The notes beneath the pieces are model-generated. The model saw nothing but the letters and a program-made list of their open reading frames with translations, made no database searches and had not been told where the DNA came from. The position numbers and the translations under genes are program-made. From Escherichia coli (GTDB lineage Bacteria > Pseudomonadota > Gammaproteobacteria > Enterobacterales > Enterobacteriaceae), in NCBI RefSeq assembly GCF_016026235.1, contig NZ_CP065613.1: a DNA stretch of 64,000 nucleotides, one strand, 5' to 3'. This document shows, piece after piece, positions 1 through 64,000 of the stretch (positions within the stretch are counted from its first letter, which is position 1; each line of letters begins with the position of its first letter).

Positions 1-1
1 C

Positions 2-916
2 ATGAATCAAACTGTCGCGGTGACGGGCGCTACCGGTTTTATCGGTAAATATATTATCGATAACCTGCTCGCCCGCGGCTTTCACGTTCGCGCATTGACG
101 CGTACTGCCCGCGCTCACGTCAATGACAATCTCACCTGGGTGCGCGGTTCGCTGGAAGATACTCATTCACTTAGCGAACTGGTTGCCGGAGCCAGTGCGG
201 TGGTCCATTGCGCTGGGCAAGTGCGCGGACACAAAGAAGAGATTTTTACCCACTGTAACGTTGACGGCAGCCTGCACCTGATGCAAGCGGCAAAAGAGAG
301 CGGCTTTTGCCAACGTTTTCTGTTTATCTCTTCGCTGGCGGCGCGCCATCCCGAGCTCTCCTGGTACGCAAATTCCAAACACGTCGCCGAACAACGGCTG
401 ACTGCAATGGCTGACGAAATTACGCTGGGCGTTTTTCGCCCGACAGCCGTGTATGGTCCCGGCGATAAAGAGTTAAAACCGCTGTTTGACTGGATGCTGC
501 GCGGCCTGCTGCCACGACTTGGTGCACCAGATACACAGCTCTCTTTCCTGCACGTCACCGATTTTGCGCAAGCAGTGGGTCAGTGGTTAAGCGCCGAAAC
601 TGTACAGACGCAAACCTATGAATTATGCGATGGCGTCGCTGGCGGCTATGACTGGCAACGCATACAGCAACTTGCCGCCAACGTCCGTTGCGGTTCCGTG
701 CGAATGGTTGGTATTCCTCTGCCGGTACTCACCTGCCTTGCGGATATCAGTACCGCGTTGAGTCGCCTGGCAGGTAAAGAACCTATGCTGACCCGCTCGA
801 AAATTCGTGAATTAACCCACGCCGACTGGTCGGCAAGTAATAACCGTATTTCTGAAGATATTAATTGGTTTCCCGGGATTAGCCTGGAACACGCATTACG
901 CAACGGGCTATTTTGA
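2..916 (+). CDS. NAD(P)-dependent epimerase/dehydratase-family (extended SDR) reductase
   Basis: 304-aa ORF; N-terminal Rossmann motif VTGATGFIGK; YANSK (YxxxK) catalytic motif; start codon at 2-4. Confidence 0.8.
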   Translation: MNQTVAVTGATGFIGKYIIDNLLARGFHVRALTRTARAHVNDNLTWVRGSLEDTHSLSELVAGASAVVHCAGQVRGHKEEIFTHCNVDGSLHLMQAAKESGFCQRFLFISSLAARHPELSWYANSKHVAEQRLTAMADEITLGVFRPTAVYGPGDKELKPLFDWMLRGLLPRLGAPDTQLSFLHVTDFAQAVGQWLSAETVQTQTYELCDGVAGGYDWQRIQQLAANVRCGSVRMVGIPLPVLTCLADISTALSRLAGKEPMLTRSKIRELTHADWSASNNRISEDINWFPGISLEHALRNGLF

Positions 917-947
917 TTGTCTTGTTTAAAGGTGTGTTAACGTTTCT

Positions 948-1196
948 ATGGTAAATCGTGAAATAGTAATGGATTACATCCTTTCCTGTTTACAGGATTT
1001 GGTCGAAAACGGTGTGGAAATTAAGCCCGACAGCGATCTCGTCAACGATCTTGGCCTGGAGTCGATCAAAGTGATGGATCTCTTAATGATGCTGGAAGAC
1101 AGATTCGATATTTCCATTCCTATTAATATTCTGCTGGATGTCAAAACCCCTGCGCAATTAATGGAAACTCTACTTCCATGGCTGGAGAATAAATAA
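948..1196 (+). CDS. acyl carrier protein-like small acidic protein
   Basis: 82-aa ORF; DLGLESI motif resembling the ACP phosphopantetheine attachment site (DSL); stop overlaps start of next gene. Confidence 0.65.
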   Translation: MVNREIVMDYILSCLQDLVENGVEIKPDSDLVNDLGLESIKVMDLLMMLEDRFDISIPINILLDVKTPAQLMETLLPWLENK

Positions 1197-2368
1197 TGGG
1201 GCTATACGATAAATATGCGCGCCTTGCTGGCGAGCGACTGCAATTTAGTGACAACGGGTTAACACCGTTTGGCACCTGTATTGATGAAGTGTATTCCGCC
1301 ACCGAAGGCCGGATCGGCAATAAAAAAGTGATTCTGGCCGGGACCAATAATTATCTCGGTTTAACCTTTAATCATGATGCCATCAGCGAAGGTCAGGCAG
1401 CGTTAGCGGCCCAAGGCACCGGCACCACCGGTTCTCGTATGGCAAACGGCAGTTATGCGCCGCACCTGGCGTTAGAGAAAGAGATTGCCGAGTTTTTCAA
1501 TCGCCCTACCGCTATCGTTTTTTCAACCGGTTATACCGCTAATTTAGGCGTCATCAGCGCACTTGCCGACCATAACGCCGTGGTGTTACTGGATGCCGAC
1601 AGCCACGCCAGTATTTATGACGCCTGTTCTCTCGGTGGCGCGGAAATTATTCGTTTCCGCCATAACGATGCTAAAGATCTGGAACGGCGCATGGTTCGCC
1701 TCGGTGAACGGGCGAAAGAGGCGATTATCATCGTTGAGGGCATCTACAGCATGCTCGGTGACGTTGCGCCGCTGGCGGAAATTGTTGATATCAAACGTCG
1801 TCTCGGTGGTTATTTGATTGTCGATGAAGCGCATTCGTTTGGCGTGTTAGGCGCAACAGGGCGCGGACTGGCTGAAGCTGTCGGCGTTGAAGATGATGTG
1901 GATATTATCGTTGGTACTTTCAGTAAAAGTCTGGCCTCGATTGGCGGTTTTGCTGTCGGTTCGGAAGCGATGGAAGTGCTGCGCTACGGCAGCCGCCCGT
2001 ATATTTTTACCGCCTCTCCTTCTCCGTCCTGCATTGCGACCGTGCGCTCGTCGTTAAGAACTATTGCCACACAACCAGAGCTGCGGCAAAAGCTGATGGA
2101 TAACGCCAACCATCTGTATGACGGTCTGCAAAAACTGGGTTATGAGTTAAGTTCACATATTAGCCCGGTAGTGCCAGTAATAATCGGTTCGAAAGAGGAA
2201 GGTTTACGCATCTGGCGCGAGCTTATCTCGCTGGGCGTGTATGTGAATCTTATCCTGCCGCCTGCCGCGCCTGCAGGCATCACGCTGCTGCGCTGTAGCG
2301 TAAATGCTGCCCACAGTCGTGAGCAAATCGATGCCATCATTCAGGCATTTGCTACTCTGAAGCAGTAA
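1196..2368 (+). CDS. PLP-dependent alpha-oxoamine synthase family acyltransferase (BioF/Kbl/serine-palmitoyltransferase-like)
   Basis: 390-aa ORF; conserved VDEAHSFG and GTFSKSL (PLP-binding Lys) motifs typical of class-II aminotransferase alpha-oxoamine synthases. Confidence 0.85.
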   Translation: MGLYDKYARLAGERLQFSDNGLTPFGTCIDEVYSATEGRIGNKKVILAGTNNYLGLTFNHDAISEGQAALAAQGTGTTGSRMANGSYAPHLALEKEIAEFFNRPTAIVFSTGYTANLGVISALADHNAVVLLDADSHASIYDACSLGGAEIIRFRHNDAKDLERRMVRLGERAKEAIIIVEGIYSMLGDVAPLAEIVDIKRRLGGYLIVDEAHSFGVLGATGRGLAEAVGVEDDVDIIVGTFSKSLASIGGFAVGSEAMEVLRYGSRPYIFTASPSPSCIATVRSSLRTIATQPELRQKLMDNANHLYDGLQKLGYELSSHISPVVPVIIGSKEEGLRIWRELISLGVYVNLILPPAAPAGITLLRCSVNAAHSREQIDAIIQAFATLKQ

Positions 2369-2373
2369 TGTGA

Positions 2374-2401
2374 GCCCGCCGTGGTGTTTGCGCCACGGCG
2401 G
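2374..2401. terminator. bidirectional stem-loop between convergent operons
   Basis: inverted repeat cccgccgtgg / ccacggcggg with 8-nt loop, followed by ttt. Confidence 0.5.
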
Positions 2402-2403
2402 GT

Positions 2404-3483
2404 TTAATGTTGTCTGTCATACCAATACACCAGGCTCAACGCCACCAACACAAACGCTACCGGTAAACCGAGCGCGGTAACAGGTGCGCTTAACGCAAAT
2501 AGCAATCCCAGATTAACCATGATTTGATAGCTGATCCAGGTGAGTAAGCCCACGATGACGCCTACAGCGAGACGGCTACCCATCCCAGGCGAACGCGGGG
2601 CAGTAAAGGTAAACGGCACAGCCAGCAAAATCATCGCCAGGGTCAGGATGGGTTGCCCCAGTTTTTCCCACAGTGCAAGGCGGTATTCGCTGCTGGGTTG
2701 CCCGGTTTCCTGCAAATAATGGATGTAATGATTAAGCTGACGGACAGAAAAAGTATTCCCCGGCATTGATAACTCTTCAAGATTCATACTGGTGAAGGCC
2801 GATTGCCAGGCAAGATTATCTAATGTTTCCAGCGTTTCTTTGCCATTCAGCCATTTTTTATGATTCACACCATGCAGGACCCACGTTTTGTCGTCTTTAA
2901 TGGTGGCACTGCGTGCATAAATGTAGGATTCAAGCGAGAGATCGTCGGGATAATGAAATATCTCCACGCCCACCGGCTGGCCCTGCTCGTTCAGCGATTT
3001 CACCGTCACAAATTCATTACCACGCCTGGCCCACAGCATATTGCCGGTAATGTCATCGTCCTCCCCCAACGCGGTGGCGGTCGATTTGATTTGCAGCGCC
3101 TGTTGCTGCAATGGCGACGCCACCCACTCATCTATCGCGCCTAACGAAACAGTCCACAATATCCCGGCAACCAGCGCCACCAGTGCAATACGGAAGATAG
3201 AAAACCCCGTGCTGCGAATGGCGGTAAGCTCACTGTTTTTCGATAACTGCCCCAGGCCAACAATCCCTCCCAATAAGGCGATAAACGGCGAAAGTTCGAC
3301 CAGTGTGCGCGGTAAGGTCATTAGCACCACCAGCACCGCCTGAGTCCAGCGATAACCGCCCGGGCTGACATCATCCAGTTCGTTAATCAGGTTGAAGGTG
3401 GTAAAAAGCGGCAGCAATAGCCCTGCGGCGGCGGCAAAACCGAGAAAGAGATGACGGATTAAATAGCGACTGAAAACATTCAT
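2404..3483 (-). CDS. LptG-like (YjgP/YjgQ family) permease paralog
   Basis: ORF 2404-3564; likely start at internal Met (MNVFSRYLIRHLF) giving a 4-bp overlap with the upstream gene; multi-TM protein with C-terminal similarity to LptG. Confidence 0.7.
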   Translation of the reverse strand: MNVFSRYLIRHLFLGFAAAAGLLLPLFTTFNLINELDDVSPGGYRWTQAVLVVLMTLPRTLVELSPFIALLGGIVGLGQLSKNSELTAIRSTGFSIFRIALVALVAGILWTVSLGAIDEWVASPLQQQALQIKSTATALGEDDDITGNMLWARRGNEFVTVKSLNEQGQPVGVEIFHYPDDLSLESYIYARSATIKDDKTWVLHGVNHKKWLNGKETLETLDNLAWQSAFTSMNLEELSMPGNTFSVRQLNHYIHYLQETGQPSSEYRLALWEKLGQPILTLAMILLAVPFTFTAPRSPGMGSRLAVGVIVGLLTWISYQIMVNLGLLFALSAPVTALGLPVAFVLVALSLVYWYDRQH

Positions 3484-4550
3484 CGGGAAAATTTCTGCAG
3501 CAAAGAGAAGTCGCGTGCGACCAGCATCAGCAGGCCCATTAGCATGAGTCCGGGTACTAACCACAAACCAGGAATGAGGGGAATCGCGCCGTTAGCCACC
3601 AGCGTACGGCAGACGTCGCCGCCATAAAAAATGGCAATAAACAGCAACGTCAGTGGCAATAATGTTGAAAATCGCCCTTGCCGCGGTTTTACCCGACTTA
3701 ATGAAATGGCCAGCAGCGCCATCAACAATGCTGTCAGGCCACGGCTTTGCCGCCATTGCAGTTCGGCATGATCGGCAGGAAATACAGAGCGTGCCAGCTC
3801 CGTGACCGATTTTGCTTTGCGTTTGACGTTAGGGCTTTGATCCAGCGGATTCAGATGTAATTGCAGATTACGGTAGATCTGTTCATTGTCGTCACGCCCC
3901 TGATGATCGAGAAGATAGGCAGTGCCGTTGTGCAACATAACGGTCGGTTTCTCGGGTGATGGGTCAACCACATCAACCGAACGGGCGCGGAAAATGCGGG
4001 TTCGATTGGCAGTAGAAGTATAAATCAGCGCGTCAGTCAGGCGATTATTATCCTGATCAACCGTCTGCGAAAGGATCATTCGTCCGTTATCGTTAGTGTT
4101 AAATTTCTTTGCCCGCAACTGGCGAACATCCAGCTCCGACTGCGACTGCTGCTCCAGTTGATAAATCTGCGCATAAGCCCACGGACGACCATACATCGAC
4201 AGAAGGGTGACAAAAATACTTAGCGGTATCGCCAGATAAAGAACGGCTTTGTACAAGCGTCCCGGACTGCCCCCCGCCGCAGAGATAGCGGTAATTTCCG
4301 AGTCGGTATACATCTGCCCTAGCGTCACGCCAACTGACACATACAGACCAACAGGTAACAACATCTCCAGTGCAATCAGCACTTTGTAGAAAACGATATC
4401 CAGCACAACATCAAGAGCTAATGTCCCATTTGCCGCTTCGGTCAGATAACGCTGTGCGGAGTAGCTGGCGAAAATAAAGATCAGAAAACCGACGATAATC
4501 AGCACCAGACGGCGCGTACCACGCATGATGTAGTGTTCAACCAGCTTCAT
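3480..4550 (-). CDS. LptF-like (YjgP/YjgQ family) permease paralog
   Basis: 356-aa ORF; motif LGQMYTDSEITAISAAG resembling the conserved LptF/LptG segment; multi-TM. Confidence 0.7.
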   Translation of the reverse strand: MKLVEHYIMRGTRRLVLIIVGFLIFIFASYSAQRYLTEAANGTLALDVVLDIVFYKVLIALEMLLPVGLYVSVGVTLGQMYTDSEITAISAAGGSPGRLYKAVLYLAIPLSIFVTLLSMYGRPWAYAQIYQLEQQSQSELDVRQLRAKKFNTNDNGRMILSQTVDQDNNRLTDALIYTSTANRTRIFRARSVDVVDPSPEKPTVMLHNGTAYLLDHQGRDDNEQIYRNLQLHLNPLDQSPNVKRKAKSVTELARSVFPADHAELQWRQSRGLTALLMALLAISLSRVKPRQGRFSTLLPLTLLFIAIFYGGDVCRTLVANGAIPLIPGLWLVPGLMLMGLLMLVARDFSLLQKFSR

Positions 4551-4580
4551 CTCACTAACGCCCTCAATCCTTTGAATTTT

Positions 4581-5144
4581 TTATTCATTGATCAGTTTCT
4601 GCGCCAGCGCAATGACATGATCTACCTCTTCCGGCGTCAGGCTGCCGTCCTTTGCCCACTGAATTTGCCCGGTTTTATTCAGCACCAGAATGGTTGAACT
4701 CTGCTCCGGCAAGCGCCAGGCAACGCGTCCCTGTCCATTGCCGTCAATAACGAATTGCGCCCACGGATAGCGGCGTTTATTTTTTTCGATTTTGCCAACG
4801 ACAAAATAGCCAGTACCAAAGATGGCATCATCAGTGTTCACAATGGTGGTGGGCTGAAAACGATCCTGTGGAAAGTTTGCCGCTTCAACCGCTTTAATTA
4901 ACAGTGAGTTCTTCTTCTTCGCTGACTTACGCCCGGCGATATACTGGATAATGCGGACTTTTCCCGCCAATTGTGTGCTGTTCCACTTTTGGTAGTGAAT
5001 TTCGTCGTCGCTATTCAGAAGCAGCTCGCCGCCTTCCTGAATATAAACAGGGGTAACCGTTTTGCCAGTGACGAAATTGTGTGCCTGCACACCCGGGGCT
5101 AAGAGCATGATAATCAGCGCAATAATCAAACGAGATGACATCAT
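4581..5144 (-). CDS. secreted/periplasmic protein of unknown function
   Basis: 187-aa ORF with an N-terminal signal-peptide-like segment (LIIALIIMLLAPGVQA). Confidence 0.5.
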   Translation of the reverse strand: MMSSRLIIALIIMLLAPGVQAHNFVTGKTVTPVYIQEGGELLLNSDDEIHYQKWNSTQLAGKVRIIQYIAGRKSAKKKNSLLIKAVEAANFPQDRFQPTTIVNTDDAIFGTGYFVVGKIEKNKRRYPWAQFVIDGNGQGRVAWRLPEQSSTILVLNKTGQIQWAKDGSLTPEEVDHVIALAQKLINE

Positions 5145-5152
5145 TGCTCCGG

Positions 5153-5977
5153 TTATAGCGGAAAACGCGAAATCAGCAGCTCTAAGCGCTGGCGAATATC
5201 GCTATCCAGCGCCACCGGTGCATCATACGACTGGCGGTTTTCCATATCATCCGCCACCATGTCGTCGTGTTTATCCCCCATCAGGCCATTAATGGCGGCG
5301 AGGAAACGGGAAATCTGTAACGCCTCTTTATTTTCAGGATCAAGCGATCTTAAGGTGTCGTAATAAGAAACCTGCTGGCTGATGATTTTTCGCACATCAT
5401 GAAATTCCCTGCCGGTTAGTCGCGGTTTGGCAATTATCTCTTTCAGGGCATGCATTTGCTTTTGCCGATAGGCAATAAAACCGCTTACGCTTTCTAACTG
5501 GCTATGGCGTAATGAATAGTTCACCAACGACCAGACCGGAGAGCTTAAATAAATTCGTAACAGGTTGCCGTAATACGACACAATATTTTTCTTACCGTTA
5601 CGAAATCCGTCCTGAAAACGTCCCAGAAAAACGGTCGTTTTGCCGAATAAAAATCTGGCCTGATGCTTTTTTAAATACAGCCGTTGTGCAAAACGTAGAT
5701 GCTTGTAGCGCGCTCGCATGTATTTAAACTGTTTACGCTCGTCTGTCGTCAGCTCATCGCCTTTGGCTTGTTTGCGAATTAAACGAAGTAATTCCTGACG
5801 ATCAACGCCATTGAGCCAGAATTGCAGGCATAACGCGTAATTATCATGGATGATTTCGGTGGTACAACATAGTGCGATAGTCGGCGGCAAACTGACCTGG
5901 GCATCAACAACATCATCTTCCTCAATCGCAACAAATAGATGCTCGCTCGCCTCAAGCGGGAAATATTTTCTCATCAT
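5153..5977 (-). CDS. hypothetical protein (possible counterpart of the K-12 yghO pseudogene)
   Basis: 274-aa ORF, in operon orientation with flanking genes; no motif recognised. Confidence 0.45.
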   Translation of the reverse strand: MMRKYFPLEASEHLFVAIEEDDVVDAQVSLPPTIALCCTTEIIHDNYALCLQFWLNGVDRQELLRLIRKQAKGDELTTDERKQFKYMRARYKHLRFAQRLYLKKHQARFLFGKTTVFLGRFQDGFRNGKKNIVSYYGNLLRIYLSSPVWSLVNYSLRHSQLESVSGFIAYRQKQMHALKEIIAKPRLTGREFHDVRKIISQQVSYYDTLRSLDPENKEALQISRFLAAINGLMGDKHDDMVADDMENRQSYDAPVALDSDIRQRLELLISRFPL

Positions 5978-7326
5978 CAGGATTTCTCTCCGGCTGCGTT
6001 ATAAAGCAAGGAATGGCGCTGAAAAAAAGCCTTTAAGATCGGAATTAGCGAAAGCACCACATCCAGACATTGACCGCCGAAATAAGCAAACGCTGCTCCC
6101 AGCACGCCAAACAGATGACAGAACATGAACAGCAATACGATGTAGCCGATTGAGGCGATGGTTTGCGCCACGAGAAAAGCGCGCTGTTTTCCCGCCATCA
6201 ATAGCAATGACTCCTGAGGGAAGCCCAGCATCGAGATCACAATTGCGCCCAGCATCACCTGAATCAGGTCATACGCTTCGAGATACTTAACGCCAAACAC
6301 CAGCGAAATGAGCGGCTTGCCGACGATCAACACCGCGAGCGCCACCAGAATACCGATTCCGCCCGCCAGTAAACCGGACTTCACACCTAACAACCACGGT
6401 CTGGTGGTGCGCGGATCTAAACGCATCACCTCTGGGTAAAAACTTTTACCCAGCAAACCCGCTGGCGTTCCGGCGGCGTCGAAGAATGTCATGGCGATTT
6501 TAAATAACCCGGCGACAGCGGGTCCTAACACGATCCCCACCAACACTGTGCTGCACGAGTTACGCGCCGACCAGATGGAGTGGGCAATGTTGGTTGACCA
6601 GACAAAACTCCACGCGCCTTTAATGTGTCGGGCAGACTCAAACAGATTCAATTTGAAGGCGTTATGGATATTTCTGCGGCGTAATTCGCGCGCGGCAAAC
6701 CACCAGTACATGGTGCCGCCAACCAGATTCGACACGTACCAGGCAATAACAAAACCCGCAAAACCAAAGTCAAAATACCAGGCTGCGACGCTCCCCGCTG
6801 CGCGCAGAAAAGGTTTCGTCGCCTGCTGTACAGCAATCAAATCAAAGCGATCTACCGCACGCAGAATGCCGGTCGGCGTGGAGGAAGCCATTGAAGGAAT
6901 GAGCGTGCAATACAGCGCTGCCAGCCAAAAGCTTTGGTCATCCAGACCTAATGAATGGGAAAGAAAAGGGAGTAAGGCAATGCCGCCGACAATCGCCACC
7001 GCGCCGCTGACGATATCCAGCGAGAAGGAAAATGAGACGACATTGCGAAATTGCTGCGGATTATTGTTGGTTAATGCTGGTGTTCCGTACTGAACCACCA
7101 GCTGCCATGTCTGAAACTTAATAAAATCGCTGATCGACTTGGCGTACGATTGCACAATCACCAGTACGCCAAACATGGCGGGCGTCATCCCTTTACCGGC
7201 ACACGAGAGCGCCAACAGACCCAGCAAGGCGCTCACGACATTACTGGAGCCTAACCAGGCGCTATTGCGAATAATGGTGCGAAACGCGCCATCTGCAAAC
7301 CAATGTTTGATGTTAAAACCCGCCAA
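5977..7326 (-). CDS. yghQ: polytopic inner-membrane protein, flippase-like (polysaccharide-biosynthesis/MOP type)
   Basis: 449-aa highly hydrophobic ORF; position immediately before yghR as in K-12. Confidence 0.6.
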   Translation of the reverse strand: MAGFNIKHWFADGAFRTIIRNSAWLGSSNVVSALLGLLALSCAGKGMTPAMFGVLVIVQSYAKSISDFIKFQTWQLVVQYGTPALTNNNPQQFRNVVSFSFSLDIVSGAVAIVGGIALLPFLSHSLGLDDQSFWLAALYCTLIPSMASSTPTGILRAVDRFDLIAVQQATKPFLRAAGSVAAWYFDFGFAGFVIAWYVSNLVGGTMYWWFAARELRRRNIHNAFKLNLFESARHIKGAWSFVWSTNIAHSIWSARNSCSTVLVGIVLGPAVAGLFKIAMTFFDAAGTPAGLLGKSFYPEVMRLDPRTTRPWLLGVKSGLLAGGIGILVALAVLIVGKPLISLVFGVKYLEAYDLIQVMLGAIVISMLGFPQESLLLMAGKQRAFLVAQTIASIGYIVLLFMFCHLFGVLGAAFAYFGGQCLDVVLSLIPILKAFFQRHSLLYNAAGEKS

Positions 7327-7371
7327 TTCAGCCTGACCTTATCGTTGATAGTAAAAAGTATCCCGCCAGCC

Positions 7372-8130
7372 TTAAGTTAAACTTCGGCGGTCAGAAACGA
7401 TGGCAACCAGAGAAACCGCCTTCTGTGCCTGTTCCAGCACTTCGCTGTAGGGCGCTCTGGAATCAATCTCAAGAATTTTTGTGCCGTTATAGCCAATCGT
7501 CGACATAACACTGATTTTGTCCTGCAGCTCGGCATAGTCATGGTCAGGCTTGCGGGAGATGGCAGTCTCAATATCAATGCCCAGGCGAATAATTAATTCC
7601 GGGCGATATTGCGCCATTTGTTGGTATAAACGCCGTTCGCGCTGCGCCAGAAACATGCTGATTTTCCCGGTCGCACGTTCGACGCCAATCCCCGGTCCGT
7701 CATAATAAAAGCCCGAAATTTCAGCCTGCGGGAAGCGATCGCTGACCACCAGAACGCCACTTTGCGCCAGTCGCTGAACCTTGCGTAGATTCGCCATTCT
7801 TCGCAGCGAGAAGCAGTACATAATCACCGCCGCCCATAGCGCCGGAGATTTGGTTTTCATGCTTTGGGTTTTCGAGGATTTGGCCGCCAGTCGCCGTTCC
7901 AGCCAGACGCCAACCAACGGCAATCGTTTGATTTTGTCGCCGTCTTCGCCGGAGAGCAGCCCCAAATAGCGGCGCTCGGTTTGCCAGTGTTGTTGCAGCG
8001 ATTTCACCAGGTCGGTGGTCAGTGTGGATTTACCGGTGCCATCACACCCGACCACCGCAATCAGCCCCGGAATGTAGTTGGGCTGCGGCGCGGTTGTACT
8101 AATAACAGTTTGTGTTTGTAGTGCATCCAT
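7372..8130 (-). CDS. yghR: P-loop ATP-binding protein
   Basis: 252-aa ORF; Walker A VVGCDGTGKST; paralog of the next two genes. Confidence 0.7.
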   Translation of the reverse strand: MDALQTQTVISTTAPQPNYIPGLIAVVGCDGTGKSTLTTDLVKSLQQHWQTERRYLGLLSGEDGDKIKRLPLVGVWLERRLAAKSSKTQSMKTKSPALWAAVIMYCFSLRRMANLRKVQRLAQSGVLVVSDRFPQAEISGFYYDGPGIGVERATGKISMFLAQRERRLYQQMAQYRPELIIRLGIDIETAISRKPDHDYAELQDKISVMSTIGYNGTKILEIDSRAPYSEVLEQAQKAVSLVAIVSDRRSLT

Positions 8131-8161
8131 TCGTTAAATCATCCCCTATCCATTTTGGTGA

Positions 8162-8875
8162 TCAAGAAAGCGCGGCGTGAATTGCGCGTAGTGACGCTTG
8201 CAGAATTTCATCGGCTGGTTGCCGACCATCCAGTTCAAGGATCTTTGCGCCATTGAATGTCAATTGCGGCGTAACGGCGATTTTTTCCTGTAACGCTGCC
8301 AGTTGGTGGTCAGGTTTACGCGCAAACGCGGTTTGTTCATCAATGCCAAGACGAATCAACAATACGGGTAAATAAGACGCCATCCATTGGTACAGCTTCA
8401 ACTCGCGCTGCCTTAACATTTTTATCCAACCGTTACCGCCCGTGGTTTTTGCCAATTGCGGGCCATCAAAGCGAAAACCCGGCACTTCAACCTGCGGGTA
8501 GCGGTCGGTGATGAGCAGATGGCCTTGCTGGCTTCTACACAACATTTTGCGAAACTTGTACGCCCGCCAGCAGGAAAGCAGATAGATAACCAGCGCAGTA
8601 ATATTGCCAGGCGGTGTTGAGGGCTTTTCGTGCACATGTGCCGCTTTACTTCGCAGATAACGCCCAAAAGGTGCGCCAATAACAGGGAGCTGTGAAATCC
8701 ATTCGCCAATTCGCCCGGACGATTGCCCGAGATAAATGCGTTCTGTTGGCATTCTTGCTGCCAGTTCATTTACCAGGCTTGCCGTGAGGGTCGATTTACC
8801 TGAACCATCACATCCTACAATGGCAATAACACGCACTGGCGTGGAATTAATTATTGACATATTACGTTGATTCAC
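8162..8875 (-). CDS. yghS: P-loop ATP-binding protein
   Basis: 237-aa ORF; Walker A IVGCDGSGKST; shared DRYPQ and RKPDH motifs with yghR/yghT. Confidence 0.7.
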   Translation of the reverse strand: MNQRNMSIINSTPVRVIAIVGCDGSGKSTLTASLVNELAARMPTERIYLGQSSGRIGEWISQLPVIGAPFGRYLRSKAAHVHEKPSTPPGNITALVIYLLSCWRAYKFRKMLCRSQQGHLLITDRYPQVEVPGFRFDGPQLAKTTGGNGWIKMLRQRELKLYQWMASYLPVLLIRLGIDEQTAFARKPDHQLAALQEKIAVTPQLTFNGAKILELDGRQPADEILQASLRAIHAALS

Positions 8876-9048
8876 GAAAAACCCGGCAGTAAATAATGTA
8901 TTGAATATTACGTGGTCCGTGCTCAGAATATCCGTTCAACCTTATTGTGACAATGGTTAATTGTGACATTGACCTGAATTACGCTTTCATAAAAACATAT
9001 TAACCAAATAAATATTTTGGATGGATATTTAAATTTAAGGATATATTC

Positions 9049-9741
9049 ATGCAGTCAATAACACCTCCATTAATTGCCGTTATTGGTAGCGATGGTTCAG
9101 GCAAGTCAACGGTGTGTGAACATCTCATTACCGTTGTCGAAAAATATGGTGCTGCCGAAAGAGTTCATTTAGGAAAACAAGCCGGAAATGTCGGTCGTGC
9201 AGTGACAAAATTACCGTTGATGGGAAAATCCTTACATAAAACAATTGAACGAAATCAGGTGAAAACAGCAAAAAAATTGCCAGGACCAGTTCCGGCGCTG
9301 GTAATTACAGCGTTTGTCGCCCGTCGCTTACTGCGCTTTCGTCATATGCTTGCCTGTCGTCGTCGCGGGTTAATTGTTCTAACCGACCGTTATCCTCAGG
9401 ACCAAATTCCTGGCGCTTACGATGGTACGGTGTTCCCACCTAACGTTGAAGGTGGTCGTTTTGTCTCATGGCTGGCAAGCCAGGAACGTAAAGCGTTTCA
9501 CTGGATGGCGAGCCATAAGCCTGATCTGGTCATCAAACTCAATGTCGATCTAGACGTGGCCTGCGCGCGTAAGCCTGACCACAAAAGGGAATCGCTGGCA
9601 AGAAAGATAGCCATAACGCCACAGTTAACCTTTGGTGGTGCACAACTGGTTGATATCGACGCCAATCAGCCACTGGAACAGGTGTTAGTTGATGCAGAAA
9701 AAGCGATTACGGATTTTATGACCGCGCGTGGTTATCACTAG
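9049..9741 (+). CDS. yghT: P-loop ATP-binding protein
   Basis: 230-aa ORF; Walker [12 protein letters not shown]; divergent from yghS. Confidence 0.7.
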
Positions 9742-9789
9742 CCAAAAATGGAAATGCCCGATCGCCAGGACCGGGCATTTTCAGGAAGG

Positions 9790-11301
9790 TTAAATCAACT
9801 GCAATGCTATCCAGTACAGCCCACCAGAAAGAAAAATCGCCGCCGGTAAAGTAAATACCCACGCCATCAGGATGCTGGTTACCGTTTTACGCTGTAACCC
9901 ACCGCCGTCCACCACCATCGTCCCTGCAACTGCAGACGAGAGGACGTGTGTTGTGGAGACGGGCATCCCAATATAACTGGCAAGACCGATAGACACTGCC
10001 GCCGTCATTTGTGCCGCCATGCCTTGCGCATACGTCATGCCGCGCTTACCAATCTTCTCACCGATGGTCATCGCTACACGACGCCAGCCAATCATGGTGC
10101 CAATGCCGAGCGCCAGTGCTACCGCCATGATGATCCACACCGGAGCGTACTCAATGGTGCTTAACATATCGCTGCGAAGTTTTTTCAGCAGGTTCTGGTC
10201 TTCTTTACTGACGCCTGGCGGTTTCGCCAGCTTCGCGGAGGTATCAGAGATGCACAGCATAATGCACAGCATAATGCGGCGCAGCTGGCTGCGCTGACTC
10301 ACGCTTAACGGCTCGTAACTTTCCATATTGCCTGGCAGCATCGTTTTAACGCGCGCAATCGCATCAAAGGTATTTGCCGGATGACAGTGAAACTCCGTCA
10401 CTTGCGCGCCATCAGTAGATGCCGCAGGCAATGGAGGTTCCATCGTAATCAACTTCTGCGGCAGTTCAGGATGCTGTTGCAGGTAGTGTTCGAAGTTGGT
10501 GACGGCATCGCGGGTACGGGTAATTTCATAGCCGGACGCGTTCATATTGACGACGAAGCCAGCAGGGGCAATCCCCACCAATACCAGCATCACCAGGCCG
10601 ATCCCTTTCTGCCCGTCGTTAGCGCCGTGCGAAAACGCCACGCCCGCAGCGGAAACAATCAGCGCAATACGCGTCCAGAATGGCGGCTTACGTTTGCCTT
10701 TTTTCTTTTTGCGATCTTCCGGAATGCGGTGAATACGGTCACGCTTTTTCGTTCCGCTCCAGTAGCGTCGCAGCAGGAATATCAGGCCTCCCGCAATGAC
10801 CAGGCCGACGATAGGGGAAACAATCAGCGAGGAGAAAATTTTGGTCACTTCACGCAGGTTTAACGCATCCATCACCGATGAGCCGGTTAACAGCGCGTTG
10901 GTTAAACCGATGCCGATAATCGCACCAATCAAGGTGTGCGAACTGGAGGCCGGTAAACCAAAGAACCACGTTCCCAGGTTCCAGATAATCGCCGCCAGCA
11001 GCATGGAAAAGACCATCGCCAGACCGTGAGTTGACCCCATATTCAGCAGCAAATCGGTTGGTAACATATGGACAATGGCATAGGCAACGCTAAGTCCGCC
11101 CAATAACACGCCAAAAAAGTTAAAAAATGCCGCCATCACCACAGCAAGTTGTGGTTGCATGGCACGAGTATAAATAACGGTTGCCACCGCATTCGCCGTA
11201 TCATGAAAACCATTGATTGCTTCGTAGAACAACACAAATGCCAGAGCAAGTAATAACAAAAGCCCTGTGTATATATCAAGGCCAACAAATAAATTTAGCA
11301 T
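9790..11301 (-). CDS. pitB: low-affinity inorganic phosphate transporter
   Basis: 503-aa ORF with PiT-family sequence; adjacent to gss as in K-12; contains a 12-bp in-frame tandem duplication. Confidence 0.85.
10251..10274. repeat. 12-bp perfect tandem duplication (tgcacagcataa x2) inside pitB
   Basis: direct reading of sequence; encodes IMLCIMLC on the minus strand. Confidence 0.9.
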
Positions 11302-11544
11302 ATATTAGATTACGCCATTTTGAATTTACGAACGGACGCATTATCAGTGACTTTAACGGTGTGGGCAAAGTGAAATATCATTTTTTAACGATAAAAAGAG
11401 TGTTATTTCTTGTGTATCAGACAATAAGCATTCATTAAAAATCTTTAGAAATAATTAGAACACAGGCATTCTGCTGGTTAATGTATTCACATATGAAATG
11501 AATAAATATTTGAATATATAAATATTGAATATTTTGATTAATCC

Positions 11545-11580
11545 CCGTACTGACTATTCTTCATAATCAGTACGGGATTG
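11545..11580 (-). terminator. stem-loop downstream of gss
   Basis: inverted repeat ccccgtactga / tcagtacggg, followed by AT-rich tract. Confidence 0.4.
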
Positions 11581-11592
11581 CTACAACATGTA

Positions 11593-13452
11593 TTACTCTT
11601 TCACCACAATTAACGGTTCAATATCACTCTCTTTTTTAATAACCAGTGATTCATCACCGCGCAAACACGTCCCACCGTAGTTGCCGCCAACGGTGAAGGT
11701 ACATACCTGAATGTATTTACCGTCCACTTTCGGCAAACACCACAGTTGCTGATAGATGTTTTTCTGCTCGGCAAATTTACCGCTGGTTTTGTCCAGCACC
11801 TCTTCATGATGGCTGACCAGGTCGATATTGCTACCACAGCGACCGGCAATCGGTTTCACTGCGTAACCTGTTTTCACCAATTCATCATTAACAGTGAAAT
11901 CGGTATCCAGCAGGTAACGATGGTGCGGGAACAGCGACCAGAGGATCGGCAGAATCGCTTTGTTGCCGGGGATCACCGTCCACAGCGGCTCAAAGACCAG
12001 CACTTCCGGGCGCAGCAATACGTCGATAAGACGCACTTCGTTTTGCGGATGACCGGTACGGATTGGCACCGCAGCAAACTCACGGTCGCTAACTTCACGA
12101 ATCTGATCAAACGCGGTTTCCCACGCCCAGGTTTTCCACACGCAGTTAACCAGCCGTCCTTCCCCATCAATCAGTTGCCCGGCAGCATCCCAGCCCAGTT
12201 CATCCAGCCCGCGCAAGATACGCGTTTCAAAGCCCGCCAGGTGCAGCGCCTGCTCCATAAACTGCGCGTGATAGTTTTCCTCGATATCTTTGTCCTGCAT
12301 GATATGGACAAACGGACGTGCACGACTGTGTTTCCAGGCACCAGCCAGTTCGTTAATCAGCCCTTCCGCCGGATTGAAGCCGTTGCCTTTATAGCCCTGC
12401 TCCGCCCAACGTTCGAGGATCAAGCCCGCTTCGGTATGACAGGAGGCGGAGTCGGCGTTGTATTCGTAAACCTTCAGGCCACGCTCATCCATGCAGAAAT
12501 CCATACGACCAGTGATCATATGGTGACGGCGACGCTGCCAGGAGAGACGCAAACGTGGCCAGAGGATTTTCGGAATGTCGAACAGCGCCAGCAGGTTGTC
12601 ATCTTTCAGCACCTTGTCGGTTGCGTGAAGATACATCAGGTGCAGCTCGTTGGTGGCTTTAATCAGCTCCTGCTCGGCGCTCTCGGTAATGGTGTAGTAA
12701 TGATACGGATCCTGATTGATCACCTGACCGTTGGCCTGCACATAGGCGTTTTGCAGCGGATCTTTTTCATCCAGCCATTTACCGTCAAACTGGCCTTTGT
12801 TTTCCAGACGCGCTCCGCTGATTTTCAGCAGCTCGCCTGCAATTTCCGGCTGCGGTAAGCTGTATTCAGTATCTTCCGTCTGGATCATCCAGCCCAGAAT
12901 GGTGGTGTCATCAAAAGTGTCTTTAAGGGTATAGCAGCCGTTTTCGACCACCATTTCCAGTTCGCGCGTCCACTGTTGCCCTTGCGGCAACGGGGAATGA
13001 ATCACGTTCTGTTCCGCAATACGGACTTTGTTGCCATGCAATTGGGTAATGATGGCGACATGGCCAGTGTCTTTAAATTCACCGCCTTTATCCCAGATAA
13101 GAAGCGCACCCGCGACCGGCGCACGCGGCGAGCCGTTAGGAAATGCCTGCAATGGCAGTATGTTGTCATTAACCACTTCACGCAGGAAGCGCAGCGAGAA
13201 AATCTCCCACGCCATACCCACGTCAGTGAAGACCACACCGTAATTCAGAAAGAGAAAACGGCGAGCAAATTCAACGCATTGCCATTTGTGGCCCATATAT
13301 TCGTCGTCGATATAGCTACGGAATACGGCGTCATCTTCGTATTCCTGCGGATCGAGAGAACTGTAATCTGAAGAGTAGATTGCTACCCCACCTGGGGCGT
13401 AGCCCAATAATGTCCCGAACGGGGCATCCTGGCTGGTCGTTCCTTTGCTCAT
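11593..13452 (-). CDS. gss: bifunctional glutathionylspermidine synthetase/amidase
   Basis: 619-aa protein starting MSKGTTSQDAPFGTLLGYAPGG. Confidence 0.9.
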   Translation of the reverse strand: MSKGTTSQDAPFGTLLGYAPGGVAIYSSDYSSLDPQEYEDDAVFRSYIDDEYMGHKWQCVEFARRFLFLNYGVVFTDVGMAWEIFSLRFLREVVNDNILPLQAFPNGSPRAPVAGALLIWDKGGEFKDTGHVAIITQLHGNKVRIAEQNVIHSPLPQGQQWTRELEMVVENGCYTLKDTFDDTTILGWMIQTEDTEYSLPQPEIAGELLKISGARLENKGQFDGKWLDEKDPLQNAYVQANGQVINQDPYHYYTITESAEQELIKATNELHLMYLHATDKVLKDDNLLALFDIPKILWPRLRLSWQRRRHHMITGRMDFCMDERGLKVYEYNADSASCHTEAGLILERWAEQGYKGNGFNPAEGLINELAGAWKHSRARPFVHIMQDKDIEENYHAQFMEQALHLAGFETRILRGLDELGWDAAGQLIDGEGRLVNCVWKTWAWETAFDQIREVSDREFAAVPIRTGHPQNEVRLIDVLLRPEVLVFEPLWTVIPGNKAILPILWSLFPHHRYLLDTDFTVNDELVKTGYAVKPIAGRCGSNIDLVSHHEEVLDKTSGKFAEQKNIYQQLWCLPKVDGKYIQVCTFTVGGNYGGTCLRGDESLVIKKESDIEPLIVVKE

Positions 13453-13656
13453 CACTTTACCTTTAACAATACAACCTAAGCAGTTGGCGTAATTGTTGTG
13501 CTCTGATTACCTGCTCAGCGACATTAACCGGACAGAGGTCAGACTAATCATACACCTCATCGCAGCGGCTGGCGCAAAGGGTTAAAAAATTCACATTCTG
13601 TACAGCAAGTGACCTGCTACACTGCTTCAACACTACCACTCAGAAGGCAACTCACT

Positions 13657-14523
13657 ATGACAGACAATACTTATCAGCCCGCGAAAGTCTGGACGTGGGA
13701 TAAATCCGCTGGCGGCGCGTTCGCCAATATCAATCGCCCGGTTTCTGGTCCGACGCATGAAAAAACGCTGCCCGTTGGCAAACATCCATTGCAACTTTAT
13801 TCGCTGGGAACGCCGAACGGTCAGAAAGTAACGATTATGCTTGAGGAGCTGCTGGCGCTGGGCGTTACTGGTGCAGAGTACGACGCCTGGCTGATACGCA
13901 TAGGCGATGGCGATCAATTCTCCAGCGGCTTTGTCGAAGTGAACCCAAACTCGAAGATCCCGGCGCTGCGCGATCATACGCATAATCCGCCGATCCGCGT
14001 GTTTGAGTCTGGTTCGATCCTGCTTTATCTGGCAGAAAAATTTGGCTACTTCTTGCCGCAGGATCTGGCTAAACGTACTGAAGCAATGAACTGGCTGTTC
14101 TGGCTACAGGGTGCCGCGCCGTTCCTCGGCGGTGGTTTTGGTCACTTTTACCATTACGCGCCGGTGAAAATTGAGTACGCCATCAATCGCTTTACCATGG
14201 AAGCCAAACGTCTGCTCGACGTGCTGGATAAGCAACTGGCGCAGCATAAGTTTGTTGCGGGCGATGAGTACACCATTGCGGATATGGCGATTTGGCCGTG
14301 GTTTGGCAATGTGGTATTAGGCGGCGTATATGATGCCGCAGAGTTTCTTGATGCGGGCAGTTATAAGCATGTGCAACGCTGGGCAAAAGAAGTGGGCGAA
14401 CGTCCGGCGGTGAAACGTGGGCGTATTGTTAACCGCAGCAACGGGCCGCTGAACGAGCAGTTGCATGAGCGCCATGACGCCAGTGATTTTGAGACGAATA
14501 CGGAAGATAAGCGTCAGGGGTAA
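13657..14523 (+). CDS. yghU: GST-like disulfide-bond reductase
   Basis: 288 aa from MTDNTYQPAKVWTWD; ORF extends upstream to 13609. Confidence 0.85.
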   Translation: MTDNTYQPAKVWTWDKSAGGAFANINRPVSGPTHEKTLPVGKHPLQLYSLGTPNGQKVTIMLEELLALGVTGAEYDAWLIRIGDGDQFSSGFVEVNPNSKIPALRDHTHNPPIRVFESGSILLYLAEKFGYFLPQDLAKRTEAMNWLFWLQGAAPFLGGGFGHFYHYAPVKIEYAINRFTMEAKRLLDVLDKQLAQHKFVAGDEYTIADMAIWPWFGNVVLGGVYDAAEFLDAGSYKHVQRWAKEVGERPAVKRGRIVNRSNGPLNEQLHERHDASDFETNTEDKRQG

Positions 14524-14549
14524 GGGTTAGCGTTCGTCGCAGCAAGCCA

Positions 14550-14635
14550 TCCAGGCCGGATAAGGCGTTCACGCCGCATCCGGCAATCGAGCACAATGCC
14601 TGATGCGACGCTGCCGCGTCTTATCAGACCTACGA
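14550..14635. repeat. REP (repetitive extragenic palindromic) elements
   Basis: gccggataaggcgttcacgccgcatccggc and gcctgatgcgacgctgccgcgtcttatcag palindromic units. Confidence 0.6.
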
Positions 14636-14645
14636 AAGCTAATCA

Positions 14646-14894
14646 TCACGCGCTGGTAATGTCGTAATCCATTTGGCGCAGTGCGTCTAATGTGGCTTTG
14701 GCTTCATCTTCGTCGATGATGCTCATGGCAAATCCGACGTGTACCAGCACCCACTGGCCCAGTAGATCGGCAGGGTTACCTTCACAAATCAGGGCGATAT
14801 TCACGTCGCGCTTGATACCACATACTTCAACCTGCGCAAGCTGGTGAATATCTTCACCGACAGCCAGCACCTGGCCTGGAACGCCAATACACAT
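14646..14894 (-). CDS. hybG: hydrogenase maturation chaperone (HypC family)
   Basis: 82 aa, [10 protein letters not shown]-terminus. Confidence 0.9.
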
Positions 14895-14906
14895 TGTTAA
14901 CTCCGG

Positions 14907-15248
14907 TTATTCAACTTCAATACTTTTGACGATCAGCGAATCGCCGGTATCGACACGCAACCGCTCGCCATGACAGAGCGGACACTGCGCATCGTGCTGA
15001 TGAATCTCCACCACCTGGCTGCAATCCCAGCACCAGGCCTGGGCGGGTTTATAGATGATATGTAAATCGCACCCTTGCGCCACCGTTCCGTGGCAGACAA
15101 TTTCAAAACTAAAACGGACGGCGCTCTCCTCAACGCAGGAGAGCGCGCCAATTTCCAGCCACACGGCGGTGACGCGCTTAACATCGTGCTGCTCCGCCTG
15201 CCGCTGGATAATTTCAACGGCGCTCTGGCAAAGCGACAACTCATGCAT
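14907..15248 (-). CDS. hybF: hydrogenase nickel-insertion protein (HypA family)
   Basis: 113 aa from MHELSLCQS; CxxC pairs. Confidence 0.9.
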   Translation of the reverse strand: MHELSLCQSAVEIIQRQAEQHDVKRVTAVWLEIGALSCVEESAVRFSFEIVCHGTVAQGCDLHIIYKPAQAWCWDCSQVVEIHQHDAQCPLCHGERLRVDTGDSLIVKSIEVE

Positions 15249-15729
15249 TTTCGCCACTCCTGCGACCAAACAGCAGGGCGCGACGCCCTGCGTGTGGTAC
15301 ATCCGGATTGGTGACCGGCAGCGAAAGGATCATTCGTGCGCAGTCATCCGTCAGGCGTTGGCCCTCTTCAATCGACATACTGTGCGAAAGCGGTGACATC
15401 AGCGAACAGGAGAGGTATTGCGAAACACCGTCCAGTTCGCCAACGGTAAAGGTCATGGTGCCATACGGCAGTTGCAGACCGATTTTTTCACTCACTTTGC
15501 GCAGCGGCCATAGTTGCTCCGGGCCGGGGAAGATAACTGCACTCAGCATCCACGGGGTGATCACACACCCCGTCCACTGACCTTCGAACAGCGTAAAATC
15601 AGAAACATACACCGGCATTGAAGGATGCAGAAAAGAGAGATCGTGCATCGAACGCCGGGCAATTTCTTCAAACGCTGCCTGTACTTGCGCCTTCGGGGAG
15701 GTCTGGAAACCTGCTATCTCTTCAGTCAT
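15241..15729 (-). CDS. hybE: hydrogenase-2 operon protein
   Basis: 162 aa from MTEEIAGFQTSP; overlaps hybF start and hybD stop. Confidence 0.85.
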   Translation of the reverse strand: MTEEIAGFQTSPKAQVQAAFEEIARRSMHDLSFLHPSMPVYVSDFTLFEGQWTGCVITPWMLSAVIFPGPEQLWPLRKVSEKIGLQLPYGTMTFTVGELDGVSQYLSCSLMSPLSHSMSIEEGQRLTDDCARMILSLPVTNPDVPHAGRRALLFGRRSGENA

Positions 15730-16216
15730 GAATCGCCTCCCGTGGGATGGCTTCCACGCCAGATTCACGCAGCGCAGCCAGAACCTGCTCAAGCGCAGGT
15801 TCAATCATTGCTTCAACCGTCGGCGTTAAGCCGATGTGTGGCTCCAGCGATTCCGGAATTACGCCGACCAGGGTCAGCTTTTTCGGAAACTCGCCGGTGA
15901 AGCGCAGGGCCGACAAGACGTCGGCCAGGCCAAGCTGATGCGGAGAGATTTTGTTGGTAAACAACGCCGGAACTTCTTCATCCCGCAGGATCATCATCGT
16001 TCCCGGCGCGCTCTTCTTCGACACAATGGCATCCGCAATAATCAGATGATCGCGATTTGCCATGTCGCCAAGCAGCTCCATTCCCGCCGTGCCGCCATCG
16101 AGGATCTCAACATAATCCGGCAGAATGTATCGTTGCTCTAACGCTTCGACAATCCGCACACCGATGGCTTCATCGGTCAGCAAAATATTGCCGACCCCTA
16201 AGACTAAAATACGCAT
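15722..16216 (-). CDS. hybD: hydrogenase-2 maturation endopeptidase
   Basis: 164 aa, MRILVLGVGN start. Confidence 0.9.
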   Translation of the reverse strand: MRILVLGVGNILLTDEAIGVRIVEALEQRYILPDYVEILDGGTAGMELLGDMANRDHLIIADAIVSKKSAPGTMMILRDEEVPALFTNKISPHQLGLADVLSALRFTGEFPKKLTLVGVIPESLEPHIGLTPTVEAMIEPALEQVLAALRESGVEAIPREAIHD

Positions 16217-17919
16217 TACAGAACCTTCACTGAAACCACTTCGTTGCCGTCAGCATCCACTACGTGTACCGCACAGGCCATGCACGGGTCGAAGGAGTGA
16301 ATGGTACGCACCACTTCCAGCGGTTTATTCGGATCGGCAACCGGTGTACCCACCAGCGACTGCTCGTAAGGACCGACGTCATCATTGAAGTTACGCGGGC
16401 CAGAGTTCCAGGTTGATGGAACAACTGCCTGGTAGTTGCTGATGATACCGTCTTTGATCACCATCCAGTGAGAGAGCATACCGCGCGGCGCTTCGAGGAA
16501 GCCAACACCTTTGAACTCACCCGTTGCCGGAATGTTCGGCTTCACAAAGGTGGTGTGATCGCCTTTGCCGATATTGGTGATCAGTGCACTGTATTGGTTT
16601 TGCAGGATATCCTGCAATTCACAGCAGTGAACGGTACGACCAATAATACGGCCCAGCGTGGAGTGCAGCTGTGCCACTTCCAGCGTGTTGCCAGTCAGTT
16701 TCTGATAAATCGCAACGATTTCATTCAGTTTGTTCTGGGTAGATTCGCGACCTGCCGCCAGTTTCACCAGCATATTAGCCAGCGGACCCACTTCTACCGT
16801 TTTGCCGTAGAAAGTCGGCGATTTCACCCAGGAATATTTACCGTCGTCAGACCAACCGTCGTAAGCCGGAATGGTGGTACCTTCCCACGGTGCCTGCGGC
16901 GCTTCGTCTTTATACCAGGAGTGCTTCGCGCTTTCCTGAATGCCTTTGATCAGGTATTCATCGGAATGAGAAGTGATCGGACGATACGAGGACAGATCCG
17001 CATTCTCAATGTAGCCGCCCGGGAACAGGAAGCTGCCGTTTTTACTGTCGGTCGGGAATTCCGGCACGCTCAGGTAGTTCACCGCACCTTTACCGCGCGT
17101 CAGCCATTCCGGGTAGAACGCGGCAATAACTGCGGTATCAACCTTATAAACCTGTTCAACAAAGTCGCTCAGCTTGTCGATGAAAGACTTGATGTACATC
17201 AGGCGCTCAAGGTTCAGCACGCCCAAACCGTCGAGGTTGATCGGGTTCGCGACACCACCTACCGCCAGGTTCTGAATGTGCGGCGTTTTACCGCCCAGCA
17301 GCGCCACGACGCGGTTAGCGTCACGCTGGCACTCCAGCGCCTGCAGGTAGTGCGCTACCGCAATCAGGTTCACTTCCGGCGGCAGTTTCATCGCCGGGTG
17401 ACCCCAGTAGCCATTGGCGAAAATACCCAACTGACCGCTGGCAACCAGATCTTTGATCTTGTTCTGAACTTTAGTGAACTCTTCCGGACTGTTCAGATGC
17501 CAGGTCGAAACGCCTTTCAGCATTTCGGAGGCTTTGGTTGGGTCAGCTTGCAGTGCAGAAGTGATGTCCACCCAGTCCAGCGCCGAAAGCTGATAGAAAT
17601 GAACGATATGGTCATGCGTGGTGTGCGCAGCCAGAATGATGTTACGGATGTATTGCGCGTTAACCGGAACGTCGATATTCAGCGCACTTTCTGCCGCACG
17701 AACGGAAGACAGCGCGTGAGTGGTAGTACATACGCCACAGATACGTTGCACAATCATCCATGCATCGCGCGGATCGCGGTTTTTCACGATCTCTTCCATG
17801 CCGCGCCACATGGTACCGGAAGCCCATGCTTTCGAAACGACGCCATTTTCGATTTCGCAATCGATGCGTAAATGCCCCTCAATACGGGTTACCGGATCAA
17901 TAGTAATTCTCTGGCTCAT
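16216..17919 (-). CDS. hybC: [NiFe] hydrogenase-2 large subunit
   Basis: 567 aa; N-terminal RIEGH and C-terminal DPCMACAVH nickel-binding motifs. Confidence 0.95.
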   Translation of the reverse strand: MSQRITIDPVTRIEGHLRIDCEIENGVVSKAWASGTMWRGMEEIVKNRDPRDAWMIVQRICGVCTTTHALSSVRAAESALNIDVPVNAQYIRNIILAAHTTHDHIVHFYQLSALDWVDITSALQADPTKASEMLKGVSTWHLNSPEEFTKVQNKIKDLVASGQLGIFANGYWGHPAMKLPPEVNLIAVAHYLQALECQRDANRVVALLGGKTPHIQNLAVGGVANPINLDGLGVLNLERLMYIKSFIDKLSDFVEQVYKVDTAVIAAFYPEWLTRGKGAVNYLSVPEFPTDSKNGSFLFPGGYIENADLSSYRPITSHSDEYLIKGIQESAKHSWYKDEAPQAPWEGTTIPAYDGWSDDGKYSWVKSPTFYGKTVEVGPLANMLVKLAAGRESTQNKLNEIVAIYQKLTGNTLEVAQLHSTLGRIIGRTVHCCELQDILQNQYSALITNIGKGDHTTFVKPNIPATGEFKGVGFLEAPRGMLSHWMVIKDGIISNYQAVVPSTWNSGPRNFNDDVGPYEQSLVGTPVADPNKPLEVVRTIHSFDPCMACAVHVVDADGNEVVSVKVL

Positions 17920-19094
17920 GCTTTGCTCGCCTCATGACGATTATGATCGTTTTGTTTTAAAGGAGGAAGTATCGGCAGTAGACGAATGAGTACGATGTAA
18001 GCGCAAATCTCAATAGCCACAAAACCAATAGAAATCAACAGTTCTTCCCAGGTCGGGAAGTAGGCGTAACCGCCGCCCGGGTTGAATGCCACCAGCGAAT
18101 AGGTCAGACGCCAGGTTGCACAACCTAACAGTGCGCTCAGTGCTGACAGGAACAGCATGCGGGAATCATTACGCAGCTTCGCCACACGCAGAACGACCAG
18201 CGGGAAGAGCATCAGCAGGACTTCAATCCAGAACATCACGGAGTAGAAGTCACCGGCAAACGCTAACGACAGCTTGTCGCGATAGATAAGCTCGCCAAAG
18301 CGCAGCACGATGAAAATCGCCAGCAACACACTGATGGTGTTGGTCAGCTTGACGAACAGGCTCTTTTCATCCGGACCGTTGCCACGCAGACCCGCCTGCA
18401 CCAGTGAACCTTCAAAGATGACAATCGAGAAGCCCATGATGAACGCCGTCAGCAGCGAGAACAGCGGCAACATTTCATAGCTCTGCCACAGCGGATGCAC
18501 CTTGTAGCCCGCCGAGATCATCAGCGACCCCATTGAAGACTGGTGCATGGTCGGCAGCAGCGCACCGAGCGCGATGATGAAGAACATCACCTTGTTCAGA
18601 CGCTGTAGCGACACCTTCCAGCCCAGACGTTCAAACAGTGCCGGAGCAAACTCCAGAGCCATCACGCCGATGTAGATGGTCATACAGACCGCCGTCTCGA
18701 ACAGTACCGAGTTCACGTTGAAGTGACCCGGAATGTAGAAGTACGGCAGGTTCCAGTAGCGACCCACGTCGATAGTGATCGACAAGCCACCCAGTGAGTA
18801 ACCAAACAGACTCGCCAACAGCGCCGGACGCACCAGCGGATGGTATTGCCCACGGTTAAAGACGTATACCGCCCACGCCAGCGCCCAGCCGCCACAGGCA
18901 AAGCCGGTGCCGATCAGCAGGTCAAACGCGATCCACACGCCCCACGGAAAGCCGCCGTTCAGGTCGGAGACAGAGCCCAGACCGAACACCAGACGCTTCA
19001 CAATCAGGAGCATACAGATGACGATTAACGGTCCAAAAATCATGACCGGTTTACTGATGATTTTGCCGCCCAGCGGTTGTGGATCATGACTCAT
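17916..19094 (-). CDS. hybB: hydrogenase-2 integral membrane subunit
   Basis: 392-aa polytopic membrane protein in the hyb operon. Confidence 0.9.
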
Positions 19095-20070
19095 GATCGT
19101 CTCCTCCGTCGTGATGGTCGTTTTTGGTGTTGCGACGAACCAGCACGGTTAAGCCCGCCAGCACAGCCAGTGGTAGCATCATGCCTTTATACAGGGTGTG
19201 TTGAATATTTTCGGAACGCGCACCGGTAGAAAGATCGTCCAGTTTCGGCAGGTCGAGATTTTCATAAGGCACACCCGTCAGTACCAGAACCTGAGTACCG
19301 CCGCCCTCTTTCTCGCCGTACAGATGCGGATAATATTTCGGCACCGTATGCAGGTAAGTGTCGCCAGATTTCAGCGTCTGACGCGGATAGTGGTATTCGC
19401 TGCCAGGCTTCAGCGCCAGACGTTTTTTCGCCTCCGCCATCAGCTCTTCACGCGTACCAAAAATCACCGCGCCCGCCGGGCACACTTCTACGCAGCCAGG
19501 CAGACCGCCTTTATCGAGACGTTCCACACCTTTCTGGTTGCACAGCTCGCACTTATGTAGCGCACCAAACGGGTTGTTGTAGTCGTACTTCGGCACGTTG
19601 TACGGACAGGCGACCATGCAGTAACGGCAACCGGTGCACACGTCTTTGTCGTAATGGACAATGCCGGTTTTCGGATCTTTTTTCAGCGCAGAGACTGGGC
19701 ACACAGAGACACAGTTCGGATCGACGCAGTGCATACACTGTTTCTTAATGTACGCGTAGCCATTCTCCTCCTGGTCTTTGTTGACCCCTGTGCCGCTGGT
19801 CCACACCTGAATGATGTTATTGGTATACGGCGACAGTTTGTCGTTGTTCGACCAGGTCTGTTCCCCTTGCGGGTTACGTTCAGGGAAGTTGATATCCTGA
19901 CACTTGGTGACGCAAGCCTGGCAGCCTACGCACAAGGTCGAGTCGTACAACATCCCCAGCGATCCCGGAATTGGCGGGCGGTTTTCAGCAGCCGCATGAC
20001 TGACAGACGGCAGCGCGCCCGTCAGCAATGCCCCGCAGGAGGCTGCTTTAATAAAATTACGTCTGTTCAC
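19084..20070 (-). CDS. hybA: hydrogenase-2 Fe-S ferredoxin-type subunit
   Basis: 328 aa; Tat-type signal (RRNFIK); multiple CxxCxxCxxxCP clusters. Confidence 0.9.
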
Positions 20071-20072
20071 GG

Positions 20073-21191
20073 TTATTCTCCCCGTGAGTCAGCTTTATCT
20101 TTCTTTTGCTGACGACCCAGTTCACGCACCGCCATCACGCTGACACCGGCAACCAGCCCAACCACACCGCCGAGCAAACCAATAGCGCCTGCAGAGACGT
20201 TGCCGCCCTCTTTAGCGTTAACATCCGGTTTCTGTGAACGCGGAGTCTGATTTTCGACGTTGGCAAGCTGATGGATGCCTTTATGGAAGCCGATACCTTC
20301 TTCGTTACAGCCATAGCACGGGTGACCAATTGCCACCGGCCACACGCCGCCAACGTCGCAGAATTGCAGCGTTGAGCAGTTGCCGTAAGTTTCTGGCCCT
20401 TTACAGCCGAGGTGGTACAAGCACCAGCCTTCGCGGTGGCCTTCATCACCGAACTCTTTGGCAAAACGACCAGCATCGAAGTGCGGGCGACGTTCGCAGT
20501 GTTCGTGAATCAGACGGCCATAGGCGAAGGTCGGACGGTTTTTGTCATCCAGTTTCGGCGGTTTGCCGTAAGTGATGATGTGCGCAACGGTCGCGAGGAA
20601 GTTGTGCGGGTTCGGCGGGCAGCCCGGAATGTTGATAACGGTTTTGCCTGGCAGAACTTCTTGCAGGCTGACTGCGCCAGTTGGGTTAACTCCAGCTGCG
20701 GCAACACCGCCCCACGCAGAGCAGGAACCGATAGCGATAATGGCTGCTGCGCCTTCCGCCGCTTTGCGGATGTGATCCACAATCGGCTCACCGGCAACCA
20801 TGCAATAAATACCGTTATCTTTTAATGGGATGGAACCATCCACCACTAACACATACTGCCCTTTGTACTTCTCGAGAGCGTTATGTTTGTTCTCTTCGAC
20901 CTGATGACCGAAGGCGGCGGAAAGCACTTCGTGATACTCCAGAGAGATAGTCTCCAGCACGAGGTTTTCTACCGTTGGATGCGTTGCACGAAGCAGAGAT
21001 TCCGTACAACCGGTGCACTCCTGCGCGCCAATCCAGATAACTGGCGGACGCTGCGGGTTAGTAACCGATTCGGCCATCTCAGCAGCGGCTTTGCTACTTA
21101 ACCCCATGGTGGCGGCTAATGCTGCACAAAGCTTCATGAAATCACGACGGTTAATGCCGTGAGAATGGATGAGGGTGTTATCTCCAGTCAT
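20073..21191 (-). CDS. hybO: [NiFe] hydrogenase-2 small subunit
   Basis: 372 aa; Tat signal (RRDFMK); Fe-S cysteine pattern. Confidence 0.9.
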
Positions 21192-21379
21192 TTATAGTTA
21201 TTCCGTTGCGAAGACCTGGCATATATTTTGCCTCAATCGCAAAATCAATAATGCGATCGATGCGCCATTTACCACACATTTATTATGGTTATCGATATCA
21301 TGATACTGCGGCGGGGCGCTAAAACGAAGGGAAGAAGCATTAGTGTAATTAATTAAAGCAAGATAATACGTATGTTTGA

Positions 21380-21667
21380 TCAATTTTCGAGGCGATAACC
21401 GGCCATAAAAAAGCGCAACGTAGAACAGGAATTATTCTCACGAAAGAAATCCATTACCATCTCTTTATCCAGTCCATAGCGGCGCGTCAGAATACCCGCT
21501 TCCCAGGCGCTAAGCTGGCGATCTCCGGTCTTTTCGTACATCCGGTGTGAGTAGCCTAATACAAAACCGCGTTTATAATCGGCACAGAATTTTGTCACAT
21601 TAACCGCACTGTCGGCATGCGTTGCTTTTAATCCCGCCATTAAGCCTTTACCAAAATGGTTATTCAT
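21380..21667 (-). CDS. yghW: small protein of unknown function
   Basis: 95-aa ORF upstream of the hyb operon. Confidence 0.7.
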
Positions 21668-21785
21668 CGTTCACCTCATTCGCTATATATCGTCATATAT
21701 AGCGATATTTTAGGCAAAGAACGACTTTTGCGCACGCTATTTTTTCATGCTTGTTTAAGACGTAATCCCGTAAGAGATAAACCTA

Positions 21786-22673
21786 TCAGGAGAGATATTT
21801 ATCGAACCATTTCAGTGTCCTTTGCCAGGCAAGATCGGCGGCAGATTTGTCATAACGGGGCGTGGAATCATTATGGAATCCGTGATTAACCCCCGGATAG
21901 ATATACGCCTCATAAACCTTATTATTGGCTTTCAACGCCGCCTCGTAAGCAGGCCAGCCCTCGTTGATTCGGGTGTCCAGTTCCGCGAAGTGGAGTAGTA
22001 AAGGCGCTTCAATCTTCGCCACATCGGCAGTGGGTGCCTGGCGACCATAAAACGGCACCGCGCAGGCCAGTTCCGGATACGCGACAGCCGCCGCGTTCGA
22101 TACGCCACCGCCATAGCAAAATCCGGTAATACCCACTTTGCCTGTCGCTTGCGGATAGCGTTGCATAAACTCAATTGCGGCAAAGAAATCATTCATCAGT
22201 TTGGTTGGATCAACCTGCTGTTGCAGCTCACGACCTTTATCATCATTTCCCGGATAACCTCCAACGGAACTTAAGCCGTCAGGTGCCAGGGCGATATACC
22301 CCGCCTTCGCCACTCGCCGTGCCACATCTTCGATATACGGATTCAGTCCACGATTCTCATGCACCACCACCACGGCTGGCGTTTTGCCGCTCATTTTTGC
22401 GGGTTTCACCAGATAACCCCGTACCTCGCCGTGACCATTTGGCGAAGGATACGTGATGTACTCAGCAACAATCTCCGGGTCGGTAAACTCTACCTGAGTC
22501 GCCAGCGCATAATTTGGCTTGAGCAAATCAAACAACGCTAATGCCGTCATCCCGCCCACCGCATACTTCGCCGCAAGGTTGAGGAACTCACGTTTCGAGA
22601 TTTTCCCGTGAGCGTAATAGTCGTAGTAATCCAACAACTCTTGTGGGAAATCTTTGGCGGTTAAACGCGGCAT
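21786..22673 (-). CDS. yghX: dienelactone-hydrolase-family protein (apparently intact)
   Basis: uninterrupted ORF 21786-22718; probable start at MPRLTAKDF. Confidence 0.65.
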   Translation of the reverse strand: MPRLTAKDFPQELLDYYDYYAHGKISKREFLNLAAKYAVGGMTALALFDLLKPNYALATQVEFTDPEIVAEYITYPSPNGHGEVRGYLVKPAKMSGKTPAVVVVHENRGLNPYIEDVARRVAKAGYIALAPDGLSSVGGYPGNDDKGRELQQQVDPTKLMNDFFAAIEFMQRYPQATGKVGITGFCYGGGVSNAAAVAYPELACAVPFYGRQAPTADVAKIEAPLLLHFAELDTRINEGWPAYEAALKANNKVYEAYIYPGVNHGFHNDSTPRYDKSAADLAWQRTLKWFDKYLS

Positions 22674-22829
22674 CGTTGCACTCCTCAACTGGTGTTTTTT
22701 TAAGCAAAGCATAAGCACGTGTTTTCGCCCAGTTTTTCGTCACTCTGTGAGCCAGACTACGGGATACGCGCTGGCGAATCGCTAAACTAGAAACATTGTT
22801 TCGAAATTGAACGGTGGAAAGGAGAGGTC

Positions 22830-23870
22830 ATGGTCTGGTTAGCGAATCCCGAACGTTACGGGCAGATGCAATACCGCTATTGCGGAAAAAGCGGTTTACG
22901 CCTGCCCGCGTTATCGCTCGGTTTATGGCACAATTTCGGTCACATTAACGCGCTGAAATCACAGCGTGCGATCCTGCGTAAAGCGTTTGATTTGGGCATT
23001 ACGCACTTTGATTTAGCCAACAATTACGGGCCGCCTCCAGGAAGCGCAGAAGAGAACTTTGGTCGCCTGCTGCGGGAGGATTTTGCCGCTTATCGCGATG
23101 AACTGATTATCTCTACCAAGGCTGGCTACGATATGTGGCCCGGCCCTTACGGCTCTGGCGGTTCACGTAAATACCTGCTTGCCAGCCTCGACCAAAGCCT
23201 GAAGCGTATGGGGCTTGAGTATGTCGATATCTTTTACTCTCATCGCGTCGATGAAAATACGCCGATGGAAGAAACCGCCTCTGCGCTGGCTCATGCGGTA
23301 CAAAGCGGTAAGGCGCTGTATGTCGGGATCTCCTCTTACTCGCCAGAGCGGACGCAAAAAATGGTCGAGTTGCTGCACGAGTGGAAAATTCCGCTGTTAA
23401 TTCATCAACCTTCGTACAATTTACTAAACCGCTGGGTGGATAAAAGCGGCCTGCTGGATACCCTGCAAAATAACGGCGTGGGCTGCATTGCCTTTACTCC
23501 TCTGGCTCAGGGATTGCTGACCGGAAAATATCTCAACGGCATTCCTGAAGATTCACGGATGCATCGTGAAGGGAATAAAGTTCGTGGCCTGACGCCGAAA
23601 ATGCTCACCGAAGCCAACCTCAACAGCCTGCGCTTATTGAATAAAATGGCACAGCAGCGTGGACAATCAATGGCGCAAATGGCGTTAAGCTGGTTGCTGA
23701 AAGATGATCGCGTGACGTCGGTATTGATTGGTGCCAGCCGCGCGGAGCAACTTGAGGAGAACGTGCAGGCGCTGAATAATCTGACATTTAGCACCGAGGA
23801 GCTGGCGCAGATTGATCAGCATATCGCCGATGGCGAGCTGAATCTGTGGCAGGCGTCTTCCGATAAATGA
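22830..23870 (+). CDS. yghZ: aldo-keto reductase
   Basis: 346-aa AKR family protein. Confidence 0.85.
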   Translation: MVWLANPERYGQMQYRYCGKSGLRLPALSLGLWHNFGHINALKSQRAILRKAFDLGITHFDLANNYGPPPGSAEENFGRLLREDFAAYRDELIISTKAGYDMWPGPYGSGGSRKYLLASLDQSLKRMGLEYVDIFYSHRVDENTPMEETASALAHAVQSGKALYVGISSYSPERTQKMVELLHEWKIPLLIHQPSYNLLNRWVDKSGLLDTLQNNGVGCIAFTPLAQGLLTGKYLNGIPEDSRMHREGNKVRGLTPKMLTEANLNSLRLLNKMAQQRGQSMAQMALSWLLKDDRVTSVLIGASRAEQLEENVQALNNLTFSTEELAQIDQHIADGELNLWQASSDK

Positions 23871-23909
23871 CCTGTTAATTACGGGCGCGAGAACCGCGCC
23901 CGAATCAGA

Positions 23910-24473
<564 letters not shown>

Positions 24474-24594
24474 TCAACATATCCGTTAAACCTTTGTCGC
24501 ATAATTCTGAGGTTTAGGGATCTTCCTGGTTCCCTTATCAACGCATCGAGAGCGTCTACCCTTAAAGGACGTTGAACCTGAAGGGAGAAAAACG

Positions 24595-25479
24595 ATGTCT
24601 CATTTAAAAGACCCGACCACGCAGTATTACACTGGTGAATATCCCAAACAGAAACAACCGACGCCAGGCATCCAGGCGAAGATGACACCGGTACCGGATT
24701 GCGGCGAGAAAACCTATGTTGGTAGCGGTCGCCTGAAAGATCGTAAAGCACTGGTGACAGGGGGCGATTCCGGAATAGGTCGCGCTGCCGCCATCGCTTA
24801 CGCGCGTGAAGGGGCTGACGTGGCGATCAGTTATCTTCCCGTGGAAGAAGAAGACGCTCAGGATGTGAAAAAGATCATTGAAGAATGCGGTCGCAAAGCC
24901 GTTCTGCTGCCAGGCGATTTAAGCGATGAGAAGTTTGCCCGTTCGTTGGTTCACGAAGCGCATAAGGCGTTAGGCGGGCTGGATATTATGGCGCTGGTCG
25001 CCGGGAAACAGGTTGCCATTCCTGATATTGCAGACCTCACCAGCGAACAGTTTCAAAAGACCTTTGCCATTAACGTTTTCGCGCTGTTCTGGCTAACCCA
25101 GGAAGCGATCCCCCTGCTACCGAAAGGTGCAAGTATCATCACCACTTCGTCAATCCAGGCATACCAGCCAAGTCCGCATTTACTGGACTATGCGGCTACG
25201 AAGGCGGCGATTCTGAACTACAGCCGTGGCCTGGCAAAACAGGTCGCGGAGAAAGGTATTCGGGTGAATATTGTCGCGCCAGGCCCTATCTGGACGGCAC
25301 TACAAATTTCCGGCGGACAAACGCAGGATAAGATCCCGCAGTTTGGTCAGAAAACGCCGATGAAGCGTGCGGGGCAACCGGCGGAACTGGCCCCAGTATA
25401 TGTTTATCTGGCAAGTCAGGAGTCGAGCTACGTCACCGCAGAAGTGCACGGTGTGTGCGGCGGCGAGCATTTAGGTTAA
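24595..25479 (+). CDS. yghA: short-chain dehydrogenase/reductase
   Basis: 294 aa; GGDSGIGRA Rossmann motif. Confidence 0.85.
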
Positions 25480-25483
25480 AAAA

Positions 25484-25510
25484 TGCCCGGTTGTGAAAAG
25501 CAACCGGGCA
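25484..25510 (+). terminator. stem-loop downstream of yghA
   Basis: tgcccggttg / caaccgggca inverted repeat. Confidence 0.5.
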
Positions 25511-25529
25511 TCATTGTGAATTCACTCTT

Positions 25530-25750
25530 ACCTGATGTGGCGAAAACGCCTTATCCGCCTACAAACGCATGAAGATTCAACATGTTGCAATAGATTTTGT
25601 AGGCCTGATAAGCGTAGCGCATCAGGCATTGAGCACCTAATGCCGGATGCGGCGTGAACGCCTTATCCGGCCTACAAACGCACGAAGATTCAACATGTTG
25701 CAATAGATTTTGTAGGCCTGATGAGCGTAACGCATCAGGCAATTCTACTT
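25530..25750. repeat. BIME-type cluster: tandemly duplicated unit of about 105 bp containing REP palindromes
   Basis: two near-identical copies of gccttatccg...caaacgca.gaagattcaacatgttgcaatagattttgtaggcctgat.agcgta.cgcatcaggca. Confidence 0.7.
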
Positions 25751-26175
25751 TACTTCGCTTTGGCGGTTTCTTCGCCGACCAGACCTATCTTCAGGTAACC
25801 CGCCTGATGCAGCGTATCCATTACCTTCATCAACGTCTCGTAATCGACGGTTTTGTCCGCTCGGAAGAAGATGGTGGTGTCTTTCTTACCTTCGGTTAAC
25901 GCATTCAACGCCGTAATCATTGTTTCATCGGTGACCGGATCGTTACCGATAAACATCGAGTTGTCTGCCTTCACCGACAGATAAACCGGTTTTTCCGGGC
26001 GCGGCTGCGGCGTGCTGGTAGAAGCAGGTAAGTTCACCTTCACATCTACCGTCGCTAACGGTGCCGCCACCATAAAGATAATCAGCAGAACCAACATCAC
26101 GTCGATAAACGGCGTCACGTTGATATCATGCATTTCGCCGTTATCATCGAGGTTTTCGTTAAGATGCATTGCCAT
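25750..26175 (-). CDS. exbD: TonB-system biopolymer transport protein
   Basis: 141 aa. Confidence 0.9.
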   Translation of the reverse strand: MAMHLNENLDDNGEMHDINVTPFIDVMLVLLIIFMVAAPLATVDVKVNLPASTSTPQPRPEKPVYLSVKADNSMFIGNDPVTDETMITALNALTEGKKDTTIFFRADKTVDYETLMKVMDTLHQAGYLKIGLVGEETAKAK

Positions 26176-26181
26176 CGGACA

Positions 26182-26916
26182 TTATCCTGCACGTAATTTT
26201 TGTGCGACACGAACCGGATGCGCAGCGGCGCTGGCTTCCAGATCCAGGTCACGGCTTTGCAGCAACAATACCTGCGCTGCGACATCACCCAGCATCGCTT
26301 TAAAGCCGCCAATCTGACGCGCGAATACGTTATAGATAACGACCGCCGGAATCGCTGCCACCAGACCGATTGCCGTTGCTAACAGAGCTTCTGCGATACC
26401 CGGCGCAACGACTGCCAGGTTAGTGGTCTGCGTTTGCGCGATACCAATAAAGCTGTTCATGATGCCCCAGACCGTACCAAACAGACCAACGAACGGCGAA
26501 ATCGCGCCGATGGTTGCCAGATAGCCGTTACCGCGGCCCATTTGACGACCTACTGCGGCGACCCGACGCTCCAGACGGAAGCTGGTACGTTCTTTAATAC
26601 CTTCGTTATCGTCGCTGCCTTCTGACAGTTCCAGCTCATTCTGCGCTTCATTGAGCAAATGCAGGCTTAAGCTTTTGCTACCAAAATCAGCGGCGATATC
26701 GTTGGCCTGGTTTAAGGAACGCGCTTCAGCCAGCAGTTGCTGCTCGCGCTTAAGGCGACGCTTCTGATTGAAGAACTCTACGCTCTTACTGAAGAAGATT
26801 GCCCAGGTGACTACGGAGGCCAAAATAAGCCCAATCATCACGCACTTAACGACAATATCGGCGTGCTGATACATACCCCAGACGGAAAGGTCCGTCTGCA
26901 TTAAATTATTACCCAC
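26182..26916 (-). CDS. exbB: TonB-system biopolymer transport protein
   Basis: 244 aa. Confidence 0.9.
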   Translation of the reverse strand: MGNNLMQTDLSVWGMYQHADIVVKCVMIGLILASVVTWAIFFSKSVEFFNQKRRLKREQQLLAEARSLNQANDIAADFGSKSLSLHLLNEAQNELELSEGSDDNEGIKERTSFRLERRVAAVGRQMGRGNGYLATIGAISPFVGLFGTVWGIMNSFIGIAQTQTTNLAVVAPGIAEALLATAIGLVAAIPAVVIYNVFARQIGGFKAMLGDVAAQVLLLQSRDLDLEASAAAHPVRVAQKLRAG

Positions 26917-26949
26917 TGTGTATCTCCAGGACGCAAGTCACAAAATCTG

Positions 26950-27000
26950 CGCATAATAATATCAAAACGACGTCGAATTGATAGTCGTTCTCATTACTAT
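26950..27000 (-). promoter_or_regulatory. candidate Fur box(es) in the exbB promoter region
   Basis: gcataataatatc and gaattgatagtcgttctcattactatt resemble the GATAATGATAATCATTATC consensus, 35-85 bp upstream of exbB. Confidence 0.4.
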
Positions 27001-27167
27001 TTGCATACTGCCGTACCTTTGCTTTCTTTTCCTTGCGTTTACGCAGTAAAAAAGTCACCAGCACGCCATTTGCGAAAATTTTCTGCTTTATGCCAATTCT
27101 TCAGGATGCGCCCGCGAATATTCATGCTAGTTTAGACATCCAGACGTATAAAAACAGGAATCCCGAC

Positions 27168-28355
27168 ATGGCGGACAAAAAGCTTGATACTCAACTGGTG
27201 AATGCAGGACGCAGCAAAAAATACACTCTCGGCGCGGTAAATAGCGTGATTCAGCGCGCTTCTTCGCTGGTATTTGAGAGTATGGAAGCCAAAAAGCACG
27301 CGACGCGCAATCGCGCCAATGGCGAGTTGTTCTATGGACGGCGCGGAACGTTAACCCATTTTTCCTTACAACAAGCGATGTGTGAACTGGAAGGTGGCGC
27401 AGGCTGCGCGCTATTTCCCTGCGGGGCGGCAGCGGTTGCTAATTCGATTCTTGCTTTTGTCGAACAGGGCGATCATGTGTTGATGACCAACACCGCCTAT
27501 GAACCGAGTCAGGATTTCTGTAGCAAAATCCTCAGCAAACTGGGCGTAACGACATCGTGGTTTGATCCGCTGATTGGTGCCGATATCGTTAAGCATCTGC
27601 AGCCAAACACTAAAATCGTGTTTCTGGAATCGCCGGGTTCCATCACTATGGAAGTCCACGACGTTCCGGCGATTGTTGCCGCCGTGCGCAGTGTGGTGCC
27701 GGATGCCATCATTATGATCGACAACACCTGGGCAGCCGGTGTGCTGTTTAAGGCGCTGGATTTTGGCATCGATGTTTCTATTCAAGCCGCCACCAAATAT
27801 CTGGTTGGGCATTCAGATGCGATGATTGGCACTGCCGTGTGCAATGCCCGTTGCTGGGAGCAGCTACGGGAAAATGCCTATCTGATGGGCCAGATGGTCG
27901 ATGCCGATACCGCCTATATAACCAGCCGTGGCCTGCGCACATTAGGTGTGCGTTTGCGTCAACATCATGAAAGCAGTCTGAAAGTGGCTGAATGGCTGGC
28001 AGAACATCCGCAAGTTGCGCGAGTTAACCACCCTGCTCTGCCTGGCAGTAAAGGACACGAATTCTGGAAACGAGACTTTACAGGCAGCAGCGGGCTATTT
28101 TCCTTTGTGCTTAAGAAAAAACTCAATGATGAAGAGCTGGCGAACTATCTGGATAACTTCAGTTTATTCAGCATGGCCTACTCGTGGGGCGGGTATGAAT
28201 CGTTGATCCTGGCAAATCAACCAGAACATATCGCCGCCATTCGCCCACAAGGCGAGATCGATTTTAGCGGGACCTTGATTCGCCTGCATATTGGTCTGGA
28301 AGATGTCGACGATCTGATTGCCGATCTGGACGCCGGTTTTGCGCGGATTGTATAA
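27168..28355 (+). CDS. metC: cystathionine beta-lyase
   Basis: 395 aa from [15 protein letters not shown]; ORF extends upstream to 27033. Confidence 0.9.
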
Positions 28356-28494
28356 CATTGCCACTTTTGGACAATTTTGCAGACATTTTATTGTGAAAAG
28401 TCTTAAATTGTTGCGTCCGGGATCAAGGCGTCCCGGACGATTCAGGAGTACAATAGGCAGATAAAGGCTTAAACGCTGTTCCACAGGAAAGTCC

Positions 28495-29154
28495 ATGGCT
28501 GTTATTCAAGATATCATCGCTGCGCTCTGGCAACACGACTTTGCCGCGCTGGCGGATCCTCATATTGTTAGCGTTGTTTACTTTGTCATGTTTGCCACGC
28601 TGTTTTTAGAAAACGGCCTGCTGCCCGCCTCATTTTTGCCAGGCGACAGCTTGTTGATACTGGCAGGCGCATTGATTGCCCAGGGGGTTATGGATTTTCT
28701 GCCTACGATTGCGATTCTGACCGCCGCAGCAAGTCTGGGCTGCTGGCTAAGTTATATTCAGGGGCGCTGGTTAGGGAATACCAAAACGGTGAAAGGCTGG
28801 CTGGCACAGCTTCCTGCTAAATATCATCAGCGCGCCACCTGCATGTTTGACCGCCACGGTCTGCTGGCGCTGCTGGCTGGACGTTTTCTTGCATTTGTCC
28901 GTACGCTGCTGCCAACCATGGCGGGAATTTCCGGTCTGCCAAACCGCCGTTTCCAGTTTTTCAACTGGTTAAGCGGATTGCTGTGGGTCAGCGTGGTAAC
29001 CAGTTTCGGCTATGCCTTAAGTATGATTCCGTTCGTTAAACGCCATGAAGATCAGGTAATGACGTTCCTGATGATCCTGCCAATTGCCTTGTTAACCGCT
29101 GGCTTGTTAGGCACGCTGTTTGTGGTGATTAAAAAAAAATACTGTAACGCCTGA
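28495..29154 (+). CDS. yghB: DedA-family inner-membrane protein
   Basis: 219 aa. Confidence 0.85.
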
Positions 29155-29193
29155 CGATTTTCCCCGTTCCCGGCTGCTGTACCGGGAACGTAT

Positions 29194-30150
29194 TTAATTC
29201 CCCTGCATCGCCCGCATTCTTGCCGCATCTTCCCCCGGCGTCACACCGAAGTAACGTTTAAACTCACGGCTAAATTGCGATGCGCTTTCATAGCCGACGC
29301 GCATCGCTGCTGCGCTGGCCTTCATGCCGTCATGGATGATCATCATCCGCGCCTTATGCAGACGGTAATTCTTCAAATACTGCAACGGCGAGGTGCTGGT
29401 GACAGACTTAAAATTATGGTGGAACGCCGATACGCTCATATTGGCTTCTGCCGCCAGTTGCTCGACGCTCAGGTTTTCGGTGTATTTATTCTCAATCCGT
29501 TTCAGCACGCGGCTAATCAGACTGAAGTGAGTCTGGCGACTGACCAGCGCCAGTAACGCGCCGCCGCAAGGTCCGGTCAGCACGTAGTACAGAATTTCGC
29601 GGATGATCTGTTTGCCGAGAATACGCGCATCCAGTGGTCGCTCCATCACGTCGAGTAACCGCTCCGCCGCGCATAAAATCTCTTCTGATAACGTGGCGGA
29701 GTTAATCCCGCTGGCTGCCATCGACGGCTGGAAATGCTCATCTTCGCCAATGTCCATCAACAGTTCCTGTAACTGCAAAATATCGACATTGAGACGCAAC
29801 CCTGCCAGCGGCACCTCTGACGTGGCATAGGTTTCGCACTCAAACGGCAACGGCACCGTCAGCAGCAGGTATTCATTGGCATCATAACGAAACACGCGTT
29901 CATTGATATAACCGATTTTATGTCCGGAAAAGAGAATTATGATGCCAGGCTCGTACATCACCGGTGTACGTGCGAAAGGCGTCTCGCCATACAACAAACG
30001 CACATCGGGCAACAGTTCTGACAAACTATTTTCTTTATTTTTCAGTTTATTAACTTTATCCGCCAGCAAGCGGCAAATCTCTTCACGTTTCATATCGCGT
30101 AATTTCTTAGGAATAATGCGGCAATTTGATTGTGCGCAATTTTGTAGCAT
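29194..30150 (-). CDS. yqhC: AraC-family transcriptional activator
   Basis: 318 aa from [10 protein letters not shown]; C-terminal AraC-type HTH; divergent from yqhD. Confidence 0.75.
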
Positions 30151-30170
30151 TTCTCCAGCACTCTGGAGAA
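30151..30170. promoter_or_regulatory. 8-4-8 inverted repeat ttctccag-cact-ctggagaa in the yqhC/yqhD divergent region
   Basis: perfect palindrome read directly from sequence. Confidence 0.35.
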
Positions 30171-30286
30171 ATAGGCAAGACATTGGCAGAAATGAGCATT
30201 GAGAGCCAGGGCGCTGGCGATCACAATGAAAAACATCAGGCGGATCGTTCTCTGCCCTCATATTGGCCCAGCAAAGGGAGCAAGTA

Positions 30287-31450
30287 ATGAACAACTTTAA
30301 TCTGCACACCCCAACCCGCATTCTGTTTGGTAAAGGCGCAATCGCTGGTTTACGCGAACAAATTCCTCACGATGCTCGCGTATTGATTACCTACGGCGGC
30401 GGCAGCGTGAAAAAAACCGGCGTTCTCGATCAAGTTCTGGATGCCCTGAAAGGCATGGACGTGCTGGAATTTGGCGGTATTGAGCCAAACCCGGCTTATG
30501 AAACGCTGATGAACGCCGTGAAACTGGTTCGCGAACAGAAAGTGACTTTCCTGCTGGCGGTTGGCGGCGGTTCTGTACTGGACGGCACCAAATTTATCGC
30601 CGCAGCGGCTAACTATCCGGAAAATATCGATCCGTGGCACATTCTGCAAACGGGCGGTAAAGAGATTAAAAGCGCCATCCCGATGGGCTGTGTGCTGACG
30701 CTGCCAGCAACCGGTTCAGAATCCAACGCCGGTGCGGTGATCTCCCGTAAAACCACAGGCGATAAGCAGGCGTTCCATTCTGCCCATGTTCAGCCGGTAT
30801 TTGCCGTGCTCGATCCGGTTTATACCTACACCCTGCCGCCGCGTCAGGTGGCTAACGGCGTAGTGGACGCCTTTGTACACACCGTGGAACAGTATGTTAC
30901 CAAACCGGTTGATGCCAAAATTCAGGACCGTTTCGCAGAAGGCATTTTGCTGACGCTGATCGAAGATGGTCCGAAAGCCCTGAAAGAGCCAGAAAACTAC
31001 GATGTGCGCGCCAACGTCATGTGGGCGGCGACTCAGGCGCTGAACGGTTTGATTGGCGCAGGCGTACCGCAGGACTGGGCAACGCATATGCTGGGCCACG
31101 AACTGACTGCGATGCACGGTCTGGATCACGCGCAAACACTGGCTATCGTCCTGCCTGCACTGTGGAATGAAAAACGCGATACCAAGCGCGCTAAGCTGCT
31201 GCAATATGCTGAACGCGTCTGGAACATCACTGAAGGTTCCGACGATGAGCGTATTGACGCCGCGATTGCCGCAACCCGCAATTTCTTTGAGCAATTAGGC
31301 GTGCCTACCCACCTCTCCGACTACGGTCTGGACGGCAGCTCCATCCCGGCTTTGCTGAAAAAACTGGAAGAGCACGGCATGACCCAACTGGGCGAAAATC
31401 ATGACATTACGCTGGATGTCAGCCGCCGTATATACGAAGCCGCCCGCTAA
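30287..31450 (+). CDS. yqhD: NADPH-dependent aldehyde reductase (iron-containing alcohol dehydrogenase family)
   Basis: 387 aa from [17 protein letters not shown]. Confidence 0.9.
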
Positions 31451-31554
31451 GCTTTTTACGCCTCAAACTTTCGTTTTCGGGCATTTCGTCCAGACTTAAG
31501 TTCACAACACCTCACCGGAGCCTGCTCCGGTGAGTTCATATAAAGGAGGAACGT

Positions 31555-32382
31555 ATGGCTAATCCAACCGTTATTAAGCTACAGGATGGCAATGTCATGC
31601 CCCAGTTGGGACTGGGCGTCTGGCAAGCAAGTAATGAGGAAGTAATCACCGCCATTCAAAAAGCGTTAGAAGTGGGTTATCGCTCGATTGATACCGCCGC
31701 GGCCTATAAGAACGAAGAAGGTGTCGGCAAAGCCCTGAAAAATGCCTCAGTCAACAGAGAAGAACTGTTCATCACCACTAAGCTGTGGAACGACGACCAC
31801 AAGCGCCCCCGCGAAGCCCTGCTCGACAGCCTGAAAAAACTACAGCTTGATTATATCGACCTCTACTTAATGCACTGGCCCGTTCCCGCTATCGACCATT
31901 ATGTCGAAGCATGGAAAGGCATGATCGAATTGCAAAAAGAGGGATTAATCAAAAGCATCGGCGTGTGCAACTTCCAGATCCATCACCTGCAACGCCTGAT
32001 TGATGAAACTGGCGTGACGCCTGTGATAAACCAGATCGAACTTCATCCGCTGATGCAACAACGCCAGCTACACGCCTGGAACGCGACACACAAAATCCAG
32101 ACCGAATCCTGGAGCCCATTAGCGCAAGGAGGGAAAGGCGTTTTCGATCAGAAAGTCATTCGCGATCTGGCAGATAAATACGGCAAAACCCCGGCGCAGA
32201 TTGTTATCCGCTGGCATCTGGATAGCGGCCTGGTGGTGATCCCGAAATCGGTCACACCTTCACGTATTGCCGAAAACTTTGATGTCTGGGATTTCCGTCT
32301 CGACAAAGACGAACTCGGCGAAATTGCAAAACTCGATCAGGGCAAGCGTCTCGGTCCCGATCCTGACCAGTTCGGCGGCTAA
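31555..32382 (+). CDS. dkgA: 2,5-diketo-D-gluconate reductase A (aldo-keto reductase)
   Basis: 275 aa. Confidence 0.9.
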   Translation: MANPTVIKLQDGNVMPQLGLGVWQASNEEVITAIQKALEVGYRSIDTAAAYKNEEGVGKALKNASVNREELFITTKLWNDDHKRPREALLDSLKKLQLDYIDLYLMHWPVPAIDHYVEAWKGMIELQKEGLIKSIGVCNFQIHHLQRLIDETGVTPVINQIELHPLMQQRQLHAWNATHKIQTESWSPLAQGGKGVFDQKVIRDLADKYGKTPAQIVIRWHLDSGLVVIPKSVTPSRIAENFDVWDFRLDKDELGEIAKLDQGKRLGPDPDQFGG

Positions 32383-32581
32383 CATGCAAATTCTCCCGGT
32401 GGCGGTAATGTTCCGCTACCGGACTTTTCAGAAATCATTTATTCCCCTCGCGTCCCGCCCGTTGTTACTCTTCCTTGTTCAGGAATGCCAAATATAAGGA
32501 CATCATCATGCAGAGCCGGAAGCTCTTAAAAGAACAACTCATCTATATCCGGGATAAACGCAACGGAGAGGTGAAAAACAG

Positions 32582-33508
32582 ATGAAAATAATACTTCTGT
32601 TTTTAGCAGCCCTGGCAAGTTTTACCGTACACGCGCAGCCTCCTTCACAGACCGTAGAACAAACAGTCCGGCAGATTTATCAGAACTATAAATCAGATGC
32701 CAGTACGCCTTATTTCGGTGAAACCGGAGAGCGGGCGACAACTTCAGCGCGTATTCAACAGGCGCTTACCCTGAACGACAATCTTACGCTGCCGGGCAAT
32801 ATTGGCTGGCTGGATTATGATCCGGTTTGTGATTGTCAGGATTTTGGCGATCTGGTGCTAGAAAGCGTTGCGATAACCCAAACTGACGCCGATCATGCCG
32901 ATGCCGTTGTGCGCTTTCGTATCTTTAAAGATGATAAAGAAAAGACCACGCAGACACTGAAAATGGTGGCGGAAAATGGTCGTTGGGTCATTGACGATAT
33001 TGTCAGCAATCATGGCAGCGTCTTACAAGCAGTTAATAGCGAGAATGAAAAAACGCTGGCCGCTTTAGCTTCGTTGCAAAAAGAACAGCCGGAAGCCTTT
33101 GTTGCCGAACTCTTTGAACATATTGCTGATTATAGCTGGCCGTGGACGTGGGTGGTTTCCGACTCTTACCGCCAGGCGGTTAATGCCTTCTATAAAACCA
33201 CCTTCAAGACGGCCAATAATCCCGATGAAGATATGCAAATAGAACGGCAATTTATTTACGACAATCCGATCTGTTTTGGCGAAGAGTCGCTATTTTCACG
33301 CGTTGATGAAATTCGAGTCCTGGAGAAAACCGCCGATTCCGCCCGCATTCATGTTCGTTTTACGCTGACCAATGGCAACAACGAAGAGCAAGAGCTGGTT
33401 TTACAGCGGCGCGAAGGTAAGTGGGAAATCGCTGATTTTATCCGCCCGAACAGCGGCAGCCTACTTAAGCAGATTGAGGCAAAAACCGCCGCCAGATTAA
33501 AGCAATGA
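32582..33508 (+). CDS. yqhG: DUF3828-type periplasmic protein
   Basis: 308 aa with signal peptide. Confidence 0.75.
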   Translation: MKIILLFLAALASFTVHAQPPSQTVEQTVRQIYQNYKSDASTPYFGETGERATTSARIQQALTLNDNLTLPGNIGWLDYDPVCDCQDFGDLVLESVAITQTDADHADAVVRFRIFKDDKEKTTQTLKMVAENGRWVIDDIVSNHGSVLQAVNSENEKTLAALASLQKEQPEAFVAELFEHIADYSWPWTWVVSDSYRQAVNAFYKTTFKTANNPDEDMQIERQFIYDNPICFGEESLFSRVDEIRVLEKTADSARIHVRFTLTNGNNEEQELVLQRREGKWEIADFIRPNSGSLLKQIEAKTAARLKQ

Positions 33509-33556
33509 GCTGAATTAAATAACAATTAGCCGGAACAATAAAAAAGGGAACACTAT

Positions 33557-33814
33557 ATGAAAACGATTTTCACCGTGGGAGCTGTTGTTCTGGCAACCTG
33601 CTTGCTCAGTGGCTGCGTCAATGAGCAAAAGGTCAATCAACTGGCGAGCAATGTACAAACATTAAATGTCAAAATCGCCCGGCTTGAGCAGGATATGAAA
33701 GCACTACGCCCACAAATCTATGCTGCCAAATCCGAAGCTAACAGAGCCAATACGCGTCTTGATGCACAGGACTATTTTGATTGCCTGCGCTGCTTGCGTA
33801 TGTACGCAGAATGA
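33557..33814 (+). CDS. yqhH: Lpp-like outer-membrane lipoprotein
   Basis: 85 aa; lipobox LSGC; coiled-coil. Confidence 0.7.
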
Positions 33815-33821
33815 TAAAAAA

Positions 33822-33862
33822 ATCCCCGGCAGCATGTCAGTTGCCGGGGATTTTTTTTAACG
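33822..33862. terminator. bidirectional rho-independent terminator
   Basis: ccccggcagcatgtcagttgccgggg hairpin followed by attttttttt. Confidence 0.65.
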
Positions 33863-36076
33863 TCCAACCGCCGCTTTAGGGCGTTTCTTCGCACCAGCAT
33901 TCACCGGACGAGATTGCGTAGACGACGCTTTTTTTGCCGTAGCAGGCGTCTGACGCTGGGTCGCCATCGGCGTATGTTTCGTCAACGCCGGACGGGTATT
34001 GCGGTTCTGGCGACGAGCCTCACGCATCTCTTCAATGGTTGGCGCAGGCACTAAGCAATCGCGACGGCTGCCAATCAGATGCTTTTTGCCCATCGCTTCC
34101 AGCGCCTGGCGGATTAACGGCCAGTTTGCCGGATCGTGGTAACGCAACAACGCTTTATGCAAACGACGCTGTTTGTCGCCCTTCGGTACGAAGACGTCTT
34201 CACTCTTATAACCAATCTTCGCCAGCGGGTTTTTCCCGGTGTAATACATGGTGGTCGAGTTAGCCAGTGGCGATGGGTAGAAGTTCTGTACCTGGTCGAG
34301 ACGGAAACGATGCTTTTTCAGCCACAGCGCCAGATTCACCATATCTTCATCACGCGTACCGGGGTGCGCAGAGATGAAATACGGGATCAGATACTGCTCT
34401 TTACCTGCCTGTTTCGAGTAAGTATCGAACAGCTCTTTAAAGCGGTCATAGCTGCCCATGCCCGGCTTCATCATCTTCGATAACGGCCCTTCTTCGGTAT
34501 GTTCCGGGGCAATCTTCAGATAACCGCCGACGTGATGGGTCGCCAGTTCTTTGATATAGCGCGGATCTTCCACGGCGATGTCATAACGCACACCAGAGGC
34601 AATCAGGATCTTTTTAATGCCTTTCAGATCACGCGCACGGCGATAGAGGTTGATCGTTGGTTCGTGGTTCGTGTCCATGTGCGGACAAATATCCGGATAA
34701 ACGCACGACAAACGACGGCAGGTTTGTTCAGCGCGTGGCGATTTGCAGCGCAACATATACATGTTGGCAGTTGGCCCACCGAGATCGGAAATTACGCCCG
34801 TAAAACCTGGAACGGTGTCGCGGATCGCTTCGATCTCATTAATGATCGAATCTTCGGAACGGCTCTGAATAATGCGCCCTTCGTGCTCGGTGATAGAACA
34901 GAAAGAGCAGCCGCCAAAGCAGCCGCGCATAATGTTGACCGAAAAACGGATCATTTCGTAAGCCGGAATACGGGCATTGCCATAGGCCGGATGTGGCACG
35001 CGCTTGTATGGCAGCGCAAAAACGCTGTCCATCTCTTCGGTAGAAAGCGGAATAGCAGGCGGGTTGATCCACACATAGCGGTCGCCGTGTTTTTGCATCA
35101 ATGCGCGGGCACAGCCTGGGTTAGTTTCGTGGTGCAGAATACGCGAAGCATGGGCGTACAGCACTTTATCGCCCTTCACTTTCTCGAAAGAAGGCAGCAA
35201 CACGTAGGTTTTTTCCCACGGTTTCGGGCGCGGTGGCTGCACGGTTACGGCTTTGGCTTCCTGCTTTTTCGGTGCCACCGGTTTGTTATCCGCGCACGGC
35301 AAATCTTCACCATACGGATGCGGGATTGGGTCGATTTTTCCAGGGGTATCAAGACGGGTGGAATCCACGCCGCTCCAGCCTGGCAACGCCTCTTTTACGA
35401 TAATCGCAGTATTACGCACATCGCGGATTTCGCTAATTGGCTCGCCCATCGCCAGACGATGCGCCACCTCCACCAGCGGACGCTCACCGTTACCGAACAT
35501 CAGCATGTCGGCTTTCGAATCCACCAGCACGGAACGGCGCACGGTATCGGACCAGTAATCATAATGCGCGGTACGGCGCAGACTAGCCTCAATACCACCG
35601 AGGATCACCGGTACATCTTTCCACGCCTCTTTACAACGCTGGGTATAAACCAGTGTGGCGCGATCCGGGCGCTTACCCGCGACGTTATCCGGCGTGTAGG
35701 CATCGTCATGACGTAAACGGCGATCGGCGGTATAACGGTTGATCATCGAATCCATGTTGCCAGCAGTAACACCGAAAAACAGATTCGGTTTACCCAGACG
35801 CATGAAATCGTCTTTGCTGCTCCAGTCTGGCTGAGCGATGATCCCAACGCGAAAGCCCTGCGCTTCCAGCATACGACCGCAAATCGCCATCCCGAAGCTT
35901 GGGTGATCGACATACGCGTCGCCAGTAACCAAAATGATGTCGCAGCTATCCCAGCCAAGTTGATCCATCTCTTCACGAGACATCGGCAAAAACGGTGCCG
36001 GTCCAAAACAGGCGGCCCAGTACTGCGGCCATGAGAACAGGTCGCGATCCGGTTGGATCAGGGAGATAGAGCTCAT
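33857..36076 (-). CDS. ygiQ: radical SAM superfamily protein (UPF0313)
   Basis: 739 aa; CxxxCxxC radical-SAM motif; basic C-terminal tail. Confidence 0.85.
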
Positions 36077-36186
36077 TTTGCTTCCAGAAATGATAAAAAA
36101 ATAATCAAAGGCCGGGGATTATAAGCCGGAACGAAAGAGAAATCGAAAAGTATTCCATACTCGCCCTCCTCGGGCGAGTATGAAGA

Positions 36187-37599
36187 TTACGGTACCGGAT
36201 TGACTAACAGTTGCCCAATCGAGCCACGGTCCGCCATTTCCAGCGTCTGACTGTTGAAGTAGAACGGGAAGTGCGCCCAGGAAGGCTGACCGAAATAAAC
36301 AAGCAGCTCCACTTGTCCGTCAACCCAAACGGTATCTTTCCAGCCTCTGTCTTCCGGGAACGGCATCGCACCATTCACGTTACGGATCTGGAACATCACG
36401 CCTTCAATATGGAACGCTTGCGGCTCGTCCGCGCGTACCGTCCAGCGTTCCCACGTTCCTTGCTGCGCGGTGACATCAATACGGTTGACGTCCCACAGTT
36501 GTCCATTAATACCCGGGTCATCACCCAGACTGATATCGCGACTGCGAATCGGCGAACCGGCCATGATTTCAGTTGGCAGCAAGCGCATCGGAAGACTGTC
36601 TGTGACCAGCGGCAGAAGGCCGGTTGGGCGCAGCGTTAGCACCAGGGTAGAAACCAGAATGCTGGATGGCTCAAAGAAGCCACGAATACGATCAACAATG
36701 CTCGCCGCTTCGCCACAGGTGATCGACACTTCATCACCGTTGCTCATATCCACCAGAATCTCGCGGCGCTCGCCCGGTGCCAGCGAAAGTTGCTTCACCG
36801 ATACAGGAGCAGGCAGGAATCCCTGATCGCCAGAAATCACATGTAACGGGCGACCATCGCTCATCTGTAGTTGATAGCGACGAGAGTTCGACGCGTTCAG
36901 CAGTCGCAAGCGCACCCAGCCACGCGAGACTTCAACGTACGGGCTTTGTACACCGTTAACCAGCAGCGTATCACCAACAAAGCCGCCGCTTCCCGGTTCG
37001 TTGTATTCTGGCGTACCAAAGTTATCCAGCCGTTTATCCTGGATAATGACCGGAAAATCATCCACACCATAATGGTTGGGGATAGGCAGCGACTTGCTGA
37101 CTTCATCTTCCACCAGCCACATTCCGGCAAGGCCGTTATAGACCTGCTGAGCCGTGCGGTTGGGAGTATTGGCGTGATACCACAGAGTAGCTGCGTTCTG
37201 GCGAATGGGCAGTACGGGTGCCCAGTCAGCGTTTGGCGACATCATCCGTGCCGGACCGCCCATCAGCGGGCCTGGTACCTGTAGCCCGGCCACCGTCATT
37301 GAGACATTTTCTGTCAGGCGGTTGCTGTAAATAAGCTTAACATCGTCGCCCTTCCAGACGCGGATAGTCGGCCCCAGGTAACGACCATTGATTCCCCAGA
37401 CCGACGCGCGTGTCCCTGGCGTAAATGACCAGTGCGCACGTTGTACAGTCATAAACAGCGGTTGCCCACGGCGAGATTCAAGTAGCGGCGGAACGGGTAG
37501 CGGTTGCTGTTGCCCGGCTGCGCTGGCCTTCAGGGGAACAGCGCCTGCACAAAGTGCAATCCCCGATGCCTGAATGAACTGACGCCGACTGAGTGACAT
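36187..37599 (-). CDS. ftsP: cell-division protein, multicopper-oxidase-like, Tat-exported
   Basis: 470 aa; twin-arginine signal SRRQFIQAS. Confidence 0.9.
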   Translation of the reverse strand: MSLSRRQFIQASGIALCAGAVPLKASAAGQQQPLPVPPLLESRRGQPLFMTVQRAHWSFTPGTRASVWGINGRYLGPTIRVWKGDDVKLIYSNRLTENVSMTVAGLQVPGPLMGGPARMMSPNADWAPVLPIRQNAATLWYHANTPNRTAQQVYNGLAGMWLVEDEVSKSLPIPNHYGVDDFPVIIQDKRLDNFGTPEYNEPGSGGFVGDTLLVNGVQSPYVEVSRGWVRLRLLNASNSRRYQLQMSDGRPLHVISGDQGFLPAPVSVKQLSLAPGERREILVDMSNGDEVSITCGEAASIVDRIRGFFEPSSILVSTLVLTLRPTGLLPLVTDSLPMRLLPTEIMAGSPIRSRDISLGDDPGINGQLWDVNRIDVTAQQGTWERWTVRADEPQAFHIEGVMFQIRNVNGAMPFPEDRGWKDTVWVDGQVELLVYFGQPSWAHFPFYFNSQTLEMADRGSIGQLLVNPVP

Positions 37600-37673
37600 A
37601 TTTGCTCCATGTAAAACTGGCTAAAGTAATACCGTGCAGGAAAGTATTCCCCGCAAAAATACAGATTGCCGAC

Positions 37674-38411
37674 TTAAACTTTTCCGGCGGCTTCGCGTTC
37701 TGCGACTTCTTTATCGAGCTCGGCGATTTTTTGTTCCATTATCGAACGACAATGGGCAGCCAGCTCACGAACCTGATCTTTGCCATACTGACTGACGTCA
37801 ATTGGCGGCAGCATTTCGACAATCACCAGACCGTTGTGCAGTCGATTAAGATTAATCTTATTCGAAGTTGTAGAGACGCACACGGGAATAATCGGGACGC
37901 CCGCCGCAATTGCCGCGTGAAATGCTCCAGTCTTGAACGGTAGCAGGCCGCGACCACGGCTGCGGGTTCCTTCCGGGAACATCCAGATGGAAATACGGCG
38001 TTTTTTGAAATGATTCACGACTTCCGCAATGGTGCCGTGAGCTTTAGTGCGATTGTTTCTGTCGATCAATAAGTTGCCGGTTAACCAGTACAACTGCCCG
38101 AAGAAGGGGATCCACAGCAAGCTCTTTTTACCTACCGTCACCGTCGGCGGTTGCACAATGTTCGATGCTGTCACCATGTCATAGTTGTTCTGGTGGTTAG
38201 CGATATAGATAGCATTGCCGTAGCTTTCAGCATCTGCAGATTTGCGGCACTCAACTTTCAGGCCGAACAGCGGCGCAAGACGGCCAAACATATGCCCAAA
38301 GGTGGCCACATGTTTCGGGTTACGCGGGCTGAAAAGGCAGTAAATGGAGCCGAATACACAGACTAAGATGCTGTAAATCACGGTAATAATAAGACGAAAG
38401 ATATATAGCAT
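37674..38411 (-). CDS. plsC: 1-acyl-sn-glycerol-3-phosphate acyltransferase
   Basis: 245 aa; HQNNYD acyltransferase motif. Confidence 0.9.
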   Translation of the reverse strand: MLYIFRLIITVIYSILVCVFGSIYCLFSPRNPKHVATFGHMFGRLAPLFGLKVECRKSADAESYGNAIYIANHQNNYDMVTASNIVQPPTVTVGKKSLLWIPFFGQLYWLTGNLLIDRNNRTKAHGTIAEVVNHFKKRRISIWMFPEGTRSRGRGLLPFKTGAFHAAIAAGVPIIPVCVSTTSNKINLNRLHNGLVIVEMLPPIDVSQYGKDQVRELAAHCRSIMEQKIAELDKEVAEREAAGKV

Positions 38412-38643
38412 AGCACCCTCTGAAGGTCTGAGAGACTGGCATTGTACGTCACCTGAAATCAGGTTAGGGCATTGTTAAAAGCCGCTCTCTGGAAAAGCGT
38501 ATTGTTAATCGCAACGCATGAATAAACAACGGTTTCAAGGGAATTTTTATCGTTTCCGGGGGTTGAATACGCTGCCGGATGACGACTTAACGTTTCATCC
38601 GGCGTTCCTTGCAAGCGGGAGGAAACAGGCCCTCCCCGGCATA

Positions 38644-40902
38644 TTACTCTTCGCTATCACCGCTGCTGGCACGGCGAGGAGAGTCGATCTCAACACGATC
38701 GATACGCTGCAAACCGCGCATCAACGTACCGCGGCGTCCACGTTCGCCAGTGACTTTCTGTAACTCTTCCGGGCGCAGTTTAATTTTGCGTTTCCCAACA
38801 TGAATGGTCAGCGTGCTTTGCGGCGGCAGAACGTACAATTGCGCCAGACCATCTTCTCCACGCGCGGCTTCTGCCGATGGAATGTTGATAATCTTGTTGC
38901 CTTTGCCCTTCGACAGCTGCGGCAGATCACTTACCGGGAACATCAACATACGGCCTGCCTGAGTGATTGCCAGCAGCATATCGGAAGCATCTTCAATCAC
39001 CACCGGCGGCATAACATGGGCATTTTCCGGTAAGGTGATCAAAGCCTTACCTGCACGGTTACGCGCCACCAGATCGTTAAAGGTGCAGACGAAACCGTAA
39101 CCCGCATCGGAAGCCATCAGCAGTTTCTGATCGTCGCTTTCCATCAGCATATGGTCAACGGTCGCCCCAGGCGGCAACGTTAATTTGCCGGTGAGTGGTT
39201 CGCCCTGACCACGCGCCGACGGCAGCGTAATCGGGTCGATGGCATAGCTACGACCGGTGGAATCAACAAACACTACCGGTTGGTTGCTCTTACCTTTCAC
39301 CGCCGCTTTGAAGCTATCACCCGCTTTATAATTCAGGCCCGGCGCGTCGATATCATGGCCTTTAGCGCTGCGTACCCAGCCCATCTGCGACAGCACAATG
39401 GTGACAGGTTCAGACGGCAGCATGTCGTGCTCGCTCATCGCTTTCGCTTCTTCGCGTTCCTGCAACGGCGAACGACGATCGTCACCGTAGGCTTGCGCGT
39501 CTGCCTGCAGTTCTTTCTTCAGCAGGTTATTCATTTTACGCTCGGAAGCCAAAATGCCCTGCAACTGGTCGCGCTCTTTTTCCAGCTCACTCTGCTCACC
39601 GCGAATCTTCATCTCTTCCAGTTTGGCAAGATGACGCAGTTTCAGTTCGAGGATCGCTTCCGCCTGGGTTTCCGTAAGGCCAAACCGCGACATCAGCGCC
39701 GGTTTCGGTTCATCTTCGTTACGAATGATCTCAATCACTTCGTCGATGTTGAGAAACGCCACCAGCAAACCTTCCAGGATATGCAGGCGCTTGAGGACTT
39801 TCTCCAGACGATAGTTCAGTCGGCGGCGCACGGTATCGCGACGGAACACCAGCCATTCGGAGAGGATTTCCAGCAGGTTTTTCACCGCCGGACGACCATC
39901 CAGACCGATCATATTGAGGTTAATGCGATAGCTCTTTTCCAGATCGGTGGTAGCGAAGAGGTGGTTCATCACCTGATCCATATCCACGCGGTTGGAACGC
40001 GGCACAATCACCAGACGGGTCGGGTTCTCGTGGTCAGATTCATCGCGCAGATCGTCAACCATCGGCAGCTTTTTGTTGCGCATTTGCGCAGCAATTTGCT
40101 CCAGTACGCGCGCACCTGAAACCTGATGCGGTAATGCGCTAATAACCACCGCGCCATCTTCTTTCTTCCACACCGCGCGCATACGCACTGAACCACGTCC
40201 GTTCTCGTAGATTTTACGAATCTCGGCGCGCGAAGTGATAATTTCCGCTTCAGTCGGATAATCCGGCCCCTGCACGATATCCAGCAGCTGATCGAGCGTG
40301 GTTTTCGGCTGGTCGATTAATGCGATTGCCGCCTGAGCTACTTCACGCAGGTTATGCGGTGGAATATCGGTCGCCATGCCGACGGCAATACCGGTGGTGC
40401 CGTTAAGCAAAATGTTTGGCAGACGGGCAGGCAGCATTTTCGGCTCCTGCAAAGTGCCGTCGAAGTTTGGCACCCAGTCAGCCGTCCCCTGCCCCAGCTC
40501 GCTCAATAGCAGCTCGGAATATTTCGACAACCGGGATTCGGTGTAACGCATTGCCGCGAACGATTTCGGATCGTCCGGCGCGCCCCAGTTCCCCTGACCA
40601 TCAACCAGCGGATAACGGTAAGAGAACGGCTGCGCCATCAGGACCATCGCTTCATAACAGGCGCTATCGCCGTGCGGATGGTATTTACCCAGTACGTCAC
40701 CGACGGTACGGGCCGATTTTTTAAATTTGGCGCTGGCATTCAGGCCCAGTTCAGACATCGCATACACAATGCGGCGCTGAACAGGTTTCAGACCATCACC
40801 AATAAACGGCAACGCACGGTCCATGATCACGTACATGGAGTAGTTTAAGTAGGCGTTTTCCGTAAATTCATGTAGCGCAAGGCGCTCTGCCATATCGCTC
40901 AT
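38644..40902 (-). CDS. parC: DNA topoisomerase IV subunit A
   Basis: 752 aa. Confidence 0.95.
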
Positions 40903-41447
40903 TAATTCTGATTCCTCAACTTATTCGCCAGCCTTCAAAGGGGCAATATTGCCGGAGATACTACATTATCTGCCGCGTCGAGTCACAGGAGATCAGCGTG
41001 AATAGCGCCGCCGGACGTGCTCCGACGGCGATAAAGGCATCAATGTGCCTTGATATACAACTCTTTGCTGTAGACTTGATCGGCATAGAGGGCAGCACAA
41101 GGTTGCGCCCATGCCACACCACTCGGCATGGGGGTCCGCTCCGGGCGATTCGAGAAGTTGAGGTTATGCGAGTCCAGGGAAGCCTAAAGCATCAAAGTAG
41201 TCGACTGTAAGTATACGGTTCAGCCCAGTTTAGCTGTGTCTCCACCAGTGCCCCGCGCCTCCTGCCATAAGTGCGGCTTGCTCATGGATACCCCCGAGAC
41301 GGCTTACGGCGCACCGGATAATAAATTTCGCGTATACATGGTATTCCTTACCGGAGAAATTATAAGCCCAACAACAATACGCCTGTGGCATTGTTCGCTC
41401 AAACTTATCGCGAGTGATTTGGCTCACACTCCGGTAAAGATTCCCCA

Positions 41448-41930
41448 TCACGCTAACGGCACATAAACATCCGTTTCCAGTCGCTGCTCTGTCACCCCTT
41501 CGGCAAGATTGGTGTAGTGAAACAGAATCGGTGCTTTACGCATTTTCTCGCCGCTTGCAGGCAGCCAGTGGCGAATAATGCCCCATATCGTGTGTGAAAT
41601 ATCGTCCAGCTCGCCAACGTGGCGGGCCACGGCATAACGTCCACCGGTAAGTTCACCATTGCTCACACCATAACGATTATCGGGAATCGGTTCGCTAACG
41701 CTGCCGCAGATATCAAAGCGAAACGCTTCCGGTGCGGTGGTGGCAGGGTCGTCCCAGGCGACGCCAAAAGTCTGGCTTTGGTTAACAGGAGAAAGCCCCG
41801 TCTCTTTACGCCACATGATAAATTTCGCCACACTGTAGTTGAGCAACTCAGGGCTACAGCGGTGCGGCAACATCGCCACAGGGATTGATGGGAAATCGAT
41901 AATGTTTACATCCAGTGTCAGGTTTGTCAT
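41448..41930 (-). CDS. ygiV: GyrI-like domain transcriptional regulator
   Basis: 160 aa. Confidence 0.8.
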   Translation of the reverse strand: MTNLTLDVNIIDFPSIPVAMLPHRCSPELLNYSVAKFIMWRKETGLSPVNQSQTFGVAWDDPATTAPEAFRFDICGSVSEPIPDNRYGVSNGELTGGRYAVARHVGELDDISHTIWGIIRHWLPASGEKMRKAPILFHYTNLAEGVTEQRLETDVYVPLA

Positions 41931-41982
41931 TTTGCCTCCCTGCGAAATTATTCCCGGGAACGCGTCCCGGGAGCGGTAACAA

Positions 41983-42375
41983 TTACGGATTTACTTTGCG
42001 GATCTGTTTGACGTCAATTTCAACAGAATTCCAGTCTTTATCGACTTCACCCTGAATCTCAACCGTATCTTTCGGCGTCACCGTCACACCGTTCCAGCGT
42101 TTGTGGTCGATATCAACATTGATAGTACCGCTGGCATCTTTAAACACGTAGAGATCGTCAGAGATGCGTTCAACGATATTGCCGCGCAGGGTTACCCAGG
42201 TGTCGTCACGCAGGGATTTTGCGCTTTCTACGGTCGTTACGCTGCCGTTCGGCCCCTGGAATCCTCCGGCCTGACTTTGCGTTGCCGATGGGCCAGAAAA
42301 ACCGCCCTGCTCTGCTGCCATCACCGGTGCGCTGCACAGGGCCATTACTGCGATTACTGCTGCGAATTTTTTCAT
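41983..42375 (-). CDS. ygiW: BOF/YgiW-family periplasmic stress protein
   Basis: 130 aa from MKKFAAVIAV with signal peptide. Confidence 0.8.
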   Translation of the reverse strand: MKKFAAVIAVMALCSAPVMAAEQGGFSGPSATQSQAGGFQGPNGSVTTVESAKSLRDDTWVTLRGNIVERISDDLYVFKDASGTINVDIDHKRWNGVTVTPKDTVEIQGEVDKDWNSVEIDVKQIRKVNP

Positions 42376-42526
42376 GTTTATTACTCCCTTTAATGTCTGT
42401 TTCCGAGCATTTAACAAGATAGTCCTTAACAACTTCTTAAGGGAAAAAAATAAAATTTAGTGCTGTACAGAGCGCGTTACAACACGGTTTACTGGCAGCA
42501 AATACGGTTATCGCAGGGATGAAAAA

Positions 42527-43186
42527 ATGCGAATTTTACTGATAGAAGATGACATGCTGATTGGCGACGGCATCAAAACGGGCCTTAGTAAAATGGGTTT
42601 TAGCGTCGACTGGTTTACACAAGGTCGTCAGGGAAAAGAGGCGCTTTATAGCGCGCCTTATGATGCGGTGATTCTGGATTTAACCTTACCAGGCATGGAT
42701 GGTCGCGATATTTTGCGCGAATGGCGAGAAAAAGGTCAGCGTGAGCCGGTACTGATCCTGACCGCGCGCGATGCGCTGGAGGAACGTGTAGAAGGGCTGC
42801 GTCTGGGAGCTGACGATTATCTGTGTAAACCTTTTGCGTTGATAGAAGTCGCCGCCAGGCTGGAAGCTCTGATGCGCCGAACCAACGGCCAGGCCAGCAA
42901 CGAGCTGCGCCACGGTAACGTCATGCTCGACCCCGGCAAACGTATCGCCACGCTGGCTGGCGAACCCTTAACACTGAAACCAAAAGAATTTGCCCTGCTG
43001 GAATTACTGATGCGTAACGCTGGTCGGGTACTGCCGCGCAAACTGATTGAAGAGAAACTGTATACCTGGGACGAAGAGGTCACCAGTAATGCCGTTGAAG
43101 TGCATGTGCATCATCTGCGACGCAAACTCGGTAGTGATTTTATTCGTACCGTGCATGGTATTGGCTACACATTAGGTGAGAAATGA
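42527..43186 (+). CDS. qseB: two-component response regulator (OmpR family)
   Basis: 219 aa. Confidence 0.9.
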
Positions 43187-44532
43187 AATTTACCCAACGT
43201 CTTAGTCTGCGCGTCAGGCTGACGCTAATCTTTTTAATTCTGGCCTCGGTGACCTGGCTGCTTTCCAGCTTTGTCGCCTGGAAACAAACAACGGATAACG
43301 TCGATGAATTGTTCGACACCCAACTGATGCTGTTTGCCAAGCGGTTAAGTACGCTCGATCTCAACGAAATCAACGCGGCGGATCGCATGGCACAGACGCC
43401 AAATAAATTAAAACACGGTCATGTTGATGACGATGCGCTGACCTTTGCCATCTTTACCCACGACGGCAGAATGGTCCTTAACGATGGCGATAACGGAGAA
43501 GATATTCCTTATAGCTATCAACGGGAAGGTTTTGCTGACGGGCAACTGGTGGGCGATAAAGATCAATGGCGTTTTGTCTGGATGACCTCACCTGATGGCA
43601 AATATCGCATCGTTGTTGGTCAGGAATGGGAATACCGTGAAGACATGGCGCTGGCGATTGTTGCCGGGCAATTGATCCCGTGGCTGGTCGCACTGCCGAT
43701 TATGTTAATCATCATGATGGTACTATTGGGTCGTGAACTCGCTCCGCTGAACAAACTGGCGCTGGCGCTGCGTATGCGTGACCCTGACTCGGAAAAACCA
43801 CTAAACGCGACTGGCGTACCCAGCGAAGTGCGTCCGTTGGTTGAGTCGCTAAATCAACTGTTCGCCCGCACACATGCGATGATGGTTCGTGAACGACGCT
43901 TTACCTCCGACGCAGCTCACGAACTACGTAGCCCGTTAACGGCGCTGAAAGTGCAAACCGAAGTTGCGCAGCTTTCTGACGATGATCCGCAAGCGCGGAA
44001 AAAAGCGCTGCTTCAATTACATTACGGGATCGATCGCGCTACTCGTCTGGTTGATCAACTGCTCACTCTATCGCGGCTGGACTCACTGGATAACCTTCAG
44101 GACGTCGCGGAGATCCCGCTTGAAGATCTCCTGCAATCGTCGGTGATGGATATTTACCACACGGCGCAGCAGGCGAAAATTGACGTGCGACTGACACTCA
44201 ATGCCCACGGCATCAAACGCACCGGACAACCGCTATTGCTAAGTTTGTTGGTGCGAAATTTGCTGGATAACGCCGTGCGCTACAGTCCACAGGGCAGCGT
44301 GGTAGACGTCACGCTGAATGCTGATAACTTCATCGTGAGGGATAACGGCCCCGGTGTGACACCAGAGGCACTGGCGCGAATTGGCGAACGCTTCTATCGC
44401 CCACCCGGACAAACCGCTACCGGCAGCGGGCTTGGGCTATCGATTGTCCAGCGAATCGCCAAATTGCATGGCATGAATGTTGAATTTGGGAATGCGGAAC
44501 AAGGTGGATTTGAGGCGAAGGTAAGCTGGTAA
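43183..44532 (+). CDS. qseC: two-component sensor histidine kinase
   Basis: 449 aa; H-box HELRSPL; 4-bp overlap with qseB. Confidence 0.9.
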
Positions 44533-44540
44533 CTTCTCTG

Positions 44541-44573
44541 TCTATGAGAGCCGTTAAAACGACTCTCATAGAT
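44541..44573. terminator. bidirectional stem-loop between qseC and ygiZ
   Basis: ctatgagag / ctctcatag inverted repeat followed by attttact. Confidence 0.5.
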
Positions 44574-44577
44574 TTTA

Positions 44578-44910
44578 CTAATAGCAAAATATAAACCGTC
44601 CCCAAAAAAGCCACCAACCACAAACCAGACAAATACCGAGCGAGAATACATATACCCAAAACTCGAACATTTCCCGCATAAAGAGTTTTCTTAAGATAAG
44701 AATAATAAGTGGCGTAAGAAGAAAAAATGCTGCAATCATTGCTTGCAATATACGATCTTCGCCTGAAACGGAAGGTATACTGCAAATATTGCCTCCCGAG
44801 TCAAGCATCCAGTCATACTTATTGAAAGCAAAAAAAGCATCTATTAACCAATAAGTAAGCATTATGTATAATAATGCTTCAAATATTGATAGTAGTTGTT
44901 TTTTTAACAT
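44578..44910 (-). CDS. ygiZ: small three-TM inner-membrane protein; candidate immunity protein for the upstream effector
   Basis: 110 aa, AT-rich, 6 bp downstream of the effector-like gene on the same strand. Confidence 0.7.
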   Translation of the reverse strand: MLKKQLLSIFEALLYIMLTYWLIDAFFAFNKYDWMLDSGGNICSIPSVSGEDRILQAMIAAFFLLTPLIILILRKLFMREMFEFWVYVFSLGICLVCGWWLFWGRFIFCY

Positions 44911-44916
44911 GTCTGA

Positions 44917-45627
44917 TTACTCATTAATCAATTTTTTGATATGTTCTCTAATCTCTAACAACCTCATACCATAAGAGATGAATTTATAATCATCTGTATC
45001 ACGCGCAGGCAAATTATTAATTAAATAAATAAAAAACCCCAAATCTCGTTCAACACCACGATTATATCTAATACCAGCCATAATATACTGCTCATTCGTC
45101 ATATACAGTGTTGCCGAAGAGGGATAATCAAAAAGGGCAAGATCTCTTAAATGAGTAGCAGCAATTTGAAACGTAAAATCATCTTCCATTAGGCATGTCG
45201 CTAACTCTAACTGATTTCTGGTAGTTAATTCTGAAGGGTCAAGACCTAGAGTAATCGCTGCGGTTCGTATTTGTATACCCATTGAGCCAAATGATGTTTT
45301 ATTTTCAGGCATATCTAACAATCCAATCATTCTTTTTGTTTCATATATCTGAAACTTATAATTTTCAGGCATACCTCCTGACTCAATCCAGGCCACACCG
45401 CCCAGTAACTCTGGACGAATCCCAGCGGCATATGCATGTTTAATTATTTTGTCCCTATTATATTGTACATATGCATCTTTATAAGCATTTAAATAATATA
45501 CTCCCGAACGGCGACGCGAATCATTTTTTCCTAACTTCCAGAGTAAAACGTCCATTTCATCCCATTTACGGAACTTAGTTTGTGGAATTGTACAATAGCT
45601 ATTTTTTATAGTGAGATCGCTTTTCAT
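44917..45627 (-). CDS. candidate T6SS cargo effector with lysozyme-like / lytic-transglycosylase-like motifs
   Basis: ORF 44917-45654; AT-rich; motifs AWIESGG, SMGIQIRTAA and AGIRYNRG resemble the ES / GLMQ / AYNAG motifs of SLT domains (weak, by eye). Confidence 0.45.
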   Translation of the reverse strand: MKSDLTIKNSYCTIPQTKFRKWDEMDVLLWKLGKNDSRRRSGVYYLNAYKDAYVQYNRDKIIKHAYAAGIRPELLGGVAWIESGGMPENYKFQIYETKRMIGLLDMPENKTSFGSMGIQIRTAAITLGLDPSELTTRNQLELATCLMEDDFTFQIAATHLRDLALFDYPSSATLYMTNEQYIMAGIRYNRGVERDLGFFIYLINNLPARDTDDYKFISYGMRLLEIREHIKKLINE

Positions 45628-45629
45628 AT

Positions 45630-46109
45630 TTAAAAAACCCTTTCTTCCCAACAACTATATGATTCCGTACTCGCGATATGGTGCTTCCATGTTATATTTT
45701 TATAATTAAGAACAATAACCTCTTCCGGTTGATTACCCGCATGTGTAATTGAGTGTGGATAACAAGTCAGAATATTCGATAAATGTGCCCCTTGCAATTC
45801 AATTGTGTAAAACCTTTCAATACAACCGCCAGAATTAATTCTATAAAAATTAAATATAGCTGATAACTCTTCATTTTCAGAAAGAGCAGCATTTAATAAA
45901 GGGGAGGATTTATCTATTGGCTTGTAAAATTTTATGGGGTGATGCACTACATTATATTCTCGACTTAAAGAATGGTCGAACTGCAAAACAAAAATTTCAT
46001 CCACATGATTTATTTGATATTTATTACCAATAGATGCATACGAACCACAGCCCTCAGAGATCAAACCTTGTGTTTTCCCTTTAATTGATAAGTATATGAT
46101 ATTTGACAT
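45630..46109 (-). CDS. hcp: Hcp-family type VI secretion tube protein (orphan)
   Basis: 159 aa; alignable along its length to enterobacterial Hcp1, including the C-terminal NYKNITWKH...SYSCWEE block. Confidence 0.8.
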   Translation of the reverse strand: MSNIIYLSIKGKTQGLISEGCGSYASIGNKYQINHVDEIFVLQFDHSLSREYNVVHHPIKFYKPIDKSSPLLNAALSENEELSAIFNFYRINSGGCIERFYTIELQGAHLSNILTCYPHSITHAGNQPEEVIVLNYKNITWKHHIASTESYSCWEERVF

Positions 46110-46358
46110 ATATATTCTCCATGATTATTTTTTCCGAAAAGCTCCTGTATCATTTGCATAATACATCTCTCCTGTGGGAACTTATGGGAAGTTGATTTCA
46201 GTATTGTCATTTTCAGAAAATATTTATCCTGCATCGGTGAGTCAGAGCAAGATCAGACTTTTGCTAAATTCGCAAAAGACTTTGCACATTTTGCTAATTT
46301 CACCGTACCGCTCTGTGACGTACTATAGTCGGCAAACGTCTCACCTTGAGGTTAAAAA

Positions 46359-46940
46359 ATGAGCAACATCCTGATTATCAACGGCGCGAAAAAATTCGCC
46401 CACTCCAATGGTCAACTGAACGACACCCTGACCGAAGTCGCGGATGGCACACTGCGCGACCTCGGGCATGATGTCCGCATCGTTCGCGCCGACAGCGACT
46501 ACGATGTCAAAGCGGAAGTACAAAACTTTCTCTGGGCTGATGTGGTGATCTGGCAGATGCCAGGCTGGTGGATGGGCGCGCCGTGGACAGTGAAAAAATA
46601 TATTGATGATGTATTCACCGAAGGTCATGGAACGCTGTATGCCAGCGATGGCCGTACCCGCAAAGATCCGTCAAAAAAATACGGTTCCGGCGGCCTGGTA
46701 CAGGGCAAAAAATATATGCTTTCTCTGACCTGGAACGCACCAATGGAAGCCTTCACCGAAAAAGATCAATTCTTCCACGGCGTTGGCGTCGACGGTGTGT
46801 ATCTGCCGTTCCATAAAGCAAACCAATTCCTTGGCATGGAACCGCTGCCGACATTTATCGCTAATGACGTGATAAAAATGCCTGATGTTCCCCGCTATAC
46901 TGAAGAATATCGCAAGCATCTTGTGGAAATTTTTGGTTAA
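46359..46940 (+). CDS. mdaB: NADPH:quinone oxidoreductase
   Basis: 193 aa. Confidence 0.9.
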   Translation: MSNILIINGAKKFAHSNGQLNDTLTEVADGTLRDLGHDVRIVRADSDYDVKAEVQNFLWADVVIWQMPGWWMGAPWTVKKYIDDVFTEGHGTLYASDGRTRKDPSKKYGSGGLVQGKKYMLSLTWNAPMEAFTEKDQFFHGVGVDGVYLPFHKANQFLGMEPLPTFIANDVIKMPDVPRYTEEYRKHLVEIFG

Positions 46941-46970
46941 CTAGAGCTCAGGCTTTAGAAGGAGTTAACC

Positions 46971-47285
46971 ATGCTTACCGTAATCGCAGAAATCCGTACT
47001 CGTCCTGGTCAACATCACCGTCAGGCGGTATTGGATCAGTTTGCTAAAATCGTTCCAACCGTACTGAAAGAAGAAGGTTGCCACGGCTATGCGCCAATGG
47101 TGGATTGCGCTGCTGGCGTGAGTTTCCAGTCTATGGCACCGGATTCTATCGTGATGATTGAGCAGTGGGAAAGCATCGCGCATCTTGAAGCGCATCTGCA
47201 AACCCCGCACATGAAGGCGTATAGCGAAGCCGTAAAAGGTGACGTGCTGGAGATGAATATTCGTATTCTGCAGCCAGGGATTTAA
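46971..47285 (+). CDS. ygiN: quinol monooxygenase
   Basis: 104 aa. Confidence 0.85.
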   Translation: MLTVIAEIRTRPGQHHRQAVLDQFAKIVPTVLKEEGCHGYAPMVDCAAGVSFQSMAPDSIVMIEQWESIAHLEAHLQTPHMKAYSEAVKGDVLEMNIRILQPGI

Positions 47286-47332
47286 ACCTGCCTTGTTTGC
47301 CCGGCCATCCTGACCGGGCAATGTTCTTTCCT

Positions 47333-49228
<1,896 letters not shown>

Positions 49229-49253
49229 TTAAGTTAGCAATTCGAGTTGATCG

Positions 49254-49835
49254 TCAGAGATGGTGCAGACCAAGAAAATCGACGATCGGGTTGAAATAAT
49301 CTTCGAAGCCCGTGAATGCGTGGTTGCCGCCTTCTATGACAGTCTGGCGGCAGGAAGCGTAGTACGCCACCGCCTGGCGGTAATCCAGCACTTCATCTCC
49401 CGTCTGTTGCAGCAGCCAGATCAAATCCGGCGCTTCCAGCGGGTCAATCTGCATGACTTTGAGATCGTAAATATGGCGTGACTCTAGCACATATTGCTGC
49501 CCGGTGTAGGGGTTCTCGTTCTGACCGAGATAGTCCGTCAGCAGTTCAAACGGGCGCACCGCCGGGTTTACCACCACTGCGGGCAGCATAAAACATTGTG
49601 ACAACCAGGTGGCGTAATATCCCCCCAGTGACGAACCGACAATACCCAGCGAATCGCCGCCATGTTCCAGGACAATGGATTCCAGCAGCTCTGCCGCGTC
49701 GGAAGGATACGGCGGCAACTGCGGAATGATCATCTCAACGTCAGGGTGATGTTCCGCCAGCCAGTTTTTTAACAAGCTCGCTTTTGCAGAGCGCGGCGAG
49801 CTGTTGAAACCGTGTAAATAAAGAAGCGTAGACAT
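49254..49835 (-). CDS. yqiA: esterase
   Basis: 193 aa. Confidence 0.85.
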
Positions 49836-50662
49836 CAGTAGCCTTCTGAAGCGGTATCAGGTTGGAAACGTGTGTCCGCCAGGCGATGCACCTCGGTGGT
49901 CAGCGTGCCATCAGCATGTAACTCGAGAGTACGCCAGCCGGGCGCGATAGTATCCAGCGTAAAGTTGGAACAGTGCGGCTTAAACTGCACACAGGTCGAC
50001 GGCGTTGCCAGCAGGCGGCGACCGTTCCAGTCGAGATCCAGCTCCTGATGAATATGACCGCACAGCAAGTATTTGACGTGCGGAAACTTCGCCAGCACGG
50101 TATCCAGTTCGCCCGCGTTACGCAGACTGTGTTGATCGAGCCAACTACAACCCGCAGGTAGCGGATGATGATGCAGCAGCAGCAACGTATGGCGTTCTGG
50201 CGCATCGGCCAGTTTACGTTCCAGCCACTCAAGCTGAAACTCGCTCAGCTCACCGTGCGGCACGCCAAACACCTGGCTATCCAGCAACAGGATTTGCCAT
50301 TGCTCACCAATAAACACGCGCTTCGCCGGGGAGATACCCGCATCCTGTAACGCGCTGTACATCGCGGGCTGGAAATCGTGGTTGCCCGGCAGCCAGACGC
50401 AGGGCGCACGAAAACTTGCGATGCCTTCAGCGAAATGCTGATAGGCCGCAGAGGATTGATCCTGCGCTAAATCACCTGTCGCGACAATCAGGTCGAATTC
50501 GTGCTGGTGTGGACGAATCGCCTCCAGCACCGCCTGGTAGCTTTCCCAGGTGTTTACCCCTAACAGGGCTTCGTGCTTTTGTGCAAACAGGTGAGTATCG
50601 GTAATTTGTAAAATCCTGACTCTGGCCTCACCAGCCAGAGGAAGGGTTAACAGGCTTTCCAA
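49835..50662 (-). CDS. cpdA: cAMP phosphodiesterase
   Basis: 275 aa; metallophosphoesterase motifs. Confidence 0.9.
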
Positions 50663-50686
50663 ATGGTGTCCTTAGGTTTCACGACG

Positions 50687-51109
50687 CTAGTAAACCGGAA
50701 TCGCCATCGCTCCATGTGCTAAACAGTATCGCAACCAGTCCGCTAAAAACTGGTTAATTTGATGCTTTTCGTCGCGTTGATGCAACTTTTTATTAGGATA
50801 ATCATACCGCGCTTTGAAGCGAAAAATCTGCTGGCTTGAACACACTTCAGCCACCATCGCGTCATGATACAGACGCACCGTCATTGACGGAAGGCTCCAG
50901 TAACTGATCGCGGGCGCAGTCTGTTCTATTGTCACCAGGGTAGTGTATCGGGTCGATTCCACAATCGTCAGCCGATATTGTGCGTTTGCCACCTGATAGC
51001 TTACAGTTTCGCCGGGTGCGTCATTGCGCGGTAACAAACGGCGCAATTGTGAAAAGTTCATCTCGCACAGGCGCATCATTTCAGGAAAGTCAGGTGTGTA
51101 ACGCTTCAT
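50687..51109 (-). CDS. yqiB: DUF1249 protein
   Basis: 140 aa. Confidence 0.8.
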
Positions 51110-51739
51110 TTATACCCACTCATTTTTTAACGCTTGATGATGCAGCTGCAGCCATTGCAAAGCGATGACCGACGCTGCGTTGTCGATTTTCCCCTCTTCT
51201 ACCCACTGGTATGCCTGTTCCCGGCTTACCACATGAACGCGAATATCTTCGTTTTCATCAGCCAGACCGTGAATACCGCTTGCGGTTGTGGCGTCCACTT
51301 CGCCCACCATAATTGACGAACGCTCACTGGTGCCCCCCGGGCTTGCCAGGAAACTTAACACCGGTTTGGTCCGTTTGACTATCAGCCCCGCCTCTTCAAT
51401 CGCTTCGCGACGGGCAACATCTTCCACACTTTCACCCTCTTCAATCATCCCGGCAACCATCTCCAGTAGCCAGGGGGTTTCGCTGGTGTCGTACGCGGCA
51501 ATCCGAATCTGCTCAATCAGCACAACTTCATCACGCACTGGGTCAAAGGGTAGCAAGACTGCGGCGTGACCGCGCTCAAAAATTTCCCGCCGTACCTCAT
51601 GACTCATTTGCCCGTTGAATAGACGATGACGAAATCTATAAAGATCTAATGAAAAAAAGCCGCGATAAAGTGTTTCTCGTGCAATAATTTCTACATCGTT
51701 TTTGCCAAATGTAACGGGCAGGTTGTCTGGCTTAAGCAT
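51110..51739 (-). CDS. nudF: ADP-ribose pyrophosphatase (Nudix)
   Basis: 209 aa; Nudix box. Confidence 0.9.
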
Positions 51740-51943
51740 TGTTAATGTCCTGGCACTAATAGTGAATTAAATGTGAATTTCAGCGACGTTTGACTGCCGT
51801 TTGAGCAGTCATGTGTTAAATTGAGGCACATTAACGCCCTATGGCACGTAACGCCAACCTTTTGCGGTAGCGGCTTCTGCTAGAATCCGCAATAATTTTA
51901 CAGTTTGATCGCGCTAAATACTGCTTCACCACAAGGAATGCAA

Positions 51944-53425
51944 ATGAAGAAATTGCTCCCCATTCTTATCGGCCTGAGCCTTTCTGGGTTCAGTTCGTTG
52001 AGCCAGGCCGAGAACCTGATGCAAGTTTATCAGCAAGCACGCCTTAGTAACCCGGAATTGCGTAAGTCTGCCGCCGATCGTGATGCTGCCTTTGAAAAAA
52101 TTAATGAAGCGCGCAGTCCATTACTGCCACAGCTAGGTTTAGGTGCAGATTACACCTATAGCAATGGCTACCGCGACGCGAACGGCATCAACTCTAACGC
52201 GACCAGTGCGTCCCTGCAGTTAACTCAATCCATTTTTGATATGTCGAAATGGCGTGCGTTAACGCTGCAGGAAAAAGCAGCAGGGATTCAGGACGTCACA
52301 TATCAGACCGATCAGCAAACCTTGATCCTCAACACCGCGACCGCTTATTTCAACGTGTTGAATGCTATTGACGTTCTTTCCTATACACAGGCGCAAAAAG
52401 AAGCGATCTACCGTCAATTAGATCAAACCACCCAACGTTTTAACGTGGGCCTGGTAGCGATCACCGACGTGCAGAACGCCCGCGCGCAGTACGATACCGT
52501 GCTGGCGAACGAAGTGACCGCACGTAATAACCTTGATAACGCGGTAGAGCAGCTGCGCCAGATCACCGGTAACTACTATCCGGAACTGGCGGCGCTGAAT
52601 GTCGAAAACTTTAAAACCGACAAACCACAGCCGGTTAACGCGCTGCTGAAAGAAGCCGAAAAACGCAACCTGTCGCTGTTACAGGCACGCTTGAGCCAGG
52701 ACCTGGCGCGCGAGCAAATTCGCCAGGCGCAGGATGGTCACTTACCGACGCTGGATTTAACGGCTTCTACCGGGATTTCTGACACCTCTTATAGCGGTTC
52801 GAAAACCCGTGGTACCGCTGGTACCCAGTATGACGATAGCAATATGGGCCAGAACAAAGTTGGCCTGAGCTTCTCGCTGCCGATTTATCAGGGCGGAATG
52901 GTTAACTCGCAGGTGAAACAGGCACAGTACAACTTTGTTGGTGCCAGCGAGCAACTGGAAAGCGCGCATCGTAGCGTCGTGCAAACCGTACGTTCCTCCT
53001 TCAACAACATTAATGCTTCTATCAGTAGTATTAACGCCTACAAACAAGCCGTAGTTTCCGCTCAAAGCTCATTAGACGCGATGGAAGCGGGCTACTCGGT
53101 CGGTACGCGTACCATTGTTGATGTGTTGGATGCGACCACCACGCTGTACAACGCCAAGCAAGAGCTGGCGAATGCGCGTTATAACTACCTGATTAATCAG
53201 CTGAATATTAAGTCAGCCCTGGGTACGTTGAACGAGCAGGATCTGCTGGCACTGAACAATGCGCTGAGCAAACCGGTTTCCACTAATCCGGAAAACGTTG
53301 CCCCGCAAACGCCGGAACAGAATGCTATTGCTGATGGTTATGCGCCTGATAGCCCGGCACCCGTCGTTCAGCAAACATCCGCACGCACTACCACCAGTAA
53401 CGGTCATAACCCTTTCCGTAACTGA
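51944..53425 (+). CDS. tolC: outer-membrane efflux channel
   Basis: 493 aa from MKKLLPILIGLSL with signal peptide. Confidence 0.95.
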   Translation: MKKLLPILIGLSLSGFSSLSQAENLMQVYQQARLSNPELRKSAADRDAAFEKINEARSPLLPQLGLGADYTYSNGYRDANGINSNATSASLQLTQSIFDMSKWRALTLQEKAAGIQDVTYQTDQQTLILNTATAYFNVLNAIDVLSYTQAQKEAIYRQLDQTTQRFNVGLVAITDVQNARAQYDTVLANEVTARNNLDNAVEQLRQITGNYYPELAALNVENFKTDKPQPVNALLKEAEKRNLSLLQARLSQDLAREQIRQAQDGHLPTLDLTASTGISDTSYSGSKTRGTAGTQYDDSNMGQNKVGLSFSLPIYQGGMVNSQVKQAQYNFVGASEQLESAHRSVVQTVRSSFNNINASISSINAYKQAVVSAQSSLDAMEAGYSVGTRTIVDVLDATTTLYNAKQELANARYNYLINQLNIKSALGTLNEQDLLALNNALSKPVSTNPENVAPQTPEQNAIADGYAPDSPAPVVQQTSARTTTSNGHNPFRN

Positions 53426-53432
53426 TGACGAC

Positions 53433-53452
53433 GACGGGGCTTCGGCCCCGTC
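53433..53452 (+). terminator. stable hairpin just downstream of tolC (possible partial terminator)
   Basis: gacggggc-ttcg-gccccgtc; no U-tract. Confidence 0.35.
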
Positions 53453-53572
53453 TGAACGTAAGGCAACGTAAAGATACGGGTTATCTGCCGCATTCTTCCC
53501 CCTTCTCGCTTCAATTTCGACCAGCCATCCTCTATTCTGATGGGTATTTACCACTGGTCCCGGAAGACAAAA

Positions 53573-54244
53573 ATGAAACGGACAAAATCCATACGCCACG
53601 CATCGTTCCGCAAAAACTGGAGCGCACGCCATCTGACACCAGTCGCTCTCGCGGTTGCCACTGTTTTTATGCTGGCTGGCTGTGAAAAGAGTGATGAAAC
53701 AGTGTCTCTCTATCAAAATGCTGACGACTGTTCAGCTGCAAACCCAGGCAAAAGCGCCGAATGTACCACCGCGTACAACAATGCGCTGAAAGAAGCCGAA
53801 CGTACTGCGCCGAAATACGCCACCCGTGAAGACTGTGTTGCTGAATTTGGTGAAGGTCAGTGCCAGCAAGCACCAGCCCAGGCTGGCATGGCACCAGAAA
53901 ACCAGGCGCAGGCCCAGCAATCCAGCGGGAGTTTCTGGATGCCGCTGATGGCCGGTTACATGATGGGTCGTCTGATGGGCGGCGGTGCGGGATTTGCACA
54001 GCAGCCGCTGTTCTCCTCGAAAAACCCAGCCAGCCCGGCTTACGGTAAATATACCGACGCGACGGGTAAAAACTATGGCGCAGCCCAGCCAGGCCGCACC
54101 ATGACCGTACCGAAGACAGCCATGGCACCAAAACCGGCGACCACCACTACCGTTACCCGTGGCGGTTTTGGTGAATCTGTTGCCAAACAAAGCACTATGC
54201 AGCGTAGCGCAACCGGTACCTCTTCTCGTTCAATGGGTGGCTGA
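53573..54244 (+). CDS. ygiB: DUF1190 lipoprotein-like protein
   Basis: 223 aa from MKRTKSIRH. Confidence 0.8.
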
Positions 54245-54249
54245 TACCG

Positions 54250-55410
54250 ATGGAAAGAGTCAGTATTACCGAGCGCCCGGACTGGCGTGAGAAAGCCCAC
54301 GAATACGGTTTCAATTTTCACACCATGTACGGCGAGCCGTACTGGTGTGAAGATGCTTACTACAAGTTGACCCTCGCCCAGGTTGAAAAGCTGGAAGAAG
54401 TCACCGCCGAACTGCACCAGATGTGCCTGAAAGTGGTGGAAAAAGTGATCGCCAGCGATGAGCTGATGACCAAATTCCGCATTCCAAAACACACCTGGAG
54501 TTTTGTGCGCCAGTCATGGCTGACGCACCAGCCATCGCTTTATTCGCGTCTTGATCTGGCGTGGGATGGCACTGGCGAACCTAAACTTCTGGAAAATAAC
54601 GCCGATACGCCAACGTCACTATACGAGGCGGCGTTCTTTCAGTGGATCTGGCTGGAAGATCAGCTTAACGCCGGTAACTTGCCGGAGGGCAGCGACCAGT
54701 TTAACAGTCTGCAAGAAAAACTGATCGATCGCTTCGTTGAGCTGCGTGAACAGTATGGCTTCCAGTTGCTGCATCTCACCTGCTGTCGCGACACAGTGGA
54801 AGATCGCGGAACCATTCAGTATTTGCAGGACTGCGCAACGGAAGCTGAAATTGCTACTGAGTTCCTCTACATCGATGATATCGGGTTAGGTGAAAAAGGT
54901 CAGTTCACGGATTTACAGGATCAGGTAATTTCCAACCTGTTCAAGCTGTATCCGTGGGAATTTATGTTGCGTGAGATGTTTTCCACCAAGCTGGAGGATG
55001 CAGGCGTACGCTGGCTGGAACCGGCCTGGAAGAGCATTATCTCCAACAAGGCACTTCTACCGCTGTTGTGGGAGATGTTCCCGAATCACCCGAACCTGCT
55101 GCCCGCTTATTTTGCGGAAGATGATCATCCGCAAATGGAAAAATATGTGGTTAAACCGATCTTCTCCCGTGAAGGCGCAAACGTATCGATCATTGAGAAC
55201 GGCAAAACCATTGAAGCAGCGGAAGGTCCGTATGGCGAAGAAGGGATGATTGTTCAGCAATTCCACCCGTTACCGAAATTCGGCGACAGCTATATGCTGA
55301 TTGGTAGCTGGCTGGTGAACGATCAACCTGCCGGAATTGGCATTCGTGAAGACCGTGCATTGATCACCCAGGATATGTCTCGGTTTTATCCACATATTTT
55401 TGTTGAATAA
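54250..55410 (+). CDS. ygiC: glutathionylspermidine-synthase-like ATP-grasp protein
   Basis: 386 aa; paralogous to the Gss synthetase domain. Confidence 0.85.
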
Positions 55411-55447
55411 TCAATGATACCGGATGGCATTCGCCATCCGGTAATTG

Positions 55448-56236
55448 TTAACCTACCTGCACCGACAGCATACTCAGGCTGCCCATTTCTATACCCTCAA
55501 CCGGAATGGTAATTGGCTCCTGCCCATCCCACGCACCTAACACATACAACAACGGCAGATAATGCTCTGGCGTTGGGTTCGATAACGCGCCACCTTCATG
55601 GTCGAGGTAATTCACCAGAGGATGTTGTTCCACTGGCCCTTGCCACGTCAGATTCGCTTTCACATACTCATTAAACGACGTCGCCCACGGATACGGTGAA
55701 CTATCACCGTGCCACTTCACTGTGCGCAGGTTATGCACCACGTTACCGCTGGCGACCAACATTATTCCTTCATCTCGCAGCGCTGCCAGTTTGCGCCCCA
55801 TTTCGAAATGCCAAGCGGCAGGTTTGCTACTGTCGATACTCAACTGCACCATCGGGATATCCGCGTCAGGATACATCTTAATCAGCACGCCCCAGGAACC
55901 GTGGTCAAAGCCCCAGGCTTCTTTATCCAGCGTCACCGGGATCGGCGCTAACAGCTCAACCAGACGCTGTGCCAGCGCAGGCGAACCCGGAGCAGGATAA
56001 TGCGTATCGTACAGCGCCTGCGGGAAGCCACCAAAGTCATGAATCGTGGGCGGCGTCTCCATCGCGGTCACTCCTGTTCCACGGGTAAACCAGTGAGCCG
56101 AAACCACCACAATCGCTTGCGGGCGTGGCAATGTCATCCCCAACTTCTGCCAGCTGCGGGTATACAAATTATCTTCCAGCACGTTCATCGGACTACCGTG
56201 ACCTAAAAACAATGCTGGCATACGTGTTGAAGACAT
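55448..56236 (-). CDS. ygiD: 4,5-DOPA dioxygenase extradiol-like protein
   Basis: 262 aa from MSSTRMPALFLGHGSP. Confidence 0.85.
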   Translation of the reverse strand: MSSTRMPALFLGHGSPMNVLEDNLYTRSWQKLGMTLPRPQAIVVVSAHWFTRGTGVTAMETPPTIHDFGGFPQALYDTHYPAPGSPALAQRLVELLAPIPVTLDKEAWGFDHGSWGVLIKMYPDADIPMVQLSIDSSKPAAWHFEMGRKLAALRDEGIMLVASGNVVHNLRTVKWHGDSSPYPWATSFNEYVKANLTWQGPVEQHPLVNYLDHEGGALSNPTPEHYLPLLYVLGAWDGQEPITIPVEGIEMGSLSMLSVQVG

Positions 56237-56378
56237 GATGATATCCTTAACTAAAGGTGTCATTTTGATATCCTCACAATACGCTTGTTCGGCGGAGTAA
56301 GAACCCGGATAACAATGATGATGATCATCAGTTATTTTGACGATCTGCCTGAAGGTGAAGATTTATAAGGAGTTGTCG

Positions 56379-57152
56379 ATGTCAGTACCTCTCATTCTGA
56401 CCATACTGGCGGGGGCAGCCACGTTTATTGGCGCGTTTCTCGGCGTTCTCGGGCAAAAACCCTCGAACCGCTTACTGGCGTTTTCGCTAGGATTTGCGGC
56501 GGGGATCATGTTGCTCATCTCATTAATGGAAATGCTTCCTGCCGCACTAGCTGCTGAAGGAATGTCGCCTGTGTTGGGTTATGGAATGTTTATCTTCGGT
56601 CTGCTTGGCTATTTTGGCCTGGACCGCATGTTGCCGCATGCGCATCCGCAGGATTTAATGCAAAAATCGGTGCAGCCGTTGCCAAAATCGATCAAGCGCA
56701 CAGCCATACTGCTCACTCTCGGCATCAGTCTGCATAACTTCCCGGAAGGGATTGCCACCTTTGTCACGGCGAGCAGCAACCTGGAGCTAGGCTTTGGCAT
56801 CGCCCTGGCCGTAGCGTTGCACAATATTCCTGAAGGTCTGGCGGTTGCAGGCCCGGTTTACGCGGCAACGGGGTCTAAACGCACGGCAATTCTGTGGGCG
56901 GGGATTTCTGGACTAGCAGAAATTCTTGGTGGTGTGCTGGCGTGGTTAATCCTCGGTAGCATGATTTCCCCGGTGGTCATGGCGGCAATCATGGCGGCGG
57001 TTGCAGGAATTATGGTGGCGCTCTCGGTTGATGAATTAATGCCGCTCGCCAAAGAGATTGACCCTAATAATAACCCCAGCTATGGCGTACTATGTGGAAT
57101 GTCAGTGATGGGATTCAGTTTAGTGCTGCTACAAACGGCGGGAATTGGTTAA
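56379..57152 (+). CDS. zupT: ZIP-family zinc transporter
   Basis: 257 aa from MSVPLILT. Confidence 0.9.
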
Positions 57153-57209
57153 AAGCAACATCAGAAGTTGTCCAGCGCATGGACAACTTCTGCTAGCTTC
57201 ACTAAAGCC

Positions 57210-57380
57210 TTATTCTACCTTTTCGGCTGTCTCTTCTCTCGTACTGTTTAAGTATTTGTTCCGCGCTTCAAGCAGTGCGTCTCTGTCCTGGCGAAACGCC
57301 CGACAATAACGTTTCAAATGCAGGAAATAACCCACCACAACCAGAACAATCAATACAATCCAGTACCAGGCGATAAACAT
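57210..57380 (-). CDS. small single-TM membrane protein
   Basis: short ORF with hydrophobic N-terminus; start uncertain. Confidence 0.35.
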   Translation of the reverse strand: MFIAWYWIVLIVLVVVGYFLHLKRYCRAFRQDRDALLEARNKYLNSTREETAEKVE

Positions 57381-57571
57381 CCTTTTACCCTTAATATTTA
57401 ACAATACTAAACATTTAGCGCATAAATTTCACATATCCTTTTTCGGATATATTCATATGGTCGCATAATAACGGAACAATTATATGATTTTGATCATAAT
57501 GAAAAAGAATGCCTGATATTAATGAAATTTTCTCATAGAAAGAGAAGCGGAATTAACATCTTGCATAGCAG

Positions 57572-57609
57572 GGAAAAATAAAAACCGAAGCCTGCTACAA
57601 CTTCGGTTT
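57572..57609 (-). terminator. rho-independent terminator of ribB
   Basis: aaaccgaag / cttcggttt hairpin with U-run on the minus strand. Confidence 0.6.
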
Positions 57610-57641
57610 CTTGATTAAGGCAGTAAATTAAGCAGCGGTTT

Positions 57642-58295
57642 TCAGCTGGCTTTACGCTCATGTGCCTGACGGTATGCCACCAAGTCTTCAATAGTCACGA
57701 GTGCCATATTGTGTTTATTGGCAAACTCAATGCACTCTGGTGCACGCGCCATCGTGCCATCGTCATTAGTCAGCTCACACAGCACACCAGCCGGTTTAAA
57801 GCCTGCCAGCGTCATTAGATCAATAGTTGCTTCAGTATGACCGCCACGCGTCAGTACACCACCAGCCTGAGCGCGGAGTGGGAAAACGTGGCCCGGGCGA
57901 TTCAGATCAGAAGGTTTTGCGCCATCGGCAATCGCTGCGCGAACGGTCGTAATACGGTCAGCGGCAGAAACACCGGTAGTCACACCTTCAGCCGCTTCAA
58001 TGGTCACGGTAAAACCGGTGCCATAGGCGCTGGTGTTATTTTCTACCATCATTGGCAGATCGAGTTGTTTACGGCGATCTTCAGTAATGCACAGGCAAAC
58101 AATACCGCTACCGTGGCGAATGGTCAGCGCCATCTGCTCAACGGTCATGGTTTCTGCCGGGAAGATCATATCACCTTCGTTTTCACGGTCTTCATCATCA
58201 AGCACCATTACACCGCGTCCTTCACGCAGCGCAGCCAGTGCATTTTCAACACGTTCGAAAGGCGTACCAAAAGAGGAAAGTAGCGTCTGATTCAT
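57642..58295 (-). CDS. ribB: 3,4-dihydroxy-2-butanone-4-phosphate synthase
   Basis: 217 aa. Confidence 0.95.
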
Positions 58296-58319
58296 GGTAA
58301 AAAAACCTCACTAAAATTA

Positions 58320-58560
58320 TGGTTACCAGAATCAGGGCAGTCTTAGGAGTGGCGGCATATAGCCAAAATAACGTGAGCGGGTCCATGCCCGACAGAATCG
58401 TTACTCTCTCCCATCCGGACTCTAACCGTCGGCCCCGGAATTACACCGGATCTGCTGTCCTTTGAGTTCGCACCCAAAGCGCTCGCGGGCTTTCAACTGA
58501 GTTGATTTACCGCCGGTGGGGAATTTCGCCCCGCCCTGAGAATAAGCGGATTCACTATAA
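58320..58560 (-). promoter_or_regulatory. FMN riboswitch (RFN element) in the ribB leader
   Basis: long structured 5' leader; minus-strand sequence contains ggggccgacggttagagtccggatgggagag, matching conserved RFN core segments; boundaries approximate. Confidence 0.6.
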
Positions 58561-58668
58561 CGCTAATGATTAGCGGCAGCAACGCATAGCTTCACATAAT
58601 TCTGGTTTATGACTTACCCTTATCGCACTACAATGGCACTCAACACCTATCAGTACAGGGAAACTACA

Positions 58669-58968
58669 ATGATTGACCCGAAAAAAATTGAGCAAATCGC
58701 TCGCCAGGTTCACGAATCAATGCCTAAAGGAATCAGGGAGTTCGGGGAAGATGTGGAGAAAAAAATCCGCCAAACCCTACAAGCGCAGCTGACGCGTCTC
58801 GATCTGGTGAGCCGCGAAGAATTCGACGTACAGACGCAAGTCCTGTTACAGACTCGTGAAAAACTGGCGTTACTGGAGCAGCGCATCAGTGAACTGGAGG
58901 CGCGCAATAATTCGGTAGCAGATCTTCAATCTCCTCCGGCTATCCCGCCTATTGATAAAGCAGAATAA
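58669..58968 (+). CDS. ubiK: ubiquinone biosynthesis accessory factor (coiled-coil)
   Basis: 99 aa from [13 protein letters not shown]. Confidence 0.8.
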
Positions 58969-58980
58969 AGCAACACAAAA

Positions 58981-58998
58981 ACGGGCCAGACGGCCCGT
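58981..58998. terminator. bidirectional stem-loop between ubiK and glgS
   Basis: acgggcc-aga-cggcccgt. Confidence 0.45.
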
Positions 58999-59002
58999 AA
59001 TA

Positions 59003-59203
59003 TCAGTGTTCTAATTCAAGTTCTCTGGTTTGCATCATCTGTTGGCAATACCAGGCATAACGTGCGCAAAACCAGGTTCTATGTTCTTCATCCATGTTAC
59101 CAGTAACGGCCAGAATATCGACCGGGCGACCTTCTGCGTGCATTCTGGCAAAACTACGCGCCAGGAAATCGAAATTATTTAAAGAATTAAGACTATGATC
59201 CAT
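59003..59203 (-). CDS. glgS: glycogen synthesis / surface composition regulator
   Basis: 66 aa from [18 protein letters not shown]. Confidence 0.85.
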
Positions 59204-59471
59204 AAGCACATCCTCCGGTTATCGCATACCTTTTAAGGCCATATGCTTTTTCTGATTTCAGTATTCCCCAATCAGTGTAGTGCCTTTAAACATAACGTGC
59301 GTAAATATATTGTCCCCGATCACACTTTTTAGTGAAAAATAAAAAACCATATTAAAAGACTTTCTCTTCCAGAACTTCTCTAACGTGTGTTATTATTAAT
59401 AAAGATAAATGTAAGCAAGGAAACTATCCCAAAGTGAATATTGCGTCACTAAATGGACATTGGAGTGACAT

Positions 59472-60101
59472 ATGATTTTATTCGCCGACTATAATACCCC
59501 TTATCTTTTCGCTATTTCCTTTGTACTGTTGATCGGCCTTTTAGAAATTTTTGCGCTTATCTGCGGTCACATGCTCTCCGGTGCTCTTGATGCACATCTT
59601 GACCATTATGATTCCATAACCACAGGTCATATTAGCCAGGCACTTCATTATCTCAATATCGGAAGATTGCCAGCTCTCGTCGTTCTCTGCTTGCTGGCTG
59701 GTTTTTTTGGTCTTATTGGCATCCTGTTGCAGCATGCCTGCATCATGGTCTGGCAATCACCACTGTCGAACCTGTTCGTGGTTCCTGTCAGTTTACTGTT
59801 TACGATTATTGCGGTGCATTATACCGGTAAAATAGTTGCGCCCTGGATTCCACGCGACCATAGTTCAGCTATTACAGAAGAAGAATATATTGGTAGCATG
59901 GCATTAATTACCGGTCATCAAGCCACTTCAGGTAATCCCTGCGAAGGAAAACTCACCGATCAATTTGGCCAAATACATTATTTACTACTGGAGCCTGAAG
60001 AAGGAAAAATTTTCACTAAAGGAGACAAAGTGTTAATTATTTGCCGACTTTCTGCAACGCGATATTTGGCGGAAAACAATCCCTGGCCCCAAATATTGTA
60101 A
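59472..60101 (+). CDS. yqiJ: inner-membrane protein
   Basis: 209 aa. Confidence 0.8.
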
Positions 60102-60127
60102 TTTATTAATCAAAAGGAAATTTAATA

Positions 60128-61789
60128 ATGGATGATATTGTTAATTCTGTGCCCTCCTGGATGTTTACCGCGATTATTGCCGTATGCATTCTGTTTATTA
60201 TTGGAATTATTTTCGCCAGGCTCTATCGTCGCGCTTCAGCAGAGCAAGCATTTGTCCGTACCGGCTTAGGGGGGCAAAAAGTGGTAATGAGCGGTGGCGC
60301 AATCGTGATGCCGATCTTTCATGAAATAATCCCCATCAATATGAATACTCTGAAGCTGGAAGTCAGCCGCTCAACCATTGATAGCCTGATTACGAAAGAT
60401 CGTATGCGCGTCGATGTAGTAGTCGCTTTCTTTGTGCGGGTAAAACCTTCAGTAGAAGGGATTGCCACCGCTGCCCAGACGCTGGGGCAACGCACCCTGT
60501 CGCCTGAAGACTTACGTATGTTGGTTGAAGATAAATTTGTCGATGCCCTCCGTGCAACAGCTGCGCAAATGACCATGCATGAGTTACAGGATACCCGCGA
60601 GAACTTCGTGCAGGGAGTACAAAATACCGTAGCTGAAGATCTGTCGAAAAACGGCCTGGAACTGGAAAGCGTTTCACTTACCAACTTTAACCAGACCTCG
60701 AAAGAACATTTCAATCCGAACAATGCCTTTGACGCCGAAGGTTTAACCAAACTGACTCAGGAGACGGAGCGCCGTCGCCGCGAGCGTAACGAAGTTGAAC
60801 AGGATGTAGAAGTTGCGGTGCGTGAGAAAAACCGTGATGCACTTTCGCGCAAGTTGGAGATTGAACAACAAGAAGCGTTTATGACGCTTGAGCAGGAGCA
60901 GCAAGTTAAAACCCGTACCGCTGAACAAAATGCGAAAATTGCTGCTTTTGAAGCTGAACGTCGTCGTGAAGCAGAGCAGACGCGAATTCTGGCTGAACGA
61001 CAGATTCAGGAAACAGAAATCGACCGCGAACAGGCCGTCCGCTCAAGAAAAGTTGAAGCTGAACGTGAAGTTCGCATTAAAGAGATCGAACAGCAGCAGG
61101 TCACCGAAATCGCTAACCAGACGAAATCGATCGCTATTGCCGCCAAATCGGAACAACAGTCCCAGGCAGAAGCGCGTGCTAACCTTGCACTCGCAGAAGC
61201 AGTAAGCGCCCAACAAAACGTAGAAACCACTCGCCAGACAGCCGAAGCCGATCGTGCCAAGCAGGTGGCGCTGATTGCCGCAGCACAGGATGCAGAAACC
61301 AAAGCGGTTGAACTGACCGTGCGGGCGAAAGCAGAAAAAGAAGCCGCAGAGATGCAGGCGGCGGCGATCGTTGAGTTAGCCGAAGCTACGCGTAAAAAAG
61401 GCCTGGCGGAAGCAGAAGCACAACGTGCGCTGAACGATGCTATCAACGTACTTTCTGACGAACAAACCAGCCTTAAATTCAAACTGGCCTTGTTGCAGGC
61501 GCTACCTGCGGTAATAGAGAAATCCGTGGAACCAATGAAGTCCATTGACGGTATCAAGATTATTCAGGTCGATGGTCTGAATCGTGGTGGTACTGCGGGG
61601 GATGCAAACACGGGTAATGTGGGGGGCGGAAACCTGGCGGAACAAGCATTATCAGCCGCACTCTCTTACCGCACACAGGCACCACTGATTGACTCCTTGC
61701 TCAATGAAATTGGCGTTTCAGGCGGCTCACTGGCTGCATTGACTTCACCCTTAACCTCAACAACTCCCGTCGCCGAAAACGTAGAATAA
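60128..61789 (+). CDS. yqiK: SPFH/band-7 (flotillin-like) protein with long coiled-coil
   Basis: 553 aa. Confidence 0.85.
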   Translation: MDDIVNSVPSWMFTAIIAVCILFIIGIIFARLYRRASAEQAFVRTGLGGQKVVMSGGAIVMPIFHEIIPINMNTLKLEVSRSTIDSLITKDRMRVDVVVAFFVRVKPSVEGIATAAQTLGQRTLSPEDLRMLVEDKFVDALRATAAQMTMHELQDTRENFVQGVQNTVAEDLSKNGLELESVSLTNFNQTSKEHFNPNNAFDAEGLTKLTQETERRRRERNEVEQDVEVAVREKNRDALSRKLEIEQQEAFMTLEQEQQVKTRTAEQNAKIAAFEAERRREAEQTRILAERQIQETEIDREQAVRSRKVEAEREVRIKEIEQQQVTEIANQTKSIAIAAKSEQQSQAEARANLALAEAVSAQQNVETTRQTAEADRAKQVALIAAAQDAETKAVELTVRAKAEKEAAEMQAAAIVELAEATRKKGLAEAEAQRALNDAINVLSDEQTSLKFKLALLQALPAVIEKSVEPMKSIDGIKIIQVDGLNRGGTAGDANTGNVGGGNLAEQALSAALSYRTQAPLIDSLLNEIGVSGGSLAALTSPLTSTTPVAENVE

Positions 61790-61974
61790 ATTTTCAGCTA
61801 TGAACATCCCTGGCCCAAAAAGCCGAGGATTTTTTATATCTGCGTTCCGATAAAAAGTGCAAATGATCGGGCTGTTGCAGCATTTTGCGTGACCGCTCGG
61901 GGAAGGCAAAACTACCTCAGGGAAAGCGTTGCGCGGGGTCCGGCGCTCATCAACAATCGGGGAGTCAGCAAGGG

Positions 61975-62114
61975 GCTGAAACGGGAAAGCCCCTCCCGAA
62001 GAAGGGGCCTTGTATAAGGAAAGGGTTATGATGAAGCTCGTCATCATACTGATTGTGTTGTTACTCGTAAGTTTCGCAGCTTATTAACAGCCAATCAGAG
62101 GGGGGAGAAATCCT
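61975..62114 (-). ncRNA. sibD: SibD antitoxin sRNA body (antisense to ibsD), separated from its promoter by the IS insertion
   Basis: sequence homologous to the intact second copy; boundaries inferred. Confidence 0.4.
62028..62087 (+). CDS. ibsD: type I toxin peptide Ibs (19 aa, MMKLVIILIVLLLVSFAAY)
   Basis: direct translation; hydrophobic 19-mer. Confidence 0.8.
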   Translation: MMKLVIILIVLLLVSFAAY

Positions 62115-63407
62115 CTGAGGGATCCCCAGAAAATTTAGTAAACCATTATCATATTGGTATACCGTTGCTGTAGAACTTTCAGCCCTGCGTCAAATGACAG
62201 TGTGTTTAGTATGAGTGGAGAATGTCGAATCACATTCTCCGCCAGTTTTAATAACGAGATGACTCGCCTGTGCTTCACTGTATTTGCCTGATATTTATGA
62301 TGTATCCCTTTGTTTTCCAGGCTGAAACCGCTTAACCACATAATGATACTGGCTAATGTTGCGATCAGACTCAATACCGTGACCCGCCCGGATGAATGAC
62401 TGGCACCAAACCGTAGTCCAAATCCCCAGCGAGGATTTTTTTCATCCCTGAAATTTTGCTCAATTTGCATTCTACGGCTGTATAATTTCATTACCTGTTT
62501 TGGCGAGAACTCAGTACTGTTTGTGAAAATAAACCATGGTGATTTCCCGGCAGTACGAGCTTTAGCCGTCACCGATGGTCTGGTTGCTCTTTCCTTCGAG
62601 CGTTTAAATCTACGACCTTTAGGCTTACTTTTATAAAGATAAAAATGCCCTTCATGTTGTGCATTTTTATCTCGACCCAGCAGGCCTTCACCTAAATAAA
62701 TTGCTGTCGTTGATGCTTTTGTGCCTGAGTCCGACACCTTTTCCCAGCCATTACCAACATTGTAATAATGATTGCCCAGTACCCGGCAAATATAGGTCCA
62801 GCCACGGGAGCGGAGCTGTTGGAACCATCGCCCCTGAAAACCGGCATCTGTAATAACAATGACATCAGTCCCGGGGGAAAAGCACTCAGCAAGCGATTCC
62901 AGAAAACGCTCATGTACATCTGCATTCGCTGTCTGTGATGATGGAACGACACAACTCATCAACGGTAAAGAACGCCCGTCACATGCCAGGCTTGCCCGCA
63001 AAAGCTGAAAACGAGAGGCATGATAAGCACTCCAGTCAATGAGTATCACAACACGAGACATTCCCGCGTAATCTTTTGGGTAATTCGCTGAAAAATGGTG
63101 GAAACCTCATTTTGCAAATGTCGATTCCCCAACAGTCGATCCACCCGCTTTATTTTGTTTTTAACTGATGCCGTACCGGTTAAATGACGCCCGATACTGG
63201 TAAGTGTGAGGGAAGCGCCATTTATTACAGCATTAGTTGCGTCAATCAGTGATTTTTGACGGTAAAGATGCAAAGGGGCCAGTATATTGTTAAGGAAATT
63301 TTGGCATAATGAACGTGCAGGCATAGTGGTGATCTCCTTGAAATTGTTAGCACAATCAATTAGATCACATCTCACTATGCCTGTCTTGTTTTCTGGGGAT
63401 TCCTCAG
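62115..63407 (-). mobile_element. IS4-family, IS10-like insertion sequence (1293 bp)
   Basis: 19-bp imperfect terminal inverted repeats ctgagggatccccagaaaa / ctgaggaatccccagaaaa; flanked by direct repeats gagaaatcct (9-10 bp target-site duplication) that are single-copy in the second ibs/sib repeat. Confidence 0.8.
62135..63324 (-). CDS. IS10-like DDE transposase, encoded in two overlapping frames (possible frameshift near 63046-63061)
   Basis: N-terminal part (MPARSLCQ...NRHLQNE) and C-terminal part (VILIDWS...LYSRRMQIEQNFRDEK) both align by eye to IS10 transposase; reading frame changes between ITRE and SRVVIL. Confidence 0.7.
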
Positions 63408-63436
63408 GAGAAATCCTCCCTTACCCTTGTTCCTTT

Positions 63437-63465
63437 ACTTTAGGTTGAAAAAAAATCAGCGTCAA
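63437..63465 (-). promoter_or_regulatory. predicted sibD promoter (TTGACG-17 bp-TAAAGT), now directed into the IS right end
   Basis: hexamers read on the minus strand; equivalent TTGACG-17-TAGAGT at 63813-63841 in the second copy. Confidence 0.45.
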
Positions 63466-63654
63466 GAAGGTTTCATTAACACATATCCCTAGCCCAAAAA
63501 GCCGGGGATTTTTTATATCTGCGTTCCGCTAAAAGGTGCAAATGCTCAGGACGTTGCAGCGTTTTGCGTGACCGCTCGGGGAAGGCAAAACTGCTTCAGG
63601 GAAAGCGTTGCGCGGGGTCCGGCGCTCATCAACAATCGGGGAGTCAGCAAGGGG

Positions 63655-63805
63655 CTGAAACGGGAAAGCCCCTCCCGAGGAAGGGGCCTTATAGAAGGAA
63701 AGGGTTATGATGAAGCTCGTCATCATACTGGTTGTGTTGTTACTGTTAAGTTTCCCGACTTACTAACAACTGATCAGAGGGGGGAGAAATCCTCCCTTAC
63801 CCTTG
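63655..63805 (-). ncRNA. sibE: SibE antitoxin sRNA (antisense to ibsE)
   Basis: predicted promoter at 63813-63841 and a hairpin plus U-rich tract near 63655-63690 on the minus strand; boundaries approximate. Confidence 0.45.
63707..63766 (+). CDS. ibsE: type I toxin peptide Ibs (19 aa, MMKLVIILVVLLLLSFPTY)
   Basis: direct translation. Confidence 0.8.
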   Translation: MMKLVIILVVLLLLSFPTY

Positions 63806-63885
63806 TTCCTTTACTCTAGGTTGAAAAAACAACAGCGTCAATAGGCCTGCCATGTACGAAGCGAGATCTGTGAACCGCTTTCCGG

Positions 63886-64000
63886 TTAGCCTTTTTTATC
63901 CTGTTGGATCTTCTTGATAATGTTAGTGGTCGAGCAACCGTCTTCAAAGTTGAGCACCAACACTTCGCCGCCGTTGGCCCAGACTTCTTTACTCCCGGCG
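63886..64000 (-). CDS. hldE: 3' end (partial, runs off window) of bifunctional heptose kinase/adenylyltransferase
   Basis: minus-strand translation ends ...[28 protein letters not shown]-stop. Confidence 0.7.

Follow-up and report, generated by a model that had tools for sequence, protein, structure and literature searches.

Two BIME-1-type modules in tandem at the REP222 locus between yghA and exbD of Escherichia coli

Introduction

Binding of IHF at BIME-1 elements, the preference of gyrase for BIME-2 elements, variation among isolates and targeting by insertion sequences are long-established traits of REPs and BIMEs (PMC3333891; PMC6379681; PMC1187871). Stabilisation of mRNA 3' ends by such elements has likewise been described for decades. 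A BIME-1 combines a y and a z1 REP with a long linker, L, which often carries an IHF site (Ton-Hoang 2012, PMC3333891). BIME-1 elements are said to ‘occur as single copies’, chimeric multi-copy forms being set apart as atypical BIMEs (PMC3333891), and it is generally known that isolates differ in whether they carry them (PMC1187871). Many of the REPs give rise to transcripts, and REP elements are the source of more than 30 RNAs of the nucleoid (Qian 2015, PMC4550694). REPs also contain natural targets of IS621, an insertion sequence with an IS110-family bridge-RNA recombinase; the natural target is ATCAGGCCTAC, with a CT core (Durrant et al., PMC11208160).

For the locus considered here, REP222a-d and REPv222e have been listed both for exbBD and for yghA as ‘5 REPs’ (Murashko et al. 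2023, PMC10100675). In the same study the RNAs of exbB, exbD and yghA all rose upon fluoride-induced ATP depletion, and Northern blots showed that NaF treatment, like inactivation of RNase E, stabilised the full-length yghA RNA of ~1,000 nt and a decay intermediate of ~300 nt, from which the authors concluded that REPs shield the 3' end from exonucleases (PMC10100675). Here we analyse the repeat array found between yghA and exbD in a 64,000-nt stretch of E. coli DNA (contig NZ_CP065613.1 of assembly GCF_016026235.1), the whole of which is referred to as the window. The feature is real and is already catalogued in K-12 as REP222. The present analysis provides a locus-specific census in which empty, one-copy, two-copy and IS621-disrupted states all occur in one species, a clear example of tandem BIME-1-type modules, and natural evidence that both predicted IS621 bridge-recombinase targets of the array are in use. 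We regard the census and the IS621 observations as useful detail and not as discovery; otherwise the locus matters little.

Results and Discussion

Structure of the repeat array

The array is a composite repeat in two direct copies that spans 25531-25741 of the window, between two convergent genes (Table 1). A repeat search of the window recovered a 72-nt direct repeat (25557-25628 and 25670-25741, 96% identity, spacing 113 nt) and an adjoining 27-nt repeat (25531-25557 and 25643-25669, 85% identity, spacing 112 nt). In a global alignment the two units agree in 91 of 100 columns; 7 of the others are mismatches and 2 are gaps, one of them an internal 1-nt deletion in copy 1. The copies are thus 91% identical overall, and 96% identical across the spacer and second palindrome. 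A homologous part of 98-100 nt together with a 13-nt linker makes up a period of 112-113 bp. Within each copy a Y-type REP comes first, then an L spacer of 36 nt that includes an IHF-like core, and last a Z1-type REP in the opposite orientation; the repeat search listed two inverted repeats as well. The original prediction of a duplicated BIME with REP palindromes and a shared spacer in the convergent intergenic region between yghA and exbD, placed at 25530-25750, is borne out by the repeat search and the alignment, with the exception of the unit length, given there as about 105 bp, which falls short of the actual period. Its description as a tandem duplication holds for the presence of two copies but not for a bare head-to-tail arrangement, as the modules are joined by a tail-to-tail linker of BIME type.

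Table 1. Features of the yghA-exbD region, with positions in the window.
Feature	Position	Strand	Remarks
yghA CDS, NADP-dependent aldehyde reductase	24595-25479	+	ORF; RefSeq name from 99.8%-identical matches
Hairpin common to both convergent genes, 12-bp stem	25483-25511		Directly after yghA stop; ViennaRNA folds
Left flank motif, 15 nt (GTGAATTCACTCTTA)	25516-25530		Part of inserted block, missing from empty-site alleles; alignment of filled and empty alleles
Copy 1 Y-type REP, decayed (Y')	25531-25562	+	Differs from copy 2 by 4 substitutions and a 1-nt deletion
Copy 1 L spacer, 36 nt	25563-25598		IHF-like core ATTCAACATGTTG at 25575-25587
Copy 1 Z1-type REP, inverted relative to Y	25599-25628	-	Exact IS621 target ATCAGGCCTAC on minus strand, 25599-25609
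Junction REP pair (Y, linker, Z1 in exbD sense)	25602-25672	-	Rfam naRNA4 match above gathering score
Tail-to-tail linker, 13 nt (TTGAGCACCTAAT), joining the modules	25629-25641		Resembles linker at 14586-14596 and naRNA4 linker
Copy 2 Y-type REP	25642-25675	+	34/34 match to Y consensus GCCGGATGCGGCGTGAACGCCTTATCCGGCCTAC
Copy 2 L spacer, 36 nt	25676-25711		IHF-like core at 25688-25700
Copy 2 Z1-type REP	25712-25741	-	Second exact IS621 target, 25712-25722; 8 nt from exbD stop codon
Right flank of inserted block, 7 nt (ATTCTAC)	25742-25748		Filled versus empty alleles
exbD CDS	25750-26175	-	Stop codon 25750-25752
exbB CDS, behind exbD	26182-26916	-	

Chance can be excluded because the REP patterns had no expected matches in shuffled sequence (0 for the 34-nt Y REP consensus and 0 for the 30-nt Z1 sequence in 100 shuffles of the window). 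Tandem Repeats Finder reported no rows for the array in runs that included three parameter sets, probably because it amounts to only 1.87 copies, which is a limit of the tool and no evidence against the repeat. The individual palindromes have the properties of REPs, being imperfect palindromes of ~30-35 nt with a GTAG/CTAC head that form stable stem-loops, apart from the decayed Y' of copy 1. Folding with ViennaRNA gave -13 to -21 kcal/mol for three of the four REPs (~-21 for the Y of copy 2) and only ~-9 kcal/mol for Y'. They are extragenic, lying between two stop codons, and highly repeated, a query spanning the array having a median of 33 places per genome among the matches listed and 40 or more in 4,410 records. 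Open reading frames of 40 codons (25535-25657, plus strand) and 63 codons (25551-25742, minus strand) run through the REPs. As candidate genes for products of 40 and 63 amino acids they were rejected as REP-derived artefacts, with no RefSeq CDS in any genome examined.

The core ATTCAACATGTTG matches WATCAANNNNTTR at 8 of 9 specified positions in both L spacers, although such matches occur ~0.9 times per kb of the window. The sequence, read together with the BIME-1 literature, points to both spacers as probable IHF sites. The array might also insulate the convergent units topologically, through a pair of IHF bends, through its cruciform-prone palindromes or through a gyrase site, which would make it primarily a piece of DNA architecture. 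The IHF-like cores are 113 bp apart, an IHF site is frequent in BIME-1 L linkers (PMC3333891), and the 3' ends of convergent units are a typical RIB position, to go by the title of Boccard and Prentki (1993). Set against this, each core has one mismatch and is of a quality met about once per kb in the window, the core has been lost in the SCPM-O-B-8794 lineage described below, enrichment of gyrase cleavage is reported for BIME-2, at its y REPs, but not for BIME-1, and the positions of gyrase sites and IHF sites are negatively correlated (PMC6379681). We therefore regard a mainly architectural role as possible but rather unlikely.

Classification and known relatives

In composition both modules are of BIME-1 type, with Y and inverted Z1 around a long L, and they share with described BIME-1 (RIB, RIP) elements the order of these parts, an L with an IHF-like core and presence/absence polymorphism among strains. 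The array departs from these elements, which are single-copy as described, in having two modules in tandem at a period of 112-113 bp and in the BIME-2-type linker between them. Nor is it a BIME-2, as it has the short-looped Z1 in place of Z2, and the head-to-head linker is the 36-nt L and not S; the tail-to-tail linker is its only BIME-2-like part. Because the modules stand in tandem while BIME-1 is described as single-copy, the cluster is, by its sequence, best filed as an atypical BIME built from two BIME-1 (RIB/RIP) modules, which is a mild oddity only.

The closest relative is REP222 of E. coli K-12 itself (EcoCyc/GenBank REP annotation), which occupies the same yghA/exbD locus and is collinear with the window, the interval from hairpin to exbD context being 237 nt. 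Three differences fall inside the array, and the variation is at strain level, with a G/T SNP in the copy-2 Y loop, an A/G SNP in the copy-2 Z1 loop and one A fewer in the A-run. The K-12 RefSeq record has no repeat features at the locus, and the name REP222 is taken from PMC10100675. The array accounts for four REPs, and the fifth one annotated in K-12 is perhaps the terminator hairpin that lies between the array and yghA.

With BIME-2 arrays and the naRNA4 of REP325 (RF02564) the locus shares a tandem layout, copy-number polymorphism and the tail-to-tail Y-linker-Z unit, whereas BIME-2 and REP325, the latter at another locus, have Z2 and a short S head-to-head linker; the array has neither and carries an L-type linker instead. 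The Rfam model of naRNA4 is built on the Y-l-Z2 unit of REP325, which binds HU and condenses the nucleoid. Aligned across the junction pair (25602-25672, minus strand), the model clears the gathering score of 59.5 with 68.1 bits; on the plus strand it scores 50.2 bits, which is under the threshold. As the minus strand is the one transcribed with exbBD and REP-derived nucleoid RNAs have precedent (Qian 2015), one could imagine an naRNA4-like RNA, released from the exbBD 3' UTR, that binds HU and associates with the nucleoid. However, the second hairpin is Z1 instead of Z2 and the aligned loop contains deletions; moreover, the model is generic for tail-to-tail REP pairs, because it finds a better match at 14554-14630 in the same window. 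Such an RNA is therefore very improbable here, and the naRNA4 match, as far as sequence can tell, shows REP-pair architecture and gives no indication of function.

The better match belongs to a second REP pair at 14551-14634, consisting of an inverted Y, the linker ATCGAGCACAA and a Z-type REP, which scores 84.8 bits. The 13-nt linker TTGAGCACCTAAT of the array resembles ATCGAGCACAA and, judged by this resemblance, is not random filler. Elsewhere in the window four other Rfam matches pass the gathering score (63692-63841, 62013-62152 and 58399-58547 on the minus strand and 31453-31516 on the plus strand), representing two SIB RNA antitoxin genes, an FMN riboswitch and the ES173 sRNA.

Transcript ends and the proposed role in RNA

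In the exbD sense the hairpin common to both genes is followed by UUUUUU, the corresponding A-run preceding it on the plus strand, which together with the predicted fold marks the hairpin as a canonical intrinsic terminator of exbBD. In the yghA sense it is followed by CAUUGUGAAUUC, without a U-tract. A scan for promoter and terminator consensus sequences found nothing in 25300-25900, and the shared hairpin was established by folding instead. Because the array is located between the exbD stop codon and this hairpin, it probably belongs to both 3' UTRs. It probably forms most of a 3' UTR of ~270 nt for exbBD, and it would be reached by probable read-through from yghA, since the hairpin lacks a U-tract in that sense. 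The ~1,000-nt yghA RNA (PMC10100675) fits termination at the hairpin better than read-through across four REPs, suggesting that perhaps only a fraction of yghA transcripts carry the array. In empty-site alleles an A-run on one side of the hairpin and a T-run on the other make it a symmetric bidirectional terminator; in filled alleles the BIME flank replaces the T-run on the yghA side, and the yghA terminator thereby loses its U-tract.

We consider it very probable that the cluster is REP222, a pair of BIME-1-type modules that acts as a stabiliser of RNA 3' ends and whose copy number changes through recombination, this being the best explanation of the observations as a whole. The array would be transcribed as the ~270-nt exbBD 3' UTR and by read-through from yghA. 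Its REP stem-loops would then block 3'-to-5' exonucleases, so that upstream mRNA is stabilised and REP-containing decay intermediates are left. Homologous recombination or slippage between the 113-bp repeats changes the copy number, to judge by the hybrid one-copy allele described below, and the Z1 REPs serve as natural landing sites for IS621. The main cellular effect is most likely this classical REP effect, which others have demonstrated for yghA and which we infer for exbBD. The original prediction had named the units as candidate transcript-stabilising elements, and published experiments at REP222 give this experimental support (PMC10100675).

The position of the array next to exbD also raises the idea of a translational brake, in which the Z1 REP just past the stop codon would cause ribosome stalling at termination and tmRNA action and thereby lower the amount of ExbD. 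With the REP ending at 25741 and the stop codon at 25750-25752, the 8 nt between them fall within the 15 nt from a stop codon at which REPs are reported to act in this way (as summarised from Liang et al. 2015). In empty alleles, however, an even stronger hairpin, that of the terminator, follows the stop codon by ~6 nt, and the BIME may consequently change nothing in this respect. We hold such a brake to be unlikely.

Allele states among complete E. coli genomes

Copy number was compared in a census of 5,426 complete E. coli genomes, in 5,423-5,425 of which the locus was found. An intact filled allele with one or two copies is present in 3,589 genomes, and the site is empty in 1,574 (29%), as determined with a 54-nt junction probe that is unable to seed on filled alleles; by difference, about 260 genomes are otherwise interrupted. 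One-copy alleles number at least 60, the best 60 matches of the one-copy query all being single-piece matches of 509 bp, and fewer than ~150 (1-3% of genomes), an upper bound taken from the rank of the first two-copy match in spread listings, as coverage could not separate one copy from two. Two-copy alleles account for about 64-65%, again by difference. All 63 of the two-copy rows sampled span 621 or 622 bp, and alleles with three or more copies must therefore be rare. Empty alleles lack the element and retain the terminator hairpin. By background, two copies are found in K-12 and O157:H7, and the site is empty in UTI89, ST131 and clone D i14.

The one-copy allele read in detail, that of strain B27, is a hybrid whose Y' corresponds to copy 1 and whose L and Z1 are the copy-2 variants, just as recombination or slippage between the repeats would produce. 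The earlier suggestions that the units are candidate recombination elements and vary between strains are upheld by this allele and by the occurrence of 0, 1 or 2 copies together with IS621-disrupted forms. K-12, O157:H7, O145, KO11FL, 47-1826 and strain 41 match the window in the 237-nt structure and in the differences specific to each copy, and the sequences indicate that the duplication is old relative to the lineages of the seven two-copy genomes compared. Ongoing concerted evolution of the copies was rejected, since the differences that distinguish them are identical in the window and the six other two-copy genomes. The Y' of copy 1 is degraded in every E. coli two-copy allele examined.

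At the right-hand edge of the insertion, the last exbD codon (25749-25753 region) reads AAG in all filled alleles and AAA in all empty alleles and in Salmonella, among the sequences examined. The SNP falls right on the junction of the indel and tracks occupancy without exception in these sequences, a linkage that suggests one indel event spread by recombination.

The zero-, one- and two-copy alleles could in principle act as a natural post-transcriptional dial on YghA and on ExbBD, the TonB energiser. Such a dial would work through mRNA 3'-end stability, the REP near the exbD stop codon and the missing U-tract of the yghA terminator where the site is filled, and if it existed, lineages would differ in iron-uptake capacity or in colicin and phage sensitivity owing to the repeat; we think this improbable. 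The locus could serve as a convenient natural allelic series for REP effects on exbBD and yghA expression. Any function must be dispensable, as 29% of complete E. coli genomes are without the element.

Other Escherichia and Salmonella

Other members of Escherichia were surveyed by a degenerate-pattern scan of species-representative genomes. In E. albertii the site, whose flanks are homologous, holds a single decayed module, a finding that speaks against a functional reading. One copy is also present in the divergent strain E69 and in RMDEC465 (from the E. coli genome collection). At ~5% divergence, SCPM-O-B-8794 shows two modules joined by the same linker, with a copy 1 similar to the single E. 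albertii module; its L spacers, of 25 and 21 nt, are mutually dissimilar and both lack the IHF-like core, a loss that argues against strong selection on an IHF site. Escherichia sp. MOD1-EC7003 has an empty site identical to that of E. coli of the UTI89 and ST131 type, and Salmonella has one unrelated hairpin at the site. Taken together, these sequences show that occupancy of the site predates E. coli, yet both filled and empty alleles are met with across the lineages. A gpr-like gene ends immediately upstream of the hairpin in E. albertii, where no more than the final few dozen bases of yghA are left; yqhA and most of yghA appear to have been deleted there, with the decayed BIME-1 and exbD retained.

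A pattern of this kind might also be expected of selfish or neutral DNA, with a BIME-1 module acquired at the 3' end of exbD, later doubled and kept by drift and hitch-hiking, its effect on RNA being incidental. This reading accommodates the presence/absence polymorphism (1,574 of 5,426 genomes empty), which BIME-1 elements are known to show generally among isolates (PMC1187871), as well as the decayed or truncated modules of E. albertii and the SCPM-O-B-8794 lineage and the degraded copy 1 Y' of all E. coli two-copy alleles examined. Less easily accommodated are the REP-dependent stabilisation of RNA measured at the locus (PMC10100675) and the two-copy structure with its paralog-specific differences, unchanged in six of six other two-copy genomes, including K-12 and O157:H7. 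We give neutral persistence something close to an even chance. It is compatible with the RNA-stabiliser explanation preferred above and differs from it only in whether the RNA effect has been selected.

IS621 insertions

IS621 is present in all interrupted alleles examined, with junctions of the form ATCAGGC-CT-[1,279-bp IS]-CT-AC. The exact 11-mer ATCAGGCCTAC occurs only twice in the 64-kb window, both times on the minus strand and once per Z1 REP. As with the natural IS621 targets described in REPs, LT-CT-IS-CT-RT junctions are found at both of these sites in other genomes; the window itself has no IS621 at the yghA/exbD locus. Four of the five insertions examined are in copy 1 and share one flank haplotype, and they probably descend from a single ancestral event. 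The fifth, in strain Bongo, is independent, as it lies in copy 2 on a different haplotype. A reading of the array as a recurrent IS621 hotspot was accordingly toned down, four of five insertions being on one flank haplotype and only that of Bongo being clearly independent.

By rank bounds, IS621 occupies the locus in about 145-264 of the 5,426 genomes (3-5%); only such bounds are given because junction counts are confounded by IS621 in other BIME-1 elements and by an IS-free matching haplotype. In XH989 the sequence to the left of the exbD-adjacent IS621 is not yghA but a different BIME-1 downstream of rnpB/garK, which implies an inversion or translocation by recombination between two IS621 copies in different BIME-1 elements. 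The flanks of the OkiPb01681 insertion show the loss of one 113-bp unit.

Follow-up and report, generated by a model that had tools for sequence, protein, structure and literature searches.

A previously characterised Fur operator at the exbB-exbD promoter of Escherichia coli: extent, architecture and conservation

Organisation of the exbB-metC locus

The window, a stretch of 64,000 nucleotides of Escherichia coli DNA (contig NZ_CP065613.1), carries exbB at 26182-26916 (minus strand; start codon GTG, 26916-26914) and exbD on the same strand at 25750-26175, the two genes being separated by a gap of 6 nt according to both the ORF list and the RefSeq annotation. Together they form the regulated operon (25750-26916, minus strand), an assignment based on the ORFs, the RefSeq annotation and the joint derepression of both genes in delta-fur strains recorded in Gao 2023 (PMC10164565). 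A Shine-Dalgarno sequence, GGAG, lies at 26924-26927 on the minus strand, 7 nt before the exbB GTG, and is conserved in an alignment of 31 upstream regions. The divergent metC gene begins on the plus strand with an ATG at 27168, and the intergenic region of 251 bp is common to both transcriptional directions. Since the exbB GTG sits at 26916, the segment 26950-27000, for which the original prediction proposed Fur-like AT-rich sequences 35-85 bp upstream of exbB, is located 34-84 bp upstream of the start codon.

The window represents a non-K-12 E. coli, with approximately 98.6% identity to MG1655, and is colinear with MG1655 around exbB. A region of 401 bp around the segment of interest has 100% identity to many E. 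coli chromosomes and is present in 5422 of 5426 complete genomes. Two other parts of the window are non-colinear with MG1655, namely 1-6257 and about 41075-46178; their K-12 counterparts are IS5/yghO (the first 6.2 kb) and ygiS-mqsRA (41-46 kb), respectively.

Identification of the Fur box with a learned matrix

A naive count of matches to the 19-bp consensus GATAATGATAATCATTATC across the window gave 13/19 at 26980-26998. Because about 30 other positions in the window score equally well or better, this count was undecisive, and a position-weight matrix (PWM) was used instead. The top naive match of the whole window, 43698-43716 (GATTATGTTAATCATCATG), agrees with the consensus at 15/19 positions and is absent from the top PWM matches, a case which illustrates that consensus counting misleads for Fur.

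For de novo training of the Fur PWM, 19 K-12 upstream regions with well-established Fur control were collected, namely those of fhuA, fepA-fes, fepD-entS, fepB-entC, fur, fiu, efeU, fhuE, tonB, sufA, cirA, mntH, nfeF, bfd, feoA, ryhB, fecA, fecI and fhuF, with exbB itself excluded. A palindromic 19-mer EM motif search led from many seeds to AATGATAATCATTATCATT (14.5 bits), which is the classical Fur box in the 7-1-7 register. When the window was scanned with this matrix, the sequence at 26977-26995 ranked first of 63,982 positions; its score was 17.25 bits against the intergenic background and 19.0 bits against that of the window. The second-best match, at 46013, reached 11.4 bits. According to the exact score distribution, 17.25 bits corresponds to P = 7e-8 per position, or 0.005 matches expected by chance per 64 kb; in the 251-bp intergenic region the expectation is 0.00015, even at AT-rich composition. 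Among 200 simulated 64-kb windows (first-order Markov), only 2 contained a score equal to or above that of the exbB box. Among the 19 training sites, whose scores run from 8.1 to 22.1 bits, the median is the same as the score of the exbB box. The matrix scan that had been suggested as a check on the original prediction has thus returned a match far above background.

Further PWM matches of 9.8-11.4 bits, at 46013, 55413, 56314, 33556 and 20804, were rejected as being at or near chance level, 0.39 matches of at least 11.39 bits being expected per 64 kb. The one at 46013 (11.4 bits) falls at chance level within an ORF of a strain-specific segment.

A separate observation concerns the hybO-yghW intergenic region, where two Fur-matrix matches of 10.7 and 7.0 bits, 6 bp apart, occupy 21278-21302, at 87-105 bp upstream of hybO (start 21191); another, of 6.4 bits, is found at 21424-21442. 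The hybO Fur ChIP-exo peaks given for MG1655 and W3110 in Gao 2023 (PMC10164565) map to 21416-21428. The hybO site, associated with the hydrogenase-2 operon, would bring the Fur targets in the window to two.

Architecture of the operator

The core Fur box is an unstranded 19-bp imperfect palindrome at 26977-26995, defined by its PWM score of 17.25 bits, by its correspondence to the site of Chen 2007 and by its conservation. Its plus-strand sequence is ATTGATAGTCGTTCTCATT, which in the exbB sense becomes AATGAGAACGACTATCAAT; 12/14 positions agree with the 7-1-7 consensus TGATAATnATTATCA, and the centre of the box, 26986, precedes the exbB GTG by 70 bp. Two weaker Fur registers, likewise unstranded, overlap it at offsets of +6 and +12 bp; they extend over 26983-27007 and are indicated by the PWM, by the Chen 2007 cluster and by conservation. 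The first (26983-27001) scores 5.7 bits and the second (26989-27007) 4.2 bits, and no further register of the intergenic region has a positive score. Taken alone, these satellite scores are weak, with 10 matches (at 5.7 bits) and 22 matches (at 4.2 bits) expected per 64 kb; conservation over 26983-27007 is 0.89-0.95 among 31 genera or species. The operator is composed of one strong box and two weak overlapping registers on its distal side, and the resulting cluster of Fur sites spans 31 bp (26977-27007), 61-91 bp upstream of the exbB GTG.

Towards its distal end the cluster contains a decamer, CTATTTGCAT, at 26997-27006, which is common to the exbB cluster and the tonB Fur site. In a wider context the two loci read TCATTACTATTTGCAT (exbB) and TGATTGCTATTTGCAT (tonB, where the decamer occupies 1035-1044 of locus L010), with 14/16 positions identical. 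In exbB, 26997-27006 is more strongly conserved than its weak Fur score would suggest.

Conservation of the box within and beyond Enterobacterales

A scan for ExbB in species-representative genomes yielded 80 loci, ranging from Escherichia to Pseudomonas. At 61 of the 80 exbB loci, a box of at least 12 bits is present within 400 bp upstream of the codon equivalent to E. coli codon 1, and 6 further loci (Brenneria, Xenorhabdus, Photorhabdus and a MAG) possess a box of 16.2-17.3 bits located more than 400 bp upstream. Control segments taken from coding and downstream DNA, about 1.9 kb for each locus, reached even 10 bits in only 10/80 loci. Lineages encoding a long ExbB with an N-terminal extension still have the box upstream of the extended ORF, the distance to the first in-frame start of that ORF being about 55-130 bp at most loci.

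Across Enterobacterales the box takes the form AATGA[G/T]AAC[N]ACTATCAAT, and variation is confined to position 6 and the central spacer base, which are the two least informative columns of the PWM (0.16 and 0.26 bits). The alignment of 31 upstream regions delineates an island at 27007-26975 with 0.9-0.99 identity, the flanks being at 0.35-0.6. At the level of the species, most sequenced E. coli share the 66 bp at 26950-27015 with 100% identity, at least one mismatch occurring there in about 1200 of 5421 genomes. Both divergent genomes sampled have a C to T change at 26968, a position that is not part of the box. The same base is the first of a perfect 8-bp palindrome, CGACGTCG (26968-26975), which occupies part of the spacer separating the -10 from the Fur box and is moderately conserved among genera.

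At Pseudomonas exbB loci (L087-L099), a related conserved box, AACAAGAATNNNTTGCAAT, scores 8-14 bits by the E. coli matrix and lies about 100 bp upstream of the start of the extended ORF; in the three loci checked (L087, L092 and L095) it is promoter-proximal. This similar promoter-proximal position suggests that Fur control of exbB is older than the enterobacterial lineage.

Published binding and regulation data

The locus has been characterised experimentally in K-12. Chen 2007 (PMC2189734, Table 4) lists an exbB cluster of 3 sites over 31 bp, the best of which has 19.1 bits, with the cluster centre at U00096.2 3150076, -70 from the exbB translational start; this coordinate maps to 26986 in the window, the very centre of the PWM box. 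In the same work, an oligonucleotide with the exbB site was gel-shifted by 150 nM Fur, and a formerly proposed 'Fur box' upstream of exbD was negative. Chen 2007 (PMC2189734) also cites the microarrays of McHugh et al., in which exbB and exbD showed the same iron/fur regulation.

In vivo occupancy is documented by Fur ChIP-exo. Supplementary file 3 of Gao 2023 (PMC10164565) gives exbB peaks at 3150091-3150113 in MG1655 and 3150725-3150737 in W3110. The peaks were mapped via the annotated exbB starts, 3150640 (W3110) and 3151984 (NC_000913.3); the latter equals 3150006 in the older numbering and agrees with the -70 of Chen 2007. In window coordinates these unstranded peaks fall at 27001-27023 (MG1655) and 27001-27013 (W3110), abutting or overlapping the distal edge of the box cluster and centred 15-25 bp distal to the box centre. 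In the same study (PMC10164565) exbB and exbD are members of the core Fur regulon of nine E. coli strains, with log2 fold changes of 1.9-5.5 for exbB/exbD in delta-fur versus wild type across the nine strains. The proposed iron regulation of the TonB-system genes is thereby supported, on the strength of the top PWM match together with the published gel shift, ChIP-exo and delta-fur derepression, the last two from Gao 2023.

Promoter, 5' ends and their position relative to the box

A simple sigma-70 scan detected no exbB promoter in this region; conservation and 5'-end data served instead to place it. Besides the Fur island, the 31-sequence alignment contains a second conserved island, TTTGnTATnAT, at 26967-26956, within which an extended -10, TGaTATTAT, can be assigned to 26956-26964 on the minus strand. 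Its TG is at 26964-26963 and its hexamer, TATTAT, at 26961-26956, and Fur PWM scores here do not exceed 1.5 bits. No recognisable -35 hexamer was found upstream of the exbB -10, either by the promoter scan or by reading the sequence.

The E. coli supplements of Cappable-seq (PMC4782308), Rend-seq (PMC11092163) and ROSE (PMC10301672) contained no usable TSS entry for exbB. For Shigella flexneri M90T, supplementary file 3 of PMC7132871 lists TSS at 89146, 89152 and 89156, with the exbB GTG at 89177, and the 100-nt upstream sequence in the TSS table is the same as that of the window. The most upstream of these 5' ends, a G, corresponds to 26947 (minus strand), and the others to 26941 and 26937. 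As the M90T set is noisy, with about 2.7 TSS per CDS, these positions are supporting rather than decisive. The table also lists a 5' end at 89187, labelled 'primary', which maps to 26906, 10 nt within the exbB coding sequence, and probably reflects noise, RNA processing or an artefact of labelling in that set. A distance of 9 nt separates the -10 hexamer from the 5' end at 26947, 2 nt beyond the usual spacing. With +1 at 26947, the core box would extend from -30 to -48, the cluster reaching -60. Judging from the conservation of the extended -10 and from 5' ends taken from another species in a noisy set, the Fur box overlaps the core promoter.

Mechanism and alternative explanations

These data leave very little doubt that 26977-27007 is the Fur operator already described for the exbBD promoter, which acts in iron-replete repression. 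The sequence match and the conservation come from the present analysis; binding in vitro, occupancy in vivo and fur-dependent expression have been demonstrated in the literature. In the proposed mechanism, a Fe2+-bound Fur dimer occupies the 19-bp inverted repeat at 26977-26995, and further Fur probably binds the two weaker sites shifted by 6 bp, up to 27007, giving multi-dimer occupancy. The promoter appears to rely on the extended -10 (26964-26956), without a good -35, the exact geometry being approximate. Under iron-replete conditions bound Fur would cover the DNA directly upstream of the -10, which RNA polymerase needs, so that initiation at exbBD would be blocked, presumably by steric occlusion. 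At low iron, Fur departs, and exbB-exbD are transcribed along with tonB and the siderophore receptors.

Several other explanations deserve consideration. The 31-bp block might be conserved mainly as a part of the promoter, serving as an UP element or a -35 substitute, with Fur binding being secondary or weak. This is unlikely, yet it retains some weight: the block is positioned at about -30 to -60 of the inferred promoter, a canonical -35 is lacking, and the A/T-rich stretch 27007-26996 is conserved despite PWM scores of 4-6 bits. However, across dozens of genera the variation tracks the Fur matrix, affecting its two least informative columns only, and Fur binds the site in vitro and in vivo, with expression increased in delta-fur strains (PMC2189734 and PMC10164565). 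A promoter role is compatible with Fur control, the two not being mutually exclusive, and part of the conservation of the block may be promoter-related.

It is improbable that the region contains two separate Fur boxes, one at about 26950-26968, overlapping the -10, and another at about 26977-27000. The proximal run is indeed AT-rich and includes one perfect NATWAT hexamer (CATAAT), and Fur at high concentration extends along AT-rich DNA. Nevertheless, the PWM gives no register in 26948-26966 more than 1.5 bits under the window background, or as much as 0 under the intergenic one, Chen 2007 (PMC2189734) gives only the 31-bp cluster centred at -70, and the conserved positions spell TTTGnTATnAT, that is, an extended -10 and not a Fur half-site. 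The candidate proximal box at 26950-26968 (CATAATAATATCAAAA) was rejected on the basis of these PWM scores, at most 1.5 bits, and of the conservation pattern. The original prediction of plural Fur boxes over 35-85 bp upstream of exbB therefore holds in a modified form: it contained the top PWM match, 26977-26995, but in place of plural boxes spread over the interval there is one strong box with two weak overlapping registers on its distal side. The AT-rich run nearer to exbB belongs to the promoter -10, being no Fur site, and the cluster 26977-27007 exceeds the flagged end by 7 bp.

One may also hypothesise, with a rather slim chance of being right, that 27007-26996 (TATGCAAATAG in the exbB sense) is neither a satellite Fur register nor an UP element, being instead a site for a second factor co-regulating tonB and exbBD. 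This idea arises because the stretch is conserved far beyond its weak Fur score and because the decamer CTATTTGCAT recurs in the tonB promoter. An extra factor for anaerobic tonB repression was reportedly invoked by Young and Postle in 1994 and would be an example of a candidate for 27007-26996.

That the operator additionally controls the divergent metC has a very low probability. The 251-bp intergenic region is common to exbB and metC, but 182 bp separate the centre of the box from the metC ATG, tandem met boxes belonging to metC itself are found near that start codon (27134-27149), and exbB and exbD are the genes named as targets of the Fur site in PMC10164565. Control of metC through the exbB Fur site is accordingly unlikely. 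The met boxes in question, AGACATCC AGACGTAT, are situated just upstream of the metC ATG, with a three-box reading at 27126-27149; against two copies of AGACGTCT they match at 13/16 positions, the unique best match in 64 kb, and the expected MetJ operator of metC is, by its sequence, 27134-27149. Here a MetJ operator had to consist of two or more 8-bp met boxes (AGACGTCT) arranged in tandem and in register. By this measure a MetJ operator within 26950-27000 was rejected, the only element there being the single palindrome CGACGTCG (26968-26975), which agrees with the met box at 6/8 positions. Rfam covariance models gave no match at E-values up to 1 in 26700-27400 on either strand.

Finally, the match could be a fortuitous similarity, devoid of regulatory function, in intergenic DNA that is AT-rich. 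The naive count of only 13/19, equalled or surpassed at about 30 other window positions, might point that way, but this reading has practically no probability and is excluded by the 0.00015 matches expected in the intergenic region, the near-perfect conservation in Enterobacterales and the published binding and expression data.

The preferred reading is that of a Fur operator which was already known for exbBD, refined here in two respects: its extent is 26977-27007, and the AT-rich run on the exbB side is now ascribed to the -10. For annotation, its value consists in linking the iron control of the TonB energy-transducing system to a textbook Fur operator, with precise coordinates for the operator, the -10 and the likely start. 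Since the box is extremely conserved across Enterobacterales, it may also serve as a handy positive control for Fur-site scanners.

Comparison with known systems

An exbB 'Fur box' in E. coli K-12 was reportedly described by Eick-Helmerich and Braun in 1989. The K-12 exbB Fur site of Chen 2007 is found at the same locus and the same -70 position, with 3 overlapping sites 6 bp apart over 31 bp. Its strength, 19.1 bits, compares with 19.0 bits obtained here with a near-uniform background, and the operator sequence is unchanged in this non-K-12 window.

A parallel is offered by tonB, the partner gene of exbBD in the same energy-transducing complex. Like that of exbB, the tonB Fur site has overlapping registers 6 bp apart and contains the decamer CTATTTGCAT; it is located 54-60 bp before the start codon. 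By the same matrix, however, the tonB boxes are weaker (11.6 and 9.9 bits versus 17.25 for exbB), and the decamer points the other way with respect to its gene.

A broader similarity extends to the siderophore operators of the fepA-fes, fhuA, cirA, fecA and aerobactin iucA type, which share with exbB a 19-bp palindrome in 7-1-7 form placed over the core promoter, and promoter occlusion. Unlike these classical operators, exbB combines a single strong box with weak satellites, and its box is positioned on the -35 side of an extended -10 promoter, leaving the -10 itself uncovered.

Follow-up and report, generated by a model that had tools for sequence, protein, structure and literature searches.

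Class II activator sites of the AraC/XylS type lie close against the promoters that they serve: AraC occupies araI1-I2 at pBAD, XylS a site at Pm from about -70 to -35, and phased repeats abutting the -35 element are the familiar layout of this class. In the melAB-melR and araC-araBAD regions, an extra site for the activator, MelR or AraC, overlaps the promoter of the regulator's own gene.

The yqhC-yqhD region of Escherichia coli resembles both arrangements in part. YqhC belongs to the AraC family and has two HTH motifs, its gene is divergent from its target, and on the yqhD side helically phased repeats with a 21-bp periodicity lead up to a weak promoter, the proximal repeat abutting or overlapping the -35 element. 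The region differs from the AraC and XylS sites in that the yqhD operator, as assigned from its sequence, would consist of three repeats of ~10.5 bp instead of two 17-bp half-sites, and in that an additional, inverted AGAAA box is found in the left arm of the palindrome described here. As in the MelR and AraC systems, the intergenic region is shared, and the recognition sequence recurs in part on the regulator side, where this additional copy could mediate autoregulation. MelR and AraC repress their own genes, however, whereas the sole data on YqhC suggest positive autoregulation, and binding of YqhC to the left arm would be a prediction from the DNA sequence.

The palindrome is already known from the literature on the yqhD promoter. 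A '24-bp palindrome' with two 10-bp repeating units is given as a predicted potential YqhC-binding sequence in a passage of PMC10991953 that cites Lee et al. 2010, and Frazao et al. 2018 (PMC6115493) cite the same work. In this literature the palindrome lies between yqhC and the yqhD -35 element and is proposed alongside a 'SoxS-like' box. The published gel shifts are reported to have included a binding-site mutation (Lee et al. 2010, J Bacteriol 192:4205). Genome-wide, gSELEX gave a single YqhC site in the yqhC-yqhD spacer. The palindrome so described has the same sequence as the one studied here; this literature treats it as a predicted site, and we have dissected it by comparison between species.

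Results

A perfect 10-4-10 palindrome in the yqhC-yqhD control region

The window analysed is a stretch of 64,000 nucleotides of E. coli DNA, whose positions are converted to those of NC_000913.3 by adding 3,125,068. The locus is the E. coli yghB / yqhC / yqhD-dkgA region; over 1,301 positions compared with MG1655 it has 6 differences and is free of indels. On the minus strand, yqhC (299 aa plus stop, 29194..30093) encodes a regulator with AraC_N and HTH_18/HTH_AraC domains; yqhD is encoded on the plus strand (30287..31450).

The 8-4-8 palindrome ttctccag-cact-ctggagaa reported in the first-pass annotation is present at 30151-30170 exactly as claimed, and it does lie within the divergent control region of the two genes. 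Its arms are longer than first noted. A perfect 10-4-10 palindrome, ATTTCTCCAG-CACT-CTGGAGAAAT, with 10-nt arms of 100% complementarity and a gap of 4 nt, spans positions 30149-30172, corresponds to the published '24-bp palindrome' and occupies -85 to -62 of the yqhD promoter. It is located outside the yqhD mRNA, which starts at 30234, and covers the A and the T of the ATG from which the legacy yqhC annotation begins (30150..30148).

Perfect arms of at least 10 bp with loops of 0-10 nt were found at 11 loci of the window, versus 0.7 in mononucleotide shuffles, and 8-bp arms gave 60 hits, nested ones counted, versus 12.9 +/- 4.7 in dinucleotide shuffles. Most of the other perfect palindromes resemble terminator hairpins, and the largest, at 33816-33857, has 16-bp arms and a 10-nt loop. 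A perfect hairpin, CGTTCCCGG-CTGCTGTA-CCGGGAACG, at 29165-29190 between the convergent yghB and yqhC genes is probably a shared bidirectional terminator. Another, CTCACCGGAGC-CT-GCTCCGGTGAG, with perfect 11-bp arms (31511-31534), follows the yqhD stop codon and precedes the Shine-Dalgarno sequence of dkgA. It could be a partial terminator or a processing/stability element, even though a single transcript (b3011|b3012) has been reported for yqhD-dkgA.

The two arms are conserved independently of their complementarity

For comparison, 80 loci were fetched and combined with the window into a set of 81, with one genome per species from ~25 genera of Enterobacteriaceae, each aligned from the conserved yqhC Met codon to the yqhD ATG. 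The two genes are divergent in all 81 loci and in 5 further Enterobacterales loci. Conservation across enterobacteria, the check suggested in the first-pass annotation, was found to be pronounced: the 24-bp segment keeps its length in 81/81 species, and both arms are strongly conserved. The left-arm core TTTCTCCAG (30150..30158, no strand assigned) is the most conserved block of the whole region, with a mean column identity of 0.989, and 79/81 species share the same left arm, TTCTCCAG. The right arm (mean identity 0.927) reads GGAGAAA in most species, GTAGAAA in 19, and AGAGAAA or GGAGGAA in a few. The five central bases reach an identity of just 0.56.

Changes in the right arm are in every case left without compensation in the left arm; the 19 species with CTGTAGAAA, for example, have an unaltered TTTCTCC. 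All seven core pairs are complementary in 46 of the 81 species, and exactly one pair is broken, without compensation, in the other 35. A formal count of pairs gave a covariation score of 0.029. Shuffling gave a mean of 0.027, the slid controls reached or exceeded the observed score, and 3 of 730 cells had double changes. Since the arms are conserved and do not covary, their complementarity is that of two conserved sequence blocks and not the outcome of selection for pairing. The palindrome is conserved and functional at the DNA level.

The conserved block extends well beyond the palindrome, running from TTTCTCCAG through tGgAGAAAt, GGCAAGACA, GGCAG and AATGnGCATTGAGaG to CCACAAT. Population SNPs within E. 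coli (ATCC 11775) fall outside all of the conserved blocks.

The right arm opens a candidate YqhC operator that reaches the yqhD promoter

The yqhD promoter is well defined. Its published -35 element TTGAGA (30199..30204, plus strand) is present in 81/81 species and its published -10 element CACAAT (30222..30227, plus strand) in 78/81. The TSS of yqhD-dkgA maps to 30234 on the plus strand (NC_000913.3 3,155,302; b3011|b3012 transcript in the SMRT-Cappable-seq supplement). Upstream of the -35 element we found three helically phased direct repeats, AGAAATAGGCA / AGACATTGGCA / AGAAATGAGCA, at 30167..30198 on the plus strand (-67 to -36 of PyqhD). A repeat search placed the starts of these 11-nt copies at 30167, 30178 and 30188, spaced by 11 and 10 bp, and a self-comparison of the profile, independent of that search, gave 21, 11 and 10 bp as the best offsets. 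The repeats are conserved at 0.93-0.985. The first begins within the right arm of the palindrome, and the last ends at 30198, directly against the -35 element.

The right arm TGGAGAAAT (30164..30172, plus strand), which holds the first AGAAAT box, would accordingly form the promoter-distal end of an operator of roughly 40 bp, whose three phased repeats would reach the yqhD -35 element. This block combines several features of an AraC/XylS-type operator: an adjacent gene for an AraC-family regulator, helical phasing of direct repeats, a proximal repeat next to the -35 element and co-occurrence across lineages.

This co-occurrence was seen in outgroups. The pattern GGAnnAWTnGGCAA...GTGCATTG is present beside YqhC-like genes in 9 outgroup loci, the proteins being 45-67% identical, and the right arm is kept beside such regulators in Yersinia, Serratia, Pectobacterium, Dickeya, Brenneria and Roseateles and in the loci L083 and L084. 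Joined to GGCAA...GTGCATTG, it persists at protein identities of 45-57%, Roseateles and L083 being among these cases. The syntenic orthologues of Yersinia, Serratia, Pectobacterium, Dickeya and Brenneria have the operator block and, at an unchanged distance, a TTTCT resembling the left arm; TTTCT-N12-AGAAA is therefore the deeply conserved dyad of Enterobacterales with a divergent yqhC. Farther away, the left arm is missing. In Roseateles and the related metagenomic contig L083, a regulator gene (57% identity) lies downstream of, and co-directional with, an ADH gene whose upstream region contains AATAGGCAAAACAcgGGCAG...GTGCATTGAAGA...TCACAAT and no inverted left arm. L084 (52% identity, divergent Zn-ADH gene) likewise has GGAGGATTGGGCAAGG...GTGCATTGAG and lacks the left arm, and in L085 and L086 the sequence GGATTAGGCAA adjoins the regulator gene. 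The operator thus occurs beside YqhC-like regulators even in Betaproteobacteria, without the left arm, which in this sample is confined to Enterobacterales with a divergent yqhC. Because the right arm is present where the left arm is absent, it is to be counted as part of the recognition sequence that accompanies the YqhC family.

The pair 30155:30166 varies in this set. E. coli has C-G and Serratia A-T; in the Citrobacter freundii group the right-hand base breaks the pair, and in Yersinia the left-hand base does, TTTCTAC standing uncompensated opposite GGAGAAA. Such a mixture is what independent drift of the two positions would give.

In Pectobacterium and Dickeya, a nitroreductase gene (L087 1509-2249; L088 1584-2324) lies between the conserved YqhC operator and yqhD, and the first gene of the regulon therefore differs from that of E. 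coli.

The left arm as -35 region of a candidate yqhC promoter

On the minus strand the left arm reads CTGGAGAAA. It contains TGGAGA (30152..30157, minus strand; 79/81 species), a candidate -35 element of yqhC, followed in 81/81 species by a 17-bp spacer and a -10-like hexamer (30134..30129), CACAAT in E. coli. This hexamer is CACAAT in 40 species, CACACT in 23, CACTAT in 6 and a minor variant in the remainder; A2 and T6 are invariant in all 81. The identity of the -10-like block is 0.90, against 0.55-0.65 in its flanks. TGGAGA-17-CACAAT is the sole leftward promoter-like arrangement that recurs across species and the best leftward candidate in E. coli between 30100 and 30420. A relaxed scan for a leftward promoter upstream of the palindrome or in the yqhD N-terminus, as in the Huerta/Collado-Vides prediction cited by Pereira et al., yielded none better. 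We infer that the left arm is the -35 region of a yqhC promoter starting near 30122. The searchable Cappable-seq, Kim 2012 (E. coli and Klebsiella) and SMRT-Cappable-seq data returned the yqhD TSS alone and none for yqhC (b3010).

The -10 regions at 30125-30134 on the yqhC side and at 30222-30231 on the yqhD side, 87 bp apart, match each other at 90% in inverted orientation (TTTGATTGTG / CACAATGAAA; CACAATcAAA versus CACAATgAAA). They give the control region a mirror-image layout with back-to-back promoters.

The translation start of yqhC

At least four starts have been annotated for yqhC (29194-30321, minus strand), giving proteins of 375 and 355 aa, both reaching into yqhD, of 318 aa and of 299 aa. 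The palindrome abuts the start codon only in the 318-aa annotation retained in NC_000913.3, with its Met1 ATG at 30148..30150 on the minus strand. The PGAP RefSeq records place the start at window position 30093 and the protein at 299 aa, and for this start the adjacency reported at first does not hold.

The comparison favours the shorter form. An ATG at the Met1 position is found in 7 of the 81 species, and even within E. coli the strain E69 has ATA there. The Met20 ATG (30091..30093, minus strand) is present in 81/81, and the Met is invariant in the protein alignment. Residues 1-19 of the 318-aa form are not conserved, the Pfam AraC_N match starts at residue 47 of that form, and an in-frame stop codon lies at most 18 codons upstream of Met20 in 59/81 species. 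Upstream of Met20 a GGAG is present at a distance of 9-11 nt in 47/81; it is absent in Escherichia, Citrobacter and Salmonella. Coding for an N-terminal extension was rejected as the cause of the conservation, since upstream of Met20 there are stop codons and the translation is not conserved. It is very probable that the 318-aa start is incorrect, which we regard as the most useful new point of the analysis, and Met20 is the probable true start. The Met1 ATG would fall in the spacer of the candidate promoter and is probably not a start.

The first-pass annotation had questioned the chosen start on the ground that the palindrome covers the expected ribosome-binding region. The doubt was justified, as the invariance of Met20, the rarity of the Met1 ATG, the in-frame stops and the PGAP start all indicate, but the ground was not: the GGAG beside Met1 is part of a DNA element that is conserved in species without an ATG at this position. 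The choice of start has affected strain construction, since the Keio yqhC deletion, built on the longest form, takes out part of the yqhD N-terminus (Pereira et al.).

Published binding and reporter data

Pereira et al. 2021 observed that YqhC shifts a 151-bp probe and does not bind control DNA. From the primers we mapped this probe to 30136-30286, where it holds all the proposed elements, and the unbound control to ~30260-30400. YqhC therefore binds somewhere within 30136-30286, and the probe spans the palindrome and the repeats alike. In their PyqhC-GFP fusion the GFP ATG replaces Met1, and the fusion was more active in strains with constitutive YqhC. Its insert comprises 30151-30367 only, without the proposed yqhC -10 element. 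The result implies that some transcription enters the palindrome from upstream, with translation from the Met1 ATG, and it suggests positive autoregulation of yqhC. The activity is unexplained by the TGGAGA-17-CACAAT promoter model.

ChIP-exo coordinates were moved from NC_000913.2 to NC_000913.3 with an offset of +1,978, which we take to be that of the yqhD locus. Thus placed, the strongest YqhC site of Gao et al. 2021 (NC_000913.2 3,153,318-3,153,348; S/N 18.66), obtained in uninduced cells in M9 glucose and flagged as bound by RNA polymerase, falls within a few bp of 30228..30258, with no strand assigned. This peak is at the region of the yqhD TSS and overlaps neither the palindrome nor the operator proposed here. 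YqhC binding hence maps, in this experiment, away from the palindrome, an outcome that the first-pass annotation had counted against its own proposal. We suspect, as an assumption, that the displaced peak may reflect cross-linking of a YqhC-polymerase complex.

The yqhD mRNA has a hairpin close to its 5' end, GGCGGA-TCGTTC-TCTGCC at 30239-30256 (MG1655 has A at 30242), which is located inside the ChIP-exo peak and is followed by a pyrimidine/T-rich tract. In 70/81 Enterobacteriaceae the yqhD leader has a comparable stem at +3 to +10, and these stems comprise 34 distinct sequences (GGCAG/CTGCC, GGTAGC/GCTACC and GGCGGTGA/TCATCGCC among them), a diversity that suggests real covariation. When the yqhD 5' UTRs were aligned with MAFFT, RNAalifold gave no structure, owing to indels. 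The hairpin may be an mRNA-stabilising or attenuating structure.

YqhC has been described as a homologue of SoxS with a 'SoxS-like' target, and in E. coli the loop of the palindrome has GCAC followed by AAA, as in a marbox. The consensus AYnGCACnnWnnRYYAAAY had no match with up to 3 mismatches in 29596-31864, and the GCAC lies in the variable centre (identity 0.56); a marbox/SoxS box coinciding with the palindrome was rejected.

Discussion

The interpretation that we favour, by a modest measure above even chances, is that the palindrome is a composite of two control elements placed back to back between divergent, mirror-image sigma-70 promoters. The right arm, CTGGAGAAAT, would be the promoter-distal end of the YqhC operator, whose repeats AGAAATAGGCA, AGACATTGGCA and AGAAATGAGCA, ~10.5 bp each, run from -67 to -36 into the yqhD -35 element. 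The DNA-binding domains of YqhC, with two HTH motifs each, would occupy successive major grooves and touch RNA polymerase at -35. The left arm, TTTCTCCAG, would carry the opposite-strand yqhC -35-like TGGAGA together with an inverted AGAAA box. YqhC bound to the central operator would then be ~9 bp from the yqhC -35 element and could control yqhC itself in addition to yqhD-dkgA. The ATG beside the palindrome would be promoter spacer, and translation would most likely begin at Met20 (30093). This model builds on the observed sequence, the pattern of conservation, the absence of covariation, the mapped yqhD TSS and the binding of YqhC somewhere within 30136-30286, and from these we infer the bases contacted by YqhC, the yqhC promoter with its TSS, and autoregulation through this layout. 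Against it stand the failure to find a yqhC TSS in the data searched, the GFP fusion of Pereira et al., the ChIP-exo peak outside the operator, the lack of a marbox-type match and the invariance of nine nucleotides of the left arm, which exceeds the needs of a -35 hexamer.

This excess of conservation is one of the points that speak for a genuinely symmetric operator to which a dimer of YqhC or of a second regulator would bind as one unit, a reading that we consider doubtful although it is the most serious competitor. AraC can bind half-sites in either orientation, and in a variant of this reading the palindrome would be an autoregulatory or uninduced 'off-state' site, like the switching half-site arrangements of AraC; a dimer bound there would occlude the yqhC -35 element and the distal end of the activator site. 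The dyad is a perfect 10 bp per arm in Escherichia, all Enterobacterales with a divergent yqhC retain TTTCT-N12-AGAAA at this spacing, the palindrome is the best inverted-profile match of the region, and the two-sided change in Serratia (A-T for C-G) preserves the symmetry. The literature, too, proposes the palindrome as a YqhC site. However, 35 of the 81 species tolerate one uncompensated broken core pair, Roseateles, L083 and L084 retain the right arm without the left, the right arm extends into GGCAAGACA and the left arm has no equivalent extension, and the ChIP-exo signal is located elsewhere. Of the candidate operator put forward in the first-pass annotation, for YqhC autoregulation or yqhD activation, there remains a plausible protein-binding or promoter element at a place where the literature also proposes a YqhC site. 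The symmetric unit as operator is unsupported or at best unproven: only the right arm follows the regulators into distant lineages, and the ChIP-exo peak, the one in vivo signal near base-pair resolution, is at ~30228-30258.

Less probable again, in our estimate, is a combined scenario in which YqhC toggles in the manner of AraC, the 318-aa start of K-12 b3010 is wrong and its ATG lies upstream of the true yqhC TSS. In one state, YqhC would sit on the inverted AGAAA pair formed by both arms, its own -35 element being covered and yqhD not activated. With aldehydes it would move to the direct repeats, which are phased and extend to the yqhD -35 element.

Formation of an RNA hairpin in the yqhC 5' leader, which would hide the GGAG and ATG of Met1 and control translation or force the use of Met20, appears very improbable, as the mismatches between the arms are never compensated. 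The hairpin is stable in E. coli (-14.3 kcal/mol, z = -3.7), its 3' arm holds a GGAG two bases ahead of the ATG, and transcripts can cross the palindrome, to judge from the GFP fusion of Pereira et al. But its stability is only -7.4 kcal/mol in the Citrobacter freundii group, covariation is absent, and a search of Rfam gave no match to the palindrome region, on which ground a known RNA family was rejected. In addition, the Met1 ATG is restricted to 7/81 species, with stop codons after it in most, the bases of the arms are conserved even where there is nothing to translate, and transcription from the conserved promoter signature would begin downstream of the palindrome. The comparative data largely refute this reading. 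An incidental or structural origin, as intrinsic terminator, REP-like element or chance, merits next to no credence. The window does contain many perfect palindromes of such a size, mainly terminator hairpins, but this one has no T-run, and a scan of 29950-30450 called no terminator-like site, so that a terminator was rejected. The palindrome precedes both transcription units; across 81 species its length is invariant and its sequence nearly so, whereas flanks and centre vary; and, as TTTCTCC-N8-GGAGAAA, it occurs a single time in the window.

YqhC and PyqhD have been put to use for sensing aldehydes, and work on engineered tolerance to furfural, glutaraldehyde and vanillin has repeatedly targeted them. 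The bases of the operator, the site of the yqhC promoter and the real start codon affect the design of reporters, knock-outs and expression constructs, and the published constructs include the 318-aa form and reporters fused at the Met1 ATG. Beyond this practical use the composite arrangement brings no new principle; it would be an ordinary mechanism that follows a familiar pattern of the AraC family.

Follow-up and report, generated by a model that had tools for sequence, protein, structure and literature searches.

An unoccupied mqsRA site and a group II intron relic within the remains of ygiS between parC and ygiV of Escherichia coli

The spacer between parC and ygiV in the Escherichia coli sequence analysed here (a 64,000-nucleotide stretch of contig NZ_CP065613.1, referred to as the window) is very probably an inert relic of two independent histories: the mqsRA toxin-antitoxin pair was never inserted at this place, and the neighbouring gene ygiS was destroyed in connection with a group II intron, a dead piece of which lies between its two tips. 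The start codon of parC ends at 40902 and the stop codon of ygiV occupies 41448-41450, giving a spacer of 545 bp (40903-41447), the size stated in the preliminary description of this locus. The genes ygiW and qseBC come after ygiV in the window. The following features were identified:

38644-40902, minus strand: parC (DNA topoisomerase IV subunit A), intact, 752 aa, from the ORF list, 100% identity to regions of annotated ParC WP_001281881.1
40903-41039: native spacer between parC and ygiS, 137 bp, the same as in K-12
41040-41075, minus strand: 3' remnant of ygiS, 36 nt, last 11 codons and TGA stop (GTCTACAGCAAAGAGTTGTATATCAAGGCACATTGA)
41076-41078, minus strand: CAA, three nt that mismatch ygiS here, derived either from the 3' exon of the intron or from ygiS nt 97-99
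41079-41311, minus strand: 3'-terminal fragment of a bacterial group II intron, putatively of class C, about 233 nt, with its 3' end (...CUAUGCCGAU) at 41079
41082-41115, minus strand: remnant of intron domain VI, its bulged (branch-point) A at 41086 lying 8 nt before the end of the intron, as judged by aligning and folding five copies
41108-41132: hairpin CCCATGCC / 9 nt / GGCATGGG, perfect 8-bp arms at 41108-41115 and 41125-41132
41119-41148, minus strand: remnant of intron domain V (CGC-triad type), inactivated by four substitutions, -8.9 kcal/mol
41164-41298, minus strand: remnant of the intron-encoded protein, last 44 codons and stop, in-frame TAA at 41230-41232
41312-41317, minus strand: CCGGTG, six nt at the 5' junction with no counterpart in ygiS or in the intron relatives
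41318-41339, minus strand: 5' remnant of ygiS, nt 1-22, ATG (41337-41339) and seven codons (MYTRNLL), now running into an 11-codon ORF ending in TAA
41340-41440, minus strand: native upstream region of ygiS (promoter/5' UTR), identical in ygiS-bearing strains
41441-41445: unoccupied mqsRA insertion site TTCCC, 2 nt downstream of the ygiV stop (GA-TTCCC-CA)
41448-41930, minus strand: ygiV, intact, 160 aa

In K-12, the interval between parC and ygiV holds ygiS, mqsA and mqsR, all on the minus strand; the order given in the preliminary description is correct. The reported absence of these three genes was confirmed by tblastn of the K-12 proteins against the whole 64-kb window, in which YgiS matched with its last 13 aa only (residues 523-535, at 41043-41081) and MqsR and MqsA gave nothing better than E=0.6. 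Blocks were assigned relative to K-12 by sensitive blastn and hand inspection. Positions 40400-41075 correspond to 1-676 of the K-12 region (L001) at 99% and comprise the 5' end of parC, the spacer up to ygiS and the final 36 nt of that gene (99.3% for 40400-41081 against L001 1-682); 41318-41440 correspond to L001 2225-2349 (the first 22 nt of ygiS and about 100 nt of its upstream sequence), and 41446 onward to L001 3277 onward (ygiV). The flanks agree at 99% across parC, its spacer to ygiS, both tips of ygiS, the region upstream of ygiS, and ygiV. The window is without ygiS nt 23-1572 and the 927-bp mqsRA cassette, whereas K-12 is without the intron fragment and the TTCCC pentamer. There are two separate differences, the replacement of the ygiS body and the absence of the mqsRA block, and since the start of ygiS and about 100 nt of its upstream sequence lie between them they are therefore taken as separate events. 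Alignment with K-12, suggested earlier as a means of locating the indel boundaries and any scars or direct repeats, did define the boundaries; the ends of the K-12 mqsRA cassette show no terminal direct or inverted repeats and no target duplication, only the known operator palindromes. The four ORFs of the spacer (53-76 aa) have no Pfam match, and PGAP places no annotation in the spacer of genomes with the same sequence. The earlier account of the spacer as non-coding DNA devoid of a convincing ORF is upheld to this extent, although it passed over both ends of ygiS and the intron fragment.

The K-12 mqsR-mqsA cassette (L001 2350-3276, comprising the mqsA terminator, mqsA, mqsR, and the mqsR promoter and operators) stands where the window has the 5 nt TTCCC. 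No part of this segment aligned to the window, where neither mqsR, mqsA nor the upstream operator palindromes of the module (ACCT..AGGT) were found. O157:H7 has the same TTCCC sequence, and E. albertii, E. whittamii and a third Escherichia lineage (L010) have a near-identical one. In one representative genome of each of these three outgroups, the order is ygiW-ygiV-ygiS-parC, ygiS is intact, MqsR and MqsA are absent, and the ygiS-ygiV spacers align base for base with those of the window and O157:H7 across the TTCCC site. By these alignments TTCCC is shown to be the ancestral empty site, into which mqsRA was never inserted in the window lineage. Because the outgroups carry the empty site, the mqsRA of K-12-type strains is a derived insertion and the presence of ygiS without mqsRA is the ancestral state; K-12-type strains later gained the 927-bp cassette (promoter, both genes and terminator) with replacement of TTCCC. 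It has been described that chromosomal toxin-antitoxin modules are viewed as horizontally acquired cassettes (Ramisetty & Santhosh 2016, cited in PMC5120126 and PMC6918082), and the derived mqsRA insertion is consistent with this view. Like the horizontally acquired type II cassettes as they are treated in those two papers, K-12 mqsRA is a promoter-to-terminator unit at an intergenic site beside core genes, present in 42% of genomes; the window differs in that the site is unoccupied and holds no cassette.

That the junction varies between strains, as had been suspected, is borne out by a survey of 5426 complete E. coli genomes. Three states of the locus, with an identical mqsRA boundary, cover all but about three of them (5422 of about 5425; E. 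coli AST85 is among the exceptions). The full K-12 arrangement with ygiS and mqsRA was found in 2298 genomes (42%), ygiS without mqsRA at the same junction in 1755 (32%; e.g. O157:H7 and O25b:H4), and the window type in 1369 (25%). The 1755 genomes with ygiS, no mqsRA and exactly the same mqsRA boundary contradict the proposal that ygiS, mqsR and mqsA are present or absent as one module. The two differences instead have opposite polarity, mqsRA being a derived insertion in K-12-type strains and ygiS an ancestral gene lost here.

The gene ygiS encodes a periplasmic ABC substrate-binding protein in an ORF of 535 codons. In the window no intact ORF remains, only nt 1-22 and the last 36 nt, and the 1.5-kb body is replaced by about 240 nt (41076-41317). 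Comparison with other members of the genus shows ygiS to be ancestral to it, and the window type is the ancestral state minus ygiS only, with ygiS as a pseudogene stump in its ancestral position and orientation. The suggestion that the spacer might be a degraded remnant of the three genes is thus right for the two tips of ygiS, while no remnant of mqsRA is present. At the 3' junction, the GAT of the intron is followed by CAA and then by GTCTACAGC (ygiS), where every intact ygiS allele reads GATTATGTCTACAGC. The position of CAA is TAT in all intact ygiS alleles, and CAA is therefore not local ygiS sequence. Its interpretation as an allelic variant of ygiS was rejected, as eight of the eight intact or partial alleles examined read GATTATGTC. 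It was likewise rejected that the 221-233 nt between the stumps are diverged ygiS, for which the best internal similarity is 36 nt at 76% (E=0.42), against strong homology to an intron.

The intron fragment shows 91-92% DNA identity to copies on E. coli plasmids and 74% to the introns of Polaromonas JS666. Comparison of 41076-41320 with plasmids also gave matches of about 74% on plasmids of Polaromonas, Cupriavidus, Rhizobium and Sinorhizobium, and the genes under these matches are annotated as ltrA, group II intron reverse transcriptase/maturase. The minus strand of the window encodes ...LGGIHEQAALMAGGAGHWWRHS, a stop, TGLNRILTVDYFDALGFPGLA and a further stop; this protein tail matches residues 413-455 of the 456-aa Polaromonas LtrA (BLASTP E=1e-19) and the C-terminus of the frameshifted intron ORF of pHum4b (E=1e-23). 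The 3' terminus ...GCCGAT (window 41079) is common to all six copies compared, while homology to the relatives reaches 41303-41311 and no further, so that the fragment represents roughly the last 12% of an intron of about 1.9 kb, in the same orientation as ygiS. The sequence GGTGCGCC at 41309-41316 (minus strand) was considered as an intron 5' end and rejected, translation and alignment showing that the piece is the intron 3' end. Domain V of such introns is a helix of about 30-34 nt with a 2-nt bulge, a tetraloop and a catalytic triad; in the window its upper and lower stems are broken and it folds at -8.9 kcal/mol, compared with -19 to -21 in four relatives. It is homologous but non-functional. 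The domain VI helix is retained, with the A at 41086 unpaired 8 nt from the end, where such introns have a bulged branch point 7-8 nt from the 3' splice site, and with a 3' AY (terminus ...GCCGAU). No 5' GUGYG and no domains I-IV were found, and the reverse transcriptase and maturase (X) domains of the protein encoded in domain IV are missing, the remnant giving no Pfam match. Without domains I-IV, most of the protein and a working domain V, the fragment would be unable to splice or move. An Rfam scan of 40000-42600 at E<=1 returned no match, RF00029 and D1-D4 included, because domain V has decayed by four substitutions.

In relatives of the fragment, as seen by alignment and folding of five copies including the window, domain V is canonical: its 30-nt helix carries a bulge of 2 nt, a loop of 4 nt and a CGC triad, with compensatory changes among the relatives (CCCGG/CCGGG, CCUGG/CCAGG, CCGGG/CCCGG). 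Their domain VI has a bulged A. Their 456-aa protein has RVT_1 and GIIM domains, that is RT and X domains only; they also have a GTGCG 5' end and Rfam D1-D4 matches (RF02001/RF01998), and one matches Intron_gpII (domains V-VI) at 35.6 bits, under the 40-bit gathering score. Directly upstream of full-length relatives lies a hairpin followed by AGGATGT. Class C (IIC) introns are characterised by a CGC-type domain V triad, by a protein that lacks an endonuclease domain and by insertion directly behind a stem-loop. The full-length introns of Polaromonas sp. JS666 plasmid 2 and of E. coli plasmid pHum4b resemble the window fragment in their protein tail, CGC-triad domain V, domain VI and terminus CUAUGCCGAU. 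They differ in being about 1.9 kb long, with a 5' GUGCG, domains I-IV, and RT and maturase, and in following hairpin+AGGATGT, whereas the window holds the last 12% or so in mutated form. The pHum4b copy (L004 4001-5813) is the closest full-length relative (91%); its protein is split into at least two ORFs (RT 4560-4931, maturase 4088-4507), and this intron is probably inactive too. On JS666 plasmid 2 (L005 1613-5332), two related introns stand in direct tandem, the 3' GCCGAT of one abutting the 5' GTGCGCC of the next, immediately downstream of tnpB and hairpin+AGGATGT; the pHum4b copy has the same 5'-exon motif in front of it. On E. coli plasmid p1-H9 (L016 2501-2634), a 135-nt piece of a related intron, 84% identical to the window fragment, abuts the 3' end of a plasmid-borne bcsC beside IS3 transposases. 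Fragments of the p1-H9 type occur on about 200 other E. coli plasmids and are widespread on those of IncHI1B type.

The element itself has been catalogued previously. Tables S2/S3 of Leclercq & Cordaux 2012 (PMC3522654) list E.c.F12 as a chromosomal class C group II intron fragment in the B1 E. coli strains IAI1, SE11, E24377A and 55989 and in Shigella sonnei, boydii and flexneri, and the class C label used here is the one listed there. The IAI1 coordinates of E.c.F12 (3251207-3251324) were verified to lie between parC and ygiV and to equal window 41079-41196. Its entries in those tables give a length of 118 bp and 79% to P.s.I1, with neither a location nor a host gene; in this analysis it is extended to about 233 nt, related more closely to E. 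coli plasmid copies (91-92%) and placed between two ygiS stumps. No report was found in a literature search on ygiS together with group II introns. An empty toxin-antitoxin site and an intron relic are known biology and a catalogued polymorphism; the detail that the relic marks the destruction of ygiS appears to be unreported.

A single deletion of about 3.1 kb, removing the ygiS-mqsA-mqsR block from a K-12-like ancestor and leaving plain non-coding DNA, would agree with the presence of all three genes in K-12 and of none in the window. Such an event is scarcely credible: the start of ygiS and some 100 nt upstream of it separate the two differences, ygiS is found without mqsRA in 1755 genomes, outgroups without mqsRA carry ygiS and the same empty site, and 233 nt of the spacer are foreign intron sequence. 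It is very probable that ygiS was destroyed, in an ancestor with ygiS and without mqsRA, by an event that involved a group II intron, putatively of class C. By the preferred route, the intron would have entered ygiS on its sense strand, perhaps at nt 96/97, the place of CAAGTCT in the gene. One later deletion would then have removed about 1.65 kb of the intron 5' part together with ygiS nt 23-96, and another ygiS nt 104-1570 between two GTCT microhomologies. CAAGTCT is native at ygiS nt 97-103, and in five of six related intron copies, whose flanks are otherwise unrelated, the 3' exon begins with CAA (CAAGT in the Polaromonas copy). Both observations lend support to an insertion site at nt 96/97; against it, a 7-mer match in a 1.6-kb gene has a probability of about 0.1 by chance.

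It is also quite possible, if rather less than evenly so, that ygiS was lost in one step, through illegitimate microhomology-mediated joining of about 240 bp of intron-bearing DNA (from a plasmid or IS), or of a partial cDNA of unspliced intron RNA, into a break in ygiS. This joining would have been accompanied by a 1.5-kb deletion of ygiS and would have brought in the intron's own 3' exon CAA or CAAGT, with no retrohoming into ygiS. One event suffices for such a capture, compared with three for insertion followed by deletions. CAA mismatches ygiS in every intact allele and yet equals the 3' exon of the five related copies (CAAGT in Polaromonas), and the six nt CCGGTG (41312-41317) at the other junction, which insertion followed by deletions leaves unexplained, match nothing, like filler DNA. 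Related fragments are abundant on E. coli plasmids (197 plasmid places). The ygiS nt 96/97 site lacks the hairpin+AGGATGT 5'-exon motif of full-length relatives, and no intermediate, either a full-length intron in ygiS or an intron followed by ygiS nt 97 onward, was present in the 5426 complete genomes; chromosomal copies of the fragment are essentially all of the short form. The intron 3' end joined to ygiS nt 97-111 gave 0 matches in one exact-match metagenome scan run without a positive control. Against capture, the fragment stops precisely 3-5 nt past the 3' end of the intron and is oriented like the ygiS sense strand, neither of which random capture predicts; CAAGTCT is also native to ygiS; and the closest known copies are just 91-92% identical with different flanks, so that no donor is found among them. 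With modest confidence, insertion followed by two deletions appears slightly favoured over one-step capture, the two being close.

No function is expected of the spacer relic; the retained ygiS promoter would drive at most the 11-codon ORF (MYTRNLLSGAP and stop). The hairpin recorded in the preliminary description does exist, with perfect 8-bp arms and a 9-nt loop; about 0.2 such hairpins per 545 bp are expected by chance (an estimate). Its arms belong to different intron domains, one to the 3' strand of the mutated domain V and the other to the 5' strand of domain VI. In intact relatives the sequence at this place is CGCATGCC...GGCAGGGG, which has no such pairing, the perfect hairpin having resulted from two substitutions relative to intact introns. 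It is an accidental pairing, neither a junction scar nor a regulatory element. Co-option of the hairpin or intron remnant as a small RNA, as a barrier to transcription that separates parC from the ygiS promoter, or as a protein-binding site is very unlikely. The ygiS promoter region has been kept and points through the fragment toward parC, the fragment is retained in 1369 genomes in two haplotypes, and the hairpin became perfect through the two substitutions. However, there is no Rfam match, the fold of 41070-41165 is no better than shuffles (z = -0.33), and a promoter and terminator scan of the spacer gave nothing above shuffles and no terminator-like T-run. The second haplotype also has 11 differences within the fragment (about 4.5% over a 245-bp query), one of which, G41131C, breaks the hairpin, as neutral decay predicts. 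Its divergence is consistent with neutral drift or decay.

Loss of ygiS was also seen outside the window type. E. coli AST85 (NZ_AP043644.1; L008 6001-6337) has a separate and different ygiS deletion, with a parC-ygiV spacer of 337 bp that contains YgiS residues 513-535 only and no intron fragment, annotated by PGAP as a partial pseudogene. Two non-coli strains, Escherichia sp. MOD1-EC7003 (L009 6553-6922) and E1V33 (L011 3713-4140), have an internally deleted ygiS. Both keep residues 452-535, and thus have a common breakpoint, while their upstream remnants differ; the breakpoint could reflect shared ancestry, recombination or a deletion hotspot. As ygiS has decayed differently in the window type, AST85, MOD1-EC7003 and E1V33, it has therefore been lost at least three or four times in Escherichia, a detail that appears to be unreported.

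YgiS promotes deoxycholate import, according to work summarised in PMC6918082, and a role of MqsR in protection from bile, through cleavage of ygiS mRNA, has been proposed, a claim that the same paper disputes. All ygiS losses seen are in mqsRA-free backgrounds, and the independent events are few (the window type, AST85 and the two other Escherichia lineages). It is doubtful that recurrent loss of ygiS is adaptive, with mqsRA-free lineages gaining bile tolerance by deleting ygiS outright; if so, the three locus states would be functionally linked alternatives. The recurrence gives a hint that ygiS can be dispensed with repeatedly. Roughly one in four sequenced E. coli, including O111, O121 and other B1 strains, and several Shigella as listed in PMC3522654, are without both mqsRA and ygiS. 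Findings from K-12 on MqsR/MqsA or on YgiS-dependent bile sensitivity are not transferable to strains of the window type. The ancestral empty site backs the horizontal acquisition of mqsRA, a classic chromosomal toxin-antitoxin system, and the locus illustrates cleanly how a group II intron relic can mark the destruction of a gene within a core-genome region; beyond correct annotation its relevance is small.

The second haplotype of the short locus was examined in strain DG342-2 (L003). Relative to window 39700-40800 (the 5' half of parC) it carries 8-16 substitutions per 100 bp, and beyond ygiV just 0-4 per 100 bp. It appears that a segment comprising parC and the spacer was imported by recombination.

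Follow-up and report, generated by a model that had tools for sequence, protein, structure and literature searches.

Three tightly packed minus-strand genes, hcp, X and ygiZ, occupy the interval between qseC and mdaB (positions 44578-46109) in the analysed window, i.e., the whole stretch of 64,000 nucleotides of Escherichia coli DNA, and we consider it probable that they form a T6SS accessory operon encoding an antibacterial effector carried by Hcp, together with the cognate immunity protein. This reading builds on gene identities, fold, residue conservation, gene linkage and population distribution, all of which were established directly. The original prediction for the interval described a gene pair: hcp and X were correctly recognised, whereas the restriction to two genes was not, as a third gene, the K-12 gene ygiZ, went unnamed. 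The features are as follows.

44541..44572, no strand assigned: inverted repeat with a 10-bp stem, TCTATGAGAG...CTCTCATAGA, seen by direct reading and as a reverse-strand self-match
44578..44910, minus strand: ygiZ, 110 aa, DUF2645, named "ygiZ: DUF2645 family protein" by PGAP
44917..45627, minus strand: X, 236 aa, 27.4 kDa, without a Pfam or NCBIfam match
45630..46109, minus strand: hcp (tssD), 159 aa, matching TIGR03344 and PF05638
46110..46358, minus strand: intergenic region upstream of hcp, divergently shared with mdaB, presumed promoter of the hcp-X-ygiZ operon

The gaps between the genes are short, 2 nt from hcp to X and 6 nt from the X stop to ygiZ, and the hcp ATG is preceded, at a distance of 8 nt, by a GGAG. 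Within the region that presumably holds the promoter, positions 46110-46181 are specific to the cassette, the sequence from 46182 is common to K-12-type genomes, and that from 46255 is shared with O157:H7 as well. Consensus promoter and terminator scans gave nothing above the shuffled background, sigma-70-like matches being weak and no more numerous than in shuffled sequence. The inverted repeat, which sits where qseC and ygiZ converge, between their stop codons, was not flagged by the terminator scan because it has no T run; we regard it as a probable bidirectional terminator. As had been predicted, the interval is AT-rich compared to its flanks (GC of 0.31-0.39 over 44450-46400 versus 0.49-0.59), a composition that suggests silencing by H-NS, and no other T6SS genes are nearby: a tblastn search of the whole window with 30 T6SS-1 and T6SS-2 proteins matched the cassette hcp only. 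There are likewise no phage genes near the cassette.

The first gene of the cassette, predicted to be an Hcp-family gene of 159 aa, passes both curated Hcp profiles, TIGR03344 with E=7.6e-59 and 198.3 bits (cut-off 58.9), where residues 1-157 fall on profile positions 1-167, and PF05638 with 5.6e-19. The identity of this orphan Hcp to the T6SS-2 Hcp of Sakai and of a B2-type strain is 48-49% in a gapless alignment of 159 aa, and to that of RM8352 it is 45%; the corresponding values are 27% for the vgrG-linked Hcp and 32% (partial) for the T6SS-1 Hcp. The T6SS-2 genes used in this comparison are the last of their core operon, and their products match the orphan Hcp in length and align with it with at most one gap. 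The hcp and X genes are separate frames (TAA stop, 2 nt, ATG), with no in-frame Hcp-toxin fusion, and the single Hcp-X fusion found, in a metagenomic sequence (P0002), is a deletion fusion that removed a third of Hcp. The orphan Hcp is predicted to serve as a carrier/chaperone of the downstream effector X and as a tube subunit. The gene downstream of the RM8352 T6SS-2 Hcp was also compared to X and is not related to it.

For the second gene, the original prediction gave a size of 236-245 aa. The 236-aa form, from the ATG at 45627 to 44917, is the one used by PGAP and common to all homologues, whereas the 245-aa form from the TTG at 45654 overlaps hcp and is unsupported. The ES, G-x-Q and YN-x-G motifs on which the resemblance to lytic transglycosylases had been based are present and conserved, as E82-S83 in WIESGG, G117-I-Q119 and Y188-N189-R-G191; the proposed check on the catalytic Glu showed that E82 does not vary among 25 close homologues or among 66 long ones, and that its conservation across 144 homologues is at least 90%. 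The structure was predicted from the 144-sequence alignment, a first prediction (25 close homologues, pLDDT 59.4) having been discarded, and in this model X is a lysozyme-like alpha-helical fold of the GH23 (SLT / goose-type lysozyme) superfamily, whose top structural neighbours are all enzymes that act on the sacculus. The X family profile aligns the near-invariant E82 with the Glu of the Tse3 AEQ motif, in a match of the 144-sequence profile to Tse3 that is marginal (E=0.015 over 112 profile positions). The catalytic residue of Tse3 was reportedly identified by Russell et al. in 2011 as Glu250. The modelled fold and the aligned Glu both favour the lytic-transglycosylase-like assignment; with the Hcp profile matches, neither of the two outcomes named beforehand as refuting the original prediction was obtained. 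X is predicted to be a Tse3/SLT-like effector that cleaves peptidoglycan glycan strands.

Other searches with X were largely silent. The Pfam search yielded no match even at E<=10, leaving PF01464 (SLT) unmatched, and among the 66 relatives of X the Pfam SLT model gave weak matches, one at E<=0.001 and nine at E<=0.1. A search with the single X sequence did not find Tse3, the single sequence and a shallow profile gave nothing meaningful against PDB sequences, PADLOC returned nothing for X, and hhalign of the X alignment to E. coli MltD was uninformative.

The X family comprises 374 representative homologue clusters from Enterobacterales, Pseudomonas, actinobacteria and cyanobacteria. In longer proteins the X domain is always C-terminal, located behind PAAR, RHS, eCIS-core, WXG100, OmpA or PG_binding_1 domains. 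Judging from these architectures, the domain would be carried by T6SS (Hcp, PAAR, RHS) and by eCIS, and probably by T7SS (WXG100) as well, and X would represent an unannotated, widespread toxin domain and a new effector family. The predicted module, Hcp followed by a cargo effector, recurs at unrelated sites in five other genera and is further backed by the PAAR, RHS and eCIS-core fusions. An SLT-like fold adjoining a T6SS gene might also belong to a housekeeping lytic transglycosylase that opens the wall of its own cell for T6SS assembly, as with MltE in EAEC Sci-1, EtgA and VirB1. This explanation is extremely improbable: X is without a signal peptide or lipobox to reach its own periplasm, and also without any hydrophobic segment; it is distant from any T6SS core cluster; PAAR, RHS and WXG100 polymorphic toxins carry its domain at their C-terminal end; and a small membrane protein invariably accompanies it, in the manner of toxin and immunity genes.

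Compared to Tse3 (Tge1) of the Pseudomonas aeruginosa H1-T6SS, a two-domain protein of ~400 aa, X is without the ~220-residue N-terminal domain and aligns only with Tse3 residues ~226 onward, at 14% identity. The Tse3/Tsi3 pair is remote from hcp, whereas X adjoins an orphan hcp, and Tsi3 is periplasmic, whereas the partner of X is a three-helix DUF2645 membrane protein. X differs from the GH23 enzymes Slt70/Slt, MltE, MltC and MltF and from g-type lysozyme by the lack of a Pfam SLT match and of a signal peptide or lipobox, and by its toxin-type architectures. The orphan Hcp-cargo and Hcp-ET modules of Enterobacteriaceae (Ma et al. 2017, as presented in PMC6730261) likewise combine a non-core hcp, directly followed by or fused to an antibacterial toxin, with an immunity gene. 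As described there, the Hcp-ET toxin is fused to Hcp, whereas in our case Hcp and X are separate, with the stop and start codons 2 nt apart, and none of the Hcp-ET toxins described in that source is lysozyme-like. The same source (citing Ma et al. 2018) describes VT5, a T6SS effector of ETEC, as lysozyme-like and as sharing a motif with Tge1, so that by description it resembles X; however, VT5 is linked to vgrG, whereas X is linked to hcp. Three other candidates proved to be different loci, namely Hcp2B/XmtU (PMC5874247), Hcp-ET1 of STEC O22:H8 (bioRxiv 2024.03.05.583533) and the 1149-bp hcp3 of PCN033 (PMC4882540). The literature search retrieved no paper on the locus, on DUF2645 or on the WP accessions of the three proteins.

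The third gene, ygiZ, encodes a protein with three hydrophobic segments and a positive-inside charge pattern, with a basic N-terminus and loop 2 and an acidic loop 1. Cys43 and Cys109 are invariant, and the protein ends in a conserved Cys that immediately follows the third helix. Charge bias and hydropathy lead us to infer a three-helix inner-membrane protein. Up to now, ygiZ was known only for its activation by BglJ-RcsB and for an inner-membrane product with a positive effect on terpene tolerance. DUF2645 or a similar small three-helix protein is encoded directly 3' of X homologues in at least eight independent contexts. For example, Hcp-X-DUF2645 triads occupy unrelated sites on Serratia F-like plasmids, on a Pectobacterium chromosome, on a Rahnella megaplasmid and in another enterobacterial genome, and the Citrobacter triad lies at the same mdaB/qseC locus as in E. 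coli. DUF2645 also follows both a PAAR-X fusion and an N-extended X; therefore, the pairing of the toxin domain with DUF2645 is preserved across changes of the delivery module. The two genes are co-oriented and, while 6 nt apart here, overlap or abut elsewhere. Between the window and Citrobacter, ygiZ diverges fastest, with 61% amino acid identity compared to 76% for hcp and 73% for X. Because a DUF2645-type protein follows X in E. coli, Citrobacter, Serratia, Rahnella and Pectobacterium, and follows the PAAR-X fusion as well, YgiZ is the probable cognate immunity protein of X.

A protein of ~100 aa with three helices next to a lysozyme-like enzyme without a signal peptide also recalls a holin/endolysin-like pair, involved in phage lysis or in 'type 10 secretion', with YgiZ as the holin. 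We found no X homologue in 50,697 phage records, and phage genes are missing from the neighbourhood; ygiZ occurs without X in a majority of E. coli genomes (see below); YgiZ ends in a conserved Cys, whereas holins typically have a charged C-terminal tail; and the PAAR-X and RHS-X fusions indicate injection rather than self-lysis. Moreover, T7-driven over-expression of ygiZ in BL21 was tolerated, in that the cells were not killed and grew better under sabinene stress (PMC7181518). A lysis pair is thus very unlikely.

The proposed mechanism can be outlined as follows. Having no signal peptide, X would be held in the lumen of the orphan Hcp hexamer, and these hexamers would stack into the tube of a compatible T6SS, of the T6SS-2 type by sequence. 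Upon firing, X would reach the periplasm of an adjacent Gram-negative cell, where its GH23 domain, with Glu82 as the single catalytic acid, would break the MurNAc-GlcNAc linkages of the peptidoglycan backbone, acting either like the muramidase Tse3 or as a lytic transglycosylase, and lysis would follow. YgiZ would span the inner membrane such that its acidic loop 1 and its C-terminus face the periplasm, where a Cys43-Cys109 disulfide may link the two, and would protect the producer and its kin by neutralising X. In most E. coli, hcp and X would have been lost and ygiZ retained as an orphan immunity gene. Secretion, Hcp binding, the activity and toxicity of X, protection by YgiZ and YgiZ topology are all parts of this scheme that we infer.

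One component of the scheme counts against it. The known immunity proteins to peptidoglycan-hydrolase effectors, such as Tsi1, Tsi3 and Tgi2, are soluble or lipid-anchored periplasmic proteins, and the usual partners of small polytopic immunity proteins are membrane-targeting toxins; a three-helix membrane immunity protein is therefore unusual for an effector of this kind. The combination of a peptidoglycan-hydrolase fold with a polytopic membrane immunity protein may point to a new mode of neutralisation or to a new site of action. One such proposal, which we consider rather unlikely, is that DUF2645/YgiZ constitutes a new class of immunity proteins (~100 residues, three helices, inner membrane) against a lysozyme-fold T6SS toxin, ygiZ of K-12 being a leftover of conflict within the species that continues to shield ~60% of E. 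coli from the 23% carrying the toxin; it would imply that the toxin acts on lipid II or nascent strands, where the inner membrane faces the periplasm, and not on the mature sacculus. That X is delivered by T6SS and acts at this face of the membrane, its substrate being lipid II, nascent uncross-linked strands or another lipid-linked glycan, with YgiZ protecting there, is in itself unlikely, given that the top structural neighbours of X all act on the sacculus and that relatives of X are fused to PG_binding_1 and OmpA-type peptidoglycan-binding domains.

The distribution of the three genes was determined in 5426 complete E. coli genomes. The hcp-X pair was present in 1261 of these (23%) and ygiZ in 4598, so that ~3337 genomes (~61%) have ygiZ without hcp-X. 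Both hcp and X are absent from K-12-type genomes, as had been expected for the pair, and ygiZ is kept there; O157:H7 is without all three genes. Given these frequencies of hcp-X and ygiZ, ygiZ of K-12, a gene of hitherto no assigned function, is probably an orphan immunity gene of a T6SS effector. The K-12-specific 160-bp segment upstream of ygiZ contains no detectable remnant of hcp or X. Orphan immunity genes are already known in E. coli, as stated in PMC6730261, and our literature search found no paper that names ygiZ as one. Among the carriers are an O25b:H4 strain (AFDB match), SF-088, a clinical isolate from blood, and, according to place counts, Nissle 1917. Since the cassette is present in almost a quarter of complete E. 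coli genomes, including clinical and probiotic lineages, activity of X could bear on competition among gut strains. The RM8352 cassette is identical to that of the window, all 45 mismatches over 8 kb being outside the cassette.

The T6SS machinery of the carriers bears on whether the module is active at present. The O157-type T6SS-2 tssC was found in 93 of the 1261 carriers, compared to 526 expected under independence, and tssC of either T6SS-2 type in ~367, so that most carriers are without T6SS-2; 271 lack every one of the three tssC types examined. In RM8352 the T6SS-2 is disrupted, tssK being frameshifted and tssG split by an IS3 element. In many carriers, a T6SS capable of firing the module is missing or disrupted. 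It is accordingly possible, at a clearly lower level of confidence than the operon reading, that the cassette is a stranded relic, its genes being intact but silent or undeliverable for want of a compatible T6SS, both in this strain and in the majority of carriers, with ygiZ immunity or nothing as the remaining function. It should be noted that this alternative concerns present-day activity and is compatible with the Hcp-effector-immunity mechanism as the ancestral function. The scarcity of T6SS-2 among carriers of an Hcp of the T6SS-2 core-operon type is in line with a relic, as are the RM8352 lesions, IS1 insertions in hcp of some strains, Citrobacter variants with a truncated hcp or split X, and the GC of 31-39%. 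Conversely, the B1-type and B2-type alleles differ by 2-3% of nucleotides with all three frames intact, and synonymous codon changes between them outnumber non-synonymous ones both in hcp (8:5) and in X (10:5), which argues against a relic. Furthermore, at least one tssC is present in 990 of the 1261 carriers (78.5%) versus 63.7% of non-carriers, and T6SS-1 might conceivably use this Hcp.

The 1.8-kb stretch between qseC and mdaB has a GC content of 31-39%, compared to 49-59% in its flanks, in agreement with the original prediction of an AT-rich islet among core genes. That prediction placed two genes there; hcp and the unnamed gene that follows it (hereafter X) are indeed present, however, a third gene, ygiZ, also lies within 44578-46109. 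The arrangement is as follows.

43183-44532, plus strand: qseC, convergent with the triad
44541-44572: 10-bp inverted repeat between the qseC and ygiZ stops
44910..44578, minus strand: ygiZ, 110 aa, starting 6 nt past the X stop
45627..44917, minus strand: X, 236 aa, starting 2 nt past the hcp stop
46109..45630, minus strand: hcp, 159 aa
46359-46940, plus strand: mdaB, divergent from the triad

Two lengths had been proposed for X, of which 236 aa stood, whereas the TTG start of the 245-aa form overlaps hcp and finds no support in the N-termini of homologues. In RefSeq, the identical copy of RM8352 (an E. coli O121 genome) is labeled "Hcp family type VI secretion system effector", "hypothetical protein" and "ygiZ: DUF2645 family protein". 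A tblastn search of the 64-kb window with 30 T6SS-1 and T6SS-2 proteins matched this hcp only, as expected for an orphan gene without other T6SS genes nearby. The best-supported reading of hcp-X-ygiZ is an Hcp-carried antibacterial effector module, and this assignment is solidly supported by computation. X would be carried by the orphan Hcp and, in the prey periplasm, would cut the glycan backbone of peptidoglycan via Glu82; YgiZ would be its cognate immunity protein, and the ygiZ of K-12 and most other E. coli would be an orphan immunity gene.

Membership of the first product in the Hcp family was borne out by profile searches (TIGR03344, 198 bits with a curated cut-off of 58.9; PF05638, 5.6e-19). 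Its closest cluster-encoded E. coli relative is the 159-160-aa Hcp that ends the T6SS-2 core operon at aspV, with identities of 48% (Sakai ECs_0216), 49% (B2-type cluster) and 45% (RM8352) and at most one gap. The vgrG-linked Hcp from that T6SS-2 cluster is only 27% identical, and the CFT073 T6SS-1 Hcp is 32% identical in a partial alignment. IS1 insertions within the orphan hcp are found in at least two complete genomes (strains KL53 and 1449).

Searches of Pfam, NCBIfam and PADLOC gave no match for X, and a word-indexed search yielded only 34 close relatives, all from Enterobacterales. In their alignment, E82 (WIESGG) is invariant, as are T111-S112-x-G114, Q119 and R187-Y-N-R-G191; thus, the Glu expected of a lysozyme-like protein is conserved. 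A lysozyme-like fold is likewise upheld by the predicted structure, the neighbors of which include Slt (11.7), MltE (11.4), MltC, MltF, Slt70, goose-type lysozyme (9.7) and phiKZ gp144 (9.1), with Foldseek in agreement. A 144-sequence profile gave a marginal match to Tse3 among PDB sequences (E=0.015), and in this alignment E82 falls on the Glu of the Tse3 AEQ motif, which we take to be the catalytic Glu250. When 1.84 billion cluster representatives were searched with a profile, 374 relatives were detected (E<=0.001). Relatives in AlphaFold DB are named either "uncharacterized" or "Transglycosylase SLT domain-containing". The X domain is C-terminal in every longer relative; the N-terminal partners in 66 long relatives are eCIS-core (12), OmpA (5), PAAR (3), PG_binding_1 (2), and RHS, WXG100, Ntox3 and Mu-F (one each), and nine of the 66 have a weak Pfam SLT match. 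The family, fold, E82 and fusion evidence together indicate that X is a predicted lysozyme-like domain of the GH23 type that has, as expected, a single catalytic Glu, and that this domain is the business end of polymorphic toxins.

Several variants were observed among the relatives. In a metagenomic homologue with a single member (P0002), an in-frame deletion leaves residues 1-100 of Hcp fused to an X that begins at its residue 12. The relative P0004 (86 member sequences) has a 20-residue gap, located between two MPEN repeats shortly past the catalytic ESGG motif. A metagenome contig (L017:2488-5106) encodes a 651-aa protein composed of eCIS-core, OmpA and X domains, which adjoins a gene with a faint CIS_tube match and is not followed by a DUF2645 gene. 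Extracellular contractile injection systems may be further users of the X domain.

The Hcp-X-DUF2645 triad was found beside colicin genes on Serratia F-like plasmids, between pagP and an EamA gene on a Pectobacterium chromosome, on a Rahnella megaplasmid, and between an ABC transporter and polB in another enterobacterial genome; these are mutually unrelated genomic positions. Moreover, a PAAR-X fusion is followed by a DUF2645 gene with overlapping stop and start, and an X that is slightly extended at its N-terminus has a DUF2645 gene directly after it. Thus, toxin domain and small membrane protein remain paired across changes of the delivery module, and such persistent linkage is the hallmark of toxin and immunity genes. 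On Cronobacter plasmids, an X-like gene precedes a gene for a 98-aa three-helix protein. The Serratia plasmid CP074138.1 carries the triad (L007:15638-16723) within a few kb of a Microcin-family (PF03526) match and a colicin A-type pore-former gene, and therefore gathers several bacteriocin-type weapons.

DUF2645 proteins have three hydrophobic segments in common. Their first loop, of ~26 residues, is acidic, the N-terminus and second loop are basic, and two cysteines are invariant, namely C43 (loop 1) and C109 (C-terminus). Under the positive-inside rule, this charge pattern would place loop 1 and the C-terminus in the periplasm, where a disulfide could form. The YgiZ proteins of E. coli and Citrobacter share 61% identity (Hcp, 76%; X, 73%), and their genes differ by 43 non-synonymous versus 22 synonymous codon changes, which fits a fast-evolving immunity protein. 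YgiZ might neutralize X by sequestration at the membrane or by blocking with its acidic loop. Alternatively, the substrate of X may be lipid II or nascent strands, reached at the face of the membrane; the mechanism would be surprising only if membrane immunity reflects such a new site of action.

The literature describes YgiZ only as an inner-membrane protein; the K-12 ygiZ promoter is activated by BglJ-RcsB, a pair that opposes H-NS elsewhere as well (PMC3950696), and cells over-expressing ygiZ tolerate sabinene better and have an improved morphology (PMC7181518). That X and YgiZ are a holin-endolysin pair, or that X is a housekeeping transglycosylase, is unlikely because no X homologue occurs in 50,697 phage genomes, ygiZ over-expression is tolerated, ygiZ is kept alone, X has no hydrophobic segment and thus no signal peptide, and the domain is fused to PAAR and RHS. 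The effector module remains the preferred reading; modules made up of an orphan Hcp, a cargo effector and an immunity gene are a known kind, and so is the Tse3-like GH23 fold of the effector. Neither "DUF2645" nor any of the three RefSeq protein accessions appears in the literature searched, and the E. coli T6SS candidates Hcp2B/XmtU, Hcp-ET toxins, VT5 and PCN033 hcp3 were all rejected as other loci. Compared to this literature, three points appear to be new: the X effector family, for which there is neither a paper nor a Pfam/NCBIfam model; the polytopic DUF2645 protein as its predicted immunity partner; and the predicted immunity role for K-12 ygiZ.

Among 5426 complete E. coli genomes, hcp-X is present in 1261 (23%), nearly always at full length, and ygiZ in 4598 (85%). 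Approximately 3337 genomes, including K-12, BL21 and C600, have ygiZ without hcp-X; ~828, including O157:H7, have neither. K-12-type sequence departs from the cassette within the first ygiZ codons (position 44888), and an unrelated 160-bp segment replaces hcp-X. Since the Citrobacter triad occupies the same mdaB/qseC locus, the data suggest that the triad is the older state and that hcp-X was repeatedly lost. Some of the Citrobacter copies (loci L023-L026) show decay, with hcp cut to 112 aa (L023) or X split into 150 and 90 aa (L024); a cryptic Escherichia clade (Escherichia sp. E2593, L027-L028) has ygiZ only.

The cassettes fall into two allele groups. Those at least 99% identical to that of the window are found in 325 genomes, and those 95-99% identical in 936, including the blood isolate SF-088, in which all three frames are intact. 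The window and RM8352 are 100% identical over 44400-46400, while the 45 differing positions in the surrounding 8 kb (41400-49400) are all outside the cassette; an identical cassette in two strains with differing flanks suggests recent exchange, or a sweep. In the RM8352 assembly (NZ_CP028110.1), qseC is on the minus strand at 3.12 Mb, whereas the plsX-fab cluster (1.25 Mb) is oriented as in K-12; the cassette region appears to be inverted relative to K-12.

Co-occurrence of hcp-X with tssC was derived by inclusion-exclusion from BLAST genome counts.

Genome counts for tssC queries with and without hcp-X
O157-type T6SS-2 tssC alone: 2264
hcp-X and O157-type tssC (union): 3432
T6SS-2 tssC, distant mode (B2-type, ~73% identity, also matched): 2846
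hcp-X and T6SS-2 tssC, distant mode (union): 3740
Three tssC types (CFT073 T6SS-1 and both T6SS-2 types): 3642
hcp-X and three tssC types (union): 3913

Only 93 hcp-X carriers have the O157-type tssC, compared to 526 expected under independence, and ~367 have either T6SS-2 type, assuming that the hcp-X part of the distant-mode query still equals exactly 1261 genomes. At least one tssC is present in 990 carriers (78.5%), compared to 63.7% of non-carriers, and 271 carriers have none of the three types. These counts indicate that the majority of carriers have T6SS-1 only, the own Hcp of which is distant from the orphan Hcp. It should be noted that a genome with tssC need not have a working T6SS. 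RM8352 has a T6SS-2 with a frameshifted tssK and a tssG interrupted by an IS3 element. The CFT073 tssF is annotated as frameshifted. In Nissle 1917 (NZ_CP022686.1), the three-tssC query matches at one place, and addition of hcp-X raises this to two; thus, the strain appears to carry the cassette along with a T6SS-1 tssC of the same sequence as in CFT073.

In the aspV T6SS-2 island of RM8352 (L021:6931-8860), the core-operon Hcp is followed by a 304-aa pseudogene, with an internal stop and a glycine-zipper-like hydrophobic C-terminus, and by ykfM, which encodes a multi-helix membrane protein. The pseudogene was rejected as an X homologue, being unrelated to X. This arrangement looks like a second Hcp-cargo-immunity module, and ykfM may be another orphan immunity gene because K-12 keeps it near aspV.

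Follow-up and report, generated by a model that had tools for sequence, protein, structure and literature searches.

The known Tgi proteins, which protect against peptidoglycan-cleaving T6SS effectors, are soluble periplasmic proteins or lipoproteins; in the Tse3/Tsi3 (Tge1/Tgi1) pair of Pseudomonas aeruginosa, an effector of ~400 aa is matched with a soluble or lipid-anchored periplasmic partner. Small membrane-embedded immunity proteins are known from the pore-forming colicins, where E1-type Cei, a three-helix protein of ~113 aa, acts in the membrane on the membrane-inserting domain. The periplasmic inhibitors PliG, PliC/MliC and PliI carry signal peptides, are rich in beta structure and occur in soluble or lipid-anchored form; they are directed against host lysozymes and place a conserved loop in the GH23/GH22 active-site cleft. 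The arrangement hcp, effector and then immunity gene is found in an hcp island of Pantoea agglomerans (PMC9796082), and in this island, as in the orphan arrays of Vibrio cholerae, effectors have been lost or replaced while the immunity genes were kept. Some of the Pantoea-type immunity proteins have transmembrane helices, and they pair with pore-forming toxins.

Here we analysed a locus of Escherichia coli with the same gene order, in which the candidate effector is a predicted glycosidase. In contrast to the Pantoea-type islands, the trio is a free-standing islet between housekeeping genes, outside any T6SS cluster, and across most of the species, K-12 included, the orphan state has become fixed. 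We consider it likely that hcp, a gene for a 236-aa protein and ygiZ constitute a horizontally acquired T6SS cassette, in which YgiZ serves as the immunity protein against a muramidase-like effector. Publications linking ygiZ, DUF2645, the orphan hcp or the qseC/mdaB/hcp locus to T6SS were not found in our search.

The analysed window comprises 64,000 nucleotides of contig NZ_CP065613.1. Its composition profile and a three-way comparison with K-12 and O157 delimit an AT-rich islet (44533..46254), flanked by the stop codon of qseC and the promoter region of mdaB; the O157:H7-type empty site lacks this islet. All three genes lie on the minus strand. The first gene of the unit is the orphan hcp (tssD; 45630..46109, 159 aa), recognized by TIGR03344 with an E value of 7.6e-59 and a score of 198 bits, the cut-off being 58.9; its product is the presumed carrier of the effector. 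The hcp gene should not be confused with hcp2B of avian pathogenic E. coli, whose operon also contains vgrG2 and a PAAR-peptidase effector. The effector-like gene (44917..45627) is given here with the ATG start used in RefSeq, the open frame extending to a TTG at 45654, and it is separated from hcp by 2 nt according to the RefSeq annotation of near-identical genomes, in which the same trio is labelled as a DUF2645 family protein (ygiZ), a hypothetical protein of 236 aa and an Hcp-family protein. The third gene, ygiZ (44578..44910, ATG start, 110 aa), was assigned to DUF2645 (PF10840) from its open reading frame, the annotation and Pfam matches of its homologues, and alignment. The stop codon of the effector-like gene occupies 44917-44919 and the ygiZ ATG begins at 44910, which leaves a gap of exactly 6 nt (44911-44916), the distance and orientation given in an earlier note on this DNA. 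That note had also described ygiZ as similarly AT-rich, in agreement with GC contents of 0.345 for ygiZ, 0.352 for the effector-like gene and 0.327 for hcp, compared with 0.524 for qseC and 0.502 for mdaB; the window as a whole has 0.507, and the flanks of the trio have ~51% GC. The trio is thus a tight co-directional unit with a common foreign composition of 33-35% GC. Between the convergent stops of qseC and ygiZ, within the islet and missing in O157, RNA folding revealed a perfect 14-bp hairpin (44541..44572; -21.3 kcal/mol, z = -5.6, with none of 200 shuffled sequences folding equally well), which is probably a terminator shared by the two genes. A simple consensus scan for promoters and terminators was uninformative and missed this hairpin.

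The 236-aa protein had no match in Pfam or NCBIfam, and a sequence-profile search of the PDB returned nothing usable. PF01464 (SLT) matched neither the protein, even at E = 10, nor 24 of its close relatives. However, residues 45-191 align with P0212 (37% identity, E 5e-24), a region of which (165-297) does match PF01464, and the predicted fold, lysozyme-like of the GH23/SLT type, is in agreement; it would supply the toxic domain expected of a T6SS effector. Invariant in the family are Glu82, the T111-S112-x-G114...Q119 motif and R187-Y188-N-R190-G191. Housekeeping lytic transglycosylases are among its nearest structural neighbours, and 4g9s, the complex of PliG with a g-type lysozyme, is also among the fold matches. 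In structural alignment, identity amounts to 14% with Tse3 and 15% with the P. protegens effector 4kt3, and membership in Tge1, Tge2 or Tge3 is unlikely, judging from the Pfam and NCBIfam profiles searched. Besides being much shorter than Tse3, the protein is encoded behind an orphan hcp. It differs from Family 1 lytic transglycosylases (Slt70, MltC, MltE, MltF) in escaping recognition by PF01464 and in being encoded with hcp or PAAR, and its sequence contains no signal peptide, lipobox, transmembrane segment or N-terminal hydrophobic signal, so that the Sec route to the periplasm of the producer would be closed to it.

YgiZ has hydropathy peaks at residues ~6-29, 55-74 and 84-107, the three hydrophobic segments covering ~65 of its 110 residues. 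In all 10 aligned DUF2645 members the N-terminus carries a net positive charge, loop 1 is negative and loop 2 positive, a pattern which suggests an N-in topology with a periplasmic loop 30-54. The protein is therefore predicted to be a three-helix inner-membrane protein, in line with the small three-TM protein with a periplasmic loop that had been proposed previously. Loop 30-54 carries the conserved motif NKYDWMLxxGxxxCSIP, Cys43 and Cys109 are invariant across the family alignment, and the conserved residues, like the two cysteines, lie on the side of the protein that is predicted to be periplasmic. The C-terminus (...GRFIFCY) lacks a charged tail and is likewise predicted to be periplasmic; such a disposition of loop and C-terminus would fit a peptidoglycan target. 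The earlier note had considered both the position and the type of ygiZ usual for a T6SS immunity gene. The position is indeed usual, whereas the type is not, since a polytopic membrane protein is atypical for immunity against a peptidoglycan hydrolase: the three hydrophobic segments set YgiZ apart from Tsi3 and the other Tgi proteins. YgiZ shares with Cei the architecture of a small three-helix inner-membrane protein, but there is no sequence similarity between them, the predicted target is a soluble glycosidase and the conserved part is the periplasmic face. Loop 30-54 may act on the enzyme in the manner of PliG, PliC/MliC and PliI, to which YgiZ is unrelated in sequence and architecture.

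Beyond the window, the pairing was consistent across unrelated contexts. At every locus examined in Escherichia, Citrobacter, Pseudocitrobacter, Pectobacterium, Serratia, Chania, Erwinia, Rahnella, plasmids and metagenomes, the effector homologue is followed co-directionally, at -14 to +6 nt, by a gene for DUF2645 or a DUF2645-like three-helix protein, a stop-to-start spacing which suggests translational coupling. Precomputed PF10840 matches are present both on close ygiZ homologues and on the partners in other genera. The complete hcp-effector-DUF2645 trio is found in Citrobacter at the same mdaB-qseC site, in Pectobacterium at two different loci, in Serratia on plasmids and on the chromosome, in Chania, Erwinia, Pseudocitrobacter and one metagenome contig, and on a Rahnella megaplasmid, where the effector is only 40% identical; all loci in other genera were confirmed by tblastn, and hcp accompanies nearly all cassettes examined there. 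In one relative, a PAAR-toxin fusion of 361 aa, hcp is missing and the fusion gene is nevertheless followed by a 100-aa DUF2645 gene, indicating that the pairing tracks the toxin domain rather than Hcp; the link of the effector family to a secreted component of the T6SS thus takes two forms, adjacency to hcp and fusion to PAAR. More distant effector relatives (30-40% identity) are followed by three-helix proteins of 94-98 aa with a related loop motif, one such pair lying in a T6SS core cluster of E. coli. A comparison by hhalign connected DUF2645 to one of these distant partners with a probability of 88%; for the 94-aa partner in Paracidovorax it was not significant, the loop motif being similar by eye. 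There are also loci with a decayed effector and an intact DUF2645 gene, in Citrobacter and in E. coli, the latter with IS1 in hcp. An apparently solitary DUF2645 gene on a Pectobacterium plasmid has no helix 1, is probably vestigial and was discounted as support.

Within E. coli, the presence of the effector and ygiZ was scored at the DNA level in 5426 complete genomes. The trio is present in 1261 of them (~23%), hcp and the effector occurring in the same 1261 genomes, and the ygiZ-effector junction is contiguous in all carriers of the effector but one (1260 of 1261). CFT073, Nissle 1917 and ATCC 25922 are among the strains that have the cassette. By contrast, ygiZ is found in 4598 genomes, ~3340 of which (~61%), K-12 included, have ygiZ alone, and ~830 (~15%) have neither gene. 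This is the pattern that the proposal of ygiZ as an immunity gene predicts. K-12, as had been claimed, carries ygiZ. The gene lies there between qseC and mdaB, with neither hcp nor the effector at this site; a homologue of the immunity candidate is present and its presumed cognate effector is absent. Nor is the gene widespread in lineages devoid of the islet, a distribution which would have spoken against the proposal: DUF2645 is tiny, with only 33 clusters (50% identity) among 1.84 billion representative proteins, and the members found are mostly from Enterobacterales or unidentified metagenome sequences. A profile search of genome contigs with the DUF2645 alignment is no census, as it returned only 7 loci and missed the known carriers E. 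coli, Pectobacterium and Chania. Taken together, the conserved pairing and the distribution support YgiZ as a candidate cognate immunity protein, at the level of sequence.

The segment missing in K-12-type genomes (44889..46181, from blastn breakpoints) takes in hcp with 72 bp of its upstream DNA, the effector and the initial 7 codons of ygiZ; the right-hand end of the islet (46182..46254) is present in K-12 and missing in the O157-type empty site. In place of the missing segment, K-12 has 163 bp of unrelated DNA, which contains no recognizable remnant of hcp or the effector, its score against the islet being no better than that of shuffled sequence. The orphan locus of E. whittamii matches the same 163 bp with 84% identity, and because the two share them, the orphan haplotype must be old. 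Loss of hcp and the effector, with ygiZ left behind, is the most parsimonious explanation, yet, given that the replacement DNA holds no remnant, it is a parsimonious reading rather than a demonstrated course of events. K-12 YgiZ is 94% identical to YgiZ of the window at the amino-acid level, with D37E as the only difference in loop 1, and given this loop it could still recognize the effector.

The orphan gene of K-12 type might, alternatively, be a neutral relic of a former immunity gene which protects nothing now. Such decay would be compatible with the ~830 genomes devoid of ygiZ, with the truncated or disrupted copies in Shigella and others, and with a dN/dS of 0.42 between K-12 and E. whittamii, both orphan lineages, which exceeds the 0.20-0.28 obtained against Citrobacter. 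Expression in K-12 is poor unless BglJ-RcsB is active, ygiZ being among the mostly H-NS-repressed loci activated by this complex (PMC3950696), and YgiZ may accordingly be silent under many conditions. Nevertheless, the frame of 110 aa is intact in the great majority of the ~3340 orphan genomes and also in E. whittamii, despite ~16% synonymous divergence, and the periplasmic loop is nearly unchanged. The dN/dS values of 0.2-0.4, which for the orphan copies amount to 0.28-0.42 and are based on few sites, signify only moderate constraint but are well below 1, and we regard a functionless relic as rather unlikely.

Considered as a pair, the SLT-like protein and its membrane partner could instead be accessory parts of the T6SS that open the wall of the producer itself, with DUF2645 anchoring or restraining the enzyme. 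Assembly of the T6SS needs local peptidoglycan remodelling, with precedents in TagX of Acinetobacter and, in enteroaggregative E. coli, in MltE, which TssM recruits. The fold similarity to housekeeping lytic transglycosylases is in keeping with such a role, as is a distant paralogous pair (228 aa and 95 aa) located between tssL and tssM in a T6SS core cluster of E. coli; however, effector-immunity pairs are common within core clusters. An enzyme devoid of signal peptide, lipobox or transmembrane segment is poorly suited to act on the wall of its own cell, the same domain is fused to PAAR, which reaches the target as the tip of the spike, and on plasmids and islets the effector gene follows an orphan hcp, remote from any genes of the apparatus. 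In addition, K-12, which is not known to have a T6SS, has retained the membrane partner by itself. An accessory function of this kind is improbable.

It might also be argued that the neighbourhood with hcp and the effector is irrelevant and that YgiZ is an envelope-stress membrane protein with an independent function. Most E. coli, after all, carry ygiZ without the effector, some distant DUF2645 genes are solitary in other lineages, next to Mla-like or flagellar genes, and ygiZ of K-12 is driven by a promoter of its own, activated by BglJ-RcsB (PMC3950696). The phenotypes reported for ygiZ in K-12 relate to the envelope at large: its overexpression increases tolerance to sabinene and restores the shape of the cells (PMC7181518), and deletion is reported, in work cited in PMC12844161, to raise transformation efficiency. 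These phenotypes, however, stem from overexpression or indirect screens, and coincidence fails to account for an adjacency of -14 to +6 nt that recurs on plasmids, in unrelated contexts and in eight or more genera, and that outlasts the switch from hcp to PAAR. The foreign composition of ygiZ and the small, patchy distribution of DUF2645 are likewise unlike a housekeeping function, so that an independent envelope role as the whole explanation has little probability. Finally, a holin-endolysin-like pair, in which YgiZ would let the muramidase cross the inner membrane for lysis or type 10-like secretion, is suggested by the adjacency of a lysozyme-fold enzyme without signal peptide to a three-helix membrane protein of ~100 aa and by the match of the enzyme to phrog_11932, a phage protein family of unknown function (E 1.7e-29), but it is very hard to credit, given that YgiZ has no charged cytoplasmic C-terminal domain and a predicted N-in, C-out topology opposite to that of class I holins, that the enzyme gene precedes the membrane protein gene and lies behind hcp or PAAR, that no relatives of the effector were found in 2.9 million viral contigs and no phage lysis cassette or other phage context was found, and that a lone holin in most E. 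coli makes no sense.

Under the immunity reading, the 236-aa protein would be a cargo effector with a GH23 lytic-transglycosylase/muramidase fold, which, having no signal peptide, would be harmless in the cytoplasm of the producer. Attached to or enclosed in the Hcp tube, it would be delivered by a T6SS whose genes lie at another site of the genome, and in the recipient periplasm it would cut the glycan strands of peptidoglycan. YgiZ, as the putative cognate immunity protein, would reside N-in in the inner membrane, with loop residues Y32, W34, M35, C43, S44 and P46 and the end of helix 3 (W100, F102, G104, C109) predicted to face the periplasm. A Cys43-Cys109 disulfide probably staples the loop to the C-terminus, and YgiZ would then bind and block the incoming enzyme beside the membrane. 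A point against this mechanism is that a loop of 25 residues offers a small surface for blocking a 27-kDa enzyme. In K-12 and the other genomes with ygiZ alone, the weapon is absent and ygiZ stands behind its own promoter; there, the orphan would protect against effector-carrying neighbours, largely B2/ExPEC-type strains. Tentatively, one could go further and imagine that DUF2645 and its shorter relatives form an unrecognized class of polytopic inner-membrane GH23 inhibitors, whose disulfide-stapled periplasmic loop plugs the active site of T6SS muramidases at the membrane surface, with the orphan ygiZ kept by K-12 and most other E. coli guarding permanently against the T6SS of ExPEC/B2-type strains. 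YgiZ induced by BglJ-RcsB might even damp the cell's own lytic transglycosylases, which would explain the terpene tolerance, cell shape and transformation-efficiency phenotypes; we consider this extended proposal conceivable and on the whole doubtful.

If the immunity reading is correct, it would give a testable function to K-12 ygiZ, for decades a gene with none assigned, and to Pfam DUF2645. It would also establish a new T6SS effector family that cleaves peptidoglycan and is widespread in islets and plasmids of Enterobacterales and, more distantly, in T6SS clusters and PAAR fusions of many Proteobacteria, and it would add an unusual form of protection, namely membrane-embedded immunity against a soluble cell-wall enzyme. 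A single locus of E. coli would then exist in three genotypes, armed (~23% of complete genomes), shielded only (~61%) and unprotected (~15%), a polymorphism that could shape competition in the gut between ExPEC/B2 strains and commensals.

The islet lies in the parC, ygiV, ygiW, qseB, qseC, mdaB, ygiN and parE neighbourhood of the E. coli chromosome and comprises three minus-strand genes bounded by the qseC stop at 44532 and the mdaB start at 46359, namely, hcp (45630–46109; 159 aa; TIGR03344, E 7.6e-59), the effector gene (44917–45627; 236 aa from the RefSeq ATG, with the frame open to a TTG at 45654) and ygiZ (44578–44910; 110 aa), separated by gaps of 2 and 6 nt. The GC contents of hcp (0.327), the effector gene (0.352) and ygiZ (0.345) compare with those of qseC (0.524), mdaB (0.502) and the window (0.507), and YgiZ has hydrophobic stretches at residues ~6–29, 55–74 and 84–107. 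The earlier note had described ygiZ as a similarly AT-rich gene located 6 bp downstream of the effector-like gene on the same strand and encoding a small protein with three transmembrane segments; this description is correct, since the open reading frames, gaps, GC content and hydrophobic segments all agree with it. Where qseC and ygiZ converge, a perfect 14-bp hairpin separates their stops (44541–44572; −21.3 kcal/mol, z = −5.6) and is probably a terminator common to both genes; it is an islet feature that the O157-type empty site lacks.

Presence at the DNA level across 5426 complete E. coli genomes defines three states of the locus: the hcp, effector and ygiZ trio (1261 genomes, e.g., the window, CFT073 and Nissle 1917), ygiZ only (about 3340, e.g., K-12) and neither (about 830, e.g., O157:H7). 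ygiZ DNA was detected in 4598 of the 5426 genomes, whereas the effector and hcp occur in one identical set of 1261, all but one of which (1260) carry ygiZ contiguous with the effector gene. Several plasmid-collection records touch on this distribution (hits H138, H152 and H153): among them are records of 4.8–4.9 Mb that bear an E. coli plasmid label and a 354-kb E. coli ‘plasmid’ that contains the qseC-side trio at 99.6% identity. All appear to be chromosomes or chromosome fragments under a wrong label and, therefore, the single ‘plasmid’ place for E. coli should not be taken as a sign of mobility.

Genome comparison bears out that K-12 carries ygiZ without hcp and the effector at this locus. 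The K-12 match to the window ends at ygiZ codon 8 (44888) and resumes at 46182, 72 bp upstream of hcp, with 163 bp in place of 44889–46181. Against the islet, these 163 bp scored no better than shuffled sequence, but they are 84% identical to the matching DNA at the orphan locus of Escherichia whittamii; the orphan haplotype is therefore old, with an upstream region of its own. At the O157:H7 empty site, the qseC end is 3 nt from mdaB-promoter DNA, whereas K-12 keeps both AT-rich islet ends, including 73 bp (46182–46254) absent from the empty site. The K-12 locus fits an internal replacement in a former trio, in a direction of change that we infer. The trio and K-12 haplotypes part within ygiZ, with the breakpoint at codon 8 (window 44889–44910 vs. 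2857–2878 of the K-12-type locus L001), and the first seven codons differ in both DNA and protein (MLKKQLLS vs. MLKQKIKT); because both begin with MLK, the source of the K-12 5′ end is another, older ygiZ allele and not random DNA.

The effector matches no Pfam or NCBIfam model. Its sole family match is to phrog_11932, a phage family of undescribed function (E 1.7e-29; residues 9–196), and no relatives turned up among the 2.9 million viral contigs scanned. The AlphaFold2 model, based on a 70-sequence alignment, is all-alpha and confident (pLDDT 91.2, pTM 0.88), and a Foldseek search with it again pointed to the lysozyme-like GH23/SLT superfamily. Over residues 45–191, the effector shares 37% identity (E 5e-24) with a Paenactinomyces protein, the matching region of which hits Pfam SLT, and the residues invariant in the alignment (Glu82, T111, S112, G114, Q119, R187, Y188, R190 and G191) resemble three motifs of family 1 lytic transglycosylases, E-S, G-L-M-Q and A-Y-N-x-G. 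No hydrophobic signal is apparent in the N-terminal sequence. Given the predicted fold, the SLT bridge, the conserved residues and the absent export signal, the protein is best read as a putative peptidoglycan glycan-cleaving toxin that would enter the periplasm only by injection.

The main evidence for a putative immunity function of YgiZ is the conserved pairing of the effector with DUF2645 proteins outside E. coli. In a survey of about 25 loci, covering the neighbourhoods of effector and DUF2645 relatives (the profile scan of genome contigs for DUF2645 being clearly incomplete), a DUF2645 gene lies directly downstream of every effector relative examined and hcp directly upstream of nearly all. 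The cassette occupies the same mdaB–qseC site in Citrobacter, lies between pagP and an EamA gene in Pectobacterium jejuense and after uvrD in Pectobacterium araliae, is chromosomal in Chania and Erwinia sorbitola, and is found on plasmids of Serratia fonticola and Serratia sp., at two loci in Serratia sp. H1w, in two Pseudocitrobacter genomes, on a Rahnella aceris megaplasmid (effector only 40% identical) and on a metagenome contig with a DUF2645 member only 28% identical to YgiZ. At these loci, tblastn confirmed all three genes, and the distance from the effector stop to the DUF2645 start is −14 to +6 nt. On another metagenome contig, a PAAR–toxin fusion (361 aa, PF05488) is followed, with a 1-base overlap, by a 100-aa DUF2645 gene, no hcp being called upstream within the 2.6-kb contig. 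Since DUF2645 is kept behind this fusion, the small membrane protein travels with the toxin domain rather than with the delivery component, as would be expected of an immunity protein. An enzyme serving as a T6SS assembly factor, with the DUF2645 protein as its anchor, ranks lower, considering that the effector lacks a signal peptide, that the toxin domain is also fused to PAAR and that ygiZ is an orphan in K-12, which is not known to possess a T6SS. The conservation of the pairing across genera and contexts likewise places lower the view of YgiZ as an unrelated envelope-stress protein.

In all 10 aligned family members, the net charge is positive in the N-terminus, negative in loop 1 (between helices 1 and 2; residues 30–54 of YgiZ) and positive in loop 2 (between helices 2 and 3), hence the predicted N-in, C-out topology. 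Charge bias and hydropathy put loop 1 on the predicted periplasmic side, consistent with the periplasmic loop proposed previously. On the same predicted side are the (nearly) invariant residues Y32, W34, M35, C43, S44 and P46 of loop 1 and W100, F102, G104 and C109 at the end of helix 3. C43 and C109 are kept even in the most distant members, otherwise little alike, which suggests that a disulfide may tie loop 1 to the C-terminus. K-12 YgiZ differs from that of the window only in the cytoplasmic N-terminus, A25S and D37E and, with so few differences, the putative recognition surface is preserved. A holin–endolysin-like pair ranks lower in view of the predicted YgiZ topology, the lack of a charged tail and the absence of phage context.

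Profile searches revealed a much wider family of proteins of about 220 aa, 30%–41% identical to the effector. In 3/3 contexts examined, namely, an E. coli T6SS core cluster, Paracidovorax citrulli (beside SMI1_KNR4 and DUF4303 genes) and a Cronobacter plasmid, a 94–98-aa three-helix protein with a related loop motif follows directly (SEYQWMQDMDPSI, DKYDVLYAMDPSIP and DKYSLIYEMDPSIP; DUF2645 counterpart, NKYDWMLEPGDSICSIP). In hhalign comparisons with DUF2645, the E. coli partner aligned across helix 1 and loop 1 at a probability of 88%, and the Paracidovorax partner was not significant. Set between tssL (DotU/OmpA) and tssM (IcmF) of the core cluster, the distant paralogous pair of E. coli GCA_021295595.1 (locus L026:3501–4471) consists of a 228-aa SLT-like protein, with about 34% identity to the window effector, and a partner of 95 aa with three helices. 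This pair may represent either an effector and its immunity protein embedded in the cluster or a module with which the apparatus remodels the cell wall.

When 1.84 billion representative proteins were searched exhaustively with an HMM, only 33 DUF2645 clusters emerged, 21 of them below E 1e-10, far from the wide occurrence apart from the islet that the earlier note had considered incompatible with immunity. Besides K-12-type E. coli and E. whittamii, orphans include a Serratia oryzae gene (L021:4285–5321) in a conjugative-element-like region with membrane and TraD-like genes, surroundings that make it possibly a mobile orphan immunity gene; it directly follows a two-gene unit resembling a RelE/ParE-type toxin–antitoxin pair. 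A divergent tandem pair (117 and 116 aa) on a metagenome contig of 61% GC (L023:3109–3851) directly follows an operon for an MlaE/MlaF/MlaD-like ABC transporter, and the 3 kb upstream contain neither hcp nor an effector gene; another orphan follows flgJKL, and a remnant without helix 1 resides on a Pectobacterium conjugative plasmid. These orphans are compatible with orphan or acquired immunity and equally with an independent function of distant members. At the mdaB–qseC site of some Citrobacter genomes (L010 and L011), the effector is frameshifted into 150-aa and 90-aa ORFs, and in others the hcp call is only 112 aa long, while all these loci encode an identical DUF2645 protein. An IS1 disrupts hcp in E. 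coli KL53 (hit H1). Such cases show the putative weapon decaying before its shield. The dN/dS of ygiZ is 0.20–0.42 across all comparisons (0.42 between two orphan lineages), which, from few sites, indicates moderate purifying selection. Orphan ygiZ may also be a neutral relic, a reading that we rank lower. Published data on ygiZ, namely, its activation by BglJ-RcsB among mostly H-NS-repressed loci (PMC3950696), sabinene tolerance upon overexpression (PMC7181518) and an effect on transformation efficiency, as cited in PMC12844161, test none of these readings.

We thus consider it likely that the islet is a T6SS cassette with functions that we infer from the order and distribution of the genes and from the predicted fold and topology: Hcp would take a GH23-fold muramidase or lytic transglycosylase into neighbouring cells, YgiZ would bind and block the incoming enzyme on the outer side of the inner membrane, and orphan YgiZ would shield the many E. 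coli without the weapon. The effector resembles Tse3/Tge effectors in (predicted) function and fold but fits no described family model, whereas YgiZ, predicted to be polytopic, fails one defining trait of the Tgi proteins, which are soluble or lipid-anchored. Both the layout of the hcp cassette and the retention of orphaned immunity genes have known precedents, such as the Pantoea hcp islands (PMC9796082). We found no openly accessible literature tying ygiZ, DUF2645 or this hcp islet to T6SS, and we rate the hcp-islet effector and DUF2645 as a putative new effector–immunity family. If true, it would be unusual in that the shield against a soluble cell-wall enzyme is embedded in the membrane and in that the orphan is fixed in most of a model species.
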